A DNA stretch of 64,000 nt from Gemmatimonadaceae bacterium (GTDB lineage: Bacteria; Gemmatimonadota; Gemmatimonadetes; Gemmatimonadales; Gemmatimonadaceae): positions 64,001-128,000 of the forward strand of contig JBHYGA010000001.1 of NCBI GenBank assembly GCA_051859245.1, in the 5' to 3' direction. Below, piece by piece: positions 1 through 64,000 of this stretch. The position numbers and the translations under genes were made by a program. Position 1 is the first letter of the stretch. Every line of letters begins with the position of its first letter. The notes under the pieces were generated by a model that was not told the DNA's origin, searched no databases, and worked only from the letters and a program-made list of their open reading frames with translations.

Positions 1-92
1 AAGCGAATGCGGGCCCGCACCTTTCGGTGCTGCCGTCCAGCTTCGCGCAACGTGGACTCCACTGTCGAAATGGGAATGGACAGATCGGTCAT
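1..92 (-). CDS. 5' fragment of a hypothetical protein running off the left window edge (MTDLSIPISTVESTLREAGRQHRKVRARIR...)
   Basis: ATG at 92-90 on the minus strand with a GGAGG Shine-Dalgarno (cctcc at 98-102); open to the window edge; divergent from the amine oxidase. Confidence 0.55.
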   Translation of the reverse strand, partial: MTDLSIPISTVESTLREAGRQHRKVRARIR

Positions 93-353
93 CGAAACCT
101 CCAGCGAAGGGAATCTTGGATCGGTACGCGTTCCCGCGTTCCAGCGGTGAGCGTGAGTCAGCTCACCATGACGCATTCTCGCACGGGCGCCTGCCCGAAG
201 CAAGCCGCAGCAGAAATGTGACCCGATCGTTGCGGTGCGGAGCGGATGCGATACTCAGTGAACACTGTGTGAACGGAACTGTTCCGCAACCCTTGTCTGA
301 TCGCGCACGGGTGAGGAAGTTTGGCCGACCATTTGCCAAACGGAGATCTCGCC

Positions 354-1970
354 GTGTCCCGAACACCACTGTTTTCGCTCATCCGTCGTTCGCTGCAACT
401 CGCGCGACACGCAGCACTTACCAACACGCCCGCCGCCGATGTGCACGACGAGTGGCGGGAGCGGTCCGCTCTGACGCGACGGCACTTCGTTGCGGGATCA
501 TCGGCCGCCGTCGCGCTGTTCGCAGCCGGCGCGTGTGCGCCGCCGAGCCGCGCTGGAGGATCGGCCGGCGTGCGGGCGGCGCCATCGCGCGTGAATGATG
601 GAGAGCCGGTGGTGATCGTAGGCGCCGGCATTGCGGGGCTCACGTGTGCGTACCGGTTGCGACAGGCGGGCATTGCCGTACGAGTAATCGAAGCACAGTC
701 GCGTACGGGCGGACGCATGTTCTCGCTGCGCAATCATTTCGCTGACGGACAGGTGTGCGAGCTCGGCGGTGAACTCATCGATACGGGACACACCCACATT
801 CGGTCGTTGGCGCAGGAACTGAACATTCCGCTCAACGATCTCGCAACGGACGATCCCGCGCTCGACGAAACCGTCTGGCATGTGGACGGTGCGAAGCGCA
901 GCGAAGAAGATGTGATCGAGGCGTTTCTTCCGCTCGCCAAACGGATTCTTGCCACACTCGAGCCATTTGGCGACGAGTTTGATCCCACGGCGCTCGCGCC
1001 CCAAGGTGCCGAGTCGCTCGATCGCCTGACGCTGGCGGAATGGTTTGACCGCGAAGGTGTGTCTGGATGGCTGCGCAAGCTGCTCGACGTTGCGTACACC
1101 ACGGAGTACGGTCTCGAACCGCATCGACAGTCGGCGCTCAACTTTCTGTTGATGATCGATCCCGACGCGCCGCCGTTCCGCGTGTTCGGCGAGAGTGATG
1201 AGCGTTTTCACGTGCAGGGTGGCAATGATCGCATTGTCAGTACGCTGGCTGAACGCGTCGCCGATCAGATCGAAACGAACACCGTGCTGGAAGCGGTAAC
1301 ACGGCGTGCAGACGGGCGGCACACACTCACCTTTCGGCGTGACAGCGGTGTGCGCACCGTGATTGCACGACACGTGGTGCTCGCCATGCCCTTCACCGTG
1401 TTGCGTGATGTGCAGCTCGATGTGCCCATGTCGCCCGCCAAACGTCGCGCGATTGCCGAGCTGGGCTACGGTACGAACGCCAAGTTGATGATTGGGTTCT
1501 CATCGCGACCGTGGCGCGAACAGCACGGATCCAATGGCAGTGTGGTCACGGATCTGCCGTTTCAGCTCGTGTGGGAAACAAGTCGACTGCAACCGGGCCG
1601 CGCGGGGATTCTTACAAACTTCAGTGGTGGCGAACACGGAGTCGCGGTGGCTCAGGGCAGCGCCACGGAACAGGCCAACGCACTGGTGCGCGACCTGGAG
1701 AAGATCTTTCCCGGCGTGCAAGCGGCGCGCGAGGGCATGACCGAGGCGCGGTTTCACTGGCCCACCAATCGATGGGTACGTGGGAGCTACGCGAGCTTTC
1801 TCGCGGGACAGTGGACGACGGTGCGCGGGCTTGAGGCGCAGTCAGTGGACACACTGCACTTCGCGGGCGAACACTGTTCGCTCGACGCGCAGGGCTACAT
1901 GGAGGGTGGGTGCGAAACCGGGGAGCAAGCCGCCACGCGAATTGTCGAAGCGCTCGTGGGCGCTCAATGA
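354..1970 (+). CDS. Flavin monoamine oxidase family FAD-dependent oxidoreductase, probably Tat-exported
   Basis: VVIVGAGIAGL FAD-binding motif, EAQSRTGGR, ELGGELI, C-terminal HFAGEH...GYMEGG; TRRHFV Tat-like motif; GTG at 354 after GGAG chosen over TTG at 321. Confidence 0.9.
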   Translation: MSRTPLFSLIRRSLQLARHAALTNTPAADVHDEWRERSALTRRHFVAGSSAAVALFAAGACAPPSRAGGSAGVRAAPSRVNDGEPVVIVGAGIAGLTCAYRLRQAGIAVRVIEAQSRTGGRMFSLRNHFADGQVCELGGELIDTGHTHIRSLAQELNIPLNDLATDDPALDETVWHVDGAKRSEEDVIEAFLPLAKRILATLEPFGDEFDPTALAPQGAESLDRLTLAEWFDREGVSGWLRKLLDVAYTTEYGLEPHRQSALNFLLMIDPDAPPFRVFGESDERFHVQGGNDRIVSTLAERVADQIETNTVLEAVTRRADGRHTLTFRRDSGVRTVIARHVVLAMPFTVLRDVQLDVPMSPAKRRAIAELGYGTNAKLMIGFSSRPWREQHGSNGSVVTDLPFQLVWETSRLQPGRAGILTNFSGGEHGVAVAQGSATEQANALVRDLEKIFPGVQAAREGMTEARFHWPTNRWVRGSYASFLAGQWTTVRGLEAQSVDTLHFAGEHCSLDAQGYMEGGCETGEQAATRIVEALVGAQ

Positions 1971-1986
1971 ACGTGGCGGACGTTCG

Positions 1987-4578
1987 TCATTCGCTTGCCA
2001 CGGGCGCGAGCACTGCGGTGAGTTGCTCGATCGTCACGGGCTTCGCGAAGTGGTGATGAAAGCCGGCCTCCCGTGCGCGTCGTTGATCGTTTGAGGTCGC
2101 ATATCCCGTGAGCGCGACGAGTCGAGTCGTCGCGAACGCCGGATCCTTCGAAACCTGCGCGGCAACTTCGTAGCCGCTCGCGTCTGGCAGTCCGATATCG
2201 CAGATCAAGACATCAGGTTGGAGCGTTCGCATCATCTCCAGCCCGGACGCCGCGGTATGTGCGACAACCACATCGTGTCCGGCCACTTCGAGGGCGTAGC
2301 GCAACGTCTCCGCGGCGTCGACGTTGTCTTCAATGATCTGGACGCGACTTGCGCGCGCCAGAGCGCTCGGTGACAACGAGGCACTCGCATCGTCACGGGC
2401 CTGCGCCGCCGTATCGCCAGCCACTTCGAGCGGCAGGGTCACAACGAATGTTGAACCGTGACCCATACCTGCGCTGCGCGCGTCCACGGTACCGCCGTGC
2501 ATCTCAACAATCGAGCGTACGAGTGACAATCCGAGACCGAGTCCACCGTCACGGCTTGCTGGACGGAACGCCTGTACGAATGGTCGGAAGAGCCTCGGGA
2601 GCACGTCCGGTGCAATGCCCTCGCCGTGGTCGACGATTCGTACCGAGGCGCGAGCGGGTGCGTCATGCAGACTCACCGTCAGCAGCACTTCTCCGCCGTC
2701 AGGACTCGCTTTCACCGCATTGTCGATCAAGTTGCAGAGCACTTGCGAAATACGATTGCAGTCTGCATCGAGGCAGACCGGCGTTTCGGGCGCGACGAGG
2801 GTGAGGATCACGTTGGCGCGCGCGGCGGATATGCGTTGGTCTTCCACGCAGTCGCGTACAACTTGCGAGAGGTCGATGCGCGCCAAACGAAGTTTGAATT
2901 TGTTTTGCTTGATGCGCGTGATGTCGAGCAAATCGTCGGTCAGACGCTGCAGCTGACGCATCTGTCGCTGCATGATATCGAGTGCCCGCGCGGACGAAAA
3001 AGTGCCATGGCCGTTCTCCGACTCGCGCAACACGAACAGACTATTGGAGATGGTGGCCAGCGGATTCCGCAGTTCGTGCGCGAGTAAACCGATAAAGTCG
3101 TCTTTACGCTTGTCGACCTCTGAAAGTGCCTCTCCCTGCGATCGCAGCGTCTCGGCCTGCAGCTGCAGGTCTTCGTTTTGCGCGCGGATTTCTTCGCTCT
3201 GTGCCTGCAGTTCTTCGTTCTGCGCCTGGATTTCTTCTCCCTGCGATTGCAGTTCTTCATTCTGGACTTGCAGTTCTTCGCGCTGCGCCTGAATCAGCTC
3301 GTTCGCAGCGGTCGCGTCTTCGAGCAGTCGCTGGTTCTGTTCAAACGCGCGCACATTGTCGAACCCGACCGCCAGTTGTTGCGCAGCCCCCTCCACGAAC
3401 TGCACCGCATCCTCATCCAGCTCGCGCAACGATGCGAGGACAATCACACCGAGCACTTCATGGCGATACAGCAGGGGGACAGAGACGACGCTGCGTGCCG
3501 GTGCACGATCAAATCCAATACGCACCTGAAAGGCGCTGTCATCGGGAATGCCGCGAATCCTTATGGTCTTGCGCTCACGGGCGCTGTCGTTGGGAACGCC
3601 CTGCGCCTCGGGCAACTCCGGCGGCTCCACGCCGAGTCCACGCGATGCAACGGGGGTGAGCGTGGTTCCCGCGGTGCAGGCGTACACCACGCCGAGCTCC
3701 GCCTGCACGTGCTCGCCGATCGCCTCAAGTGCGCATTTCGCGATCAGTGCCGTTGACAGGCCGGCGGCGGCCGCGCTCGCCACCGCGCGACCGGCTTCCA
3801 GCCGACGCTCGCGCAGCTCAATGGCGGCGGCTGCGCTGCCAAAGGCGGCGCGAAGCTGCATCAGCTCATTGCGTGATCGTGCATCCGTGGGATCCACCGA
3901 CATACTGAGCGCGGCCCGCCAGTCAGAGGCGGACATGGCGCGCGCTGCGCGCAGGAGGTCGCGAGCCGGCCGGCGAACGGAGATCGCAATCAGACTGGCG
4001 ATCACGACAAATGCCAACAGGCTCACCACCGAAGCCGCCGTTACGGCGCTGCGCACGGCTTGCTGTGCCGATGCCATCGCGTTCATCGATTGGCCGACGG
4101 CCGTGCGATGATCCCCGATGAACCGATCAAGATCGTCCGTGAATGCCAGACGCCGGTCGCGAAGCGCATTCTGCGCGTCATCACCCATGCGCGCCCCGAC
4201 CGTTTCCTGGGCGGCGATCAGATACGTGTCGATCCGCTGCGCAATAGACACGAACGTGCCGTCGTTTGCTGTCAGCTGTCGCAGTCGTGCCAACTGTTCG
4301 CGTGCAGCCTGCAGATCACTGCCAAACGTCAGTCTGTTTTCTTCCGTCGGTGCGATCTGCACAGCACGTGCCGCGACCGCGACTGCGAGTACGCGTCCGC
4401 GCAAGTTGAGCGCCGCTTCAAGGCGTGGCGCGTGCCGCGTGGTGAACTGTTGCTCGGCCCGCTCGCTGCGCTGGTTGACATGCCGCACCATCAACAACGC
4501 CGCGATATTGATGCCCAGCAGCAGCACGAATCCGACACCGAGTCGTTGCGCGATGCTCAGGTTTGCCCCTCCGCTCAT
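1987..4578 (-). CDS. Membrane hybrid sensor histidine kinase (2 TM, GAF, coiled coil, HisKA, HATPase, receiver)
   Basis: LAHELRNPL H-box, NLIDNAVK N-box, DHGEGI, GLGLGL, receiver IIEDN...CDIGLP...FAKP; ATG at 4578 overlaps the CheR stop (ATGA). Confidence 0.92.
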   Translation of the reverse strand: MSGGANLSIAQRLGVGFVLLLGINIAALLMVRHVNQRSERAEQQFTTRHAPRLEAALNLRGRVLAVAVAARAVQIAPTEENRLTFGSDLQAAREQLARLRQLTANDGTFVSIAQRIDTYLIAAQETVGARMGDDAQNALRDRRLAFTDDLDRFIGDHRTAVGQSMNAMASAQQAVRSAVTAASVVSLLAFVVIASLIAISVRRPARDLLRAARAMSASDWRAALSMSVDPTDARSRNELMQLRAAFGSAAAAIELRERRLEAGRAVASAAAAGLSTALIAKCALEAIGEHVQAELGVVYACTAGTTLTPVASRGLGVEPPELPEAQGVPNDSARERKTIRIRGIPDDSAFQVRIGFDRAPARSVVSVPLLYRHEVLGVIVLASLRELDEDAVQFVEGAAQQLAVGFDNVRAFEQNQRLLEDATAANELIQAQREELQVQNEELQSQGEEIQAQNEELQAQSEEIRAQNEDLQLQAETLRSQGEALSEVDKRKDDFIGLLAHELRNPLATISNSLFVLRESENGHGTFSSARALDIMQRQMRQLQRLTDDLLDITRIKQNKFKLRLARIDLSQVVRDCVEDQRISAARANVILTLVAPETPVCLDADCNRISQVLCNLIDNAVKASPDGGEVLLTVSLHDAPARASVRIVDHGEGIAPDVLPRLFRPFVQAFRPASRDGGLGLGLSLVRSIVEMHGGTVDARSAGMGHGSTFVVTLPLEVAGDTAAQARDDASASLSPSALARASRVQIIEDNVDAAETLRYALEVAGHDVVVAHTAASGLEMMRTLQPDVLICDIGLPDASGYEVAAQVSKDPAFATTRLVALTGYATSNDQRRAREAGFHHHFAKPVTIEQLTAVLAPVASE

Positions 4579-5450
4579 GCGGCACACTCCGAGGCGCGTT
4601 GGTGAAACACCCGGCTCCGCGGCGACGAGGAGAAGAGGCCGCTGGCCGCGGGACCGCAAGGCCATTCCGCCTCGCCCACGCACAGGAATCCGGCTGGTGC
4701 AAGCGCTCGTTGCAAACGAAGAAACGTTCGCTCCTGAGCCGCGCGCTGAAAGTAGATCATCACGTTCCGGCAGCAAATCAGATCGAACGCGCCCTCACCG
4801 GGAGCGGGATGCGCTGAGAGCAGGTCGTGCGTCGCAAAGCGAACCAGACCCTGCAACTCGGCGTTCACGAGGACGCTGCTCTCGCCCAGGCGGTGCGTGA
4901 GATAGCGGCCAGCCAGCGCCGGAGGCAGCGCCCGAGTTGCGTCGATGCTGTACTGTGCCCGACGCGCAAATGTCAGTGCGGTAGCGTCAATGTCAGTCGC
5001 CTCGATGATCCCGTCGATGCGCTGTGCGTGCAGCAGCATCGCAAGCGTCCACGCTTCTTCCCCGCGCCCACAGCCGGCACTCCATATCCGGAGCGGGCGA
5101 AATCGCGCCGCCTCGGACAACGCCGGAAGAATGCGCGTCTGCAGCAAAGTGAACACGTCAGGATTTCGATAGAACTCGCTCACCTTGATTGAAATGCGCT
5201 GCAGCAACGAGTGCGCTTCGTCAGGCGCGCGCGCGATCCGCTGCGCATACAAATCAACGCTTGGCGACGCAATCGACAGCATGCGGTTGCGAATGCGACG
5301 TTCAACCGTGGACCGGCGGTACTCGCGAACGTCAACTCCGGTGTGATGGCGCAGCGCGTCAATGATGGCGTCGATCTGCGCATCATCTCCGTCCGATCCC
5401 AGGCGGCCCGCTTCGGACTGCGGAGGACATACATCGTCGTCGATCATCAC
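4575..5450 (-). CDS. cheR: CheR-type protein-glutamate O-methyltransferase
   Basis: YRRSTVERRI, ISIKVSEFYRN, IWSAGCGRGEEAW, ATDID, HDLL, FDLICCRNVMIYF, LCVGEAE. Confidence 0.88.
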   Translation of the reverse strand: MMIDDDVCPPQSEAGRLGSDGDDAQIDAIIDALRHHTGVDVREYRRSTVERRIRNRMLSIASPSVDLYAQRIARAPDEAHSLLQRISIKVSEFYRNPDVFTLLQTRILPALSEAARFRPLRIWSAGCGRGEEAWTLAMLLHAQRIDGIIEATDIDATALTFARRAQYSIDATRALPPALAGRYLTHRLGESSVLVNAELQGLVRFATHDLLSAHPAPGEGAFDLICCRNVMIYFQRAAQERTFLRLQRALAPAGFLCVGEAEWPCGPAASGLFSSSPRSRVFHQRASECAA

Positions 5451-5590
5451 TTGGCTATTGGCGGCGAGGCGCTTTCGTGCGATGGCACGGCGCAGTCTGC
5501 GACGGTTTGCGTAGCCATGGCGTCAACCCGAAAATAGTCAGTTCTGAGACTGTGCCTATTGCACTTAAGGGCTAGACACAACTGTCGTGT

Positions 5591-5638
5591 TCGGCACCGA
5601 AGCCGCTCGGCACCGCAGGCGCTCGGTACGGCGGGTGC
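5591..5638. repeat. Three degenerate 16-bp tandem repeats
   Basis: tcggcaccgaagccgc / tcggcaccgcaggcgc / tcggtacggcgggtgc, ending 5 bp before the palindromic element. Confidence 0.7.
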
Positions 5639-5643
5639 TCGCC

Positions 5644-5884
5644 GTTGCAGTTCCTGATTCGGTCATTCGGCCCACGTGCAGGAGCCCACGGCCATTTGGC
5701 CTTTCGGCCTCACCGTTTCGAAGCGTCGCACCCAGAGAAAATGCAACCCGGAGCTCAGCGCTATTGGCGCAGATCCTCCGGGCTGTTTTGTATCAGTGTG
5801 CGAACTTTCGAAACGGTGAGGCCGAAAGGCCAAATGGCCGTGGGCTCCGTCTACTGGGCCGAATGACCGAATCAGAACTGCAAC
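5644..5884. repeat. ~240-bp long inverted-repeat (rod-like hairpin) element, copy A; REP/MITE-like or structured RNA
   Basis: Outer arms gttgcagtt(c)ctgattcggtcattcggccca / tgggccgaatgaccgaatcagaactgcaac; a perfect 42-bp inner stem; further pairing to the apex; related copy at 13021. Confidence 0.9.
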
Positions 5885-8427
5885 TACACCCCAACCAACT
5901 CCGGCTCCTCAACCGCCTCGTGCACCCCACCGCCAACCAGCGCGATCTTGAGCACTTCCTGCAGTGTCTCGACCGGATGAAACGTCAGCGTATCCTTCAC
6001 ATCCTGCGGGACATCCTCAAGGTCATCAAAGTTGCTCTTGGGCAGAATGATGGTCGTGACGCCGGCACGATGCGCGCCGAGCACTTTTTCCTTGAGCCCA
6101 CCAATCGGGAGCACACGTCCGCGCAGCGTGATTTCACCTGTCATCGCGACATCGCGCCGCACTTTGCGATTCGACATTTCTGACACAAGCGCGGTGGCAA
6201 TCGCAATGCCGGCACTCGGGCCATCTTTGGGAATGGCACCAGCGGGCACGTGAATGTGTGCTTCGCTCGCACTCGCGATGCGTTCCGCCGGAATGCCCAG
6301 CACATCGGCATTGTTCGTCGCGTACGTGAGCGCCGCGCGCGCACTCTCCTTCATCACGTCACCAAGCTGACCGGTGAGAATGAGTGAAATCGGGCCAACG
6401 CGCACATTCTCCGACTCCTCACTATCGCGAGGCCGTGACACCGCACCACGACGAATGGACGCTTCCACGAACATGATGTCGCCGCCCATGGGCGTGTAGT
6501 ACATGCCAGAGGCAATGCCGACCTCGTCGTGCTCGGCTACATGCTCCGGATGCACCTTCGGTCGACCCAGCAGCTCTCGCACCTCTTCGGAGCTCACGCG
6601 ATTGTCCGCCAGCACGGCTTCGTCGCCAGAGGCCACGCGACGCGCGACCTTGCGCGCCACCGCACCCAGCTGACGCTCAAGCTGTCGCACACCAGACTCG
6701 CGCGTGTATTCGGTGATCACCTTGTTCACCGCGTCGTCATCAAAGGTGAGATTGCGGCCTGACAATCCCGATTCTTCGAGTTGACGCGGAATCAGATACT
6801 TCTTGGCGATTTCCAGCTTTTCGCGCTCGGTGTAGCCACTGAAATCCACCACTTCCATACGATCAAGCAGCGGACCGGGAATATTCTGCACAAAGTTTGA
6901 CGTCGCGATGAACAACACTTCGCTCAGATCAAACGGAATGCCGAGATAGTGATCGGTGAACGAATCGTTCTGCGCCGGATCAAGCACTTCCAGCAACGCG
7001 CTCGACGGATCGCCCTGGAACGACGAACCGAGCTTGTCAATTTCGTCGAGCAGGAAGACCGGATTCTTTGTGCCGGCCTGCTTCATGCCGGCCACAATTC
7101 GACCGGGCAGCGCACCCACGTACGTACGACGATGTCCGCGGATGTCCGCTTCATCGCGCGCACCACCAAGCGCCACGCGCACGTACTCACGACCGAGGGC
7201 TCGCGCCACCGACTTCGCGATCGACGTTTTGCCGACGCCTGGCGGGCCGGTGAAGAGCAGAATCGGGCCCTTCGCCATTGCGCGCGCTTTCGCCTCGCGC
7301 GTATCGGTGATGGCGCGGTCCTCGTGTGCTTTGCCGCTGTCCTCATCACGCAATTTCGACGCGGGAAACTCGCCCGTGGTCGCCACTTCTTCGGCTAACT
7401 GCTGCGCGCGAAGCTGACGCACCGCGAGGAACTCCAGCACGCGATCCTTGACGTCCTTGAGACCGTAGTGGTCGTCGTCAAGAATGTGCTGCGCACCGGC
7501 CAGATCGAGGTGATCATCCGACCGCGTATTCCACGGCAACTCAGCGATCCACTCCAGATACGTGCGAATGACCTGCGCTTCCATGGATTCGCGTCCCGTG
7601 CGCTCAAGACGCCCAAGTTCTCGCTCCACTTCCGCGCGCGCTTCTTTCGGGAGCTGCAGCGCGTTCAGCTTCTCACGCAGCTCCTCGATTTCCTTGGACT
7701 GATCGTCGTCGCCCAGCTCTTTCTGAATCGCCTTGAGCTGTTCGCGCAAGAACATTTCGCGCTGCCGCTCGCCCAGCTCCTCCTGGACCTGCGACTTGAT
7801 GTCTTCCTGCGCCTCAAGCAGCCCGATCTGACGCTGCACGTGCACCAGCACACGGCGCAGGCGCTCTTCAACAGAGAGCGTCTCCAGCAGCCCCTGTTTT
7901 TCGGGCACGGTCAGTTCGATGTAGCCGGCCACCAGATCCGAGAACCGGCCCGGTTCGGTGACTGAGTCCAGCACCTGGTGCAGCACTTCTTCGGGCAAGC
8001 CGCGCTTTTCGCCCAGCTCGGCGGCCCGCTCGCGCGTTTCCTTGTGTAACGCCTCGAAGGCCGGATCCTTGGGCTCCAGCGGCAGCATTTCATCGGCCGC
8101 GACCACCACCGCCTGCAAATGGCCGTCCGACTCCGAGTAGTGCAGGGCGGTGGCCCGCTGCTCGCCCTGGAGCAGCAACTGCACGCCGCCCAGACCGCGC
8201 TGGATCTGTCCGATCCGGGCAATCACGCCCATGCTATAGAGAATGTCCGAAGACGGTTCCTCGGTATTGTCTCGCTGGGCCACCGCAAAAACGACCCGGT
8301 CGCCCTTCAAGGCGGCCTCGATCGCTCGCAAGGTGCCCGGGCGTCCCGCGGCAATCGGCGCGGTGATACCTGGGAACATGACCGTCCCACGGAGGGGCAG
8401 GACGGGAAGGGTTTGACGCTCGCCCAT
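5884..8427 (-). CDS. lon: ATP-dependent Lon protease (endopeptidase La)
   Basis: LPVLPLR N-domain, GPPGVGKT Walker A, RGHRRTYVGA, LLDEIDK, PKDGPSAG catalytic Ser, GGLKEK Lys; ATG at 8427 after AGGAAG. Confidence 0.97.
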   Translation of the reverse strand: MGERQTLPVLPLRGTVMFPGITAPIAAGRPGTLRAIEAALKGDRVVFAVAQRDNTEEPSSDILYSMGVIARIGQIQRGLGGVQLLLQGEQRATALHYSESDGHLQAVVVAADEMLPLEPKDPAFEALHKETRERAAELGEKRGLPEEVLHQVLDSVTEPGRFSDLVAGYIELTVPEKQGLLETLSVEERLRRVLVHVQRQIGLLEAQEDIKSQVQEELGERQREMFLREQLKAIQKELGDDDQSKEIEELREKLNALQLPKEARAEVERELGRLERTGRESMEAQVIRTYLEWIAELPWNTRSDDHLDLAGAQHILDDDHYGLKDVKDRVLEFLAVRQLRAQQLAEEVATTGEFPASKLRDEDSGKAHEDRAITDTREAKARAMAKGPILLFTGPPGVGKTSIAKSVARALGREYVRVALGGARDEADIRGHRRTYVGALPGRIVAGMKQAGTKNPVFLLDEIDKLGSSFQGDPSSALLEVLDPAQNDSFTDHYLGIPFDLSEVLFIATSNFVQNIPGPLLDRMEVVDFSGYTEREKLEIAKKYLIPRQLEESGLSGRNLTFDDDAVNKVITEYTRESGVRQLERQLGAVARKVARRVASGDEAVLADNRVSSEEVRELLGRPKVHPEHVAEHDEVGIASGMYYTPMGGDIMFVEASIRRGAVSRPRDSEESENVRVGPISLILTGQLGDVMKESARAALTYATNNADVLGIPAERIASASEAHIHVPAGAIPKDGPSAGIAIATALVSEMSNRKVRRDVAMTGEITLRGRVLPIGGLKEKVLGAHRAGVTTIILPKSNFDDLEDVPQDVKDTLTFHPVETLQEVLKIALVGGGVHEAVEEPELVGV

Positions 8428-8659
8428 AAATGACTTCCTGGCTCGGGAGAAAAGAGAATGTGCATGACAGGAGCACGATTCGCACCCACCCAAGTGTGCC
8501 ACCGTGGCAGACTCTGCAACTTTCCCATGACCTCGTGACGTAGTGCTCCCTACCCGGCTGCCGACTCGGCGGACCGGCTGTTGTATCGCTGTCTCGTTGT
8601 GCTACACTACCACGACCTATCAGGTCGACTCCCTGTTTCTGTCCCTGGATCCCAAGCGC

Positions 8660-10678
8660 GTGCACGATTCCGCCGCCTCGAGCGACGCCGAACTCAGAGA
8701 ACACGTCCAACGCACCCTCGCCGCGACCTACGATGTCGAGCGGGAAATCGGTCGCGGAGGGATGGGCGTTGTCTACCGTGCCATCGACAAGCGACTCAAG
8801 CGACCGGTCGCGATCAAGCTGTTGCCGCCGGAGCTCGCGTTTCGTCGCGATGTGCGTCAGCGCTTTCAGCGTGAGGCCGAAACCGCGGCGCAGCTGAGTC
8901 ATCCGAACATTGTGCCGATCTATTCTGTTGATGAGATAGGTAACCTTGTGTTTTTCGTGATGGCGTGTGTTGATGGCGACAATCTCGCCACACAGTTGCG
9001 CAAGCGCGGGCCGTTGCCGCCCACGGAGATTCAGCGCTATCTCATGGAAGTCGCGGACGCGCTCACGTACGCGCACGCGCGCGGCGTAATCCATCGTGAT
9101 ATCAAGCCCGACAATATTCTGATCGACGCACTCGACGGACGCGCGCTGGTGACCGATTTCGGTATCGCGCGCGCGGCCGAGGGCGGTGAAGGCGGTGACG
9201 GCTCACGGCTCACGGCCACAGGTCTGGCCATTGGTACGCCCGCGTACATGTCGCCGGAACAAGCGTCGGGCGATCGCGACATTGACGGACGCACTGATTT
9301 GTACGCCTTGGGCGTTGTGGCGTACCAGATGCTCACCGGGGAGCCGCCGTTCACCGGCAACACCACGCCGGTGTTGCTCGTCAAGCATCTCACGGAAACA
9401 CCCGTGCCCGTGGAAGAGCGGCGTCCGGATACGCCGCCGATTCTCGCGGCCATGGTGATGCGACTGCTCGAGAAGGATCCGAGTCACCGGTTCCAGAGTG
9501 CAGGCGAGTTTGCGCAAGCGCTGCGCTCGGGTATCGTGCCGTCGGCGACGTTCTCCACGATGCCGTCGCGTTCATCACGACCGCTTCAGAGCAGCGCGAA
9601 CGTCGGCAGCGGCGTACCGGCCACGGCGCCGCTCGCGTCGCGGCAGCCGTTCGCTGCACCAGTGTCGTTGCCACGCACCTCAAGCGGTGCCTACGCACCG
9701 CTTGACGGCGATCAGTACGTGCCAACGGCCGAAGAACTGGTCCGCTGGGAAGCACCGGTGGTGCAGAAATTCCGCAGCAAGCTCGCGCCGTTTCTGTTCG
9801 TGAACGGTGTGATGATCGTGGTGTCAATCTTTGCGGGTTCGAACTTTTTGCCAATCACGGCGATCTGGTCGATCGTGCTGTCGTATCAGTACGCGAAGCT
9901 GTGGTCTGATGGCTTCGACTGGCGCGATGTGTTGCGTCAGCCGCGCGACCGCATGTTCGGCGATGTCATCTCCGATGTGGGCGATTCAGTTCAGTCCGCA
10001 TTCTCCGCCAAGAAGCGAGAAGAGTTGCGAGCGTTGGGTCGAACCGGCTCCGGTCTTTCCGGCGCGTTGTCCCCGCGCTCACCGGTTCGCGGTTTAGCCC
10101 CGGGTGCCGCGCCAACGACGCCCGCATCCTTCGGAGCGCAGAGTCCGGTCGTCGATGGTGCGCGCGGTGCACGCGACGAAATCGTACGCTTGCTCGCCAC
10201 GTTGCCCGCCGCCGATCGCAGCAAGATTCCCGACGTTGCGCAAACGGCGAATTCGCTGGTGCAAAAGGTGGAGCAGCTGGCCCACTCGATCGCGATGACC
10301 GAGGAGGCGATGAACGCAAAACCGCTTACCACCATCGACGCCGAGATCGAACGCCTCGAAGCGGCAGCAAATCCGCTGGAGGCAGGCTCCGACACGCGCG
10401 TGCGAAGACTGGCGCTGCTGCGCCGCGAACGCCGCGCCGCGCTCGACTATGATCGCAAGCGCGAAGACGCGCGGTCCCGTCTCGATTCGTGCACGCTGGC
10501 ACTCGAAAATATTCGTCTGGACCTGGTGCGTTTGCGCACGGGCGGCAGCACCGTGCAAAGTGTGACGCTCGTGGCGGAGCAGGCAATGGCCGTGGCGCGG
10601 GAAGTGGATCGCGTGGTGGAGGCGGCACAGGAAGTACGTGAACTCACGTCCGCGCGCGGTGCTGGTTCGTCCCGCTAG
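8660..10678 (+). CDS. Hanks-type Ser/Thr protein kinase with one membrane hairpin and a C-terminal helical domain
   Basis: GRGGMGVV, AIK, HRDIKPDN, DFG, GTPAYMSPEQ; hydrophobic pair FLFVNGVMIVVSIF / FLPITAIWSIVL; start uncertain (GTG 8660 chosen). Confidence 0.92.
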   Translation: MHDSAASSDAELREHVQRTLAATYDVEREIGRGGMGVVYRAIDKRLKRPVAIKLLPPELAFRRDVRQRFQREAETAAQLSHPNIVPIYSVDEIGNLVFFVMACVDGDNLATQLRKRGPLPPTEIQRYLMEVADALTYAHARGVIHRDIKPDNILIDALDGRALVTDFGIARAAEGGEGGDGSRLTATGLAIGTPAYMSPEQASGDRDIDGRTDLYALGVVAYQMLTGEPPFTGNTTPVLLVKHLTETPVPVEERRPDTPPILAAMVMRLLEKDPSHRFQSAGEFAQALRSGIVPSATFSTMPSRSSRPLQSSANVGSGVPATAPLASRQPFAAPVSLPRTSSGAYAPLDGDQYVPTAEELVRWEAPVVQKFRSKLAPFLFVNGVMIVVSIFAGSNFLPITAIWSIVLSYQYAKLWSDGFDWRDVLRQPRDRMFGDVISDVGDSVQSAFSAKKREELRALGRTGSGLSGALSPRSPVRGLAPGAAPTTPASFGAQSPVVDGARGARDEIVRLLATLPAADRSKIPDVAQTANSLVQKVEQLAHSIAMTEEAMNAKPLTTIDAEIERLEAAANPLEAGSDTRVRRLALLRRERRAALDYDRKREDARSRLDSCTLALENIRLDLVRLRTGGSTVQSVTLVAEQAMAVAREVDRVVEAAQEVRELTSARGAGSSR

Positions 10679-10681
10679 CAG

Positions 10682-12997
10682 ATGATGGTGACACCGATGA
10701 ACTCAACGGATCTCGCTGGCGCGCCTCGCCCCGATGACAGCGAGCTGTTGTTGGCGCGCGTTCGCGTCGCCGTGGCAGAACGCTACGACGGATTGCGTGA
10801 GATCGGGCGCGGTGGCATGGCGGTGGTGTATGCGGCGCGCGATCGCAAACTCAACCGCGATATCGCGCTCAAGGTCTTGCCACCGGATCTCGCGTTCCGC
10901 AGCGATGTGCGCGAGCGCTTTGTGCGCGAAGCGCAAACTGCGGCGCGCTTGAACCACCCCAGCATTGTGCCCATTTATGCGGTGGACGAAGCGGAAGGCC
11001 TCGTGTATTTCGCGATGGCGCTGGTGCAGGGCGAGAGTCTGGCAACACGCTTGTCGCGTGAACCGAGGCCGCCGCTGGCGTTTGTGCGCAATGTGCTCGC
11101 ACAGGTGGCGGATGCGCTGGCGTACGCGCACCGCTCCGGCGTGGTGCACCGCGATATCAAGCCCGACAACATTCTGCTTGAACACGCCACTGGCCGCGCG
11201 ATTGTCACCGACTTTGGCATCGCGCACGCTGTGCAGAGCGGCGCACGCCTGACGCAAACAGGCATCGCGGTCGGGACACCGGCGTTCATGAGCCCAGAAC
11301 AGGCCATGGGACAGCGAGATGTCGACGGCCGCAGCGATGTCTACGGGCTCGGCGTGGTGGGCTACGTCATGCTCACGGGTCGTTTGCCGTTTGACGCGGA
11401 AACAAGCGCAGGCATGCTCGTGCAGCACGTGCAGGGCACACCGTTTCCGATTGCGAACTTTCGTCCCGATCTGCCGTTCAGCATTACCGATGCGATCACG
11501 CGCGCGATATCGCGTGAGCCGTCCGCGCGTTGGTCCGATGCGGCGGCGTTTGCTGCGGCGTTGCGAGCCGGTGATGACGACGATCGTGCGGGTGAGCGTG
11601 AACGTGCGGAACGAGATCGCCAGCGCGCCGCGCGGGCCCTCGAGTTACGGGCGGCGACCGAGGGGCGGAACGTTGGCCTGGCGCGAGGTGCTGAGCCATA
11701 CCTGGCGCAGTATGATGCGGTCGCGTCTGGTGAACGCGAGCTGGCGCACGCGCGACAGCACGTTGATCGCTCCATGCAGCGCGTGAGCTCCTCACTTGGC
11801 GAGTCGATGGAGCGGATGAACGAATCACTCGCGTACGCCGGCGAACAGTTGCGTCGCTCGCGCGGTGCGGTGGCACCGGTTGATGAGCCGGCTGACGGTA
11901 AAGGCATTTCCCGCAATCGACGCATTGGCAAGTTCCGGTTGCACGCGGTTCAGGCGGCGATGCTGATGTTGATGCTGTTTGTGATCAACATGGTGACATC
12001 GGATGCATTTCCGTGGTTCATCTTTCCGAGTTTTGGCATTTCGCTTGGACTTATCGGCTCTCTGATCGGCCTTCGCGAACACGACATCCGTCTGCGTGAT
12101 GTGTTGCGCGGCCATATGCTCGATGAGCCGCAGCCCGTTGCGACATCCACAAAGGCACAGCGTGCGCGTGAAGTGCTGCGCGACTTCAAGCGGCGTGCGA
12201 AGTGGGTTGGTATCTCATTGCTCGGTTCCGCCGCCGGACTGGTTGGACTCGCGGCCTCAGGCGGTGCGGAACCGTTTCTGGTTCCGTTCCTCGGCGGTGG
12301 CGCACTCGCACTGTACAACGGAGTGCTGCTCACGCGCGATGCGTTGCGACTGCGCGACGTTGGTCTGACCACGCGCGACGCGATCGGCGAAAGCTGGCAG
12401 GACAAAATCGCCGCCATGGATGACCGTCCGCGCAGCGTGCGCATGGCGCAGGAGACGGCGCTGCTCGCTGATCCGGAAGTGCTGAGATCGCCGCACGGTC
12501 GTGTGTTGCGCGAAGCGGTGGATGACTGCACCACAATTCGCGAGACGTGGGCGAAGCTTGACGCGGCAGACCGTGAGCTCGTGCCCGATGTCGGCCCCAC
12601 GGCCGATGCGCTCCTTGAGCGCGTGTCCGCATTGGTGAGTAATCTGGCGCGGCTCGACGGAGCGGTGGACGCGCACTCGCTGCCGTCGCTCGAGGCGCGC
12701 ATTGCCGAGGCTGAATCGATTGAGTCGCCAACGGTGGAGGCGGAGCGTCGGCTGACACTGCTCAAGCGGCAGTATGCATCATTGCAGGAGCTGGTGGAGC
12801 GGCAGGACGCGCTGCAGCGACAGCTGGAAAGTGCATCGCTGGCACTGCGTTCACTCAGGCTCGATGTGGTAAAGTTGCGCGCGCTGGGTGTTGGGGCCGC
12901 GATTGGTGACGTGACCAGCGCAACGCAGGAAGCGCGCGCGATTTCCAAGGATATTGGAAGGGCGTTGGATGTCGCGGAGGAGATGCGGCGGCTGTAG
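10682..12997 (+). CDS. Hanks-type Ser/Thr protein kinase with two membrane hairpins and a C-terminal helical domain, paralog of the upstream kinase
   Basis: GRGGMAVV, ALK, HRDIKPDN, DFG, GTPAFMSPEQ; 2TM-like FVINMVTSDAFPWFIFP segment; starts 3 bp after the previous stop. Confidence 0.92.
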   Translation: MMVTPMNSTDLAGAPRPDDSELLLARVRVAVAERYDGLREIGRGGMAVVYAARDRKLNRDIALKVLPPDLAFRSDVRERFVREAQTAARLNHPSIVPIYAVDEAEGLVYFAMALVQGESLATRLSREPRPPLAFVRNVLAQVADALAYAHRSGVVHRDIKPDNILLEHATGRAIVTDFGIAHAVQSGARLTQTGIAVGTPAFMSPEQAMGQRDVDGRSDVYGLGVVGYVMLTGRLPFDAETSAGMLVQHVQGTPFPIANFRPDLPFSITDAITRAISREPSARWSDAAAFAAALRAGDDDDRAGERERAERDRQRAARALELRAATEGRNVGLARGAEPYLAQYDAVASGERELAHARQHVDRSMQRVSSSLGESMERMNESLAYAGEQLRRSRGAVAPVDEPADGKGISRNRRIGKFRLHAVQAAMLMLMLFVINMVTSDAFPWFIFPSFGISLGLIGSLIGLREHDIRLRDVLRGHMLDEPQPVATSTKAQRAREVLRDFKRRAKWVGISLLGSAAGLVGLAASGGAEPFLVPFLGGGALALYNGVLLTRDALRLRDVGLTTRDAIGESWQDKIAAMDDRPRSVRMAQETALLADPEVLRSPHGRVLREAVDDCTTIRETWAKLDAADRELVPDVGPTADALLERVSALVSNLARLDGAVDAHSLPSLEARIAEAESIESPTVEAERRLTLLKRQYASLQELVERQDALQRQLESASLALRSLRLDVVKLRALGVGAAIGDVTSATQEARAISKDIGRALDVAEEMRRL

Positions 12998-13020
12998 TCA
13001 CGTAGTCGCGGCGGCGAGAG

Positions 13021-13258
13021 GTTGCAGTTCCTGATTCGGTCATTCGGCCGCTCTTGGCGGAGCCCACGGCCATTCGGCCTTTCGGCCTCGCAGATTCGTA
13101 CGACGGCACAGAGCATCAATCCGTTCTTTGCATGGCCGCAAGACCGGTCACACTTCCTTTTGTACGTTCCGTGCAGCCTTTCGAAACGGTGAGGCCGAAA
13201 GGCCAAATGGCCTTGGGCTCCGTCAAAAGCGGCCGAATGACCGAATCAGAACTGCAAA
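13021..13258. repeat. ~240-bp long inverted-repeat element, copy B (same family and orientation as copy A)
   Basis: gttgcagttcctgattcggtcattcggcc ... ggccgaatgaccgaatcagaactgcaa; the same single-C bulge on the left arm; different centre. Confidence 0.9.
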
Positions 13259-13285
13259 AGCATTCGGCCTGAAATACGGACGGGC

Positions 13286-13600
13286 CTAGTCCAAGGTATC
13301 CAGAAACGCTTCCAGATCTCCCACGAGCGTTGGATGCCGGTGCCGATTCGCGGCGTCAATCCCCTTGGCAATCGCGCTACGCGCATCCGCGATCCGATCC
13401 ATATGTCGCAGTGATTCTGCGTAGCGCAGCCAGCCATTGCCTTCGTCGTCATGCATGTCGAGATACTGCGCGAAATGCTCCACCGCCTCGGCGTGCGCGC
13501 CCGTTTTTGCGAGCTCGGTGGCCAGGCCAAATCGCGCCATCGCGTGCGCCGGCTGACGTGCAACCATCACACGGAATGTTTCTAATCGATCATTGCTCAT
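13286..13600 (-). CDS. Small tetratricopeptide-repeat protein
   Basis: MSNDRLETF..., ARFGLATELAKTG...AVEHF, GWLRYAESLRHMDRIADARSAIAKGI TPR pattern; GGGAG Shine-Dalgarno before ATG 13600. Confidence 0.8.
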   Translation of the reverse strand: MSNDRLETFRVMVARQPAHAMARFGLATELAKTGAHAEAVEHFAQYLDMHDDEGNGWLRYAESLRHMDRIADARSAIAKGIDAANRHRHPTLVGDLEAFLDTLD

Positions 13601-13622
13601 TGCGGCTCCCGTGCGCTGCAGA

Positions 13623-14468
13623 TCATTGAACCAGTAACTCCGCCACGGCCATGGCCAGTCGATCAGGCGCTTCTTCTGGAATGGCGTGTGACATGCCGGC
13701 CAGTCGGTGCACCGTGAGTGATCCACCCACGCACTCTGGCAAGGCGCGGCGCAGCGACTCACCGCCGCGAGGCACAAACGGATCGTCCGCACCGAGCATC
13801 AAGCTAACCGGCATCTGCAAGCTAGCGGGGGCCATGGCGATCGGACCAGCAACGGACGCAATCGACTCGAGCTGTCGGCATGCAACCTCTCGTCCCTCTT
13901 CGCTGCGAAACACTTTCAGCGAGACGTCAGTGGCGTTCGCCGCGAGCAAACGATTGGTGTAACCGCGTACGAGTGCGCTATGCAGCGCCGACGCCAGCCA
14001 GTCCGGTGGCAACATGCGCCAGACGCGCGTGGCGCGCGCCAGTCGTCGCACGCTGCGTGGCGCCTCGACGCTTTCGCCGTTGGGCCGCAACAGGCATGGA
14101 TTGCACAGCAACAATCGCTCGACGCGTTCCGGCGCGGCTTGTGCGATCGCGACGGCAACCGCCGCCCCCAAGCCGTGTCCCACGACGCACGCGGGTTCAA
14201 CGCCGAGCGCCGAGAGCAACGCGACCACGCGCGACGCGTGCGCCAGGGTTCCGAAATCGGCATCGCGTGGGAGATCACTGCGGCCGTGGCCAAGCAGGTC
14301 GATGACCAGCACGCGGTGTCCCTTGGGCAGACGCGAAATCAGGTCGCGCCAAATGTGCGACGATGTGAATGCACCGTGCAGCAACACGATCGGCTCGCCT
14401 GCGCCGCGCGTGCCGGCCGCGAAGCAGTAGAGACGCGTATCATCAAGGTCGACAAACTCGCCGCGCAT
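13623..14468 (-). CDS. Alpha/beta fold hydrolase
   Basis: LLHGAF, IDLLGHGRSD, VGHGLG at the nucleophile elbow, GADD, SHAIPEEAP. Confidence 0.85.
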   Translation of the reverse strand: MRGEFVDLDDTRLYCFAAGTRGAGEPIVLLHGAFTSSHIWRDLISRLPKGHRVLVIDLLGHGRSDLPRDADFGTLAHASRVVALLSALGVEPACVVGHGLGAAVAVAIAQAAPERVERLLLCNPCLLRPNGESVEAPRSVRRLARATRVWRMLPPDWLASALHSALVRGYTNRLLAANATDVSLKVFRSEEGREVACRQLESIASVAGPIAMAPASLQMPVSLMLGADDPFVPRGGESLRRALPECVGGSLTVHRLAGMSHAIPEEAPDRLAMAVAELLVQ

Positions 14469-14640
14469 CAGCGGACGAGCTGTCTCGATGTGAGCAAATC
14501 AGCAGCGGCCCAGGTCATGTACGCGCAATCTCTCCGCGGAACAAACGGTATGACAAGGGAACAGCACCACACAGCAAACGAGGGATGGCCCGTGTGGACC
14601 ACCCCTCGCTCGCTCACCTTCGGTTTGTACGGCGACGCGT

Positions 14641-15069
14641 TTAGCGCACCGAGTACGAGAACGAGGGCGGACGACGACCTGCGCCAGGCGCCGGCATCGC
14701 TTCGACGTTCTTGTCAAACTGCGCCTGCTGGTCGGCCTTAAGCACGTTGCGAAGCGCGGCGCGCTGCTCCGTCTGCATGGCCTGCATCTGGGCCATCATG
14801 GCCTGACGGTCACCGCCGCCACCCATGGCCGCCTGACGCATTTCGGCCTGCTTGGCCGCCGTCGCGGTAAAGATCGAGTCGACCTTCTTGGTCTGCGCTT
14901 CATCGAGCGTGATGTCTTTGAACAGCAGACCCTTCTGACGCTCAATCATCTGCGCGCCGCCCATGCCACCGCGGCCACCACCACCGCCACCACCACCCTG
15001 CGCTTCCACCTGCGTGCTCGCCGCGACCAGCATGAAAGCCACAGTAACGAACTTATTGAGGGACATCAT
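14641..15069 (-). CDS. Secreted Gly/Met/Gln-rich helical protein (Spy/CpxP-like hypothetical)
   Basis: Signal peptide ending VEA-Q, poly-Gly, ITLDEAQTKKVDSI, VLKADQQAQFDKN pattern; GAGG Shine-Dalgarno. Confidence 0.65.
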   Translation of the reverse strand: MMSLNKFVTVAFMLVAASTQVEAQGGGGGGGGRGGMGGAQMIERQKGLLFKDITLDEAQTKKVDSIFTATAAKQAEMRQAAMGGGGDRQAMMAQMQAMQTEQRAALRNVLKADQQAQFDKNVEAMPAPGAGRRPPSFSYSVR

Positions 15070-15402
15070 GGAGACACTTTCCTCGAGGAAGGTAGGGGAG
15101 CAATCGAGCACACCCGCTCGTTGGGAGTACCGGTGTGAGCGGTCTATCTCGTGAGACGCCACGGCGCGCGCTGCGTTAATGTTAGAGAGCGAACGCAAAA
15201 GGTCAGGTTGGGAGCAGGCGCGTTCCGTGTATTGGAAAAAGGAAAGATCGCACACTTTGTGATCCCGACAGTATCCGAACTACTGGCGCACCGCTCCAAA
15301 TCCTGTATGATATCGGGACTTGGCCGCTCCGACGCCGAGCCTCCATCGCTCCCGCCCGTGACTCTGCCAGATACCTCGCCTCCGCTGCCGTTTCCGTCGT
15401 CG

Positions 15403-16518
15403 ATGCCATCAAGCGGCTCGACGTTGCCTCAGCCACCCGCCACCTTCCCGCTCCGCTGGCTGCTCGCCAATGGCTCGCCGGCGGTGCGCTACCGGTCCCT
15501 GGTGGAAGTGGCCGCGCTGCCGCTCTCCGCGGACACCCGAATCGGACGCGTGCCCTACGCCTCGCGCCAGGGCTGGGAGCTGCTGCTCCACCAGCACATT
15601 GACGGCACCTGGGGCCACGGCATGCTCACCGTCCCTGGCACCGGGCTCGGCACCAAACCGGCTGTGGGAGGCATTCCGGGCTATCGGAGGCTGTTGGAGC
15701 TGGGCTGGGATCCGGAGTCGGCCCCGCTGGCAACGTCGCGGCGCGCGCTCTTCCGGTTGCTCCCGGAAGACAACGATCCGGCGTACCTCTACGAATTCGC
15801 CAAAGACGCCGGCTCGGATCCGGACCTGATCGCCCGCGGACGGCAGATTCTGCGGGAGGCCGCCGCGGCGGCGCTCGCGCAGGCCGGTTATGAGGCGGAT
15901 CCACGTTTGCGCGGCGCCGCTCGACGCATCATTGACCGCATGGGCGCCTTCCTGCGCTCGCCGGCCGCGGAGAAACCCTTCATTCGTGTGGGCAATCAGC
16001 ATGTCTTGCCGCTGGAGGCCTCGCCGCCGTCGTTCCACACGCTCGTAATGCTGGCGTACATGCCGCATTTCAGGAGCGAGTACTACGACAACATGGAACG
16101 GCTGTACCACTGGTTGTCGCTGCAGTTGCCCCGGATGTCGCCCATCCAGCAGGTGGGCGAGACGCACATGATTGAGCAGCCGCATCTCGCACTCGGTGAT
16201 ATCCTGCCAACGCGGCATATCATGGACGCCGACATGCCCACCGCGCTGGCCTGGCTGGAAATCATGGCGCGCCTTGGGTACCTGCGCCGGAACGAGGGGT
16301 GGGGCCGGTTGTTTGATCGCCTGCTCGACGATCGAGATCGCCACGGCGTGTGGCATCCGCCCCGTTCGGTCACCATGCCGGCCAATGTGCCGGATTGGGT
16401 GTGGCCCACGATGCCGCTCACTGATCGCCAGGCGGAAGCGGACGATTACGCCGTGGATGTGACCTTCCGCCTTGGTCTGATCGCAAAGCTGGCTGGACGG
16501 CCGATCGAGCTGATTTGA
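15403..16518 (+). CDS. Hypothetical protein, possibly a divergent prenyltransferase/terpene-cyclase-like helical fold
   Basis: Long ORF with GC-rich codon usage; QW-like motifs HQHIDGTWG and DRDRHGVW; start uncertain (15151-15403). Confidence 0.6.
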   Translation: MPSSGSTLPQPPATFPLRWLLANGSPAVRYRSLVEVAALPLSADTRIGRVPYASRQGWELLLHQHIDGTWGHGMLTVPGTGLGTKPAVGGIPGYRRLLELGWDPESAPLATSRRALFRLLPEDNDPAYLYEFAKDAGSDPDLIARGRQILREAAAAALAQAGYEADPRLRGAARRIIDRMGAFLRSPAAEKPFIRVGNQHVLPLEASPPSFHTLVMLAYMPHFRSEYYDNMERLYHWLSLQLPRMSPIQQVGETHMIEQPHLALGDILPTRHIMDADMPTALAWLEIMARLGYLRRNEGWGRLFDRLLDDRDRHGVWHPPRSVTMPANVPDWVWPTMPLTDRQAEADDYAVDVTFRLGLIAKLAGRPIELI

Positions 16519-16557
16519 TGCGGCAGCCCCGGAAAGCGATTAGCTTTCCGGGATAAC

Positions 16558-17769
16558 ATGCCGAATACACAGAAGATACTGCCCCCGACCTTCGCTCAGC
16601 TCGGGCTCGCACAAGAGTTGCTGGACGCCCTGAAGGACGCCGGATACGAGCACCCGACCCCGATTCAAGCTGACGCGATTCCGATCGCGCTCACTGGTCG
16701 TGACATCATTGGCCTGGCGCAAACCGGCACCGGAAAAACGGCCAGCTTTACGCTGCCGATTCTGGATCGGCTCATGCATGGTCCGCGCCGCACACGCGCG
16801 CTGGTGCTCACGCCTACGCGTGAACTCTGTTTGCAAGTGGAAGAGAGTGTGCGCAAATACTCCAAACACGCGCCGCTCGATGTGATTCCGGTGTTTGGTG
16901 GTGTGAGTTACGAGCCGCAGGAAAAGGCGTTGCGATCTGGCGTTGACATCGTGGTTGCCACGCCTGGCCGACTGATTGATCAGATGGATCGTCGCAACGT
17001 GGATTTTTCCTATCTTGAAATTCTCGTACTCGATGAAGCGGACCGCATGCTCGACATGGGATTTGCACCGCAGATTCAGAAAGTGATCGAACAGATTCCG
17101 CGCTACCGTCAGACGATGCTCTTTTCGGCGACGATGCCGCCGGAAGTGGAAGCGCTGGGACGCAAGTATTTGCGTCGTCCGGTGGTGGTGCAGGTGGGAC
17201 GACGCTCGCAGGCCGCCAGCACCGTGACCCACGCGGTGTACCCGGTGCGCAAAGAGCGGAAAACCGAACTGCTGGTGGACCTGCTCACCAAGTCGCACCA
17301 TGACTCGGTGCTGGTGTTTACGCGCACCAAACACGGCGCCGACAAGATTGAGTCGGAGCTGCAGCGCCGCGGAATTCCTGCCGCCGCCATGCACGCCGAC
17401 AAGTCGCAGCCGCAGCGCATTCGCGCGCTTGAGGATTTTCGCTCGAACAAGATTCGCGTGCTGGTGGCCACCGATATTGCGCAGCGCGGACTCGACATTG
17501 ATGGCATCTCGCACGTGATCAACTACGACGTGCCGCAGGCGCCGGAAGATTATGTGCACCGCATTGGACGTACTGGTCGCGCGGCCACCACGGGTGACGC
17601 GTACACGTTCATGTCGCCCGATGAGATTGGCATGGTGCGCACGATCGAGCGCGAGATCAATCAGGAAATCCCGCGCATTTCGGTGCCCGGCTTTGACTTT
17701 GGCACCGTGGCGGCAACTGCCGTGTCCGCGCATGCGAAGGATGCGACGCTGACCGCGCCGATTGCCTGA
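16558..17769 (+). CDS. DEAD-box ATP-dependent RNA helicase (RhlE-like)
   Basis: PTPIQ, AQTGTGKT, PTREL, TPGR, DEAD, SAT, QRGLD, HRIGRTGR. Confidence 0.95.
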   Translation: MPNTQKILPPTFAQLGLAQELLDALKDAGYEHPTPIQADAIPIALTGRDIIGLAQTGTGKTASFTLPILDRLMHGPRRTRALVLTPTRELCLQVEESVRKYSKHAPLDVIPVFGGVSYEPQEKALRSGVDIVVATPGRLIDQMDRRNVDFSYLEILVLDEADRMLDMGFAPQIQKVIEQIPRYRQTMLFSATMPPEVEALGRKYLRRPVVVQVGRRSQAASTVTHAVYPVRKERKTELLVDLLTKSHHDSVLVFTRTKHGADKIESELQRRGIPAAAMHADKSQPQRIRALEDFRSNKIRVLVATDIAQRGLDIDGISHVINYDVPQAPEDYVHRIGRTGRAATTGDAYTFMSPDEIGMVRTIEREINQEIPRISVPGFDFGTVAATAVSAHAKDATLTAPIA

Positions 17770-17786
17770 GTCAGGCGGACGCGTGC

Positions 17787-18209
17787 TCATCGCACGCGTC
17801 CGAGTCGAGAGACGGTGATGGTGTCCACCACCGTACCGCGGGCGAGCACCAGGCTGAGATTGGACGCGCCGAAGCCGAGTCCTGAAGGCAAATACGACAT
17901 GGAGTCGCGGGTGGTGGTCAAGGCCACCCCATGTGTGTGCGCGAGGGCGAGCCGCGCCAGTGAGTCGGCGCCGGCGTGCACGGTCAGGCGCCCGTCGGCT
18001 TCGCTCAACCGCACTGCCGTTCGTCGCCCGGCAGCGCCGGCATGCTCGCGGGCCAGCGCGAAGGCGTCTCGCACCGCCCGTGACGCGGCTTGCACGGCGA
18101 GCCGGTCCCGCATGACGCCCACACCTCGGAGTGCGATGGCGAGCACGATGGCGAGCAGCACGATGGCGACGAGTTGATCAATCACGGTGAAGCCGCACGG
18201 GCGGCGCAT
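17787..18209 (-). CDS. Prepilin-type N-terminal cleavage protein (GspH/FimT-like pseudopilin)
   Basis: MRRPCG|FTVIDQLVAIVLLAIVLAIA, AFALAREHA, C-terminal ITVSRLGRVR; GGAGG Shine-Dalgarno before ATG 18209. Confidence 0.75.
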   Translation of the reverse strand: MRRPCGFTVIDQLVAIVLLAIVLAIALRGVGVMRDRLAVQAASRAVRDAFALAREHAGAAGRRTAVRLSEADGRLTVHAGADSLARLALAHTHGVALTTTRDSMSYLPSGLGFGASNLSLVLARGTVVDTITVSRLGRVR

Positions 18210-18324
18210 ACGTTCCTCCAGGACGGGTCTCACGTTATATCCACCAGGAGCGACGAAATCGCGTGACCAGAATCGCGCCGCCCTGAGCATTATCCCGCAC
18301 CCCGCCCTCTCCCTCGGAGTTCGC

Positions 18325-18591
18325 ATGTCGAGCCGTCCGCTGTCCGCCCTTCGTGCCCTGCTCATGGCCGCCGTCGCGCTTTCGTTCACCACGGGCTGCA
18401 AGCAGATCACGAACCCGAACGCCGAGGTCGAGCTGCAGCAGTCGCTCTACGACCTGCAGGACCTGCTCGTGCAGATGCGGGAAGAAACGTCGCTGCTGCA
18501 GTCGCAGGTCGACTCCCTGCAGTTCGTGGTGGCGCGGCAGGACACGGCGCTGCGTCGTATTGCGAACCTGATGGGCGCCCCGCTGCCATAA
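18325..18591 (+). CDS. Small coiled-coil lipoprotein, hypothetical
   Basis: Hydrophobic signal ending TTGC followed by a Leu/Gln heptad pattern; GGAG Shine-Dalgarno. Confidence 0.7.
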   Translation: MSSRPLSALRALLMAAVALSFTTGCKQITNPNAEVELQQSLYDLQDLLVQMREETSLLQSQVDSLQFVVARQDTALRRIANLMGAPLP

Positions 18592-18722
18592 GCGCGACTC
18601 GGCGCTCGACGGCCTCGTTCGCACAACTGTTGCGCAACACGGTGGGCGACGTCGTTGTGGGGGCAGTACATTGCAGCGTCACGACGAATGTCGTGGTCCC
18701 TCAATTCTTCTGACGTTTCGGC

Positions 18723-19802
18723 ATGCGCATCGCAATATCCACCGGGGGCGGAGATGCTCCCGGACTGAACGCAGTAATTCGCGCCGCGGTGCTTTCCGCG
18801 CGCAATCGTGGGTGGGATGTCCTGGGCAGCAAGCGCGGGTACGCGGGCCTGCTCGGTGATGACGACGTCGTACCGCTCAACTCTGAATCCGTGCGCGGCA
18901 TCATGGCGCACGGCGGCACGATTTTGCGCACCACCAATCGCGGCAGTCCATTCGCGTATCCCGTGCGCAACGCGGACGGATCGTGGAGCGAAGTCGATCG
19001 CTCCGATGAAATCATGGAGAACGCGCGCAATCTTGGCATTGATGCGCTGATCTCCATCGGTGGTGACGGTTCGCTCGCCATTGCCCAGCGTCTCGTGGAT
19101 AAAGGCATGCGCATTGTGGGTGTGCCGAAAACCATCGACAACGATGTCTCCGGTACGGTCATGACATTCGGCTTCGATACCGCGGTGAACACCGCGATCG
19201 AAGCGATTGACAAGTTGCATACGACTGCCGAAAGCCATGATCGTGTGATGGTGCTCGAGGTCATGGGCCGCGACGCCGGTTTCATTGCGCTCTACGCGGG
19301 CATTGCGGGCACCGCCGATGTCATCCTTGTGCCCGAGATTCCGTGGGCCATGGACAAAGTGTGCGAAAAGATTCGCGCCCGTGATGCCGCCGGTCGCCGC
19401 TTCAGCATTGTGGTGGTGGCGGAAGGTGTGACCATGCCCAGCGGAGACGTGGGTGTGATGGGCGAATCGTTGCCGGGGCAGATGAAACGTGTGGGCGGCG
19501 TGGCCGACACGATCGCGCGCGAGATTCAGGAGCGCACCGGCAAGGAAACCCGGTCGCTGGTGCTGGGGCACTTGCAGCGTGGTGGCTCGCCCACCGGCTA
19601 TGATCGCTTGCTCGCGACCCGATTTGGTGGCGCGGCGGTTGAAGCCGTGGCCGCCAAGAAGTGGGGGCACATGGTGGCGCTGCAATCGCCGCATATCGTG
19701 ACGATCCCGATTGTCGAGGTTCTGAAGGAGAGCAAACGCGTGGAGCCGGACCACGATGTGGTGCGCACGGCGCGCGCGGTTGGGATCAGCTTTGGTGACT
19801 GA
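18723..19802 (+). CDS. pfkA: 6-phosphofructokinase (group III type)
   Basis: TGGGDAPGLNA, GGTIL, IGGDGS, PKTIDND, EVMGR, LGHLQRGG. Confidence 0.95.
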   Translation: MRIAISTGGGDAPGLNAVIRAAVLSARNRGWDVLGSKRGYAGLLGDDDVVPLNSESVRGIMAHGGTILRTTNRGSPFAYPVRNADGSWSEVDRSDEIMENARNLGIDALISIGGDGSLAIAQRLVDKGMRIVGVPKTIDNDVSGTVMTFGFDTAVNTAIEAIDKLHTTAESHDRVMVLEVMGRDAGFIALYAGIAGTADVILVPEIPWAMDKVCEKIRARDAAGRRFSIVVVAEGVTMPSGDVGVMGESLPGQMKRVGGVADTIAREIQERTGKETRSLVLGHLQRGGSPTGYDRLLATRFGGAAVEAVAAKKWGHMVALQSPHIVTIPIVEVLKESKRVEPDHDVVRTARAVGISFGD

Positions 19803-19948
19803 GGGGTAGGAGCAGTCGAACGCTGGCAGAGCGTCTCCCTAGTGGGACGCGAGTGTCCCGCAGGCGGGACGTCGATGGGACCGGCCAATTGGTGCACGCC
19901 CCGCTTGTACAGAGGGGAAATCGGCTGATTCGCTGGCGAGCTCAGCGT

Positions 19949-19964
19949 TGGCACGGCTTCTGCG
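19949..19964 (+). promoter_or_regulatory. Putative sigma54 (-24/-12) promoter
   Basis: TGGCACGGCTTCTGCG with correct GG/GC spacing, about 65 bp before ATG 20031; GTCCCGC-AG-GCGGGAC palindrome upstream at 19855-19870. Confidence 0.65.
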
Positions 19965-20030
19965 TTGACTATTGGTGTGGCGTCCGCGTCATCAATGGGG
20001 ATGGAGCAGGGCGTCTCGCTGGAGGAAATC

Positions 20031-21017
20031 ATGGTACGTCTATTTTTGCGTCGAACACTGATCGCTGGCGGACTGCTGGTCGCGGTGAGCGTTCCCATGG
20101 AACGTTCGGCCGCGCAATCGGCGGGCGCATCGCGCGTAGCTGCTGACAGCGTGCCGAAGGAGTTTCTTCCGCCCGCCGACATGTGCCGGATCTGGTTGGA
20201 CGGCGTGCCCGCCACGCAGCAGCCGGCTCCCACAGAGTGCAGCTTGGCCGTGCGCAACAAGCCACCCAACGGCAAGGTGATCTACGGCCCCAAGAAAGCC
20301 GGTGCGTCGGGCAAGGGGCTCACCGATGTACCGATCAAGCGATTCGACAACAAAACCACACCCAAACCGCCCATCAAGATTCCCGGGCGGCCTGATGTGA
20401 GCGACGCAGGTCGTGAACCGTGGGAAGCGAAGCGCGTGACGGATGAGCAGTTGTACGGCGACCGGCAGGGGAACCTGCCGGTTTCGTCGTCTGGTGGGTT
20501 TGGCCCGCCAGGGGGCGCGAACGGCACCTTCGACGCGTACGTCGGTCAGGGCGGGCTGCTCTTGGGTACGGGGCCGATGGTTGATCCGCGCTATTTCTCC
20601 GGCAACACGCCGCCGCCGGGCCGCGGCTCCACCACGTGTCTTGATCGTGATGGTGACGGCTGGTGCGACGACTTCCGATTCGGTCCGCCGCCGTGTCTGG
20701 ATCGCGATAAAGATGGGCGCTGCGATGACCTGCCGGCCTTTGCGTCGCAGCCGTATCCGCAGGTGCTGCCGCGCATGCAGGCCGCTGTTGATGTGGTGCA
20801 GGGGCGTGCCAGCGTGGAAGTGGCGCAGTGGCTTGGTACGAACGAGTTTGTGGCCCGTTTGCCAGACCAGGGTCGTGGCACACCGTGGCGCGCGATCTTT
20901 CTCGATGCCAACAGCAATCAGCTCATGCAGGTCTGGACTGACCGCAACAAAGACGGGCTGGTTGATCGCGTCGAAGTCTTTCGCGACGGACAACGGGTCA
21001 AGCTGATACAGCGCTAA
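20031..21017 (+). CDS. Secreted Pro/Gly-rich hypothetical protein with Cys-flanked DxDxDG repeats
   Basis: GGAGG Shine-Dalgarno, signal peptide, LPPADMCRIW motif, CLDRDGDGWCDD and CLDRDKDGRCDD, DRNKDG. Confidence 0.7.
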   Translation: MVRLFLRRTLIAGGLLVAVSVPMERSAAQSAGASRVAADSVPKEFLPPADMCRIWLDGVPATQQPAPTECSLAVRNKPPNGKVIYGPKKAGASGKGLTDVPIKRFDNKTTPKPPIKIPGRPDVSDAGREPWEAKRVTDEQLYGDRQGNLPVSSSGGFGPPGGANGTFDAYVGQGGLLLGTGPMVDPRYFSGNTPPPGRGSTTCLDRDGDGWCDDFRFGPPPCLDRDKDGRCDDLPAFASQPYPQVLPRMQAAVDVVQGRASVEVAQWLGTNEFVARLPDQGRGTPWRAIFLDANSNQLMQVWTDRNKDGLVDRVEVFRDGQRVKLIQR

Positions 21018-21042
21018 CGTGCGAGGCCGTTAGCTTACGGCT

Positions 21043-23793
21043 GTGCGCACTGTCTACGACCGCTATCTGCCAATCGACCGCGACGCATTTGTCGCGGCCA
21101 AACCGAGTACCGGTCGCGTAATTGTGATCGCACCCACGCGCGCCGCGTGTGAGACGATTGAACTCGCGGTTGGGCTGCATATCGACACGTTCCTTGAGCG
21201 CACACGCGGCGAAGATTTGCGTCGCCTGGCGGGCAGTGGATCAGGCTTCGGTATTGTTGCGGGCACGGGCACCGGAAAAACGCTCGCCATTCGCCCGATC
21301 GCCGAAACGATACTCGGCACGACCGCGCTGAAAGTTGGCGTGATTAACCGTGAGCGCGAAGCCACGCCGGAAACGCCCGGGTGGAACGTGATTATCGTGA
21401 CCACCGGCATCGCGCGTCGCTGGTTTCAGGACGGCGACATTCTGCCGCAGGACACGCTCATCGTTGACGAGATTCACCAAACGAGCGCTGAGCTTGAACT
21501 GTGCCTGGCGCTCGGCAAGCGCACCGGGTGTCGATTTATCTGGTTGTCGGCCACGGTCGATCCCACGTTCTATTCGCGCTACCTTGAAAGTGCCGAAGTG
21601 CTTGCCGTTACGGCGTTCGATGCGCAGAAAGCGGCGACCGTTGATGTGGTGCGCAAACAACCCGTTGAGTTTCTCGACGATGGGTTCTTGCGCAAAGCGG
21701 TGAAAGCAGGGCGCGGGATTGCGATGTTCCTGCCAACACGTGCGATGGTGGAAGAAGCGGCGGCCTGGGTGCAATCGCGCTATCCCACGATTGCGGCCGC
21801 GCACTATCACGGCGGCGAACCGATTCGCGTGATCCGGCCGTTTCTGGAAGGTGAAGTCAAGAAGCCGTTTTTTCTGTCCATGACGGCGGCGGGACAGAGC
21901 GCGCTCAATGTCCCGGGGCTCGACACGGTAATCATTGATGATTCGCGCTTTACCAATGTGATCATGCGCGGGCGCAATGTGCTCACGCGCACGCATCTTG
22001 GCTCGAACGAAATTCTGCAGATGGCGGGACGTGTGCACGGCCGTGTGGCCGGTGGACGTGTGCACATTCTCAGTGATCGCGATATTCACTTCGCATCACT
22101 CAAGCCAACGGAACCGGAGTTTCAGCTGGCCGGTGATTCCGAGCGCGTCGCACTGACATGCGCCGGACTCGGCGTGCGGGCCGATGATCTCGAGTTACCG
22201 GTGCCGCTTGATCGCGCGGCGTATCGGAACGCGCTTTCGTTGCTTGAATCGCGTGGGTTGGTCGAAGCCGGTCGTCTCACGGATTACGGCCGCGCCGTAG
22301 AAGCCTTGCCCGTAGAGCGGGCGTGGGGCGAGCTGATTGTACACGGCGAAGATGAGTTGCTGCCGTACCTCACCGTGATGAGCGGTATTGAATCGCTGCA
22401 TCGCATGACGCGTGATGATCGCAATCTCGAAGGATTGGTGATTCACGGCAGTGATCACCTCACGGCGTACAACCTGTACGCCGAGGCGTTCGCGGAAGCT
22501 GGCCACGTGGGTGAAGTGTATGGCCTCGCGCGTCACCTGTTTGACGCCGAACGCATTGAGTTGTGGGCGGAGCGTCGTGGTGTGCTGGTCAAGTCGCTCG
22601 AAGATGCCGCGCTGGCCATGGCGAGTGTGTATCGCAGTGTGAGTCGTCCGCTGCCGTCAACGATGCCACTGGCGCGCGAGCACACGTTGCGCCGTTTTCA
22701 GGATTTGCTCGCGGAGTTCATGCCGTTTGATCTGGTGATCGACGAGCAGACAATTGACGGGCAGAGCGCGCGCGTTTCGCGCACGAGCGTGTGTGGTAGT
22801 TGGGGAGCGGTCGCGGGTTCGCTGCGATTCTTCGCCGATCGGTTTGGTGTGCCACGCGCCGGTATTGAAGGAACGCAGTTATCCCTCGATCTCATCCGGC
22901 GACACGCGCATCGCCATGCGCCTGAGCTGGTGCTTGACCCATCGCGCGGTCACACACCGATTGTTGAACGTCGACGTGTGTCGTACTTCGGATTTGAGCT
23001 GTCGCGCGAATCGGAACCGCTGCGGGATTGGAATGGCGAGCATGCGGCACGAGCGCGCGACCTTGTCGCCGAAGGGCTGGCTTCCGGCCAGCTTCGCCAC
23101 CATGCGGTGAAGCGCAATCACGCCGCCATTGAAGAAGTGCGTGAAGTGTGGCGCCGGCTGGGTGGTACAACGCGACGCCTGGGTCAGGCCGAACTCGCGG
23201 CGTGGTATCGCGCGCAGCTGAATGATGTGAACAACTGGGAAGAGGTGCGTCGTCTCGCGATGGCGCTGGATGTACGCGAGTTCGTGTCGGATGCGGATCG
23301 TGCGCGAGCGGCCGCCATGCCCGACGAAGTATTGATCCGTGACCGTGGCGTTTCGCTCGAGTATGATGTCGATGTGGCGGCCGACGGCACGATGAGTTCC
23401 TCGGTTCGACTGCGGTTGCCGGAGAAGCTTGCGCGTACGTTGTCAGTGGAAGAAGTGCCCACGCTGACCGGCGTGCTGGCGGGCCGTCCGCTGCGATTTG
23501 TAGTTACGCGTGGACAGCGCGGAGCAGTGCGTGCGGATTCACTGCACGAGTTGCAAGACAAACTCGACGCGCCGTGGACGGACGAAGAAATCGCGGCGCA
23601 CGCGCGGGCGCGTGATCAGAAGCGCGAAGCGTACCGTCAGGAAGGCCAGCGCCGCGGTGAGCGCGGGCGTGGTGGGCCGGGGCACGGTGGCCCGGGGCAC
23701 GGTGGCCCGGGGCGAGGCGGCTCCGGTGGCCCTGGACGCGGCGGGTCGGGTGGCCGCGGAAAGCCACGCAGTCCAAAGCGCCGCGGGCGCTAG
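21043..23793 (+). CDS. Divergent SF2 DEAH/RHA-like (HrpA/HrpB-related) helicase with a Gly/Arg-rich tail
   Basis: AGTGTGKT, TTG, DEIH, LSAT, MFLP, QSALNVPG, QMAGRVHGR, GRLTDYGR winged-helix segment. Confidence 0.85.
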   Translation: MRTVYDRYLPIDRDAFVAAKPSTGRVIVIAPTRAACETIELAVGLHIDTFLERTRGEDLRRLAGSGSGFGIVAGTGTGKTLAIRPIAETILGTTALKVGVINREREATPETPGWNVIIVTTGIARRWFQDGDILPQDTLIVDEIHQTSAELELCLALGKRTGCRFIWLSATVDPTFYSRYLESAEVLAVTAFDAQKAATVDVVRKQPVEFLDDGFLRKAVKAGRGIAMFLPTRAMVEEAAAWVQSRYPTIAAAHYHGGEPIRVIRPFLEGEVKKPFFLSMTAAGQSALNVPGLDTVIIDDSRFTNVIMRGRNVLTRTHLGSNEILQMAGRVHGRVAGGRVHILSDRDIHFASLKPTEPEFQLAGDSERVALTCAGLGVRADDLELPVPLDRAAYRNALSLLESRGLVEAGRLTDYGRAVEALPVERAWGELIVHGEDELLPYLTVMSGIESLHRMTRDDRNLEGLVIHGSDHLTAYNLYAEAFAEAGHVGEVYGLARHLFDAERIELWAERRGVLVKSLEDAALAMASVYRSVSRPLPSTMPLAREHTLRRFQDLLAEFMPFDLVIDEQTIDGQSARVSRTSVCGSWGAVAGSLRFFADRFGVPRAGIEGTQLSLDLIRRHAHRHAPELVLDPSRGHTPIVERRRVSYFGFELSRESEPLRDWNGEHAARARDLVAEGLASGQLRHHAVKRNHAAIEEVREVWRRLGGTTRRLGQAELAAWYRAQLNDVNNWEEVRRLAMALDVREFVSDADRARAAAMPDEVLIRDRGVSLEYDVDVAADGTMSSSVRLRLPEKLARTLSVEEVPTLTGVLAGRPLRFVVTRGQRGAVRADSLHELQDKLDAPWTDEEIAAHARARDQKREAYRQEGQRRGERGRGGPGHGGPGHGGPGRGGSGGPGRGGSGGRGKPRSPKRRGR
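23671..23715 (+). repeat. Three 15-bp coding tandem repeats (GGPGH/GGPGR)
   Basis: ggtgggccggggcac ggtggcccggggcac ggtggcccggggcga. Confidence 0.85.
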
Positions 23794-23972
23794 GCCTCCG
23801 ATCTGCGACGTCGGACTACGTGTCCGACCGGAAAACTCACTGTGCATTCCACTTGCCGACAGTACTGCGGCAGTGCTATGTCACGGTCGTGCATCATTTC
23901 GCGCCGCAGTTCGCACAGTCGACTCGTAAGTCGTTGCTAGAAAGCGTGTTACCGTTACTTGCGCGCTGGCTC

Positions 23973-24001
23973 TTGCGCTTTGGACTACTCAGTCCTACTT
24001 T
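23973..24001 (+). promoter_or_regulatory. sigma70-type promoter with a palindromic operator in the spacer (likely TetR autoregulation)
   Basis: TTGCGC-N17-TACTTT; GGACT-actc-AGTCC at 23982-23995; ATG 9 bp after the -10 box. Confidence 0.6.
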
Positions 24002-24010
24002 CACTTCACG

Positions 24011-24622
24011 ATGTCTGACAGACGCCTCCAAATACTCGATGCCGCCGCGACACTGATCGCGGAACGGGGATACACGTCCACTTCGGTGGATGATGTCATT
24101 CGCGGCGCGAAGCTCAGCGGCAAGAGCCACTTCTACCACTACTTCCGATCCAAGGAAGAACTGGGTTACGAAGTGCTCAACCGGCAGTTTGAGCGATTTG
24201 CCGAACGCGGTCTCGCCATCCTGCGCGAGCCGATGATCGATCCGCTCGAACGACTCTCGCTGTTCATTGACGCCGTCGTCGCGCTGCAGGCTGAGCGCGG
24301 CGGGCGCGGCGGGTCACCGTTTGGCAACCTCGCCGCCGAGCTGGCAGATGCGCACGAAGGCTTCCGCATCCGAATCGAGGCCGTGTTCGAACGCTGGGCT
24401 AGTCAGATCCGATCGCTGTTGTGGGAAGCGCGTCCGCAGCTGAATGATGATGTGGACGCCGTACGACTCTCGCGGTTCATCATTGCGACGCTGGAAGGCG
24501 CCGTGCTCATGACGCGAGTGAAGCGGGACCTGGGTGTGCTCGAGGGCATCGCGATTGATCTCAAGCGATTCATCGGCACCCATGTGCGAGACGGCGGGGC
24601 CGTAGTCGCGTTGCACGGGTGA
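24011..24622 (+). CDS. TetR/AcrR family regulator (NemR/LmrA-like C-terminus)
   Basis: ILDAAATLIAERGYTSTSVDDV...FYHYFRSKEEL helix-turn-helix; GSPFGNLAAEL; LEGAVL. Confidence 0.92.
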   Translation: MSDRRLQILDAAATLIAERGYTSTSVDDVIRGAKLSGKSHFYHYFRSKEELGYEVLNRQFERFAERGLAILREPMIDPLERLSLFIDAVVALQAERGGRGGSPFGNLAAELADAHEGFRIRIEAVFERWASQIRSLLWEARPQLNDDVDAVRLSRFIIATLEGAVLMTRVKRDLGVLEGIAIDLKRFIGTHVRDGGAVVALHG

Positions 24623-24729
24623 TGTGGGTGGTGGTCCAGCACGCAGGTTCGCGACGCGTCGGTCGCGGGACTACGGAGCTGGCAACGGGTGGAATGGCCA
24701 CGGGTAGCGTGGCCAGGGAGCGAAACGCG

Positions 24730-25413
24730 ATGGGAACGAGCAGCGAATCGATGGTGCGTCAGCCGGATGAGCTGGAAGTCGCCGTTGAGATTGCCACGGA
24801 AACGTCGGCCGCGTCGTCAGCGGACCGTGTCGCGCGCCGCGCGCAGTTTGAACGCGAGGCGTTAGTGCATTTGGACGCGCTCTACTCCTTTGCGCTCAAA
24901 CTTGCCCGCTCGCGAGACGACGCCGAAGATCTCGTGAGCGACACCATGCTGCGCGCGATTGAACGCTGGGAACAGTACCACCTCGGCACGAACATCCGTG
25001 CCTGGCTCTTCACGATTCTCTACCACGTCTTTGTGAGCCGCAAGCGCCGCATTGACGCGCGTGAAGTGCAGCAGCCGGAAGACACCGAGGGCTGGGCGCT
25101 GTTCGAAGCGGTTGGTGAAGCCGATCCGGAAGGACGTTTCTATGATTCGTTCCTCGATGACGAAATCACACGCGCCATTCGCGCGCTTCCGGAAGAATAT
25201 CGTGCCGCCGTGGTGCTCAGCGATCTGCAGGGATTGCGATACGCCGAGATCGCGGAGGCGCTCGGTGTGCCCGAGGGCACGGTGAAGTCGCGCCTCTTTC
25301 GCGGCCGTCGCATTCTGCAGAAGAAGCTGGCGGGTTATGCCGTGGATATGGGCTACATCAAGCCGTCGTCCATTGTTGACCGCTCGCCCGCGCTTCAAAC
25401 CGCTTCGCTGTAA
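24730..25413 (+). CDS. ECF RNA polymerase sigma factor (SigH/SigR-like)
   Basis: DAEDLVSDT, GTNIRAWLFTI, LPEEYRAAVVL, YAEIAEALGVPEGTVKSRLFRGR; GGGAG Shine-Dalgarno before ATG 24730 (ORF open from 24619). Confidence 0.92.
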   Translation: MGTSSESMVRQPDELEVAVEIATETSAASSADRVARRAQFEREALVHLDALYSFALKLARSRDDAEDLVSDTMLRAIERWEQYHLGTNIRAWLFTILYHVFVSRKRRIDAREVQQPEDTEGWALFEAVGEADPEGRFYDSFLDDEITRAIRALPEEYRAAVVLSDLQGLRYAEIAEALGVPEGTVKSRLFRGRRILQKKLAGYAVDMGYIKPSSIVDRSPALQTASL

Positions 25414-25420
25414 GTTCGCG

Positions 25421-26257
25421 TTAGTTGATTCCGAGCGCGCCCGCCGCACGACTCAGTTCGGCGAGCGCGCGCTCAACCGTTCCACTCCACTGCTGCAGTC
25501 TCGTGCGCAACGCGGTCAGCTCGCCGCTCGTGTCCTGCGCCTGCATCACGGCGGCGTCGCGCTCCTGTTCGAGCAACGCGAGTCGCTCTCGCAACTGCAG
25601 TAGCTGCGCGCGTTCTTTTTCCAGTGACAACACGCGCTCACGCAACGTGGCCGCCGTCTCCTGGAGTCGCGCCAACTCGGTCACGGCCATCGACGCGGCG
25701 CGTCGCTGCTGAACGGCTTCGTCCACCGTTTCCTGGTGCACCGATGTGAGCACTGCCATGCGCTCACGCAGCGTGCTCACTTCAGCTTCGATCAGTTCGC
25801 GCGCGCGCTCCGATTCTTCGAGCAAGGTATGCACCGCAGCTCGCGTGCGCGTTTGAAACTCGCACATCGCGCGCCAACTGTCGCGCTCCTGAATCAGGGC
25901 TCGCCGCGTCGCGAGATCGCGACCGAGAATTTCGCGCAAGCGGGTGAGTCGCGCCACGAGCGACCCGTTGCCGTTGACACGCGTGGCCTCGCCCAGCAGC
26001 AACAGCGCGTCCTGAATCTCACGATCCAGCACCTGGGCGCGTTCCGCCTGTTCATCACGTGCGCGTCGCGTTTCGTCGAGCGTGGTCAGTGCTTCGCGCA
26101 ACGCACGCAACTCAACGGCAATGCGCCGCACGCCGCGCGCTTCGCCTTCGGCCACGAGCCAACGCAGCGATGCCACGAACCCTCGCTCAAGCGTTGGATC
26201 AGGGGTGTGCCGGGGAATGCCAGGCACCGGGCGCTCGGGAGTGCGTCGTGCGTCCAC
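25421..26257 (-). CDS. Hypothetical coiled-coil protein
   Basis: Long Glu/Arg/Leu/Ala heptad pattern; GTG start immediately after the CGNR gene stop. Confidence 0.7.
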   Translation of the reverse strand: MDARRTPERPVPGIPRHTPDPTLERGFVASLRWLVAEGEARGVRRIAVELRALREALTTLDETRRARDEQAERAQVLDREIQDALLLLGEATRVNGNGSLVARLTRLREILGRDLATRRALIQERDSWRAMCEFQTRTRAAVHTLLEESERARELIEAEVSTLRERMAVLTSVHQETVDEAVQQRRAASMAVTELARLQETAATLRERVLSLEKERAQLLQLRERLALLEQERDAAVMQAQDTSGELTALRTRLQQWSGTVERALAELSRAAGALGIN

Positions 26258-26258
26258 G

Positions 26259-26957
26259 CTACCTGACGGAGAGATCCGAGACGTTGGTGCCCGCGCGCGG
26301 CATCGCGTCGCCAGAGCGAATGCGTGCGCGATGGCGGGCCGCTTTGGCCCGGTTCCCGCACGTTCCCATATCGCACCATCGACGCGTGCCGTTGCGCGAG
26401 GTGTCGAGAAACACGCGCGAGCAGCGGGTGTCTGCGCACCGTCGCACGCGTGGCAGTTCGTTGATCACCAGCGCATCAGCGGCCGACTCCACAATGGGAA
26501 TCATGAGGCCGGCGAACGCGTCACCGGTGGGTACGAACACGCGCACAAACTCACCGTCTTCCCGCTGATCCACGCGTCGCGTACCGGTGGATCGCCCGAG
26601 CACGCGATTGATTTCGGCCACCGCGTCGTCGCGCACTCGCGCGGACAGGGCACCGCGTTCGGCGAGTGCCCGTAGCGCTACGCGCACACGACGTGCGTCG
26701 ACGAGCGTGGCAGACGCGGCGGCAGGCTGCAGCAACGCGCGACGACTCAAGCCGGAGGCTCGTTCGAGGTCGACCACGCCGCGCTCCACAAGCCAACGCA
26801 CCAGATTGCTGAAGTCGCGAAGCAAGTCACCGCGTGGCACGGGCGACGCGGTGTCAGTGTTGACGAACTCGAGCCATAGGCGAGTGCGCGGCGCGCTCCC
26901 AGCGGGGGATCGCGCCTCATCGGAGGCTCGCGAGAGCGCAGAAGAGGATGCGTGCAT
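26259..26957 (-). CDS. ABATE/CGNR zinc-finger protein
   Basis: LEFVNT, RVRRCADTRCSRVFLDTSRNGTRRWCDMGTCGNRAKAARHR. Confidence 0.92.
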   Translation of the reverse strand: MHASSSALSRASDEARSPAGSAPRTRLWLEFVNTDTASPVPRGDLLRDFSNLVRWLVERGVVDLERASGLSRRALLQPAAASATLVDARRVRVALRALAERGALSARVRDDAVAEINRVLGRSTGTRRVDQREDGEFVRVFVPTGDAFAGLMIPIVESAADALVINELPRVRRCADTRCSRVFLDTSRNGTRRWCDMGTCGNRAKAARHRARIRSGDAMPRAGTNVSDLSVR

Positions 26958-27006
26958 GCAGTGTGGGCTACGTTACTCGCATACGTGCCTGCAAGCAAGC
27001 ATTTTC

Positions 27007-27564
27007 ATGTCCATGGATACGCTTACGACCTTCGCCCCTCAACGCGTTGTTGTGGGGAGTACCAACCCGGTGAAAATTGGCGCCGTGTCAGCGGTGCTTG
27101 GTCGACTCGCGCCCACGGCGATCGTGTTCGGGCTTGCCGCGCGTTCCGGTGTGCCTGACCAGCCGTGGGGCGACGAACAAACCATTCACGGCGCTCGCAC
27201 TCGGGCACGTTTCGCACTCGCCGAGAGTGACGCCGAATTGGCGATCGGACTCGAGGGCGGAGTCGTTGAACTCGACAGCGGCGCGTTGCGCACCTGCGCC
27301 TGGGCTGTGGCCTGCGCACGCGATGGCCGCGAAGGTGTGGGCGGTTCGATGGTGCTGCCGCTGCCCGATCGTGTCGCGGCCAGACTGCGCGCCGGTGAAG
27401 AACTCAGCCACGCCATTGATGCAGAAGCGAAAACGCAGGGCACCGGCGTGGGCGTTGGTGCCGTGGGAATTCTGACGGCCGGTTTGTTCGACCGTCAGCG
27501 TGCGTACGAGGTGCTGGTGAGTTACGCCCTCGCACCATTTCTCGCCTCCGAGTTCTACCGCTAA
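27007..27564 (+). CDS. yjjX: Inosine/xanthosine triphosphatase (YjjX/DUF84 family)
   Basis: VGSTNPVKI, SGVPDQPWG..TIHGARTRA, IGLEGG, GAVGILT. Confidence 0.85.
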   Translation: MSMDTLTTFAPQRVVVGSTNPVKIGAVSAVLGRLAPTAIVFGLAARSGVPDQPWGDEQTIHGARTRARFALAESDAELAIGLEGGVVELDSGALRTCAWAVACARDGREGVGGSMVLPLPDRVAARLRAGEELSHAIDAEAKTQGTGVGVGAVGILTAGLFDRQRAYEVLVSYALAPFLASEFYR

Positions 27565-27584
27565 CCCGATACGATGCTGCCCAA

Positions 27585-28514
27585 CTACTGCTTCTCCCGG
27601 TCAGTCGGCCGATAGAGCAGCAGCGCCTGTGGCGCATCGCGCAGCACCGCGTCGGCAACACTGCCCATCACCAAGCGAGCCAGGCCAGTGCGTCCGTGCG
27701 TGGCCATGGCGATCACACTCGCGCCGATCGCGGCGGCCTTCTCAATGATCGGGCGTGCGGCGGTCATGTCGGTGCCGACGTCGACTGTGCAGTTGGGCGG
27801 GAGTGTTCCCGCGAGCGCGGTGAGACGTTCGCGTGCTTCCTGTTCCTGATGCGACAGGTCGCTTTCGTCGGCGAGTAGCGCTTCGGCACCAAACGGTGCC
27901 ATCGGAATCGCGTTCGGAATGGCGACGGTGTACAGCGCGAGCGGGGCATCGAGGGCTTCGGCGAGTCGCGCCGCGTGATACACAATCGCATCGCCGAACG
28001 CCGAGCCATCGAGCGGTACGAGCACTGGTCCACTCGGCAGCGGCGCCTCCGCGGCCGGCGCCGTGACGCCACTCGGTCGTACGAGGTACACGGCACACGG
28101 CGCACGTTGCAGAAAGCTGGTCGCCACGCTGCCCAGCCAGAGTCGCTCGAGGCCGCTGCGTCCATGCGTGGTCATGACGACGAGATCGGCGGCGATCGTG
28201 ACCGCGTATTCGGCGATCGTTTCCACCACAGTCCCCTCGAGCAGGGTGCTGGTGGCATGAACGCCCTGCGCGCTGAGCTCGTTCGCCACCTGCTGGATGG
28301 CGTCGGCGTCGGCCTTGCGGCGCGCTTCGAGCGCGTCAGTGTCCATGACGGGCACCAGCACTTCGCCGGGAACGAAGGGCACGTAGGCGCTCGGGTCGAG
28401 CACCGTCACAACGTGGAGCGCGGCGCCGGAGCGTTTGGCGAGCGCGGCAGCCACGGGAATTGCCCGGGCGCTGAACGGTGAACCGTCGAGCGGAAGCAGG
28501 ATGGTGTGGTACAT
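27585..28514 (-). CDS. Tandem-domain universal stress protein
   Basis: Two USP domains: ILLPLDGS...DLVVMTTHGRSG...LGSVA and VLVPLDGS...MATHGRTG...GSVAD. Confidence 0.93.
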   Translation of the reverse strand: MYHTILLPLDGSPFSARAIPVAAALAKRSGAALHVVTVLDPSAYVPFVPGEVLVPVMDTDALEARRKADADAIQQVANELSAQGVHATSTLLEGTVVETIAEYAVTIAADLVVMTTHGRSGLERLWLGSVATSFLQRAPCAVYLVRPSGVTAPAAEAPLPSGPVLVPLDGSAFGDAIVYHAARLAEALDAPLALYTVAIPNAIPMAPFGAEALLADESDLSHQEQEARERLTALAGTLPPNCTVDVGTDMTAARPIIEKAAAIGASVIAMATHGRTGLARLVMGSVADAVLRDAPQALLLYRPTDREKQ

Positions 28515-28576
28515 GATGCCTCGAACGTGGGCGATAGGTGGGAACAGCGCCAGCGGGGGAGTGCGCCGCACCCTCC

Positions 28577-28618
28577 AGTATATTGCCTGAGGGTACGTCT
28601 TGTGTCAGGGAAATCACG
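28577..28618 (-). promoter_or_regulatory. Putative CRP/FNR-family class II promoter for the usp gene
   Basis: Minus-strand TATACT -10 box (28582-28577); TGTCA-N6-TCACG (28603-28618) centred near -41. Confidence 0.45.
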
Positions 28619-28669
28619 CTGGTCGTGCGAGGGTTGTGGCGCGATGAGCGACATTCGAACGGAATTGTC

Positions 28670-29158
28670 ATGGCCAATGCGCCGCATGTGTGCGCCGAGC
28701 GAGTTCGCTGGGCAGATGTTGATCTGGTGGGAATCGCACGATTCAGTGCGTTCACCCGTTTTGTGGAGTACGGCGAGCAGGAATGGCTGCGCGCCGCAGG
28801 GCTCCCATATAACGAGATCTTCAACGCACCGTCCATCTGGATGCCGCGGCGTCACATGAGCATTGATTACTTCGCACCTGCGCGGATCGATGACGCACTG
28901 GCGCTCGTGACCTATGTGCCGCGAATCGGCAATACGTCGTTCACGTTCAATGTGGATGTGCTTGGCCTGGCCGATGGCACACCGAAAGCCAGCGCCAGCG
29001 TGGTGGTGGTGTGTGTGACCGTTGACGACTTCGCGAAGCGTCCGCTGCCGCGCATGGTGCTCGATGCCATCGCCCCGTTTCATCTCGATCGTGATGCGGC
29101 GCTCGAGGCGGCTGCCCCGCAGCGCCAATCGCTCGCCGAACTTGCTATCTTTCAGTGA
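28670..29158 (+). CDS. Acyl-CoA thioesterase (4HBT/YbgC hotdog fold)
   Basis: VRWADVDLVGI, IDYFAPARIDD, RIGNTSFTF. Confidence 0.85.
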   Translation: MANAPHVCAERVRWADVDLVGIARFSAFTRFVEYGEQEWLRAAGLPYNEIFNAPSIWMPRRHMSIDYFAPARIDDALALVTYVPRIGNTSFTFNVDVLGLADGTPKASASVVVVCVTVDDFAKRPLPRMVLDAIAPFHLDRDAALEAAAPQRQSLAELAIFQ

Positions 29159-29159
29159 T

Positions 29160-30416
29160 ATGACTGACTCAATCGCCGCTGCCGCCTCGGGACAGTACGT
29201 CCGCAAGGGATTTGGACTCAAGGCCGAGGTGCAGGACACGCTGGCCGCGGACTACACGGGCCACCTGGTGGACCTGCTGCGCGCCCGGGACTTCACATTG
29301 CAGGTGGGTGACACCACCGTGGTGCTCGCGCGCGAGTTCGGCTTTTGTTACGGCGTGGAGCGCGCGGTGGACTACGCGTACCAGACGCGACAGAAATTTC
29401 CGGATCGCAGGATTTTTCTGGCTGGCGAGATCATTCACAATCCGCACGTCAACGTGAAGCTGCAGGATATGGGCATCACGTTTCTTGAGGCAAAAGGCAC
29501 GGGCTTTGATTACTCGCCGGTGCAGGCCGCGGACGTGGTATTGCTACCAGCGTTTGGCGTGACGATTCACGACTTTGAAACGCTGCGCGCACTTGGCTGC
29601 GTGATCGTGGATACCACGTGTGGTTCGGTGCTGAATGTGTGGAAGCGTGTGGAAGCCTACGCGCGCGATGGCTTCACGGCGCTCATTCACGGCAAGTACT
29701 ACCACGAAGAAACGCGGGCCACCGCGTCGCAGGTGGAGAAGTATCCGGGCGGTATGTATCTCGTGGTGCGCGATATGGCCGAAGCGGATCTGGTCATGGA
29801 CTACATCGAGGCATCGCAGGGCAAACCGACGGCCAGGGCGCCGCTGTCGCGCGAGGAGTTTCTGGCGCGCTTTGAGAAGCAGGCCCCCTCGCACTTTGAT
29901 CCGGATCTGCACCTGGTGCGCATTGGCGTCGCCAATCAAACCACCATGTTGGCGCGCGAATCACTCGCCATTGCCCATGCGGTGGGTGAAGCGATGGAAC
30001 GTGCCTACGGTGCGGAGCACAGAGCCGCGCACTTCCGTTCCTTTGACACCATTTGCAGCGCCACGCAGGAACGTCAGGACGCGGTGGTGGAAATGCTCAA
30101 GGAACCGCTTGATCTGATGGTCGTGGTTGGTGGCTACAACTCAAGCAATACCATCTCGCTCGCGGCGCTCTGCGCGGAGCAGGTCACGACGTACCACATC
30201 GCGGATCCTGACGAAGTCGATGTGACACAGAACTTCGCTCGCTTCCGCACGATTGGTCCGCACGGTGAGCTGGCGAGCATGTCCCATTGGATTCCCGTAG
30301 GCCGTCCGCTGCGCGTCGGCGTCACGGCGGGCGCCAGTACGCCAAACAACAAGATTGGCGAAACGGTGGCCCGGATCTTCCAGATTCGGGGTGTGGACCC
30401 CGCGACGATCACGTGA
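29160..30416 (+). CDS. ispH: 4-hydroxy-3-methylbut-2-enyl diphosphate reductase
   Basis: GFCYGVERA, EIIHNP, DTTC, HEE, NQTT, DTICSATQERQ, GGYNSSNT, GVTAGASTP. Confidence 0.96.
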   Translation: MTDSIAAAASGQYVRKGFGLKAEVQDTLAADYTGHLVDLLRARDFTLQVGDTTVVLAREFGFCYGVERAVDYAYQTRQKFPDRRIFLAGEIIHNPHVNVKLQDMGITFLEAKGTGFDYSPVQAADVVLLPAFGVTIHDFETLRALGCVIVDTTCGSVLNVWKRVEAYARDGFTALIHGKYYHEETRATASQVEKYPGGMYLVVRDMAEADLVMDYIEASQGKPTARAPLSREEFLARFEKQAPSHFDPDLHLVRIGVANQTTMLARESLAIAHAVGEAMERAYGAEHRAAHFRSFDTICSATQERQDAVVEMLKEPLDLMVVVGGYNSSNTISLAALCAEQVTTYHIADPDEVDVTQNFARFRTIGPHGELASMSHWIPVGRPLRVGVTAGASTPNNKIGETVARIFQIRGVDPATIT

Positions 30417-30551
30417 TTGGCGATGCCGGGGTAATGCAGCGTGGTACGCTGCGTCACACCGAGTAGTCACGTGGTGGTGTGCCGGTGTATCCGTACCTGC
30501 ATGGAGCGCATGCGGGTACGATTACATCACACCGATTTCGCGGAGGAACCG

Positions 30552-31823
30552 TTGCGTTCAGATCCTGACACGGCCCGTACTGTACGCGCCCCAGTGTTCG
30601 CGTTGCTTGCCGCTGGGGCTTTGTTGCTCGCCGCCTGCGGTGAGACAACGGCTCCGAGTGGTAGCACGCCAACGCCGCTTGATGTGCTGCCGCGCACGCT
30701 GACCGCACTCGAGAAAGAAGCGATCTCGGCGAGCAATGCATTCGGCTTCGCGCTGCTTCGTGAAGTTGTGGCTGAGAAGCCAAATCAGAATGTGGTGCTC
30801 TCGCCATTCAGTGCGCACGTTGCGCTCGGCATGGCGTATGCAGGCGCGGATGGCAGCACCGCCGATTCCATGCGGGCCGCGCTGGGTTGGGGCACACGTT
30901 CACGCGAAGACATTCTGGCCGGCTACAAAGAGCTGCCCGGACTGATTCTTTCGCTCGATTCGCAGGTCGATCTGCGCAACGCGAACTCACTCTGGGTGCG
31001 TCAGGGTTTTCCGGTGCTGCCGGGCTACACCTCGGAAATGCAAACCGTCTTTGGTGCGGAAGTGCGCACGGGAGATTTTGGTCCGTCAACGGTAGACGCG
31101 ATGAACACGTGGGCGTCGCAAAAGACGAACGGAAAAATTCCTATAGTTGTCGAGTCGCTCAGTGCCGAAATGGTCGCCATGCTGATGAACGCGTTGTATT
31201 TCAAAGCCAGCTGGCGCGACCGGTTTGACTCGGCCAAGAGCCGCGATATTCCGTTTACGACGACCTCGGGTGCGACGCCATCAGTACGGACCATGTTTCG
31301 CAGCGACAAAAACATGGGGTACCGTGAGGCGTTCGGGGCGCAGTGGGCCGAGCTTCCGTACGGGAACAGCGCGTTCGTGATGACGCTCGTGCTGCCGTCT
31401 CGTACGACCACGGCGCGGCAGTGGTTGCAAGGGTTCGATGCCGCACAGTTCCAGAACACCGTGCAGCGATTCGACTCGGCCAAAGTGGAGCTCGCGTTGC
31501 CCAAGTTCCGGTTGCCGCTGCGATACGGGCTCACCGAACCGCTCAAGCGCATGGGAATGGGCATCGCGTTTCGTCCGGCCGAAGCGAGTTTTCGCCGCAT
31601 CGCCAATGCCGAGCTGTCGATTTCGCACGTCACACAGGATGTGTACATCGATGTGAACGAGGAGGGCACGGAAGCGGCCGCCGTGACACAGGTGGGAATT
31701 CGGCTGACTTCGGCACCAATCCATCCGGTGATGACGCTTGATCGGCCATTCCTGTTCTTTATTCGTGAGCGCTTGAGTGGTACGATTCTCTTTGCCGGAA
31801 TTATTGAGAATCCGCAAATGTAG
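30552..31823 (+). CDS. Serpin family protease inhibitor, lipoprotein
   Basis: NVVLSPFS, NALYFKASW, LPKF, EEGTEAAAVT hinge, LDRPFLFFI; LAAC lipobox; TTG 30552 after GGAGG. Confidence 0.93.
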   Translation: MRSDPDTARTVRAPVFALLAAGALLLAACGETTAPSGSTPTPLDVLPRTLTALEKEAISASNAFGFALLREVVAEKPNQNVVLSPFSAHVALGMAYAGADGSTADSMRAALGWGTRSREDILAGYKELPGLILSLDSQVDLRNANSLWVRQGFPVLPGYTSEMQTVFGAEVRTGDFGPSTVDAMNTWASQKTNGKIPIVVESLSAEMVAMLMNALYFKASWRDRFDSAKSRDIPFTTTSGATPSVRTMFRSDKNMGYREAFGAQWAELPYGNSAFVMTLVLPSRTTTARQWLQGFDAAQFQNTVQRFDSAKVELALPKFRLPLRYGLTEPLKRMGMGIAFRPAEASFRRIANAELSISHVTQDVYIDVNEEGTEAAAVTQVGIRLTSAPIHPVMTLDRPFLFFIRERLSGTILFAGIIENPQM

Positions 31824-31835
31824 CCACGGGCGGTT

Positions 31836-33425
31836 ATGACGGTGTCAGCGTATCAGCAGGGACAAGGCAAGCGCGCGGCGGTGACACGAGTCATCGCCGC
31901 GTTCGCGTTAGCAACGATCGCGGTGTTGTCGTCGTGCGCGCGCGCACCGCGTGTCGCACCGGTTGCAGCTGCTGCGCCCGTGCGGCTGCTGCTCGTGAAC
32001 GATGTGTACGTGGCCGATACACTGCGCGACGGCAGTGGCGGTCTGGCGCGCGTGGCGGCGTGGCGTGATTCGGTGGAGCAGGCGTCGGGGGAGAAGGTGT
32101 TCCTGCTGTTCGCCGGCGATATGTTCTCACCGTCGCTGCTGAGCAAGTGGTTTCACGGACGACAGATGGTGGAAGCGTTCAACGCGGCACGGTTCGACTT
32201 CGCCACGCTCGGCAATCACGAGTTTGATGTCGACCGCGCGCAGTTCACTTCCCGTGTGACGGAGTCAAAGTTTCAGTGGTTGTCGGCCAACTGTCGCTAC
32301 GGCGATGGCGAGCCATTTCCCAACGTGCGCGGGTGGGACACTGTCACCGTGAACGGTACGCGCGTTGGTGTGTTCGGCACCACGATTGTAGCCGAGTATC
32401 GGTCGTGGGTCCGCTGCACCGATCCAGATGCCGCGGCAACGCTCATGGTTGATTCACTGTCAGCGCTTGGCGTGGACCTGATCGTTGGGCTTACGCATCA
32501 GCCGATCTGGCGGGACAGTGCCACGCTGGTTCGCGACCCGCGGATTTCATTGGTGCTGGGCGGTCATGAACATGATGGTCGCCGTGTCATGCACAACGGT
32601 CGCCTCATGATCAAGGCGGCGTCGAACGCACGTACCGCGGCGTACGTGGAGGCGCGTCGCAGCGGCAACGCATGGACGCTGCGCGACACGATCATTCGTC
32701 CGGCGCGCGCGTGGCGCGAGCAAGCGGCCACCGCCGCGGTGACTGCAGCGTGGCGCGACACGTTGGTACGCCGCATTGGTCGTGACCGGGTGCTCGGCGT
32801 GGCGCCCGAGGCCATTGATGCCGTGGACAGCACATCACGTGGCGGAGAAAGCCGGTTCGGCAACCTGGTGGCCGATGCGTACCGGCTTGGAACCGGCGCG
32901 GATGTCGGCATGATCAACTCCGGCGCGCTTCGGCTCGACGACATGCTCGGCCCGGGTCCGATCACGGCGCACGAGCTCGAGTCCGTGTTTTTGTTTGCCG
33001 ATGAAACGCGCGTGGTCACGTTCCCGCTCACGGGTGCCCGACTGCGTGAGTTGCTGGAGCACGGCGTATCAGCGCGACGGTTGGGCAGCGGGGCGTATCC
33101 GCAGCTCAGTGGCGTGTCTTTCACGTTCGACGCGCGGCTGGCCAGCGGCGCGCGCATTGTTAGCCCGATCACGCGGCCCGACGGTCGCACGATCGCAGAG
33201 GGCGATACTGTACGCATGTCGTTCGCATCGTATCCGGCGTGTCTCGGTGGTGACGGCTACGTGATCCCTGAGGCCAAGTCGGCGTGCGATGCACTCGAAC
33301 GCGATGTCACCACGGCCCCCCGTAGCGCCGAGCTGGTGATTCGTCACGTGGAAACGATGGGTGGTTCGATTGTGGCGCCGCCCGTTGGCAGGCTCAACCG
33401 CCTGGATCGTCCTCGCCGGCCCTGA
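31836..33425 (+). CDS. Metallophosphoesterase/5'-nucleotidase, probable lipoprotein
   Basis: NDVY, AGDMFSPS, GNHEFD, LTH, GGHEH, ESRFGNLVADAY, NSGALR. Confidence 0.9.
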   Translation: MTVSAYQQGQGKRAAVTRVIAAFALATIAVLSSCARAPRVAPVAAAAPVRLLLVNDVYVADTLRDGSGGLARVAAWRDSVEQASGEKVFLLFAGDMFSPSLLSKWFHGRQMVEAFNAARFDFATLGNHEFDVDRAQFTSRVTESKFQWLSANCRYGDGEPFPNVRGWDTVTVNGTRVGVFGTTIVAEYRSWVRCTDPDAAATLMVDSLSALGVDLIVGLTHQPIWRDSATLVRDPRISLVLGGHEHDGRRVMHNGRLMIKAASNARTAAYVEARRSGNAWTLRDTIIRPARAWREQAATAAVTAAWRDTLVRRIGRDRVLGVAPEAIDAVDSTSRGGESRFGNLVADAYRLGTGADVGMINSGALRLDDMLGPGPITAHELESVFLFADETRVVTFPLTGARLRELLEHGVSARRLGSGAYPQLSGVSFTFDARLASGARIVSPITRPDGRTIAEGDTVRMSFASYPACLGGDGYVIPEAKSACDALERDVTTAPRSAELVIRHVETMGGSIVAPPVGRLNRLDRPRRP

Positions 33426-33540
33426 TCGAGCGGTGTCCCCCCGATGGTTCGTGGTGCATTCCCCGGTTGTGTCAGTCGGGGGCGTGCCGTAGCGTCACGA
33501 AGGGCTGTATGCAGACTTCTCTCTCGCGCCGGAGTGCCTC

Positions 33541-34341
33541 GTGATCTCGCATGAACCCGTGACCGCCCGCGATGCCGATGCCATTGCGCACCTGCGCTTG
33601 GATGGCAAGGTCGCGATTGTGACCGGCGGTACACGCGGCATTGGATTCGCTGCGGCAACCACGCTGGCGCGCGCGGGGGCGCGCGTGATCATCGCCAGTC
33701 GCAAGCCGGAGCATGTGGCGTCGGCGGAACAGGCGCTGCGCCACGATGGACTCGACGTGACCGGCATTGTCGCCAACATGAGCCACATGGACGACGTGCG
33801 TGGACTCGCGGCGCGCACGGTCGAAGTATACGACGGCATTGATATCATTGTGAACAATGCGGCCACGAATCCCGTGTTTGGTCCGTTGCAAACACAAGGT
33901 GAGGAAGTGTTTGCAAAAATCATGGCGGTGAACGTGATGGGTGTGCTCGAGCTGTGCCGCTCGGCGCATTCGGTGATGCAATCGCGCGGTGGCGGTTCCA
34001 TTGTGAACATCGCGTCGATTGGCGGTGTGTCTCCGGAAGCAGGACTCGGCTTGTACTCCGTGAGTAAAGCGGCGCTCATCTCGCTCACCAAAGTGATGGC
34101 CATGGAATGGGGCGCCGATGGCATTCGCGCGAACGCGGTGTGCCCGGGGCTGATCAAGACGCGTTTCAGCAAAGCGCTCTGGGATGATCCGGCCATTGCG
34201 CACTCCATCATGGACAAACAGCCGATTGGTCGCATCGGTACGCCCGATGATATCGCGGGCTTGATTCTATTCCTCGCGAGCGGCGCGTCGGCGTATTGCA
34301 CCGGCGGCGTCTACATGGCCGAAGGCGGTTATCTGCTGTGA
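33541..34341 (+). CDS. SDR family oxidoreductase (DHRS4-like)
   Basis: TGGTRGIG, VNNAATNP, YSVSK, PGLIKT. Confidence 0.93.
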   Translation: MISHEPVTARDADAIAHLRLDGKVAIVTGGTRGIGFAAATTLARAGARVIIASRKPEHVASAEQALRHDGLDVTGIVANMSHMDDVRGLAARTVEVYDGIDIIVNNAATNPVFGPLQTQGEEVFAKIMAVNVMGVLELCRSAHSVMQSRGGGSIVNIASIGGVSPEAGLGLYSVSKAALISLTKVMAMEWGADGIRANAVCPGLIKTRFSKALWDDPAIAHSIMDKQPIGRIGTPDDIAGLILFLASGASAYCTGGVYMAEGGYLL

Positions 34342-35522
34342 ATGATCATGAGGCGTTGCTCAACGAAGCACGCGCGTTCGTGCGCGACGAGTTGATTCCG
34401 CGTGAAGGCGAATTGTTGCGTGCTGATTGGGAAACGATTTCGCCGTTGCTTGCACGCCTTCGAGAACAGGCGCGCACACGCGGACTGTGGGCACCGTTTC
34501 TGTCGCCGTCGCACGGTGGGCAGGGATTGCCACTTGAGACATTTGCGCGGCTGTCTGAAGTGCTCGGCTGGACACCGTTTGGTCACTACGTGTGCAACTG
34601 TCAGGCGCCGGATGTGGGGAACATGGAGTTGCTGCATCAGTTCGGGTCCGCTGAGCAGCACGCCACGTGGTTGCAGCCTTTGGCGCACGGTGACATTCGC
34701 AGTTGTTTTGCGATGACGGAGCCCGACCTTGCGGGCAGCAATCCCACGCAGCTGGCGACTGTCGCGGTGCGTGACGGCGATGAGTATGTGATCAATGGGC
34801 ATAAGTGGTTCACATCGAGCGCCGACGGGGCCGCATTCGCCGTGGTGATGGCGGTGACGAATCCGGATGCCGAGCCACACGCACGTGCATCACAGATCAT
34901 TGTGCCGCTCCCAACGCCCGGATTTACGTTGGTGCGCAACATTTCGGTGATGGGTGAAAGTGGCGGCGGCTGGGCGAGTCACGCCGAGGTCACGTTCGAG
35001 AATGTGCGCGTTCCGATCACGAATCGGTTGGGTGCGGAAGGCGCGGGATTCGCGTTGGCGCAGGAGCGCCTGGGACCGGGCCGCATTCACCACTGCATGC
35101 GCTGGATTGGGGTGTGCGAGCGCGTGTTTGACCTCATGTGCCGGCGCGCGGTGTCGCGTGAGCTGTCCCCCGGTGAGCCGCTGGCCAACAAACAAGCGGT
35201 GCAGTTCTGGATTGCCGATTCACGGATCGAAATTCACGCGGCGCGCCTGATGGTACTCGATGCGGCGGCGCGCATTTCGCGCGATGGTCAGCGTGCGGCG
35301 CGCGCCGAGATTGCGTACATCAAGGTGTTCGTGGCCAACGTGTTGCAGCGTGTGCTCGACCGCGCGTTGCAGGCGCATGGTGCACTGGGCATGACGGATG
35401 ATACGCCGATCGCCTGGTGGTACCGGCACGAGCGTGCCGCTCGCATTTACGATGGGGCGGATGAGGTGCACAAGAGTGTGATTGCGCGTCGTGCGCTCGC
35501 GCCGTACCTGAGCACGTCGTGA
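34338..35522 (+). CDS. Acyl-CoA dehydrogenase (ACAD10/11 type)
   Basis: NCQAPDVGNME, FAMTEP, NGHKWF, QERLGPGRIHHCMR, RIYDGADEVH; GTG overlaps the SDR stop. Confidence 0.93.
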   Translation: MNDHEALLNEARAFVRDELIPREGELLRADWETISPLLARLREQARTRGLWAPFLSPSHGGQGLPLETFARLSEVLGWTPFGHYVCNCQAPDVGNMELLHQFGSAEQHATWLQPLAHGDIRSCFAMTEPDLAGSNPTQLATVAVRDGDEYVINGHKWFTSSADGAAFAVVMAVTNPDAEPHARASQIIVPLPTPGFTLVRNISVMGESGGGWASHAEVTFENVRVPITNRLGAEGAGFALAQERLGPGRIHHCMRWIGVCERVFDLMCRRAVSRELSPGEPLANKQAVQFWIADSRIEIHAARLMVLDAAARISRDGQRAARAEIAYIKVFVANVLQRVLDRALQAHGALGMTDDTPIAWWYRHERAARIYDGADEVHKSVIARRALAPYLSTS

Positions 35523-36613
35523 GTGACCGCGCGGGTGGACCGCACGACACAGTGCGTGTGCGGGCTGGTGAGGAGCTCGATGCGGCATCGTTAACGGTCT
35601 GGTTGCACGGCAACGCGCCGGATTTGCTTGGAGCGACAACGTTGCCGCTGCAGATCACGCAGTTCGGTGGCGGCTTCTCAAATCTCACGTATCTGGTGCA
35701 TGCCGGCGATCATCGGTTTGTCTTGCGACGGCCACCGCGTGGTGTTGCACGCGGTGTGGCGCATGATATGTCGCGCGAGTACCGCTTGCTGCGTGCCTTG
35801 CATCCCGTCGGCGTGCCAGTGCCGCGTGCGCTTGCGTTCTGCGACGATGATTCGGTGCTCGGCGCGCCGTTCTACATCATGGAGCACGTGGACGGTGTGA
35901 TCCTGCGACAGTCACCGCCCGATGGCGTGCTGTTTGATGCACACGTTGCGCGCAGACTGGCCGACTCCTTTGTCGCACGACTCGCAGCGCTGCATTCGCT
36001 CGATGTCTCTACTGGTGGACTGGCCGAGCTCGGTCGTGCGGAAGGCTACGTGTCTCGGCAAGTCGCCGGCTGGACCAAACGCTGGGTGGCCTCGCAAACG
36101 AGCGTGGTGCAGAACATGGATGCGGTGGCGCAGTGGCTCGCCGAGCATCAACCCGCGGAAGCTGGCGCTGCGCTGCTGCACAATGATTTCAAGTACGACA
36201 ATCTGGTCCTCGATCCGTCGGACCTCACGCAGATCCGCGCGATACTTGATTGGGAGATGGCCACCATTGGCTGTCCGCTCATGGATCTGGGTACGTCGCT
36301 CGCGTACTGGGTGCAAGCCAATGATCCGCCGTTATTGCGCGCGCTCGGCCTTGGCATCACGGCGTATCCGGGCAGTCCCACGCGAATGGAAATGCTGGAG
36401 CTGTACGAGCGCGCCACGGGGCGTGGTGTTGCACAGCCGGTGTTCTACTACGTGTATGGGCTGTTCAAGCTCGCCGTTGTTGCCCAGCAGATTTATGCGC
36501 GGCATGTACGGGGACTCACGAGTGATGCGCGGTTTGCACAGTTAGATAAAGCGGTGCAGCTGCTCTCGGATATCGCGGCACGCAGCATCAACTCGGCGTC
36601 GATCTCGCACTGA
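35519..36613 (+). CDS. Phosphotransferase (APH-like, ACAD10/11-associated)
   Basis: GGFSNLTY, LRRPP, HDMSREY, HNDFKYDN, LDWEMATIG. Confidence 0.9.
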   Translation: MSDRAGGPHDTVRVRAGEELDAASLTVWLHGNAPDLLGATTLPLQITQFGGGFSNLTYLVHAGDHRFVLRRPPRGVARGVAHDMSREYRLLRALHPVGVPVPRALAFCDDDSVLGAPFYIMEHVDGVILRQSPPDGVLFDAHVARRLADSFVARLAALHSLDVSTGGLAELGRAEGYVSRQVAGWTKRWVASQTSVVQNMDAVAQWLAEHQPAEAGAALLHNDFKYDNLVLDPSDLTQIRAILDWEMATIGCPLMDLGTSLAYWVQANDPPLLRALGLGITAYPGSPTRMEMLELYERATGRGVAQPVFYYVYGLFKLAVVAQQIYARHVRGLTSDARFAQLDKAVQLLSDIAARSINSASISH

Positions 36614-36766
36614 GGTTGCGCGCGCGCTCGATCGTGCACGGCACCTGAGGGCGCTGTCGACGTGACGCAGCGCACACAACGGAACGCGATCGATTTGGGG
36701 GCGTACACTCATCGTCACGCGCAACGCTGCACATCGTGCGTGCTCCCCCCACTCTGGAGATCGCCA

Positions 36767-37318
36767 ATGATTCGATTCCGCAACGCACTGATTCCGTTTG
36801 TCGCGACGTCTGTATTCGCGCTCGCCGCATGCGGTGGCAACAAAGACAACGCCGATGATCTGCCGGCTGACGTGGTCGCGGCGGAAGATGCGGCCGCCAT
36901 TATGGAAACTGCGCCCGCCGAAACGTTTGTGGTGACGCTGAGCGGCGCGGCAGAACGTCCAACGCCGGTTGAGACCAAAGCGGAGGCGGAGGCAACGATT
37001 ATGGTGTACGCGGATAGCATTGCGTACGTGGTGAACGGACTGAATGTGATGGGCGTAACCGCGGTGCATGTGCACAAGGGCGGCGCGGAGGAAGCGGGTG
37101 ACGTTATGGCCACGCTCTATACCAGCGAGGCGGGCAATGATTTCGCGAGTGGCCCGATGGCGATGGGCACGATCACGCGCGAGACGCCACTGGCAGAAGG
37201 CGCAACATTCGACGCACTGCGCGAACTTGTGCGCACGGGTGCTGCATACATCAACGTACACACCAAGGCGAACCCCAAGGGTGAGCTGCGTGCGCAGACG
37301 GCAGGCAACGCGATGTAA
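36767..37318 (+). CDS. CHRD-domain lipoprotein
   Basis: LAAC lipobox, LSGAAERP, AVHVH, YINVHTKANPKGELRAQ. Confidence 0.88.
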   Translation: MIRFRNALIPFVATSVFALAACGGNKDNADDLPADVVAAEDAAAIMETAPAETFVVTLSGAAERPTPVETKAEAEATIMVYADSIAYVVNGLNVMGVTAVHVHKGGAEEAGDVMATLYTSEAGNDFASGPMAMGTITRETPLAEGATFDALRELVRTGAAYINVHTKANPKGELRAQTAGNAM

Positions 37319-37366
37319 GGACCCGCGTCACGTAACGGATCGTGACGCTGACAGCACATAGAAAAC

Positions 37367-37401
37367 CGGGGCACCAACCACAGTGGTTGGTGCCCCGATT
37401 T
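37367..37401. terminator. Probable bidirectional intrinsic terminator
   Basis: 14-bp stem cggggcaccaacca / tggttggtgccccg flanked by aaaa and attt, between convergent genes. Confidence 0.75.
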
Positions 37402-37427
37402 GTGTCGTATGCGATCCAACGGCTGGA

Positions 37428-38591
37428 TCAGTACACCTCGAACAATCCAGCCGCACCCATGCCACCACCAATACACATGGTGACGAGACCAAGTCCGCCG
37501 CCACGTCGCTGCAGTTCGTGCACGAGTTGCGTGGTGAGCTTGGCGCCAGTTGCTCCGAGTGGGTGACCAAGCGCAATCGCGCCGCCGTTCACGTTGGTAA
37601 TCGACGGGTCCATGTTGAGATCCTTGATCACGGCGAGCGCCTGAGCGGCGAAGGCCTCGTTGAACTCAATCAGCTTCACGTCGCCAAGCGAAACGCCGGC
37701 ACGCGCCAGCGCCTTGGGTACGGCTTTGATCGGACCGATGCCCATGATGTCGGGCGATACGCCGGCCGTGGCAAACGTGATGAAACGTGCCAGTGGCTTG
37801 AGACCAAGTGCATCGGCTTTGGCGCGACTCATGAGCAATACCGCAGACGCACCATCGGAGAACGGCGACGCGTTGCCAGCCGTCACGGTGCCCTTCGCGG
37901 AAAACGCCGGACGCAGCGCCGACATTTGTTCACGCGTGGTATCCGGACGCGGACACTCATCTGTGTCGATCACGTGCTCCGTTACGGTTCGCTTTGCGCC
38001 GGACCACGCATCACGCGTGACGGTGATTGGCACGATCTCGGGGGAGAACACCTTGTTTGCCAGCGCCACGCCGGCCTTTTGCTGCGACGCGAAGGCAAAG
38101 TCATCGGCCATCTCGCGCGTAATGCCCCACTGTTTGGCGACACGCTCGGCCGTAAAGCCCATACCGATATAACTCTCAGTGATTTCGGGTGACAAGCGCG
38201 TGTGATAACCCGACATCGGCACCTGCGACATCATTTCGGTACCGCCGGCGAGAATCACGTCCGCGTGTCCGGCAATAATGGCCTGCGCGCCGTACGCCAC
38301 CGCCTGCAGCCCAGACGAACAGAAACGATTGATCGTGGCCGCCGATGTCTCCACGGGAAACCCGGCGCGCAACCAGGCGAGCCGTGCGTGGTTGAGCCCT
38401 TGTGAGGCTTCCGGCATGGCGCAGCCCCATTGCACGTCATCAACAAGGCCGGCATCAATGCCGGCGCGCTTGATGGCTTCGCGCATCACGGCGGCTGAGA
38501 GATCGACCGGATGAACGGACGCCAATGCGCCGTCCGCTTTGCCGCGTGCGACCGCGGATCGCACCGCGCTCACGATTACGACTTCAGTCAT
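37428..38591 (-). CDS. fadA: Acetyl-CoA C-acyltransferase (thiolase)
   Basis: INRFCSSG, NEAFA, GHPLGATG, TMCIGGGMG. Confidence 0.93.
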   Translation of the reverse strand: MTEVVIVSAVRSAVARGKADGALASVHPVDLSAAVMREAIKRAGIDAGLVDDVQWGCAMPEASQGLNHARLAWLRAGFPVETSAATINRFCSSGLQAVAYGAQAIIAGHADVILAGGTEMMSQVPMSGYHTRLSPEITESYIGMGFTAERVAKQWGITREMADDFAFASQQKAGVALANKVFSPEIVPITVTRDAWSGAKRTVTEHVIDTDECPRPDTTREQMSALRPAFSAKGTVTAGNASPFSDGASAVLLMSRAKADALGLKPLARFITFATAGVSPDIMGIGPIKAVPKALARAGVSLGDVKLIEFNEAFAAQALAVIKDLNMDPSITNVNGGAIALGHPLGATGAKLTTQLVHELQRRGGGLGLVTMCIGGGMGAAGLFEVY

Positions 38592-38613
38592 GGATTCTGT
38601 CTCCTCGTCGCAA

Positions 38614-40923
38614 TCAGTTACGAAGCGGTTTGCCCGTGGTGAGCATATGCTCAATCCGGGCCTGAGTTTCTTTGGTGCCGAGCAACATGAGGAACTGCTC
38701 GCGTTCAAGGTCGAGCAGATCCTGTTCGCTCACCTCACGCGGTGCGCCGTCGCCGCCGCACAGTACGTAGGCCACTGATCGGCCAACACGCAGATCGTGC
38801 GCACTCGCCTGACCGGCTTCGCCAGCGGCCCAGAGGGCGTACTGCAAGTTGCCAAAGCCCTCGCGTCCGAGTGCACGCATGCGCTTTTCTGCGGGTACCA
38901 CGTAGTCGGGCGCGAGGTCGAGCACGCGTTGACGCGCGTCGGAGAGCAACGTGTCGCGGTTCATGCTGATGCGATCACCCTCGCGCAAAAAGCCCATCGC
39001 GCGCGCTTCGGGAGCACTCGTGCTCGTGGCGGCAAACGCGATCAGTTTGAAGGCGCGTTTGATCGCTTCGAACGGATCGGCTTCATCATACGGCGCAAGC
39101 GCTTCGGTAAAGCGGAAGGCGAGTTCCTTGGTGCCACCACCGCCTGGAATCACACCCACACCAACTTCAACGAGCCCCATGTACGTTTCCGCCGCGGCCT
39201 GCACACGAGCGGCGTGCAACACGAACTCGCTGCCGCCACCCAGGGTGAGTCCGTGCGGCGCAACCACCACGGGGAACGGCGCACGCCGGATTGACATGAC
39301 GCTTTGCTGAAACGCGTTGATGCTGGCTTCGAGTTCATCCCACGCGCCGGCGGCAACACCAAAGGAAACAGCGGCCAGATCCGCACCCGCGCTGAACGTG
39401 CGCGCGTCGTCGTTTCCGATCACCAGTCCCACATAGCCACCGCGCTCCACTTTGCGCAGTGAGGCGGCCAGTCCTTCCATCAAACCCTGACCGAGTGAGT
39501 TCATCTTGGAGCGGAACTCAAAGCACAACACACCCTCGCCGATATCCACCAGTCGCGCTGATCCAAAATCTTCAATCGTGCGACCCGTTGCGTGTTGCAA
39601 TGCAAGATTGATGTTGCCTGGAATGCTCGGCAACGTCTCGTACACGCCGGCGTAGGTGAGATACTCGCCGTCTTTGTAGAACGCGCCGTTCGCCTTATCG
39701 AGCAGTGCGGGGACGCTGTCACCACGCGCTGTGAACTGTGCGCGCAACCAGTCGTGACCAAGCAGGTCCATCACCTGAAACGGCCCGAGCTCCCAGCCGT
39801 AGCCCCACTGCAGGGCCCGATCAATCGACACGAGATCGTGTGAAAGAGATTCTGCGAGTGTGAGCGTGTAGTGCGCCGCGTCGAGCAGATGATCACGCAG
39901 GAACGCACCATGTGCACTGCCGAGATCGCGTGCACCAGCCAGGCGCGCCGCGTGCGGCTGACGCGTGAGCGAACCCACGTCGCCGCCACTCATGCGATTG
40001 CCTTGCGCGTACGCCGCCGTCTTCCAATCGTAGGTGAGAATTCCGTCTTTTGTTTTCTGATAAAAACCGCTGCCGGTTTTGTCGCCGAGTTTTCCCTGCG
40101 CGATCAGCGCGTGCACCCACTCCGGCAGCGCGAGATCTTCACCGGTTTGCTGGCTCATGCCCTTGGTCACATGACCGAGCACATCGAGTCCACTCAGGTC
40201 GCCGGTACGGAATGTTGCCGACTTGGCGCGACCAACAAGCGCACCGGTGAGCCCGTCCACTTCGTCGATGGTGAGGTCGTGCTGCATCATGCGCCGCATC
40301 GTGCTGACCATGCCGTACACGCCGAGGCGATTCGCAATAAAGCCCGGCACGTCTTTCGCGATTACGGTGCCTTTGCCAAGAATTCGTTCGGCAAAGTTGC
40401 GCATCGCACCGATCACGGCTGGATCTGTTTCCGGAGTAGGAATCAGCTCCAGCAAATGCATGTAGCGCGGCGGATTGAAAAAGTGCGTGCCAAGAAAGCG
40501 GCGACGGAATTTTTCGGATCGGCCCTCGAGCAGCACGGACATTGGAATGCCGCTCGTGTTCGTGGTCACGATGGCCGATGACTTGAGCAGCGGTTCCAGG
40601 CGCGTAAACAGCTGCTGCTTGGGCTCGGGCAACTCGATGATCGCTTCCACGATCCAGTCGCACTCCGACAGCCACTCGAGATGATCTTCCGTATTGCCGC
40701 ATCGCACGCGCGCCGCGGCGCTGCTGTGCATGAATGCGGCCGGTTTGGCCTTGATGGCTTTTTGCAGTCCGGCTTTGGCCGGCCCGCTGCGATCGGGGAA
40801 CCCGCGTTCGGGGGAACCGGGCACGTCGAGCAAAACGACGCGGAGGCCGGCTGAGGCTGCGAGCGCAGCGATGCCGCTGCCCATCGCGCCGGCACCCACG
40901 ACACCGACGGTCGTGACGCGCAT
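38614..40923 (-). CDS. 3-hydroxyacyl-CoA dehydrogenase/enoyl-CoA hydratase (FadN type)
   Basis: GAGAMGSGIA, EAIIE, NTSG, HFFNPPRY, PGFIANR, crotonase motifs FSAGADL and GLVEVGVG, GKPLRN end. Confidence 0.93.
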   Translation of the reverse strand: MRVTTVGVVGAGAMGSGIAALAASAGLRVVLLDVPGSPERGFPDRSGPAKAGLQKAIKAKPAAFMHSSAAARVRCGNTEDHLEWLSECDWIVEAIIELPEPKQQLFTRLEPLLKSSAIVTTNTSGIPMSVLLEGRSEKFRRRFLGTHFFNPPRYMHLLELIPTPETDPAVIGAMRNFAERILGKGTVIAKDVPGFIANRLGVYGMVSTMRRMMQHDLTIDEVDGLTGALVGRAKSATFRTGDLSGLDVLGHVTKGMSQQTGEDLALPEWVHALIAQGKLGDKTGSGFYQKTKDGILTYDWKTAAYAQGNRMSGGDVGSLTRQPHAARLAGARDLGSAHGAFLRDHLLDAAHYTLTLAESLSHDLVSIDRALQWGYGWELGPFQVMDLLGHDWLRAQFTARGDSVPALLDKANGAFYKDGEYLTYAGVYETLPSIPGNINLALQHATGRTIEDFGSARLVDIGEGVLCFEFRSKMNSLGQGLMEGLAASLRKVERGGYVGLVIGNDDARTFSAGADLAAVSFGVAAGAWDELEASINAFQQSVMSIRRAPFPVVVAPHGLTLGGGSEFVLHAARVQAAAETYMGLVEVGVGVIPGGGGTKELAFRFTEALAPYDEADPFEAIKRAFKLIAFAATSTSAPEARAMGFLREGDRISMNRDTLLSDARQRVLDLAPDYVVPAEKRMRALGREGFGNLQYALWAAGEAGQASAHDLRVGRSVAYVLCGGDGAPREVSEQDLLDLEREQFLMLLGTKETQARIEHMLTTGKPLRN

Positions 40924-41084
40924 GAACACTCCGGAAGGCGCGCGGTGTGTCGGGGTGGGCCGGACAGTCAGAGGGACCGCACCACGGCGCACACCCGTTC
41001 CGCCGCGCGAAAGGGGGATCCTGAAATGTTCAGTACGGGCGGGCCAACCGGAAGGGGGATTGGCCCACAAATATGACGGTTACG

Positions 41085-41645
41085 TCACGTTTGATGCGTG
41101 GACAGCTTCTGCCAGAAGAGCTTGCGCGCCTTGGCCACCTTGGGCGCCACCACGCCCATGCAGTACGGCTTGCTCGGATTGCGGCTGAAGTAGTCCTGAT
41201 GCTCCGGCTCGGCCGGCCAGAACGTGGGGGCCGGCGTAACTTCGGTGACGATCGGGTCGGGCCACATGGCCTGCGCGGTCAGATCCGCGATCACGGCGCG
41301 CGCAGTGTCTTCCTGTGCCGCGTCATGCGTGAAGATCACCGAACGATACTGCGTGCCCACGTCGTAGCCCTGTCGATCGAGCGTCGTGGGATCGTGAATC
41401 ACAAAAAAGATGTCGAGCAGATCGCCGTAGCTGATCACGTTGGGATCGAAGGTGACCTGCACCACTTCGGCGTGTCCCGTCACGCCCAGGCAGACCAGTT
41501 CATACGTTGGGTTTTTTCCGGCTCCGCCTGCGTAGCCGGACACAACGGACGCCACGCCACGCAGTTCGCGATACACCGCGTCAAGACACCAGAAACAGCC
41601 GCCGCCAAGTGTGGCGACGGCAAGCGAGGGAGCAGATTCAGTCAT
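41085..41645 (-). CDS. msrA: Peptide-methionine (S)-S-oxide reductase
   Basis: GGGCFWC, GYAGG, TGHAEVV, HDPT, QYRS, AEPEHQDY...YC. Confidence 0.95.
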   Translation of the reverse strand: MTESAPSLAVATLGGGCFWCLDAVYRELRGVASVVSGYAGGAGKNPTYELVCLGVTGHAEVVQVTFDPNVISYGDLLDIFFVIHDPTTLDRQGYDVGTQYRSVIFTHDAAQEDTARAVIADLTAQAMWPDPIVTEVTPAPTFWPAEPEHQDYFSRNPSKPYCMGVVAPKVAKARKLFWQKLSTHQT

Positions 41646-41663
41646 AATGGCGAAGCGTGTAGG

Positions 41664-42293
41664 TCAGGCCTGCAGAGCTGGATGATACCCGCGAGTGTCG
41701 TCGTAGTGCGCCTTGATGCGCGCGATATCAACCGAGGGTTCGACGTCCTCTTGCACCGTGAGTGTCGGGCCAAATCGTACTTGTTTGGTTCCCCAGTCAA
41801 TCGCGGCACACACGATGGGAACGTTGGCGGTGCGCGCGATGTGCCAGAAGCCGGAGCGCCACTTGTCCACCTTGAATCGTGTGCCTTCCGGAGCAAGCAC
41901 GAGCACGAGTTGTGCACGCCGGCTGAACTCGTGCGCCGTGCGGTCGACCACTGCGTTCGCCGTCTTTCGGTTCACAGGAATGCCGCCGATCGCTCGCATG
42001 AACCAGCCGAGCGGTGGTTTGAAGAGCGTGTCTTTCCCGAGAAACTTGACGCGAAACCCAAGGGCCCACTTGGCGGCGAGCCCCACCGGAAAATCCCAGT
42101 TGGACGTGTGTGGTGCCACGATCACCACGAACTGGGGCAGATCGGGAATGCTGCCGGTAATTCTCCACCCTGCCAATCGCAGTGCCCAATGTCCCACGAA
42201 CTTGAACACGCGGCCACGATGTTGCGGCACCGCCGGTCCGAGGATGGGCGTGGCCAATGTGGCGCTGGTACCGCTGGCGAGAGTTGGTGTCAT
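41664..42293 (-). CDS. 1-acyl-sn-glycerol-3-phosphate acyltransferase family protein
   Basis: PHTSNWD, GGIPVNR, APEGTR; start ATG 42293 or 42302. Confidence 0.9.
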   Translation of the reverse strand: MTPTLASGTSATLATPILGPAVPQHRGRVFKFVGHWALRLAGWRITGSIPDLPQFVVIVAPHTSNWDFPVGLAAKWALGFRVKFLGKDTLFKPPLGWFMRAIGGIPVNRKTANAVVDRTAHEFSRRAQLVLVLAPEGTRFKVDKWRSGFWHIARTANVPIVCAAIDWGTKQVRFGPTLTVQEDVEPSVDIARIKAHYDDTRGYHPALQA

Positions 42294-42309
42294 GCGGTTC
42301 ATTTGAGCT

Positions 42310-42753
42310 ATGTCTGACAAGATCCGCAAGAGCAACGACGAGTGGGCCGCGCAGCTCACGAAAATTCAGTACAAGGTGACCCGCGAACATGGCACCGAAC
42401 CAGCGTTTACGGGTGAGTACTGGGACCATCACGAAGCCGGCACATACCACTGTGTGTGCTGCGGGGCGCCACTCTTCGCCTCCGAGACAAAATACGACTC
42501 GGGCACGGGCTGGCCGAGTTACTGGGCACCCATCAGCGAGCAGGCGATCGAAACGACGCGTGATCGCAGCTGGTTCATGGTGCGCACCGAAGTGCATTGC
42601 GCTCGGTGTGACGCGCATCTGGGGCACGTGTTTGACGATGGTCCCGCACCGACTGGTCTGCGGTACTGTATGAATAGTGCGTCGTTCACGTTCGCCGAGC
42701 GCGGTGAACCATCGGCGAAGGACGGAACGTCTTCAGACGAGGCGGCGCGATGA
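42310..42753 (+). CDS. msrB: Peptide-methionine (R)-S-oxide reductase
   Basis: [47 protein letters not shown]. Confidence 0.96.
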
Positions 42754-43715
42754 CAACGTGGTCGATGGCGCGCTGCGTCGCGCTCGCGACGCTGCTGCCG
42801 GCGATGCTCGCTGCACAGTCCGGTCCGAACATGACGGTGGCTGTTGAGCCGTCGCACGTGGCGGCGATCGCCTCGCGTGTCCCTGCGGGAACGGTCGCGC
42901 TCGCGCTTGGCAATGTCGGCATCGCGTCCACCGACGCCGATGTGTTGTTCTACAATCCCGGCATGCTCACGTCAGGGCGCGGGATGTCGATGTCCGCACA
43001 ACGCTACAACGGCAATGGTACCGCTGCGTCGATGGCGGCTACGCAACTGGTGGGTTCTGTCGGCTTCGGAGTTGGCGTGCGTTTCGCGGATTGGCGCGGA
43101 CCGCTGGGATTCGGTTATGCAGAAGCGGTGCGCGACGGACTTGGTGTGCTTGGATTGCCGGGCGCGGCACGCGCATCGAGTACGGCGCTCACCGCCGCTG
43201 TGGCGCGTGCACTCGGTCCGCTGCGGCTCGGTGTGAGCGCGACGTACGCTCGTGAGACGTACGCGGCGCGGCACGATGAGACGACGCACTTCGACCTGGG
43301 CGTGGTGTGGCCCACCGGTCCCGGCAATCTCGGGTTGACGGTGCAGCATGAAGGTGCGCCCCTGGAAATAGCGGATGGTTTTCAAGAGTTCGAGGGCGCC
43401 GCCGAATGGCGCGCGACGCTGGGGTACGGTGCCTGGGGCTTTCCGCTCGCGACGTTCTGGGATTTCGGTGGCACTGCGCAGCTGTCCGTTGACGAAGCAG
43501 GACGGGTGCGGAGTGCCGGAGGCGTCGAGCTCACCTACGTCCCGGTCGAAGGCGTCTCGATCGCTGCTCGTGTAGGAAGTCGGTCCACGATTGGAAATGA
43601 ACTTCCGATCACGGGTGGGCTGGGTTTGTCACTCGATCGTTATTCGCTTGACTACGCGCTTGAGTCCTTCCGCGGCGGCGTGCGCGCGCATCGCGTTGGT
43701 TTGCGAGTTCGCTAG
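42750..43715 (+). CDS. Outer-membrane beta-barrel protein (PorV/FadL-like, hypothetical)
   Basis: Signal peptide; ALALGN...[12 protein letters not shown] plug-like motif; alternating beta-strands; LDYA...HRVGLRVR end. Confidence 0.6.
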
Positions 43716-43755
43716 TCAGCGTGTCGTACCTCTCGTACTGACCAGGACGCGTTGG

Positions 43756-44304
43756 TCACTCGGGATAGAGCGCCGCCAACTTTCGAATCGATGTCACGTT
43801 GCGCATGGTGGTTGGAGCGCCCAGCAGTTTCTCCAGCTTCGCGCCTGAGAAGTCCGAGGAACCGATGGTTTTTGCGCACAACCAGTACAGCTCGCGCCCG
43901 TCGACGAAGAACTGATCCACAGGTGTTTGCGCGGCGGTGAGTGCAGCAATGACGGCTGCCGTTGGGGGCCGATGCAGCATGCCGATGTACAGCGAGTGGT
44001 CGGCTGGCGGGAACTGCGTCCATGCACCGAACGAGCGCGTCGCCGCACGCGCATTTTCGGCGGGCGTGCGCAGGAACACGTCCGAATGAAATCCGAGCGC
44101 GTGCGCGAGTTCTGCAGTGAGCCACGGTTCCAGCACCGTGGCTGATCGCTGCTGCGGGTCAGCGAAGATCAGATTGCCGCTCGCAATGAAAGTTGCGACG
44201 TCGGACAGACCAAGCCCAACGGCAATGTCCCGCAGCCGGGCCATCTGCACGGTGCGCTTGCCAACGTTGATGGCGCGAAGGAAGGCGATGTAGCGGTTCG
44301 TCAC
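43756..44304 (-). CDS. DUF1697 family protein
   Basis: YIAFLRAINVG, VATFIASGNLIF, TMRNVTSIRKL. Confidence 0.85.
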   Translation of the reverse strand: MTNRYIAFLRAINVGKRTVQMARLRDIAVGLGLSDVATFIASGNLIFADPQQRSATVLEPWLTAELAHALGFHSDVFLRTPAENARAATRSFGAWTQFPPADHSLYIGMLHRPPTAAVIAALTAAQTPVDQFFVDGRELYWLCAKTIGSSDFSGAKLEKLLGAPTTMRNVTSIRKLAALYPE

Positions 44305-44476
44305 AGGGACAAGCTGTTTGTCCTGCACAGAATCCGCCAGACGTCTGCTCGGCTCGCCGTGGGGTGCTGTGGGGTATATTTCAGGGTTGTCTCCCCACCC
44401 TGTGCGATCCGTGGCCTGCAGTGTCCGCGCGTCGGTTGCTGGCGATCGTCCTTCCTCACGTAGCGAGGTTTTGTAG

Positions 44477-46927
44477 ATGACCAATCTTCTCCTGCTGGCG
44501 GCCCTGATGGCGCCATCAGCGGCGTCGGATTCGACGCGCACCGCGCCCACCGTTGTCGACACCCGCTCATCGGCAGAGGTGTCGGCGATGGCCGCCTTCG
44601 GCTCGTCACTCGCGCTCAGCGGTGACTATGCGTTTGTGGGTGAGCCGCGCGGTGACGCCGGTCTGGTGCATGTCTATCGCCGCGGACCGGCCGGATGGCG
44701 CGCCGCTACTACGATCAAGGCGCCAACACCGGCGGCGAATGACATGTTCGGCGCGAGTGTCGCGGCAGACGGCGCGACGTTGTTGGTCGGACAGTCGTCG
44801 GCGCCGACTTCGCCCGACGCCGGCAAAGGCATGGTGCACGTGTTCACGCGCACTGCCGCGGGCGCCTGGCAGCCCGCTGGCATGCTGACTGCGGAGTCGC
44901 TCACGCCGCGTGCGGGTTTTGGCACGGCGATGCTCGTGAAGGGAGACGTAGCGTTTGTTGGCGCCCCCGGGTTTGAGAACGGTGCGGTGTTCATGTTCAA
45001 GCGCGCCGCCAACGGCACGTGGTCGGCGGCAGGTCGACTGGCCGTTGAAGGGCTCGCCGAGAACGATCAGTTCGGTGGCGCGCTGGCAATGGACGGCGAC
45101 CGACTCGCGGTTGGTGCGCCGGGTCGTGCAGCCGCGAAGGGTGCTGTGTTCATGTTTACGCGCGACGCCTCGGGCAACTACACGCAGTCTGGTTTGCTGG
45201 TTGCCGCTGCTGGTGCAGATGCCGCACGCCTTGGCTCAAGCCTTGCGCTCAGTGGCACGCGTCTGATTGTTGGCGCGCCGGGTGCGAACCCGATCGCGGG
45301 TCGCCGTGGTGCGAGCATGGGCTCAGTCACCGTGTTCGAGTACAGCACGATCGCCGAGATCTGGCGTGAACGTCACAGCTTCGCACCGTTTGTCGCAGGC
45401 AACGCACGGTTTGGACAGAGCGTCGCGGCCGCGGGCAACGAAGTCTGGGTTGGCGCACCGTCCACGTCGTACAACACGGGCAGCATCTATCGTGTGCAGC
45501 CGGACGCTGAGGGATCGTGGACCAACATGCGCACACTCGCGGCGGGCAATGTCGAGCCGGGAGCGAACTTTGGCGCGACGATGGTGGTGAGCGGGAACAC
45601 GGCCGCGGTTGGCATGCCGTCCGACGCCGGTGGCGCGGGCACGGTGATGTTTTTTGCGCGCAACGCTGCTGGCGCATGGTCGCAAACGAGCACGGTCTTT
45701 CCGGCGCCCACGGCGAAGGTGTACTCCGCGGTGAAGGGCAAAGAAGTCATGTGCAGCACTGACGGAAAAGCGGGCGAGTTTGAATGCGGCAACGCGTCAC
45801 TGCTGTCGTTCCTGCCGATCTCTGCGATTGGCGGCAAGCGCGGCACGAATATGAATGACAACTGGGGCTGGACGGACCCGGTCACCAATCGCGAAATCGC
45901 GATTCTTGGTCGCACCGATGGTACGTCGTTTGTTGACGTGACCGATCCGGCCAACCCGCGCTACCTCGGCGATCTGCCGAAAACGAAGGGTTCACCAAGT
46001 GCGGCGTGGCGCGACATGAAGGTGTTCAAGAATCACGCGTACATCGTGGCGGACAACGCGGGCGAACACGGTATGCAGGTGTTTGATCTCACGCGTCTGC
46101 GCACTGTACGCACGCCACAGACGTTCAAGCCCGACGTGACGTACGATCGCATCAACAGCGCGCACAACATTGTATCGAACGAAGCGACGGGCTTCATGTA
46201 CGTGGTGGGCGCATCTGGCGGCGGCGAAACGTGCGGTGGTGGTCACCACATGATTGACGTGAACGAGCCCAAGAAGCCCAAGTTTGCCGGCTGCTTTGGC
46301 GACGACAAAACCGGTCGTGCGGGCACGGGTTACTCGCACGATTCGCAGTGCGTGGTGTACAAGGGACCGGACCAGAAGTATGTGGGGCGAGAGATTTGCA
46401 TTGGTTCAAACGAAACGGCGATCAGCATTGCCGACGTGACCGACAAGAAGAACCCCAAGGCGATTTCGCGCGCGTCATACCCGAACGTGGCCTACGCGCA
46501 CCAGGCGTGGCTCACGGACGATCACAAGTATCTGTATCTGAATGATGAAGGCGACGAGTCGTCGGGTCAGGGTGAAGCAGCCAAGGGCACGCGCACGCTC
46601 GTGTGGGACCTGCAGGATTTGTCGGATCCCGTGCTGGTGAAAGAACATGTTGGCACCACCAAGGCGATTGACCATAACCTGTACGTGAAGGGCGACCGCA
46701 TGTATCAGGCGAACTACACGTCCGGGCTGCGCATCCTCGATGTGAGTGATCCGCGCAATCCCAAGGAAGTTGGATTCCTCGACACGCATCCGGGTGACGA
46801 TGGTACGCCGTCATTCGCCGGATCGTGGAGCGTGTATCCGTACTTCAAGAGCGGCTCGATTGTGGTCACGAGCATCGGTGAGGGCGTGTTCTTTGTGAAG
46901 GACCGTACGCGCCCGATCGTGCAGTGA
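44477..46927 (+). CDS. Choice-of-anchor B family secreted protein with N-terminal FG-GAP repeats
   Basis: Repeated FG..LA....VGAP; NDNWGWTDP, WRDMK, HGMQVFDL, SAHNI, YSHDSQC, YAHQAWL, IDHNLY, GSWSVYPY. Confidence 0.88.
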   Translation: MTNLLLLAALMAPSAASDSTRTAPTVVDTRSSAEVSAMAAFGSSLALSGDYAFVGEPRGDAGLVHVYRRGPAGWRAATTIKAPTPAANDMFGASVAADGATLLVGQSSAPTSPDAGKGMVHVFTRTAAGAWQPAGMLTAESLTPRAGFGTAMLVKGDVAFVGAPGFENGAVFMFKRAANGTWSAAGRLAVEGLAENDQFGGALAMDGDRLAVGAPGRAAAKGAVFMFTRDASGNYTQSGLLVAAAGADAARLGSSLALSGTRLIVGAPGANPIAGRRGASMGSVTVFEYSTIAEIWRERHSFAPFVAGNARFGQSVAAAGNEVWVGAPSTSYNTGSIYRVQPDAEGSWTNMRTLAAGNVEPGANFGATMVVSGNTAAVGMPSDAGGAGTVMFFARNAAGAWSQTSTVFPAPTAKVYSAVKGKEVMCSTDGKAGEFECGNASLLSFLPISAIGGKRGTNMNDNWGWTDPVTNREIAILGRTDGTSFVDVTDPANPRYLGDLPKTKGSPSAAWRDMKVFKNHAYIVADNAGEHGMQVFDLTRLRTVRTPQTFKPDVTYDRINSAHNIVSNEATGFMYVVGASGGGETCGGGHHMIDVNEPKKPKFAGCFGDDKTGRAGTGYSHDSQCVVYKGPDQKYVGREICIGSNETAISIADVTDKKNPKAISRASYPNVAYAHQAWLTDDHKYLYLNDEGDESSGQGEAAKGTRTLVWDLQDLSDPVLVKEHVGTTKAIDHNLYVKGDRMYQANYTSGLRILDVSDPRNPKEVGFLDTHPGDDGTPSFAGSWSVYPYFKSGSIVVTSIGEGVFFVKDRTRPIVQ

Positions 46928-47997
46928 TGCACGCACGACGCGCGGTGCTTGGTGTGCTTCTGGGCGTCGTCGGCTTTACGGCCGCCGACGCGCAGGAGCG
47001 TCTGTACGTGGTGAATCAGGCCGGCGCGACGATCTCGGTGATCGACCAGCAGAAGCTTGTCGTTGACACCGTGCTGGATTTGCGCACGCTCGGCTTCACA
47101 GCCAACGCCAAGCCGCACCACGTTGCGGTGGAAGATGACGGCAGCTTCTGGTACGTGTCGTTGATTGGTGACGGGCGCGTACTCAAGTTCGATCGTCAGA
47201 ACAAACTGGTGGGCCAGGTGAAAATGGAAACACCGGGTTTGCTCACGCTCGATCCGGTGCACGATTCGCTGTATGTCGGACGTTCCATGACGGCGGTCAA
47301 TCCACCACGTGCACTCGGTGTGATTGCGCGGAAGCCCTTTACGATGGTTGACGAGCAGGAGATTGTGCTGCCTCGACCGCACGCGCTGTCCGTAACGCGT
47401 GATGGGCAGTGGGTGCATACCGCCTCGCTGGCGGAGAACCAGATCGCCTCGGTGAATGTGGCGACTGGTCGTGTTACGCTGACCACGATTCCTGGTGCGC
47501 CACGTTCGCTGGTGCAGTTCGCGCTGTCGCCCGACGGAAAAACGATGGTGGCGGGTGGTGAGTTGTCGAACACGTTGCTGGTGTTTGATCTCACCAAGCC
47601 GCCGCCATTTGTCCCGGTGCGCGAGATTGCGATTGAGGGCAAGCCGTGGGAGCCGCGGTTTTCTCCGGACGGACGCACGCTGTATCTGTCGCTCCTGACA
47701 AAGAATGCGATTGCCGAGATCGATGTGGCGTCGTGGACGGTCAAACGCACGATTGATGGTCGGTTGGCGCAGCCGTACGGCATGATTGTGCGGCGGGATG
47801 GTCGCTACGCGTTCATCAGCAATCAGAACGCGGGCGCCGTCAAAGAAGGACACAGCGGACACGAGATGCACGGCATGGATGGCATGTCGGCAAGTGATGG
47901 TTGGCTCACCATTCTCGATTTACGCACCGGTACGGTGTATTCCACTCTCATGCTCGGCAACGGACCGACGGGCATGGGCGCTGCGCGCGCTCGATGA
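46927..47997 (+). CDS. Secreted YncE/YVTN-type beta-propeller protein
   Basis: LYVVNQ..TISVID, LSPDGK, FSPDGR repeats; His/Met-rich loop. Confidence 0.85.
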   Translation: MHARRAVLGVLLGVVGFTAADAQERLYVVNQAGATISVIDQQKLVVDTVLDLRTLGFTANAKPHHVAVEDDGSFWYVSLIGDGRVLKFDRQNKLVGQVKMETPGLLTLDPVHDSLYVGRSMTAVNPPRALGVIARKPFTMVDEQEIVLPRPHALSVTRDGQWVHTASLAENQIASVNVATGRVTLTTIPGAPRSLVQFALSPDGKTMVAGGELSNTLLVFDLTKPPPFVPVREIAIEGKPWEPRFSPDGRTLYLSLLTKNAIAEIDVASWTVKRTIDGRLAQPYGMIVRRDGRYAFISNQNAGAVKEGHSGHEMHGMDGMSASDGWLTILDLRTGTVYSTLMLGNGPTGMGAARAR

Positions 47998-49922
47998 TCC
48001 ATCGCTTCGCGCGCGGCAGTGCGCGTTTCATCGGCGCGTTAGGATTGTTCAGTCTGGCGGCTTGTGGCGCGACGGTGCCATCGCTCGTGGCGCAGTCGGC
48101 GACCACCAACGTGCCGGCTGCCGCGAGCGCGGGTGACAGTACTCTGCGATTTGCGCGTCGGGTGTCGCCCTTTCCACTCACCGACGCCGCCGGACGTGCG
48201 ATCGCCCAACCGTTCCTCGGCGGCTTCGATGTACCGCGTCCGCAGCTCGTTGATATCGACGGCGACGGCGACCTCGACCTGTTCGTGCAAGAGCGCTCGA
48301 ATGGCGTGATGCACTTTGAAAACGTGAACGGTGTGTTCACGTGGCGCACGGATCGGTTTCTCGACCTGCCGGTGGGCGAGTGGTACCGCTTTGTCGACCT
48401 TGATGCTGATGGTGTGCCTGATCTGCTGAGCGAGTCCCCTGTGAGTTACATCCGGGCATGGCGCAATGTGGGCACACGTCAGGCGCCACGATTCTCGATT
48501 GCGGTGGACTCGCTGCAAGACAGCAATGGTGAGCCGATCGCCGCAGATCGCCAGAACATTCTCAATATTGTCGACATTGACTGCAACGGACGCCTCGATC
48601 TGTTTCTCGGTCGCGTGTCCGGCTCTGTTGACCGGTATGAAGCGGTGTCTGGCACGGAGCGCAATGGCGTTCCGCGCTTCACGCTGCACACCGAGCGATT
48701 CGAAGATATTGAAGTGCTTGGACCAGTGCCGGGCGGCGTGCCGCCGCTCGAGCGTGGCAGTATGCGTCACGGTGCGAACACTCTCGCTTTCGCTGACATT
48801 GATGGTGATGGCGATATTGATCTTTTCTGGGGCGACTACTTCGAAGCGGGTGTGCTGCTGATCGAGAATCGTTCGACGGGTTGCACCATTCCGAACATGC
48901 GCGGCAAGCCCGTGCCGTTCCCGGAAGCTGCGCCCGTGTTGACGAGCGGCTACAACGCGCCCGCGCTTGGTGACGTGACGGGCAACGGGTTGCCTGATCT
49001 GGTGCTTGGTGTGATTGGCGGTGCGTACTCACCTCGCACGACGTCTGTCGAAAATCTGTTGCTGGTCGCGCAAACGGCGCGCGGTACGTTCGAGGTGACC
49101 ACGCGCCGGTTAATTCCCACGGTCGATGTGGGCAGCGAGGCCATGCCCACGTTGGCGGATATAGATGGCGATGGTGATCTCGATCTGCTGGTAGGCAACA
49201 AGATTTCTCCCAGCACAGATACCACCGGCACGATCACGTGGTTTGAAAACACGGGCACACGTGCAGCGCCGGCGTTCGTGGAGCGCGGCGCGTTGTCCAT
49301 GCAGAGCGAGTTTCACTACGCGCCATCCGTAGCCGATCTTGACGCGGATGGATTGCCGGATCTTGTGCTCGGCACATGGCGCGATCGTGTGCAGTGGTGG
49401 CGAAATACTGGAACGCGTAGTGCGCCGACGTTCGCCGTTGCCGATACCGCGCTGATCACGCTTACGCGCGGCAGCAACACTACGCCAACACTCGCCGATC
49501 TCGATGGTGATGGTGATTTTGACATGATCGTGGGCGAGGCGTCCGGTCAGATCAACTTGTACACGAACACCGGTTCGCGTACGGCACCGCGATTTGAGTT
49601 GGTAAGCGACACGTATCTGGATATCGACGTGGGGCGGCGCAGTGCGCCGGTCCTGGCGGATCTGCGTGGTGATGGCAAGCCGGACCTGCTCATTGGCAGC
49701 GAAGACGGGGGTGTGCAGCGCTGGCGTAACGTGAGTGACGCGACCGGTATCCGGTTTGAACGCGCTGAACCGCTGGCGATCAACACGGGTACGTTCTCAA
49801 CGATCGCTGCCGGCGACCTTGATGGCGACGGTGATCTTGATGTGATCATTGGAACGGCGTCTGGCGGACTGCTCTATTTTGAGAACGCAGGTGGTGTGCT
49901 GCAGCCGGGGTCGCGTCCGTAG
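47994..49922 (+). CDS. FG-GAP/VCBS-repeat lipoprotein
   Basis: LAAC lipobox; many DxDGDGDxD repeats; start overlaps the previous stop (ATGA). Confidence 0.88.
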   Translation: MIHRFARGSARFIGALGLFSLAACGATVPSLVAQSATTNVPAAASAGDSTLRFARRVSPFPLTDAAGRAIAQPFLGGFDVPRPQLVDIDGDGDLDLFVQERSNGVMHFENVNGVFTWRTDRFLDLPVGEWYRFVDLDADGVPDLLSESPVSYIRAWRNVGTRQAPRFSIAVDSLQDSNGEPIAADRQNILNIVDIDCNGRLDLFLGRVSGSVDRYEAVSGTERNGVPRFTLHTERFEDIEVLGPVPGGVPPLERGSMRHGANTLAFADIDGDGDIDLFWGDYFEAGVLLIENRSTGCTIPNMRGKPVPFPEAAPVLTSGYNAPALGDVTGNGLPDLVLGVIGGAYSPRTTSVENLLLVAQTARGTFEVTTRRLIPTVDVGSEAMPTLADIDGDGDLDLLVGNKISPSTDTTGTITWFENTGTRAAPAFVERGALSMQSEFHYAPSVADLDADGLPDLVLGTWRDRVQWWRNTGTRSAPTFAVADTALITLTRGSNTTPTLADLDGDGDFDMIVGEASGQINLYTNTGSRTAPRFELVSDTYLDIDVGRRSAPVLADLRGDGKPDLLIGSEDGGVQRWRNVSDATGIRFERAEPLAINTGTFSTIAAGDLDGDGDLDVIIGTASGGLLYFENAGGVLQPGSRP

Positions 49923-50004
49923 CTGCCCATATCGCGACACGCCGCCGTGTTGGCATGGTGCGGCGAATCGGGTCGCTTAGATTCAAGGAACGCACACCAC
50001 ACGC

Positions 50005-50466
50005 ATGGAGCACTCACCGACCTCCCGCCAGCCGCACGCACCGCGTCCAGAGTTTCTGGCCCGCGCGTTGCTCGGCATTGTGGCGCTCGCGGTGATCGGA
50101 ACGCTCGCCGAGCTGTTGCTGCTCGAGCACTACGAGGGCTGGAAACAGTGGATTCCGCTCGCCATTCTGGGCAGCACCACGGTGGTCATCGTGTGGCACG
50201 CCGTTCGTCCAGGCGCGGGAAGTACGTGGGTGCTTCGCGCGGTGATGAGTGCACTCATCATTGCAGGCGCGGCGGGTGTCATTTTGCACATTCAAGGGAA
50301 TCTGGAGTTCGAGGCGGAGCTCAATCCCGGTCTCACCGGCTGGCCGTTGTGGATTGAAGTGGCACGAGGGGCCACTCCCACACTCGCGCCCGGCTCGCTC
50401 ATTCCGTTTGGCTTGCTCGGCCTGTTGTACTCATGGCGGTTTCGCTCTCTCACTTCACAGGAATAG
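50005..50466 (+). CDS. Hypothetical 4-TM membrane protein
   Basis: Four hydrophobic segments; ELLLLEHY, LHIQGN, GATPTLAPG. Confidence 0.75.
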   Translation: MEHSPTSRQPHAPRPEFLARALLGIVALAVIGTLAELLLLEHYEGWKQWIPLAILGSTTVVIVWHAVRPGAGSTWVLRAVMSALIIAGAAGVILHIQGNLEFEAELNPGLTGWPLWIEVARGATPTLAPGSLIPFGLLGLLYSWRFRSLTSQE

Positions 50467-50470
50467 AATC

Positions 50471-51109
50471 ATGTCCACGTCATTTCGTCGCGTACTGAGT
50501 GCGCTCGCGGCGGTCATGCTTGTCGCGGTGGTCCTTCCGGCGCAGTCTGGCAAGTCGCTCGGTGTGCAGGACGTCAATATGGCTGCGGAAAAAGACATCG
50601 CAGTAATGCCGGGCATGACGGCCGCGCTCGCCAAAGAGCTCGTTGGCAAGCGCCCGTTTCTGTCCATGACGGATGTTGATGCGTTTCTGGCAACCAAGCT
50701 CAGCAAGGAGCAGCGCACCGCGCTCTATCCCAAGCTGTTCTTGCAGATCAATCTGAACACGGCCTCACGTGACGAAATCATGCTGGTGCCCCAGATGGGA
50801 CCACGGTTTCTTCGCGAGTTTCTGGAGTATCGGCCGTACAAGTCGATGGCGCAGTGGCGCCGCGAAATGGGCAAGTATGTGAAGGAAGACGAAGTCGCGC
50901 GCATGGAGCAGTATGTATTTGTGCCGATCGATCTGAACGCCGCCACAGACGCCGATATCCTCACGCTGCCCGGTGTTGGTGCGCGCATGCTGCGCGAGTT
51001 CAAGGAATACCGTCCATGGAAAACGATGGAGCAGTTCCGTCGCGAGATTGGCAAATACGTGGACGCGAAGGAAGTGGCTCGCCTTGAGCGCTACGTGGAG
51101 ATTCGCTAA
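50471..51109 (+). CDS. Secreted protein with three helix-hairpin-helix (ComEA-like) repeats
   Basis: DVNMA...MPGM, INLNTAS...VPQMG, IDLNAAT...LPGVG, each followed by RP(F/Y/W). Confidence 0.8.
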   Translation: MSTSFRRVLSALAAVMLVAVVLPAQSGKSLGVQDVNMAAEKDIAVMPGMTAALAKELVGKRPFLSMTDVDAFLATKLSKEQRTALYPKLFLQINLNTASRDEIMLVPQMGPRFLREFLEYRPYKSMAQWRREMGKYVKEDEVARMEQYVFVPIDLNAATDADILTLPGVGARMLREFKEYRPWKTMEQFRREIGKYVDAKEVARLERYVEIR

Positions 51110-53157
51110 TGGGTGCACGACCGTTCGCCGGAATGCTTGGTGCACTGTCGCTGCTGATGTGCTCGACCACGCTGCAGGCACAGACATCGCCGCTGCCCGA
51201 GCGCACCATTCGCCGCGATATCCCAATTACCAACGCCATTCGCAGAGCGTTTGAAGCGGGTACGCGAGATTCCACCGGGCGACCGGGGCGCAACTACTGG
51301 AAGCTGCGCGCCGACTACACGATTCGTGTACGCCTCGATACATCAGCGTCGCGATTGCACGGCACGGAGTCAGTGGTGGTGCACAACACCAGTCCCGATA
51401 CGATGACCGTGATTGGGTTGCGTCTCGATCCCAATCATTTCATCGGAACGGTGCCGCGTGCCGCGAGTTGGGTACCGGCGGAAAACACGGATGGCATGGT
51501 GATCACCAAACTTTCAGTGAATGGTCAGGACGCCAATCTGAGCGCGCCCCCAGCCGGTGCGCAGGGTGGTTCTACGGGACCCGTGCTCACCGGTGCGAAA
51601 TCCACGGTGGCACGTGTTCGTTTGCCGGCGCCACTGCCGCCGCGTGCATCCGCGACGCTCAGTATTGAGTGGAATCACCAGCTACCGGGCGGCCCCGGCG
51701 TTGGGCACCGCATGACGCAGCGTTGGGCCGACTCGTTGTATCAGCCAACGCAGTGGTATCCGCGTGTGGCGATGTACGACGATCTGCGTGGGTGGGACGC
51801 CGAGTTGTATCTCGGTCCGTCGGAGTTCTACAACGTGTTTGGCAAGTTTGATGTACGCATTGATGCACCCGCGGGTTGGTTGGTCAGCGGTACGGGTGTG
51901 CTGCAAAATCCTGAGCAGGTGCTGACACCAACCGCGCGCGAGCGGCTGACGCGTGTGCTGTCGACCGACGCGAACACGATGATCGTAGGACCGGATGAAG
52001 TGGGACCGGGTCGCGCGACCGCGAAGGGTGACGCCAACGGTCGACTGGTGTGGCACTTTGTGGCCGATACGGTGAACGATTTTGCGTGGGCGACGGCGCG
52101 TAAGTTTGTGTGGGAATCCACGCGCGCAACGATTCCAGGCAAGGGCGCCGTTCCGATTCACATGTTCTATCTGCCGGGCCGAGCGGCGCAGTTCGCGCGA
52201 GCGGGTCAGATCACGCGGCACGCGCTGGAGTTTTATTCGGCGCTGTGGTTTCCGTACCAGTTCCCTCAACTCACGTTGCAGGATGGTCCGAGCGCGGGCA
52301 TGGAGTATCCGATGGTGATCAACTCCAATCAGGGCGCGGCCGACCACGAAGCGGCGCACCAGTGGTGGCCGATGGTTGTTGGCAACAACGAAACGTGGTA
52401 CGGCTGGATGGACGAGGGATTCAATCAGTATATGAACATTCTGTCCGATGCGGATGCGGCCGGTCGCGCCCCTGTCCTTGATGGGCTCGGAATGACGTAT
52501 GGACGTACGGCAGGTAATGAAGCCGAGCCAGTGATGATGTGGAACGCGAACTACGGTGGTCCGCAGTTTTACGGATTCACCACGTATCAGAAAACGCCGC
52601 TCATGATGTCGATGCTTGGCGGCATTGTGGGTGACAGTGCGGTGCAGCGCGCGCACAAGGAGTGGGCGCAGGCGTGGATGTACAAACATCCGTCGCCGTG
52701 GGATTGGATGTTCTTCATGAACAAGGCCCTCGGTCGTGACCTCGGCTGGTTCTGGTATGCGTGGTTGTTCAGCAACGAAAGCGTGGACGGCAGCATCAGC
52801 AACGTGAGCGGAGTGAATGGTGAGGCCAGCGTTACGGTGAAGCAGTCGGGGCAGATGCCGTCGCCGGTGGTGCTGGAGGTGAAATTTGCGGCGACCGGAG
52901 AACCCATTCGCGCCATGAGCAACGCCGTGATGAAAGACAGTGTGACGGCGGTAGTGACGTATCCGGTGGATGTGTGGTTTGCGGGCAGTCGCACGTTTAC
53001 GGCGGCGTTGTCATTCGGGACGCGTGCGATTGAGTCGGTGACGTTGGATCCGGGGTGTCGTTTTCCGGATCGGATGCCCGCCGATAATGTGTGGGTGCGT
53101 GGGCAGGGAACGGCGGGTGCCAGTGCGGCGCCGTGTGCGGGGCCGGCCCGGCGGTAG
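51109..53157 (+). CDS. Secreted M1 family metallopeptidase
   Basis: PGRNYW, QWYPR, GMEYP, HEAAHQWW, WMDEG, YQK, KHPSPWD. Confidence 0.9.
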   Translation: MGARPFAGMLGALSLLMCSTTLQAQTSPLPERTIRRDIPITNAIRRAFEAGTRDSTGRPGRNYWKLRADYTIRVRLDTSASRLHGTESVVVHNTSPDTMTVIGLRLDPNHFIGTVPRAASWVPAENTDGMVITKLSVNGQDANLSAPPAGAQGGSTGPVLTGAKSTVARVRLPAPLPPRASATLSIEWNHQLPGGPGVGHRMTQRWADSLYQPTQWYPRVAMYDDLRGWDAELYLGPSEFYNVFGKFDVRIDAPAGWLVSGTGVLQNPEQVLTPTARERLTRVLSTDANTMIVGPDEVGPGRATAKGDANGRLVWHFVADTVNDFAWATARKFVWESTRATIPGKGAVPIHMFYLPGRAAQFARAGQITRHALEFYSALWFPYQFPQLTLQDGPSAGMEYPMVINSNQGAADHEAAHQWWPMVVGNNETWYGWMDEGFNQYMNILSDADAAGRAPVLDGLGMTYGRTAGNEAEPVMMWNANYGGPQFYGFTTYQKTPLMMSMLGGIVGDSAVQRAHKEWAQAWMYKHPSPWDWMFFMNKALGRDLGWFWYAWLFSNESVDGSISNVSGVNGEASVTVKQSGQMPSPVVLEVKFAATGEPIRAMSNAVMKDSVTAVVTYPVDVWFAGSRTFTAALSFGTRAIESVTLDPGCRFPDRMPADNVWVRGQGTAGASAAPCAGPARR

Positions 53158-53205
53158 GGCGGTGGTGCGTGGTGCGTGCGTTAGTGTGCGTGCAGAGTGG
53201 GTAGC

Positions 53206-53555
53206 AACTGCAACAGCAAATGCATTCACCACGGAGACACGGAGGCACGGAGAGTGTGGTGCGGAAAGCGAGTGCTGATGTGCTTACCACGAATTGTTGA
53301 TAGGGCGCATTACTGATTCGAAGAATGAAGCAGCATGCAGTCTCTGCGTCTCTGCGCCTCTGTGTTTCAAGCAGTTGCAGTGAGCCGGCGTTCTGAGCGA
53401 GTGCGAGGTCGATACTGAATGAACGCAGAGACGCAGAGGCGCGGAGACTGCACGTTGGAGGCGGGCCGTGGGCGCTTTACGTATTCTTTTTGAGAACAAC
53501 GCACTCGCTGTAGCGACGTCCTCTCCGTGTCTCCGCGGTAAACGCTGTTGCAGTT
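53206..53555. repeat. ~350-bp nested palindromic element built from ~8-9-bp CACGGAG/CGCAGAG tandem units (REP-like)
   Basis: 12-bp terminal inverted repeat aactgcaacagc/gctgttgcagtt; arms at 53225-53253, 53336-53369, 53420-53452 and 53521-53542 are mutually complementary. Confidence 0.85.
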
Positions 53556-53608
53556 ACAGGTAACGACGATGCCCGGCGTCAGCGCCGACACCATACGCCA
53601 CACCCACT

Positions 53609-54676
53609 ATGATCAAAGCCCTGCGCGTCCCCGAGCGGTTGTTCGCCATTGCGATGTGGGGTGTCTCGCTTGTCTTCGCGAGTTTCCTGATCGGACTCGG
53701 TGGCAAGATTGTTGGTGATTTGCCTGGCGTTGATCAGAGCATTCAGCTCGAACAGTTCATTGATGCCAACGCGCTGCGGACTGTCAATGCGCGGCAGGAC
53801 ACCCTGCGTATTGAGGAACGCGCGCGTTCCGGTGAGCGCGAGCGCGCCGAACTGACACTGCGCGCATCGCAGAATGCGTACAGCGCGGCGCGCGACGGCT
53901 TCTCAAACTGGATTGCAACGCGCACCGCGACCACCGATCCCAACCAGGACCCGGAAGTCATTCAGCGTACACGTGAGCTTGATGTACTCGGCGTTGGCGC
54001 TCGGGACGCCGAAACGGCGGTCGAGCGCATTGACGCGGAGTTGCTGCGCATCCGGCAAGCGCAGTCTGACGCGATCCTTGCTGAAGAGTCGCTGCGCGAT
54101 GCGGCCCGATCAACGTACGAGCGCGCGCTCTTCTGGCACGAACTCAAGATCTTTGGTGTCCGCCTCGCGCTCACACTGCCACTGTTGGTGCTCGCGGGCT
54201 GGATAATCGCCCGCAAGCGCAAGAGCGAATACTGGCCGCTGTACCGCGGTTTCGTGCTCTTCGCCGTGTTTGCATTTTTTGTGGAGCTCGTGCCGTACTT
54301 GCCAAGTTACGGCGGCTACATTCGCTACGGTGTGGGCATCCTGGCGTCCGCGATCGTGGGTCACTACGCGATTCGCGCCATGCGCCGCTATCTCGCGCGC
54401 CGGCAGGAAGAAGCGCAGCGCACAGAGGCTGAGCGACGACACGCGCTGGGTTACGAAGAGGCGCTCAAGCGCATGGGTGCAGGCGTGTGCCCCGGATGCG
54501 AACGTGCGATCGCCGGTGGCGTGAACTCGGCCTCGAACTTCTGCGTGCACTGCGGCATGACACTTTATGATCAGTGTGGCGCGTGCGAGACGCGAAAGAA
54601 CGCATTCTTTCAGTTCTGTCCGAGTTGTGGAGTTCCCGCCACCGACGACCCTTCGCCCGTGCTGACTACCACCTGA
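53609..54676 (+). CDS. Membrane protein with a coiled coil and C-terminal double zinc ribbon
   Basis: N-terminal TM, coiled coil, 3 TM (ELVPYLPSYGGY), CPGC/CVHC/CGAC/CPSC. Confidence 0.8.
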   Translation: MIKALRVPERLFAIAMWGVSLVFASFLIGLGGKIVGDLPGVDQSIQLEQFIDANALRTVNARQDTLRIEERARSGERERAELTLRASQNAYSAARDGFSNWIATRTATTDPNQDPEVIQRTRELDVLGVGARDAETAVERIDAELLRIRQAQSDAILAEESLRDAARSTYERALFWHELKIFGVRLALTLPLLVLAGWIIARKRKSEYWPLYRGFVLFAVFAFFVELVPYLPSYGGYIRYGVGILASAIVGHYAIRAMRRYLARRQEEAQRTEAERRHALGYEEALKRMGAGVCPGCERAIAGGVNSASNFCVHCGMTLYDQCGACETRKNAFFQFCPSCGVPATDDPSPVLTTT

Positions 54677-55523
54677 TGTCGATGTCGTAGCGGGCCGCGC
54701 CACCACGAGGATCGCGCACACGCACAATGCCGGTGTACTCGTTCCACGGCGCGGGCTGCTGGGCCACAGACACATTGCCTCGCCCATCGGCGTACACGAC
54801 ACGCAGCAGTCCGGATTCACGCGGCAGGCCGGCACCACTGAACGTTGAACGGGCATCGCGTGTGCGCACACCGCTGCGCTCAACAATGTTGACGCTGCGC
54901 CCGCGGATGCGGAGTTCGACATCGTCGTCTACCAGTCCACTCCAACGCACGCCGCCGCTGTTGCGACCGTCGCGATCGTTGCGATCCCAGGGGCCGTCGC
55001 GATCATCGTCGCGATCACCACGTCCCCAGTCGTCATCCCGGTCGCGTGGATCGTAGCCACCGCGACGGACTTCCGGCTCCCATACTGCCGACAAGCGATA
55101 CCGGTCATCGCCGCCGCGGGGATCGCGCACGCGAACGATCGTGGTAAAGTTGTTGCGCGACGTGGGCTGCTGAATCACGTCAACATCACCGCGACCATCA
55201 ATCAGACGCACCCGCACCACACCATCGGTTCGCGGCAGCGCGCCGCTCGCACGGGGACGCTCTGTACGGCTGGCCAGAATGCCGCGCTCGCCACGTACGG
55301 TCAGTTCGCGGCCCTGCATCACCAGTAACACTTCGCGATCAACCGTACCCGACCAGGTAAACAACGGGCGCGCATTATCGCGTCCATTATTGCCGCGCGA
55401 TGCATTGCCGCGATTGTCGTTGTCTCGACCGTTACCGCGGCCGGGCTGCGCGTTCGCGTGATCTGCAGCGACAGCGAGGAACACGAGGGACATGCTTACA
55501 GCGGTCGCACGAAACAGAGACAT
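54666..55523 (-). CDS. Secreted hypothetical protein with an internally duplicated beta domain
   Basis: Signal peptide; two copies of WSG.VD...LPR...DGRG.V.V.QQP...N.(F/Y)T.IVRVRDPRGG...Y; Arg/Asp-rich linker; GGAG Shine-Dalgarno. Confidence 0.8.
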   Translation of the reverse strand: MSLFRATAVSMSLVFLAVAADHANAQPGRGNGRDNDNRGNASRGNNGRDNARPLFTWSGTVDREVLLVMQGRELTVRGERGILASRTERPRASGALPRTDGVVRVRLIDGRGDVDVIQQPTSRNNFTTIVRVRDPRGGDDRYRLSAVWEPEVRRGGYDPRDRDDDWGRGDRDDDRDGPWDRNDRDGRNSGGVRWSGLVDDDVELRIRGRSVNIVERSGVRTRDARSTFSGAGLPRESGLLRVVYADGRGNVSVAQQPAPWNEYTGIVRVRDPRGGAARYDIDIRW

Positions 55524-55634
55524 GATGCTCTCCTGCTACTGACGCAGTGTCGCGCCGGGTCAGCGTTGCGTCATCCTGCTGACCGGTGAACGCTCGCCAA
55601 GTGCGTTATTGCCTTGGCGTCACTGGTGCAGGTG

Positions 55635-55650
55635 TGCAGAGAGAGTGCCA
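55635..55650 (-). promoter_or_regulatory. Putative sigma54 (-24/-12) promoter
   Basis: Minus strand TGGCACTCTCTCTGCA, about 110 bp upstream of ATG 55523. Confidence 0.65.
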
Positions 55651-55831
55651 GACGATGCGCGATTCGACATGAGGCGGCCTAAACGCCATTGGCCACGCGA
55701 CTTGCGCAGTTCGTGCGCGGTCAGCGTGGCCAATGTGTTGTCACCCGCAGGTGACAGCTCCCTCTGAAACGGCAGGACGAATCAGTACGCGAAACGTGTA
55801 AGAGCGTGCACCAATCAGCGCGTCTGCTTGC

Positions 55832-57013
55832 TCAACGGCTGGTGGGCCACACCACTCCCTGATCCCGCTTGGTGACCGGCCGCACACCTTTGTACACGAA
55901 ACGCTGCAGGCGTTTGCCTTCGTAGGTTTCGGTGGTAAAGATGTTGCCCTTGGAATCGGTGGCGATGCTGTGTACCGCAAAGAACTGTCCGGGCTGACGT
56001 CCGCCGTCGCCAAACGTGGTGAGCACTTCGAGTGACTGCCGGTCCATGACATGCACGCGCATGTTCTTGCCGTCGGCGAGATACATATACTTCTGCTCCG
56101 GGTCGCGCGAGAACGCGATGTCCCACGTGGAGCCGTCGCCGAGTGTGCGCGGCATGACTTGCACTTCCTTGACAAACGTACCGTTCTTGCGGAATACCTG
56201 AATACGATTGTTCGGTCGATCGCACACGTACACCAATCCGTCGCTGCTCGGCTCGGCGCAGTGCACCGGATTGCGGAACTGCTGAACGAGTGGCGCGTCG
56301 GGGTTGTATGGACCAAGGTTGCTGTCGCTCGGTGCGTTTCCGTACGCGCCCCAGAAGCGCTTGATGGCGCCCGTATTCAGATCGAGCACCGCGACGCGCT
56401 TGTTGAGATAGCCGTCGCTCACGTACGCTTCGTTCGCGGCGTTGTCGATGGAGATTTTTGCAACGCGACCAAAGGCATCCATCGACTTGCTGTCGGCCGC
56501 GCGACCCGGCACGCCATACTGCGCAATGAACTTGCCGTCGCGTGTGAACTTGAGAATGTGCGAATCGTTGGTGCCGTTGCCACCAATCCAGACGTGATCG
56601 TTCTTGTCGATCGAAATACCGTGATTGGACTGCGGCCACGTGTAGCCCTGACCTTCGCCGCCCCACGAATTCACGAGATTGCCTTCCGGATCGAACTCGA
56701 GCACCGGCGGAGCGGCCGCGCAGCAGGCGCCGGTTGGCGGGTCAGAGAGCAACCCCGCTTCGGTGCGCGCGTTCAGTGTGGCCGCGCCGCGATGCACAAT
56801 GAACACGTGATCGCGCGAGTCGACACCGACACCAATCACCATGCCAAGCAGCCAATGGTTCGGGAGCGGCTTGGGCCACAGCGGGTCGACCTCGAAGGCT
56901 GGCGCCTGCTGTTGATCGGCCACCGCTTCGCTCACGCGGGACTGGGCAATAGCGAGGGCAACGATGACCGTGCAGAGCAAACCAGCGAGCAGTGGCTTGG
57001 ACGGGGTGCGCAT
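55832..57013 (-). CDS. Secreted NHL-repeat beta-propeller (peptidyl-alpha-hydroxyglycine alpha-amidating lyase-like)
   Basis: FEVDPLWPKPLP, HGISID, YVSDGYLNKRV, PVHC, YVCDRPNNRIQVF, VHSIATDSKGN. Confidence 0.85.
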   Translation of the reverse strand: MRTPSKPLLAGLLCTVIVALAIAQSRVSEAVADQQQAPAFEVDPLWPKPLPNHWLLGMVIGVGVDSRDHVFIVHRGAATLNARTEAGLLSDPPTGACCAAAPPVLEFDPEGNLVNSWGGEGQGYTWPQSNHGISIDKNDHVWIGGNGTNDSHILKFTRDGKFIAQYGVPGRAADSKSMDAFGRVAKISIDNAANEAYVSDGYLNKRVAVLDLNTGAIKRFWGAYGNAPSDSNLGPYNPDAPLVQQFRNPVHCAEPSSDGLVYVCDRPNNRIQVFRKNGTFVKEVQVMPRTLGDGSTWDIAFSRDPEQKYMYLADGKNMRVHVMDRQSLEVLTTFGDGGRQPGQFFAVHSIATDSKGNIFTTETYEGKRLQRFVYKGVRPVTKRDQGVVWPTSR

Positions 57014-57147
57014 GGACGAGAAAGCTCCCGGGAGTGGCAGCCGATGCTGTGCGAATCGGCGGGGCGTGATAAGTTCGGCGGGTACGGTGGGACGCCACGG
57101 CTCGCGGATGTGTCCGGTCGCCAGAGCGTACGCTAACTAACGCACCA

Positions 57148-58551
57148 TTGCGCCATTCGTCCAGAGCATTTGTTCTCGTGCCTTCAATATTCCGGGATTT
57201 GCGTCTCGCGTGGTTCGTTCTGACGCTCTGCGCGTGTTGGTGCGCGTCGTTTGCACCTCGGACGGCCCGTGCCCACGAGATGCCACAGCGCGTGGCGATC
57301 ACGCTGCTGGTCAAACACGAAGCCGGTCGCCTGCACGTGCTGGTCCGCGTTCCCCTCGAAGCCATGCGCGACGTGGACTTTGTCACGCGCGCCGACAGCA
57401 CGCTCGATATTGCGCTCGCCACGCCGCTGCTTCGCGAGGCGGCCACGGTGTGGCTGGTGTCGGGTCTCTCGGCGTACGAAGACGGCCGAGCAATGCCCAT
57501 GGCCACGGTGCTGGCAACGCGCCTCGCCGAGCCTGCGGATCGCGCGTTCTCGCGATACGAGATGGCGCTCTCGGCGCTGCAGCGGTCTGAGGTGGACACA
57601 ACGATCCGGGTGCGACGCGAAGAGGCGCTGCTCGATGTGTGGCTGGAGTATCCAGTTGCCAACGCTGGCGCGCGCTTTGAGGTCGAACCGAAGCTCGCGA
57701 ATCTGGGCGTGCGCACGGTGACCGTGCTGCGCTATGTGCTAAACGACAATACCGAGCGGGCCTTTCAGTACGCCGGCGATCCGGGGCGCATTGCGCTTGA
57801 TCCGCGCTGGTACCAGGCGGCACGAACCTTTGTGTCACTCGGATTCACGCACATTCTCGGCGGTATTGATCATCTGCTGTTTGTGTTCTGTCTGGTGATA
57901 CCGGTGCGTCGCTGGCGCCCACTCGTCGCGATCGTGTCGGCGTTCACGGTTGCGCATTCCCTCACGCTGGCCACGGCGGCGTTGGGTTACACACCGGACG
58001 CACTCTGGTTTCCGCCGCTCGTGGAAACGCTGATCGCCGCGTCCATCGTATATATGGCGATCGAAAACGTGGTTCGCCCTGAAAAAGCACTCGAGCGTCG
58101 CTGGCCCATGGCGTTTGGCTTCGGGCTCGTTCACGGCTTTGGCTTTTCGTTCGCGCTGGCGGAGTCGCTGCAGTTTGTGGGCTCGCATCTCGTGACGTCA
58201 CTGGCCGCATTCAACGTGGGTGTGGAGCTCGGACAGGTGGCGGTGCTTGCGGTGGCGGTGCCGGCGCTCGCGTTCGTCGCGAAGCGCGTGCCAAATCGGT
58301 ACGCCCTCACGGTCGCGCTCTCGGCCATCGTTGCACACTCGGCGTGGCACTGGATGACGGAGCGCGGCGCCGAGCTGCTCACGTATGACGTATCGCTGGT
58401 GGCGCCAGGCGCGGTAGTATGGCTGACGGTGTTGCGCGGCGCGCTGCTGCTGGCGGTCGCCGGCGCCGTTGCCTGGGGCCTTTCGGGCGTGTTTGACCGG
58501 CTGTCCGCTGAGCCGGGCGGTCGGGCAGCGCCACCGGAGCAGGCGGTGTAG
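57148..58551 (+). CDS. HupE/UreJ family membrane protein with an N-terminal soluble domain
   Basis: ARA-HE mature N-terminus; GFTHILGGIDHLLF, AFTVAHSLTL, FGLVHGFGF, FNVGVELGQ; start uncertain. Confidence 0.88.
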   Translation: MRHSSRAFVLVPSIFRDLRLAWFVLTLCACWCASFAPRTARAHEMPQRVAITLLVKHEAGRLHVLVRVPLEAMRDVDFVTRADSTLDIALATPLLREAATVWLVSGLSAYEDGRAMPMATVLATRLAEPADRAFSRYEMALSALQRSEVDTTIRVRREEALLDVWLEYPVANAGARFEVEPKLANLGVRTVTVLRYVLNDNTERAFQYAGDPGRIALDPRWYQAARTFVSLGFTHILGGIDHLLFVFCLVIPVRRWRPLVAIVSAFTVAHSLTLATAALGYTPDALWFPPLVETLIAASIVYMAIENVVRPEKALERRWPMAFGFGLVHGFGFSFALAESLQFVGSHLVTSLAAFNVGVELGQVAVLAVAVPALAFVAKRVPNRYALTVALSAIVAHSAWHWMTERGAELLTYDVSLVAPGAVVWLTVLRGALLLAVAGAVAWGLSGVFDRLSAEPGGRAAPPEQAV

Positions 58552-58691
58552 TGATGTCGGGAATCGGTGCTGCGCTGGCCTGCGGGCGCGTGTGGCGACA
58601 GATTCAAGCTCTGCTGTGGTACATCGCTTCTGACTCAAAATTCCGTATGATTGCTTGCTCGGCGAAGTTGCCGCAGAATCGGCGTTGGAGA

Positions 58692-59123
58692 ATGCTGGCG
58701 CTCATGGTGGCGTGTCTCGCAACGATTGTGGCGCCGCGGACTGTGCTCGCGCAGGGCCCGGCGGCGCGTACCACCGTTGACGGTGTGTACACGTCGGTGC
58801 AGGCCACGAAGGGCGCGGACATCTACGCCATGTTGTGCCAGTCGTGTCACTCAGCCGAGTCGCACACAGGCGCGCCGTTTCGCAACAAGTGGGTCGGCAA
58901 GCCGCTCGGCGAACTCTTCGCGTATATCAGCAGTGAAATGCCAAAGACGGAGCCCGGTTCGCTGAGTGCTGATGAGTATACGGTGGTGTTGGCCTACATT
59001 CTCAAAATGAATGGCATGCCTGCGGGACGACGATCGCTTGTGGCGGATGCGTCCGCGCTGGATTCCATTCGCATTGATCTTCCGAAAAAAGGCGTAACTG
59101 GCGGCAGCTCGCGCCAGCGCTGA
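58692..59123 (+). CDS. Monoheme cytochrome c
   Basis: DGVYT..QATKG..IY..LCQSCH...EMP..EPGSL; start uncertain (ORF open from 58551). Confidence 0.88.
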   Translation: MLALMVACLATIVAPRTVLAQGPAARTTVDGVYTSVQATKGADIYAMLCQSCHSAESHTGAPFRNKWVGKPLGELFAYISSEMPKTEPGSLSADEYTVVLAYILKMNGMPAGRRSLVADASALDSIRIDLPKKGVTGGSSRQR

Positions 59124-59207
59124 CCTGTTTGCAGTACCGGTTGCCGAACCGCTGTCCCCTCCTGTCGGCAACCGCACGTGATCCCCACACGATCGAGAGT
59201 GCGCGTC

Positions 59208-61427
59208 ATGGCAACATCGACGAGATCCCGACAGAATATTGCGTCCGCGGTCATGGGCGTACTGTCCCTTGCAGGCGTTATCTGGTGGCACGCGCAAGCG
59301 TTGGTCGCGGCGCCACCGGCACCGGCGGCTGTGGTGCTTGAGCGCGGCAACGTGCCAGGTGAATGGCGCTACTGGGGCGGCGACGCGTGGAGTTCGCGCT
59401 ACTCGCCGCTCGATCAGATCAACGCGCGCAACTTTGACTCACTCGAAACGGCGTGGCAGTGGAACGCCGGCGCGTTTGGCAAAGACGAGTACTATCGCAC
59501 CACACCGCTCTACGCGAACGGCAGACTGTTCACCGTGGCATCAACGCGTCGTGTCGCCACCGCGATTGATCCGGAGACGGGCGAGACGTTGTGGATGTGG
59601 CGTCTTGACGAGGGTATTCGCTGGCAGAAAGCGCCGCGGCAGTTTGCCGGTCGAGGGTTGGCGTACTGGAATGAAGGTACGGAAGAGCGCGTGATCGTGG
59701 TCACGCCCGGATATCACATGGCGTCACTCGATGCCAAAACGGGCCAGCCCGATCCCAAGTTTGGCAAGAATGGCATTGTGGATTTGCAGGACGGATTGGG
59801 ATTGCCGCTGGTACCGCTTGCGGTTGATGATTCCGGTCCGCTGATCATTTCCGACGCTGCGCCAGCGCGCAAAGCGAAGCCCGGCGAAACCTGGGATCCA
59901 GTGCGCAAGATTGGCGCCGATGGCACGGTTGGTATTGATCCGTCACTTGGACAGATCGCGAACAGCTCACCGGCGATCATTGTTGGTGATGTCATCATTG
60001 TGGGCAGCTCGTCGATTCACGGCTACTATCCGATTCGTGTTCGCAACCTGCCGGGTTATGTGCGCGGCTTTGATGTGAAGACGGGCAAGCAGTTGTGGAA
60101 GTTCAATCTTGTGCCGGAACCCGGTGAGTTTGGTGCGGACACCTGGAAGAACGGCTCAAAGATCGGCGATGAAGGTGTGGGCAAGAACGACGCGTGGGCT
60201 ACGTTGTCGGCGGATCCCGAGCTCGGTTTGGTGTACATCCCCGTTGGCATGCCGCTCATGGACGAGTACGGCGGTCATCGTCCGGGCGACAATCTGTTCG
60301 GCAACAGTCTCGTCGCACTCGATGTCAAAACCGGTCAGCGCAAGTGGCACTTCCAGATGGTGCATCACGACATCTGGGACTACGACACGCCGATGGCGCC
60401 AAACCTGATGGACGTCACGATTGACGGACGCGCACGCAAGATCATTGCGCAGCCAACGAAGCAAGGTTGGTTGTACGTGTTTGATCGTGCGACTGGTGTC
60501 CCGATCTGGCCGATTGAAGAGAAGGCAGTGCTGAAAAGCGAAGTGCCGGGCGAAGTGAGTGCTCCAACGCAGCCGATTCCCAGCAAGCCGGCGCCGTACG
60601 CGCAGCAGGGACTCGAAGAAGAAGATCTCATTGACTACACACCGGCGATCAAGGACTCGGCGCTCAAACTCGCGCGTCGTTGTCGCATGGGACCGTACTA
60701 CATTCCCGCGTCGCTGAGCGATGGCAGCACGCCGAGTGGTATGCGCTGTTCGTGGTACGCGCCGGGAGCGGCGGGTGGTGTGAATATTGACGGTGGTGCG
60801 TCGATCGATCCGGAAACGGGCATGTTGTATGTGGCGTCACAGAGTGGGCTGAGCACGATTTCGTTGCAGAAGGATCCGTGCTCCGAATTCCGCTACAGTT
60901 CGCCGCGCGATAACTGCGGATTGATTGGTGCGCTTGAGCCGCCGCCAGGTTACAAGCCGCCGTCAGAGCGTCCAGGTGGTTTTGCGGGTCGCGGTGGTGC
61001 GTCGCAGATTGGTGGTGTGTCCATTCTCAAGCCGCGCGAACTTGGTGGCGTGACGGCGTACAACATGAGCACGGGTGAGAAAGCCTGGTGGATTCCGAAT
61101 GGTGGATTTATTCCGACCACAAGTCGTGATCCGTTGTTTGCCGGTGTTACGTTGCCGCCGCGTTCGTCCGCCGGTCAGGCACAGGTGATTACCACCAAGT
61201 CTCTCGTGATCTACGGCACGGGACGCAGCGGTGGTGTTCCAGGTCAGCCGCCGCAGTTGTTTGCGGTTGACAAGGCCACTGGCAAGCAGGTTGGTGCGGT
61301 GGAAATTCCGTCCAAGACCACGGCGGTGCCGATGACGTTCATGCACAAAGGCAAGCAGTACATCGTGTTCGCGACGGGCGTTGGTTCCAACGCAATGCTG
61401 GTGTCGCTGCGGTTGCCGGCGAAGTAG
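59208..61427 (+). CDS. PQQ-dependent dehydrogenase (glucose-dehydrogenase-like quinoprotein)
   Basis: SRYSPLDQIN, TTPL, GRGLAYW, PGYVRGFDVKTG, GDNLFGNSLVALD, HHDIWDYD, TKQG, PMTF...GKQYIV. Confidence 0.9.
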   Translation: MATSTRSRQNIASAVMGVLSLAGVIWWHAQALVAAPPAPAAVVLERGNVPGEWRYWGGDAWSSRYSPLDQINARNFDSLETAWQWNAGAFGKDEYYRTTPLYANGRLFTVASTRRVATAIDPETGETLWMWRLDEGIRWQKAPRQFAGRGLAYWNEGTEERVIVVTPGYHMASLDAKTGQPDPKFGKNGIVDLQDGLGLPLVPLAVDDSGPLIISDAAPARKAKPGETWDPVRKIGADGTVGIDPSLGQIANSSPAIIVGDVIIVGSSSIHGYYPIRVRNLPGYVRGFDVKTGKQLWKFNLVPEPGEFGADTWKNGSKIGDEGVGKNDAWATLSADPELGLVYIPVGMPLMDEYGGHRPGDNLFGNSLVALDVKTGQRKWHFQMVHHDIWDYDTPMAPNLMDVTIDGRARKIIAQPTKQGWLYVFDRATGVPIWPIEEKAVLKSEVPGEVSAPTQPIPSKPAPYAQQGLEEEDLIDYTPAIKDSALKLARRCRMGPYYIPASLSDGSTPSGMRCSWYAPGAAGGVNIDGGASIDPETGMLYVASQSGLSTISLQKDPCSEFRYSSPRDNCGLIGALEPPPGYKPPSERPGGFAGRGGASQIGGVSILKPRELGGVTAYNMSTGEKAWWIPNGGFIPTTSRDPLFAGVTLPPRSSAGQAQVITTKSLVIYGTGRSGGVPGQPPQLFAVDKATGKQVGAVEIPSKTTAVPMTFMHKGKQYIVFATGVGSNAMLVSLRLPAK

Positions 61428-61504
61428 GGGAACGTATCGCGGGCGTGATCCGGCCGGCTGGGGAACTGCGGCGGGAAGGGCACGAAAGCATGAAGGGCAC
61501 AAAG

Positions 61505-61547
61505 AACTGCACCCACTTTGCGATTGGCAAAGTGGGTGCAGTTTTTT
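61505..61547. terminator. Probable bidirectional intrinsic terminator
   Basis: 17-bp perfect stem aactgcacccactttgc / gcaaagtgggtgcagtt plus T-tract, between convergent genes. Confidence 0.8.
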
Positions 61548-61573
61548 GCGGATGGGTGGTTCGCGCGGCAGCG

Positions 61574-62089
61574 CTACAAGTTCACGACCGTGCTCTTGTC
61601 GATTTCGAGTGTGGTACGTGCAGCGTTGAGTGACACTGCATAGCGGGCAAGCGGTAAAGGCGCTGGCCCCGCCACATTGACGCCGCTCGTGTCGAACTCC
61701 GAGCCGTGGCACTGGCACTTCATGCGTGAAGAATCAAAGATGGAAATTCCGCAACCGGAGTGTGTGCACACATTGGTGAATGCACGATAGTCGGTCGGTG
61801 CCAAGCGCAAGATGATCAGTTGCTGATCGCTGATCACGAGCGCCGATCCATCGGTTCGCAGGTCGTTGATGCGATTGAGCGCGACCGTGATGCGACTGCC
61901 GGTCACGGTGATCGCGTCGTTGGTTTCACCAGACGGTGCGGTCGCGGAACTCTCGCCGCCGCACGCGATAAACACCGCCAGTGCCGGCAAAAGGCGCAGC
62001 AGCTCACGGCGTGAGCATGTTTGCGCGCAGTGGTGTGTAACCGATTCAGGTGACGCGACTGTGTCGCGATTGAGATTCGCTGCATCCAT
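61574..62089 (-). CDS. Rieske [2Fe-2S] protein, probable Tat lipoprotein
   Basis: CTHSGC...CQCHGSEFD...GPAPLPL; SRRELL followed by an IAC lipobox. Confidence 0.88.
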   Translation of the reverse strand: MDAANLNRDTVASPESVTHHCAQTCSRRELLRLLPALAVFIACGGESSATAPSGETNDAITVTGSRITVALNRINDLRTDGSALVISDQQLIILRLAPTDYRAFTNVCTHSGCGISIFDSSRMKCQCHGSEFDTSGVNVAGPAPLPLARYAVSLNAARTTLEIDKSTVVNL

Positions 62090-62327
62090 CCACGAAGTAT
62101 CGTGACATTCGCGCGTTTTCAACATGGACGCGAAGCGCTCGCGACAAAGTATGTACAGCTCTGTGACAGAGTCGTCTACGAACTGTCGCAGTTCGACGCA
62201 ACCTTCGATGCGAGCCGAAGACTGCGCGTGTGCGCAGCCAGGCCATTGGCGCAATCGACGACCACCAAACGGTGCAAGTCGTATGGCCAGCAGATGAAAC
62301 GCTATTGTCGGGTGTCGCACCCGAAGG

Positions 62328-63800
62328 ATGCAACAAATGAAGCAGTTGTCTGCTCGACTCGCTCAAGTCGCCGCATTGGCGCTTCTTAGCACTGTAGTGG
62401 TGGCGTGCTCCGACGATGAAGATGGTGATTTGACAGGTTCGGGAGCCGCGCCTGTTGCGCTGACCAACAAGTCGGTCACCCCGTCGCTGATCAAGAGCCT
62501 CGTAAGCGGCGTTGACATTTACAGCGTGATCAGCAGCGATGATGTGCTGCCGGAATCGCCCGGCTTTGTTTTCGGCGGATCAGCTGACGGGCTTGGACTC
62601 ATCAGGAACGCCGACGGCACATTCATGGTGCTGACCAACCACGAAGACAACTTCGCGGTGTCGCGCGTGATGTTCGATGCAACCTTCAAACCAGTGCGCG
62701 GCGATTACGTGGTGAACTCCACCGCTGGCAAGTATCGCCTGTGTTCCGCGACGCTTGCCACGCCCGCCATTCACGGCTTTGGACCGGTGTTCCTGACCGC
62801 CGGCGAGAGCAATGAAGAGTCGCAGATCCTGGCTGTCACGCCGACCGGCGCTGCGAATACGCCGCAGTACCTGACGGGCATGGGCCGCTGGAACGCGGAA
62901 AATGCGGTTCCGCTTCCGGCGACCGCATTTCCGAATCGCACGGTCGTGATGCTCGGCGACGACGACTCCAACGCCGAAGGCGGTCAGATCGCGATGTATC
63001 TGTCCACCACCGTTGGTGATCTCAACAACGGCAAGATTTACGTATTGGCGCGCAACGACAACAACACGCGCGAGCGTGACATGGTCGTGGGTCAGACGTA
63101 TCCGGTGACGTTCCGGGAGATCGCGAACCACACCACGTTGACCGGCCGTCAGATCAACCAGGCGTCTGCCGCAGTGAACTCTGTTGGCTTTGGTCGTGTT
63201 GAAGACATTGACTATCGCAAGGGTACCGCTGGGCGTGAGATGTACATCGCCGTTACGGGCCAGCCCACCACGGGTGTAAACACCGCGTACACCCGCACCA
63301 AGTACGGTCGCGTGTACCGACTCGTTCTCGATGCAAACAACCCCTTGCAGGGCACGATTGAAGTGATTCTTGATGGTGACGATCGTAATGGCCCGGCTCG
63401 TCAGTTCCAGAATCCCGATAACGTGATGGTCACGCAGAACTACGTGTACGTGCAGGAAGATGACAACGGCTACGGCGATGAAACGCATGACGCCTACATC
63501 TACCAGTACAACATCGCCTCGCGCGAGATTCGTCCGGTGCTGGAGCTGGACCACCGTCGTACGCAGCCAGACGCCGCGATCTACAACGCGTCGGGCGCGC
63601 GGCCAGCGGGCAAGGCGGGCTGGGAATACGGTGCGATGATCGACGTCTCCAGCGAGCTAGGTAACGAGAACACGTTCCTCCTCGCCCTGCAGCCGCATTC
63701 GTGGCGCGGTGACAAGTATCGCGGCGTCGATGGTGGCACGATCCGCCCCACGGAAAACCAGGCCAGCATGCTCGTGCTGGTGAAAGGTTTGCCGCGCTAA
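62328..63800 (+). CDS. PhoX/DUF839-like beta-propeller lipoprotein (putative alkaline phosphatase)
   Basis: VAC lipobox; TNHE, RLCSA, AGE, GRWNAEN, RVED, NPDN, QED, QPH residues typical of PhoX. Confidence 0.75.
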   Translation: MQQMKQLSARLAQVAALALLSTVVVACSDDEDGDLTGSGAAPVALTNKSVTPSLIKSLVSGVDIYSVISSDDVLPESPGFVFGGSADGLGLIRNADGTFMVLTNHEDNFAVSRVMFDATFKPVRGDYVVNSTAGKYRLCSATLATPAIHGFGPVFLTAGESNEESQILAVTPTGAANTPQYLTGMGRWNAENAVPLPATAFPNRTVVMLGDDDSNAEGGQIAMYLSTTVGDLNNGKIYVLARNDNNTRERDMVVGQTYPVTFREIANHTTLTGRQINQASAAVNSVGFGRVEDIDYRKGTAGREMYIAVTGQPTTGVNTAYTRTKYGRVYRLVLDANNPLQGTIEVILDGDDRNGPARQFQNPDNVMVTQNYVYVQEDDNGYGDETHDAYIYQYNIASREIRPVLELDHRRTQPDAAIYNASGARPAGKAGWEYGAMIDVSSELGNENTFLLALQPHSWRGDKYRGVDGGTIRPTENQASMLVLVKGLPR

Positions 63801-63819
63801 TCCCTGTCCTTCATCAGGT

Positions 63820-63853
63820 GCGGGCCGAGACAATCATGTCTCGGCCCGCTTTC
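63820..63853 (+). terminator. Stem-loop after the PhoX-like gene
   Basis: 13-bp stem gcgggccgagaca / tgtctcggcccgc followed by a short tttc. Confidence 0.6.
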
Positions 63854-63875
63854 TATTCAGCGCCCTTTCAGAATC

Positions 63876-64000
63876 ATGCGAACAATCAAGTACTTGTTGT
63901 GTGCGGCTGCCATCTCCGCGTGCGCGCCGTCGGTTGACAAAGAAGCATCGACCAACCGCGCCGCAGGAAACGTCGCCGTGCGTGAACAATGGGTGTCACA
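63876..64000 (+). CDS. 5' fragment of a probable lipoprotein running off the right edge (MRTIKYLLCAAAISACAPS...)
   Basis: ATG at 63876, signal peptide with ISAC lipobox, open to the window end. Confidence 0.6.
   Translation, partial: MRTIKYLLCAAAISACAPSVDKEASTNRAAGNVAVREQWVS

Follow-up and report, generated by a model that had tools for sequence, protein, structure and literature searches.

Gene-less hairpin elements in a Gemmatimonadaceae genome and their probable association with a four-helix-bundle gene

Two hairpin elements and their host sites

The window considered here is the whole stretch of 64,000 nucleotides that was analysed, taken from a Gemmatimonadaceae genome of 4.7 Mb that is 99.87% complete (hereafter G000; all other G numbers denote comparison genomes). 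A first-pass annotation had described two long palindromes in it, and both are present at the positions claimed: copy A at 5644-5884 (241 bp) and copy B at 13021-13258 (238 bp). Each is a full hairpin element that carries no gene and has no assigned strand, with covariance model (CM) scores of 220.6 bits for A and 223 bits for B. Copy A lies at the 3' end of a Lon-like protease gene (5884-8502, minus strand), the stop codon of which overlaps the final base of the element. Its left arm (5644-5731) runs from the terminus GTTGCAGTT to an inner GCAC and is composed of short tandem units (ATTCGGNC twice and GGCCNTTN three times), and its right arm (5798-5884) runs from the inner GTGC to the terminus CTGCAAC. 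The 66-nt centre between the arms (5732-5797) is itself paired, which is unusual (folding z -3.34), and contains a GATCCTCCGGGC motif that recurs in copies of G007, G008 and G014, again in the centre. Copy B is located between two convergent genes, a Ser/Thr kinase gene (10682-12997, plus strand) and a TPR gene (13286-13792, minus strand). Its left arm (13021-13109) and right arm (13171-13258) enclose a centre of 61 nt (13110-13170) that is unstructured (folding z -0.18) and unrelated to the centre of A.

Much of what had been proposed for these two copies was borne out. As a single strand, copy A folds into a rod at -119 kcal/mol (z -20.7) and copy B at -90.8 kcal/mol (z -10.9), and in either case 0 of 200 shuffles were as good. 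The outer arms are indeed held in common, the replacement of GGCCCA/TGGGCC in A by GGCCGCT/AGCGGCC in B is real compensation, and the inner GCAC/GTGC clamp recurs as GC or CG pairs in 35 of 35 aligned copies. There is no alignment between the two centres, and total length is nearly constant, at 227-246 bp across 17 full copies in G000. Other traits did not carry over from the pair to the family. The single-C bulge, which had been taken to set a common orientation, is missing from most copies (these have CAGGAAC or CGGGAAC opposite GTTCCTG or GTTCCCG) and therefore does not mark orientation; moreover, the elements flip in place, as seen in 4 of 10 orthologous copies compared between G000 and G002, with the G002 orthologue of copy A inverted relative to Lon. 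Likewise, TTTTGTA is no family motif; what recurs in the inner part is CGTACGTTCCGTGC together with a second GCAC/GTGC step. Copy A and its orthologue are paired almost up to the apex, but the family is not: the folding of 35 centres is no better than that of shuffled sequences (mean z -0.63; 7/35 below -2).

Family range, pairing and rates of evolution

About 25 copies are present in G000, each made of two arms of ~88 nt around a centre of ~60 nt. The terminal inverted repeats GTTGCAGTT...AACTGCAAC belong to these arms, which contain G+C-rich tandem units of 6-8 nt; tandem arrays occur in the family as well. Arms were found at 34 places in the genome, namely 17 full copies, 3 partial or rearranged copies and 14 contig ends. 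The breaks in the assembly are explained by the repeats, since these 14 ends, out of 22 in total, stop within an arm; five pairs of contig ends are joined in G002 by ordinary copies of ~240 bp. Contig C3 was considered as a hidden insertion sequence and rejected, as its long ORFs are ordinary and Rfam gives no match to it. The covariance model matched 11 of the 15 genomes of the genus, with all full matches at ~200-370 nt, and 0 of 148 genomes from 76 other genera. No covariance model of Rfam 15 matched positions 5000-14000 of the window on either strand at E values up to 1, and blastn with the element gave no match in a plasmid collection. Integron attC sites were rejected on the sequence itself: the ends of the elements read GTT...AAC, not AAC...GTT, and the copies are dispersed, not arrayed.

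The first-pass annotation had also argued that structure is maintained beyond sequence, and covariation above both of its controls agrees with this. In an alignment of 35 copies, 95.9% of the stem cells are paired and 19 of 63 pairs have undergone double changes, compared with 9.2 +/- 1.6 in shuffles, of which 0 in 500 reached 19. The covariation score is 0.122, against 0.052 when shuffled and 0.025-0.046 when the partners are slid. Paired changes also separate the consensuses of different lineages, for example GTCATT/AATGAC from TCTTTG/CAAAGA; the alignment for the whole genus comprises 81 copies. Across 11 orthologous pairs of elements in G000 and G002, 37 of 691 stem cells are altered on both sides, where independence would predict 7.0 +/- 2.3 (maximum 17 in 2000 shuffles), and 27 of these 37 kept the pair. 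Compensatory change therefore keeps pairing, both among copies and between orthologous copies.

Orthologous elements of the same two species are identical at 768/916 positions in the outer arm and 781/900 in the mid arm (arms 84-87%) and at 392/576 in the centre (68%), and four-fold sites are identical at 2023/3337 (61%). Judging from these identities, the arms appear to be under purifying selection, evolving far slower than four-fold sites. The centre, for which a role as variable cargo had been suggested, has an identity near the level of four-fold sites and is therefore better described as a near-neutral spacer. We also discarded the centre as a structured domain, given that it folds no better than shuffles and evolves almost neutrally. 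Could arm conservation stem from concerted evolution among copies? We rejected this explanation: orthologues have locus-specific variants in common, the consensuses of G000 and G002 are the same, and homogenisation within a genome would not be expected to slow divergence between species. On the sense strand, G.U outnumber A.C mismatches by 186 to 145 in 41 copies, a weak lean towards selection at the RNA level that is too weak to use.

Genomic sites and the four-helix-bundle gene

All copies in G000 lie between protein-coding genes. With gene calls near the elements taken from a crude ORF caller, 16 of 21 places are 0-90 bp past a stop codon and one only is between divergent genes. A separate canonical terminator-like hairpin occurs 3' of several copies.

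The presence or absence of elements at given sites is polymorphic across the genus, consistent with the dispersed REPIN/MITE-like family that had been proposed. At least 12 sites that are filled in G007, G008 or G014 correspond to adjoining, element-free flanks in G000. The site of copy A is occupied in G000 and G002 only, and no element was found beside the Lon orthologue in the 10 loci scanned in 9 other congeners. Given these site differences between lineages of the genus, the family has moved. Between G000 and G002, the two closest species, 21 elements of G002 correspond to 20 sites in G000, all of them occupied, which indicates persistence by vertical descent; as every compared site is occupied in both species, there is no sign of recent movement. 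No target-site duplication was seen flanking 17 copies in G000 and 19 in G007, and filled and empty sites have diverged too far for the junction to be read. The RAYT (Y1 transposase) partner that had been envisaged did not materialise: PF01797 had no match in G000 or in any other of the 15 genomes of the genus, in a search that found matches in 6 of 14 named control genomes. Nor was any longer arm-bounded or transposase-encoding element found among the 34 places in G000 or the CM matches in the genus.

A four-helix-bundle (4HB) gene enclosed by copies, another of the partners suggested at the outset, does exist, at a locus 880 kb outside the window. The only PF05635 gene in G000 (C1:950759-951142, E 1.4e-28) encodes a protein of 127 aa and sits in the spacer between clpP and clpX, with full copies of the element on both sides (950460-950689 and 951138-951369). 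These two copies are 72% alike, compared with a family average of 73%. Elements matching the R1 model occur on both sides of the 4HB gene in G000, G002, G008 and G014, and weaker or one-sided matches are present beside it in G006, G007, G009, G012 and G013. Six genomes of the genus have inherited the clpP-4HB-clpX locus vertically, and we count it as a single event. The 4HB protein retains 68% identity between lineages that have 95% identity in ClpX. In G000, G002, G005, G008, G012, G013 and G014, a complete hairpin stands on each side of the gene, so the gene-less copies did not simply arise by deletion from a unit of arm, gene and arm. The enclosing form, with the gene within the arms, is seen also at other loci of the genus.

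The presence of a 4HB gene does not predict the R1 family, as 4HB genes are present without R1-type copies in G001, G005 and G013. At separate 4HB loci in G005, G011, G012 and G013, hairpins of other sequence stand on both sides of the gene. The type flanking the gene in G005 has 46 matches in that genome, and the arms beside the 4HB genes of G022 and G074, from two other genera, have 32 and 42 dispersed matches, respectively. In these three related genomes, the ones tested in this respect, a dispersed hairpin family proper to the genome flanks or encloses the 4HB gene. We scanned 4HB loci by repeat finding together with a BLAST-based search for inverted repeats: an inverted repeat of at least 19 nt encloses the gene in 23 of 25 full 4HB loci of other Gemmatimonadaceae genera, against 2/25 and 0/25 in control windows. 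No flanking hairpins were found at the paralogues of the Uma2 gene in G000.

The PF05635/TIGR02436 protein was first met inside intervening sequences (IVSs) of 23S rRNA, and we know of no catalytic activity in the 4HB family. The 23S rRNA gene of G000 has a normal length, spanning 2947 nt against 2925 model positions, and therefore holds no true IVS. In the literature we searched, mostly outside subscription journals, we found no paper that connects PF05635 genes with hairpin repeats dispersed outside rRNA, and none that deals with repeats of this kind in Gemmatimonadota.

Origin and meaning of the hairpin family

The known system with the same protein family is the rRNA IVS. A study on Coxiella burnetii describes a 23S IVS of 428 nt that has an S23p ORF and is cut out by RNase III (PMC4990558). 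The resemblance extends to the description of both as selfish elements, to inverted ends forming a long stem and to vertical descent after acquisition, and in the 23 loci of other genera mentioned above the gene likewise lies between inverted arms. Unlike an IVS, the present elements are outside rRNA, not in helix 25 or 45 of the 23S molecule, most copies are gene-less at ~25 per genome, and in this genus the gene has a complete hairpin on each side and is not carried in the loop of a single hairpin. REPIN-RAYT systems (Bertels and Rainey, PMC3116915) offer a second parallel, with hairpin repeats dispersed between genes and a single-copy gene flanked by copies. In our case, however, the partner is a 4HB protein without known catalytic activity and not a Y1 transposase, and the elements are ~240 bp long with arms of ~88 nt. 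A REPIN is a doublet of REPs of ~25 nt; vertical inheritance, long persistence at orthologous sites and lineage-specific repeat families beside the gene are further features that REPIN-RAYT systems share with the present family. Correia, ERIC and REP/BIME elements and MITEs have terminal inverted repeats, lie between genes close to their 3' ends, form tandem clusters and include mini forms with internal deletions, traits that the hairpin family shares. The family differs from them in that no parent insertion sequence or target-site duplication was found, in arms that appear to be kept by purifying selection and that change in a compensatory way at orthologous sites, and in its link to the 4HB gene.

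Several origins may be considered for the family. It could be an ordinary MITE, an internally deleted insertion sequence of the DDE type with long terminal inverted repeats, moved in trans by a transposase that was lost or is unassembled; its position beside the 4HB gene would then reflect a shared preference for safe spacers. The terminal inverted repeats, site polymorphism across the genus and subfamilies proper to each lineage suit such an origin, and four unpaired contig ends within an arm (the starts of C1, C4, C6 and C10) could hide a longer element. Nonetheless, full CM matches include no longer arm-bounded element, target-site duplications are not visible, and the five contig-end pairs bridged in G002 contain only ordinary copies. 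The 4HB-hairpin link also recurs with unrelated hairpins (in G005, G022, G074 and the 23/25 loci of other genera), and a shared safe site does not explain a link that recurs with unrelated hairpin sequences. We regard a MITE origin as quite unlikely. A REPIN family mobilised by a RAYT of the IS200/IS605 type would account for dispersed hairpins, for their long vertical persistence at orthologous sites and for a single-copy gene flanked by copies. Yet the absence of PF01797 matches from the 15 genomes of the genus, G000 included, the 4HB nature of the flanked protein and an element size about twice that of a REPIN make this origin highly improbable.

A host-serving role deserves slightly more credit than a MITE, while still being unlikely. 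Here, a long RNA hairpin in the 3' UTR, working in either direction, would end or stabilise the upstream transcript, as E. coli REP sequences do; the sequence family would be no more than a trace of shared ancestry, and the 4HB gene would be irrelevant. The preference for sites just past stop codons, with a single copy between divergent genes, would be expected in that case, and so would the putative purifying selection on the arms and the slight sense-strand excess of G.U over A.C. Polarity is divided on this matter: all 5 copies in tandem gene context in G007 have the polarity of the upstream gene, as do copies in G008 and G014 by 8 to 2, whereas by our reading polarity is not kept in G000 (7 to 5), with flips in 4 of 10 orthologues. 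Separate terminator-like hairpins stand 3' of several copies, and a termination role would leave unexplained both the lineage-wise change of conserved blocks and the flanking of 4HB genes by the local hairpin family. A host-serving function would also agree with a selfish element that the host put to use later.

The account that we favour, and consider probable, is that copies A and B represent, in gene-less form, a hairpin family that belongs with the 4HB gene (PF05635/TIGR02436), together with the following working model. The layout resembles that of REPIN/RAYT, with the 4HB protein in the place of the transposase, and the mechanism is a proposed one. The family would be a selfish module whose presence in transcribed spacers is tolerated, since its RNA may fold into a long stem that RNase III could trim, an activity shown solely for the intervening sequences of rRNA in other bacteria. 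The 4HB protein, presumed to bind the hairpin, would be needed for its rare spread or upkeep, playing the role that a RAYT has for REPINs, though no catalytic activity is known for it. Once an element is inserted, its two arms might recombine, which would both flip it and copy changes from arm to arm, and purifying selection would preserve the stem. A bolder and more tentative proposal, one that we would not expect to hold but take seriously, is that 4HB 'IVS proteins' and their cognate hairpin repeats constitute a second vertically inherited replicator pair, parallel to RAYT/REPIN. In such a pair, a small nucleic-acid-binding protein without nuclease motifs would recognise lineage-specific blocks of the stem, co-evolve with them and promote copying of the hairpin into transcribed spacers. 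If true, the classical intervening sequences of 23S rRNA would be one landing niche of the 4HB/hairpin system.

Intervening sequences in rRNA, and the small ORF within them, have been known since the 1990s, but we know of no mechanism by which they spread and of no role assigned to the protein. For annotators, the present family is a warning that palindromes of 240 bp such as these are neither usual terminators nor RAYT-dependent REPINs. Its rates can be measured, in constrained arms, a neutral centre, frequent flips and compensation in place. The same protein family is met here in a simple and countable setting, with one gene and ~25 gene-less hairpins per genome, and several related genomes have different hairpin families beside their own 4HB gene. 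The old puzzle of the IVS protein is now tied to a testable repeat family.

Anatomy and census of the hairpin elements

Copies A (window 5644-5884) and B (window 13021-13258), which the first-pass annotation had described as related hairpins, were found in place and fit that description, with arms that can be aligned to each other and centres that cannot. As single strands both are predicted to form a long rod (A: -119 kcal/mol, z -20.7; B: -90.8 kcal/mol, z -10.9), with 0/200 shuffles as good in either case. The family to which they belong has the termini GTTGCAGTT...AACTGCAAC, arms of ~88 nt with short units in tandem (two of ATTCGGNC, three of GGCCNTTN) and a GCAC/GTGC clamp at their inner end, and a centre of 57-69 nt. 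Two traits that had been read from A and B do not extend to the family. The single-C bulge common to both is absent in most copies, and pairing nearly to the apex, present in the centre of A, is an exception of that copy; across 35 copies, the predicted folds of the centres are no more stable than those of shuffles (mean z -0.63, 7/35 below -2). A search of Rfam gave no match at E up to 1, and a plasmid collection contained nothing similar.

The assembly holding the window (G000; 4.70 Mb, 11 contigs, 62% G+C) has 34 arm-bearing places, on which BLAST and a profile agree exactly: 17 are full copies (227-246 bp), three are partial or rearranged, and the remaining 14 are contig ends, of 22 in all, at which the sequence breaks off 57-146 bases into an arm. 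One more remnant of ~65 bp was spotted by eye. Since five pairs of contig ends are bridged by ordinary ~240-bp copies in G002, a relative of the same genus, the total in G000 is roughly 25 copies, and it was the palindromes that fragmented the assembly. Outside the window, two mini forms of 62-65 bp (C4:995957-996018 and C4:832690-832755) consist of outer arm ends only, as though the interior of a full copy had been deleted; where the second stands, G002 has a full copy. Also outside the window, at C5:97894-98097, a right arm and a left arm, separated by 24 bp, stand tail to head with their partner arms missing, an arrangement kept in G002 (L011). In a congener, G008, bare termini form a comparable tail-to-head pair downstream of its Lon orthologue (L202:1360-1410), and another congener, G012, has longer versions of about 310-370 nt that the model matches only in part (L117-L122 and L149).

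Pairing, divergence and movement

The earlier proposal that structure is maintained beyond sequence is borne out by an alignment of 35 copies (17 from G000, 18 from G002). Standard pairs fill 95.9% of stem cells, and two-sided changes occur at 19/63 pairs against 9.2 +/- 1.6 in shuffles, of which 0/500 reach 19; the covariation score is 0.122, compared with 0.052 when shuffled and 0.025-0.046 with partners slid. One stem pair occurs as CG, AU, UA and GC, and across the genus whole blocks change together (GTCATT/AATGAC in G000 and G002 versus TCTTTG/CAAAGA in the congener G007).

Four-fold sites are 60.6% identical (2023/3337) between G000 and G002. For orthologous elements, identity is 83.8% over the outer arm (768/916), 86.8% over the mid arm (781/900) and 68.1% over the centre (392/576); the arms are thus under constraint, and the centre is close to neutral. 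Among 11 orthologous pairs, 37/691 stem cells changed on both sides, 27 of the 37 retaining a pair; as independence predicts only 7.0 +/- 2.3 such changes, pairing has been re-established in place after the two species diverged. In 4/10 orthologous pairs, A included, the element matches better when reversed relative to its flanks. Recombination between the arms would invert an element and transfer a change in one arm to its partner, which offers a mechanical route to compensatory changes; by itself, we infer, it would leave the slow rate of the arms unexplained.

A covariance model built from the 35 copies finds the family in 11/15 genomes of the genus and, with Infernal's stricter filters, gave 0 matches in 148 genomes from 76 other genera of the bacterial family. 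The 22 loci taken from G002 represent 21 elements that map to 20 sites in G000, with an element or remnant at 20/20. At least 12 sites filled in G007, G008 or G014 are adjoining flanks without an element in G000. The site of A is itself filled only in G000 and G002, since none of the 10 loci scanned from nine other congeners has an element beside the Lon orthologue. Because sites differ in this way across the genus, the family has moved during its history; since the split of G000 and G002 there has been no detectable movement. Tandem arrays of elements occur, and the insertion junctions are too diverged for a target duplication to be read. In G012, A's empty site, the intergenic stretch that follows the stop codon of Lon (L197:1380-1505), holds runs of 9-nt TCATCTGCG-like units and of a 6-nt unit, GTTGCT; the 6-nt unit resembles the terminal GCAGTT/GTTGC repeat of the element.

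The four-helix-bundle gene

One site that the genus has in common is the spacer between clpP and clpX, where in G000 two full copies (C1:950460-950689 and C1:951138-951369) flank an ORF of 127 aa on the opposite strand, whose product is a four-helix-bundle protein (4HB; PF05635, E 1.4e-28; TIGR02436, E 1.3e-28) with 2gsc as its closest solved structure. This is the single 4HB gene of G000, and the search for copies enclosing such a gene was thus positive. The model matches both sides of the clp-locus gene in G000, G002, G008 and G014, and gives weaker or one-sided matches in G006, G007, G009, G012 and G013. Away from clp, 4HB loci in G005, G011, G012 and G013 have long hairpins of different sequence on both sides; one of the two 4HB genes of G012 has flanking hairpins whose arms measure 87-96 nt. 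By the covariance model, G005 lacks the hairpin type studied here, and its own type is dispersed (46 matches), as are arms beside the 4HB gene in two other genera (32 and 42 matches). At 23/25 full 4HB loci from other genera the gene is enclosed by an inverted repeat with a length of 19 nt or more, compared with 2/25 and 0/25 in control windows. The protein diverges fast, being 68% identical between lineages whose ClpX is 95% identical.

At one G002 locus (L053:546-1738, contig C68) two elements have between them a gene for a 226-aa putative restriction endonuclease of the Uma2 family (PF05685, E 2e-27), and the orthologous site in G000 (C5:184446-184682) is a single element. Either this is a further cassette with a gene between two elements, or the difference reflects a deletion between direct copies.

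Gene context and competing explanations

By our own rough ORF caller, 16/21 places lie 0-90 bp downstream of a stop codon, with several between convergent genes and one between divergent genes. A shares its final base with the stop codon of the gene for a Lon-like protease, and B has a Ser/Thr kinase gene on one side and a TPR gene on the other. Polarity is clear in G007, where 5/5 copies in a tandem-gene context follow a co-oriented gene; it is 8 versus 2 in G008 and G014, on weak orientation calls, and 7 versus 5 in G000. Sense-strand G.U against A.C mismatches (186 versus 145) are too weak an imbalance for use. Directly after several copies we observed a short hairpin, rich in G+C and accompanied by A/T runs, resembling an intrinsic terminator (right flanks of C5:62446-62678 and C1:951138-951369 in G000; L104:617-660; L096), which places the element between stop codon and terminator. 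A hairpin serving the host at 3' ends is one of the two main rivals, and may well hold in addition.

Around A and B, G002 lacks the genes for a hybrid histidine kinase and for CheR that adjoin A in G000 (window 1987-5450, C1:65987-69450); in G002 the 3' end of the gene found here at window 1568-1970 comes within a few bases of the element; the difference is a 3.7-kb indel ending at the element. Between A and B lie the Lon-like gene and a pair of neighbouring genes for Ser/Thr protein kinases (711 and 771 aa, window 8543-12997). This block seems conserved in G002 with both elements; a contig there begins with a partial element, 7 kb from the orthologue of A.

The other main rival is a MITE of ordinary type whose transposase has been lost. 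A Y1/RAYT gene was found in 0/15 genomes of the genus. Hairpin repeats around a single gene recall the layout of REPIN/RAYT systems, but a four-helix-bundle protein here stands in the place of the RAYT. The same protein family is encoded by ORF-bearing 23S rRNA intervening sequences, described in one report as selfish elements of hairpin form that RNase III excises (PMC4990558); the 23S gene of G000 is of normal length. In the literature searched, which included few of the subscription journals, no paper connected PF05635 genes with hairpin repeats dispersed outside rRNA, nor did any treat such repeats in Gemmatimonadota. A and B are taken to be gene-less members of a 4HB-linked hairpin family, in which the 4HB protein would bind the hairpin stem, RNase III would trim the element RNA, and copies would reach new sites by a further, presumed step.
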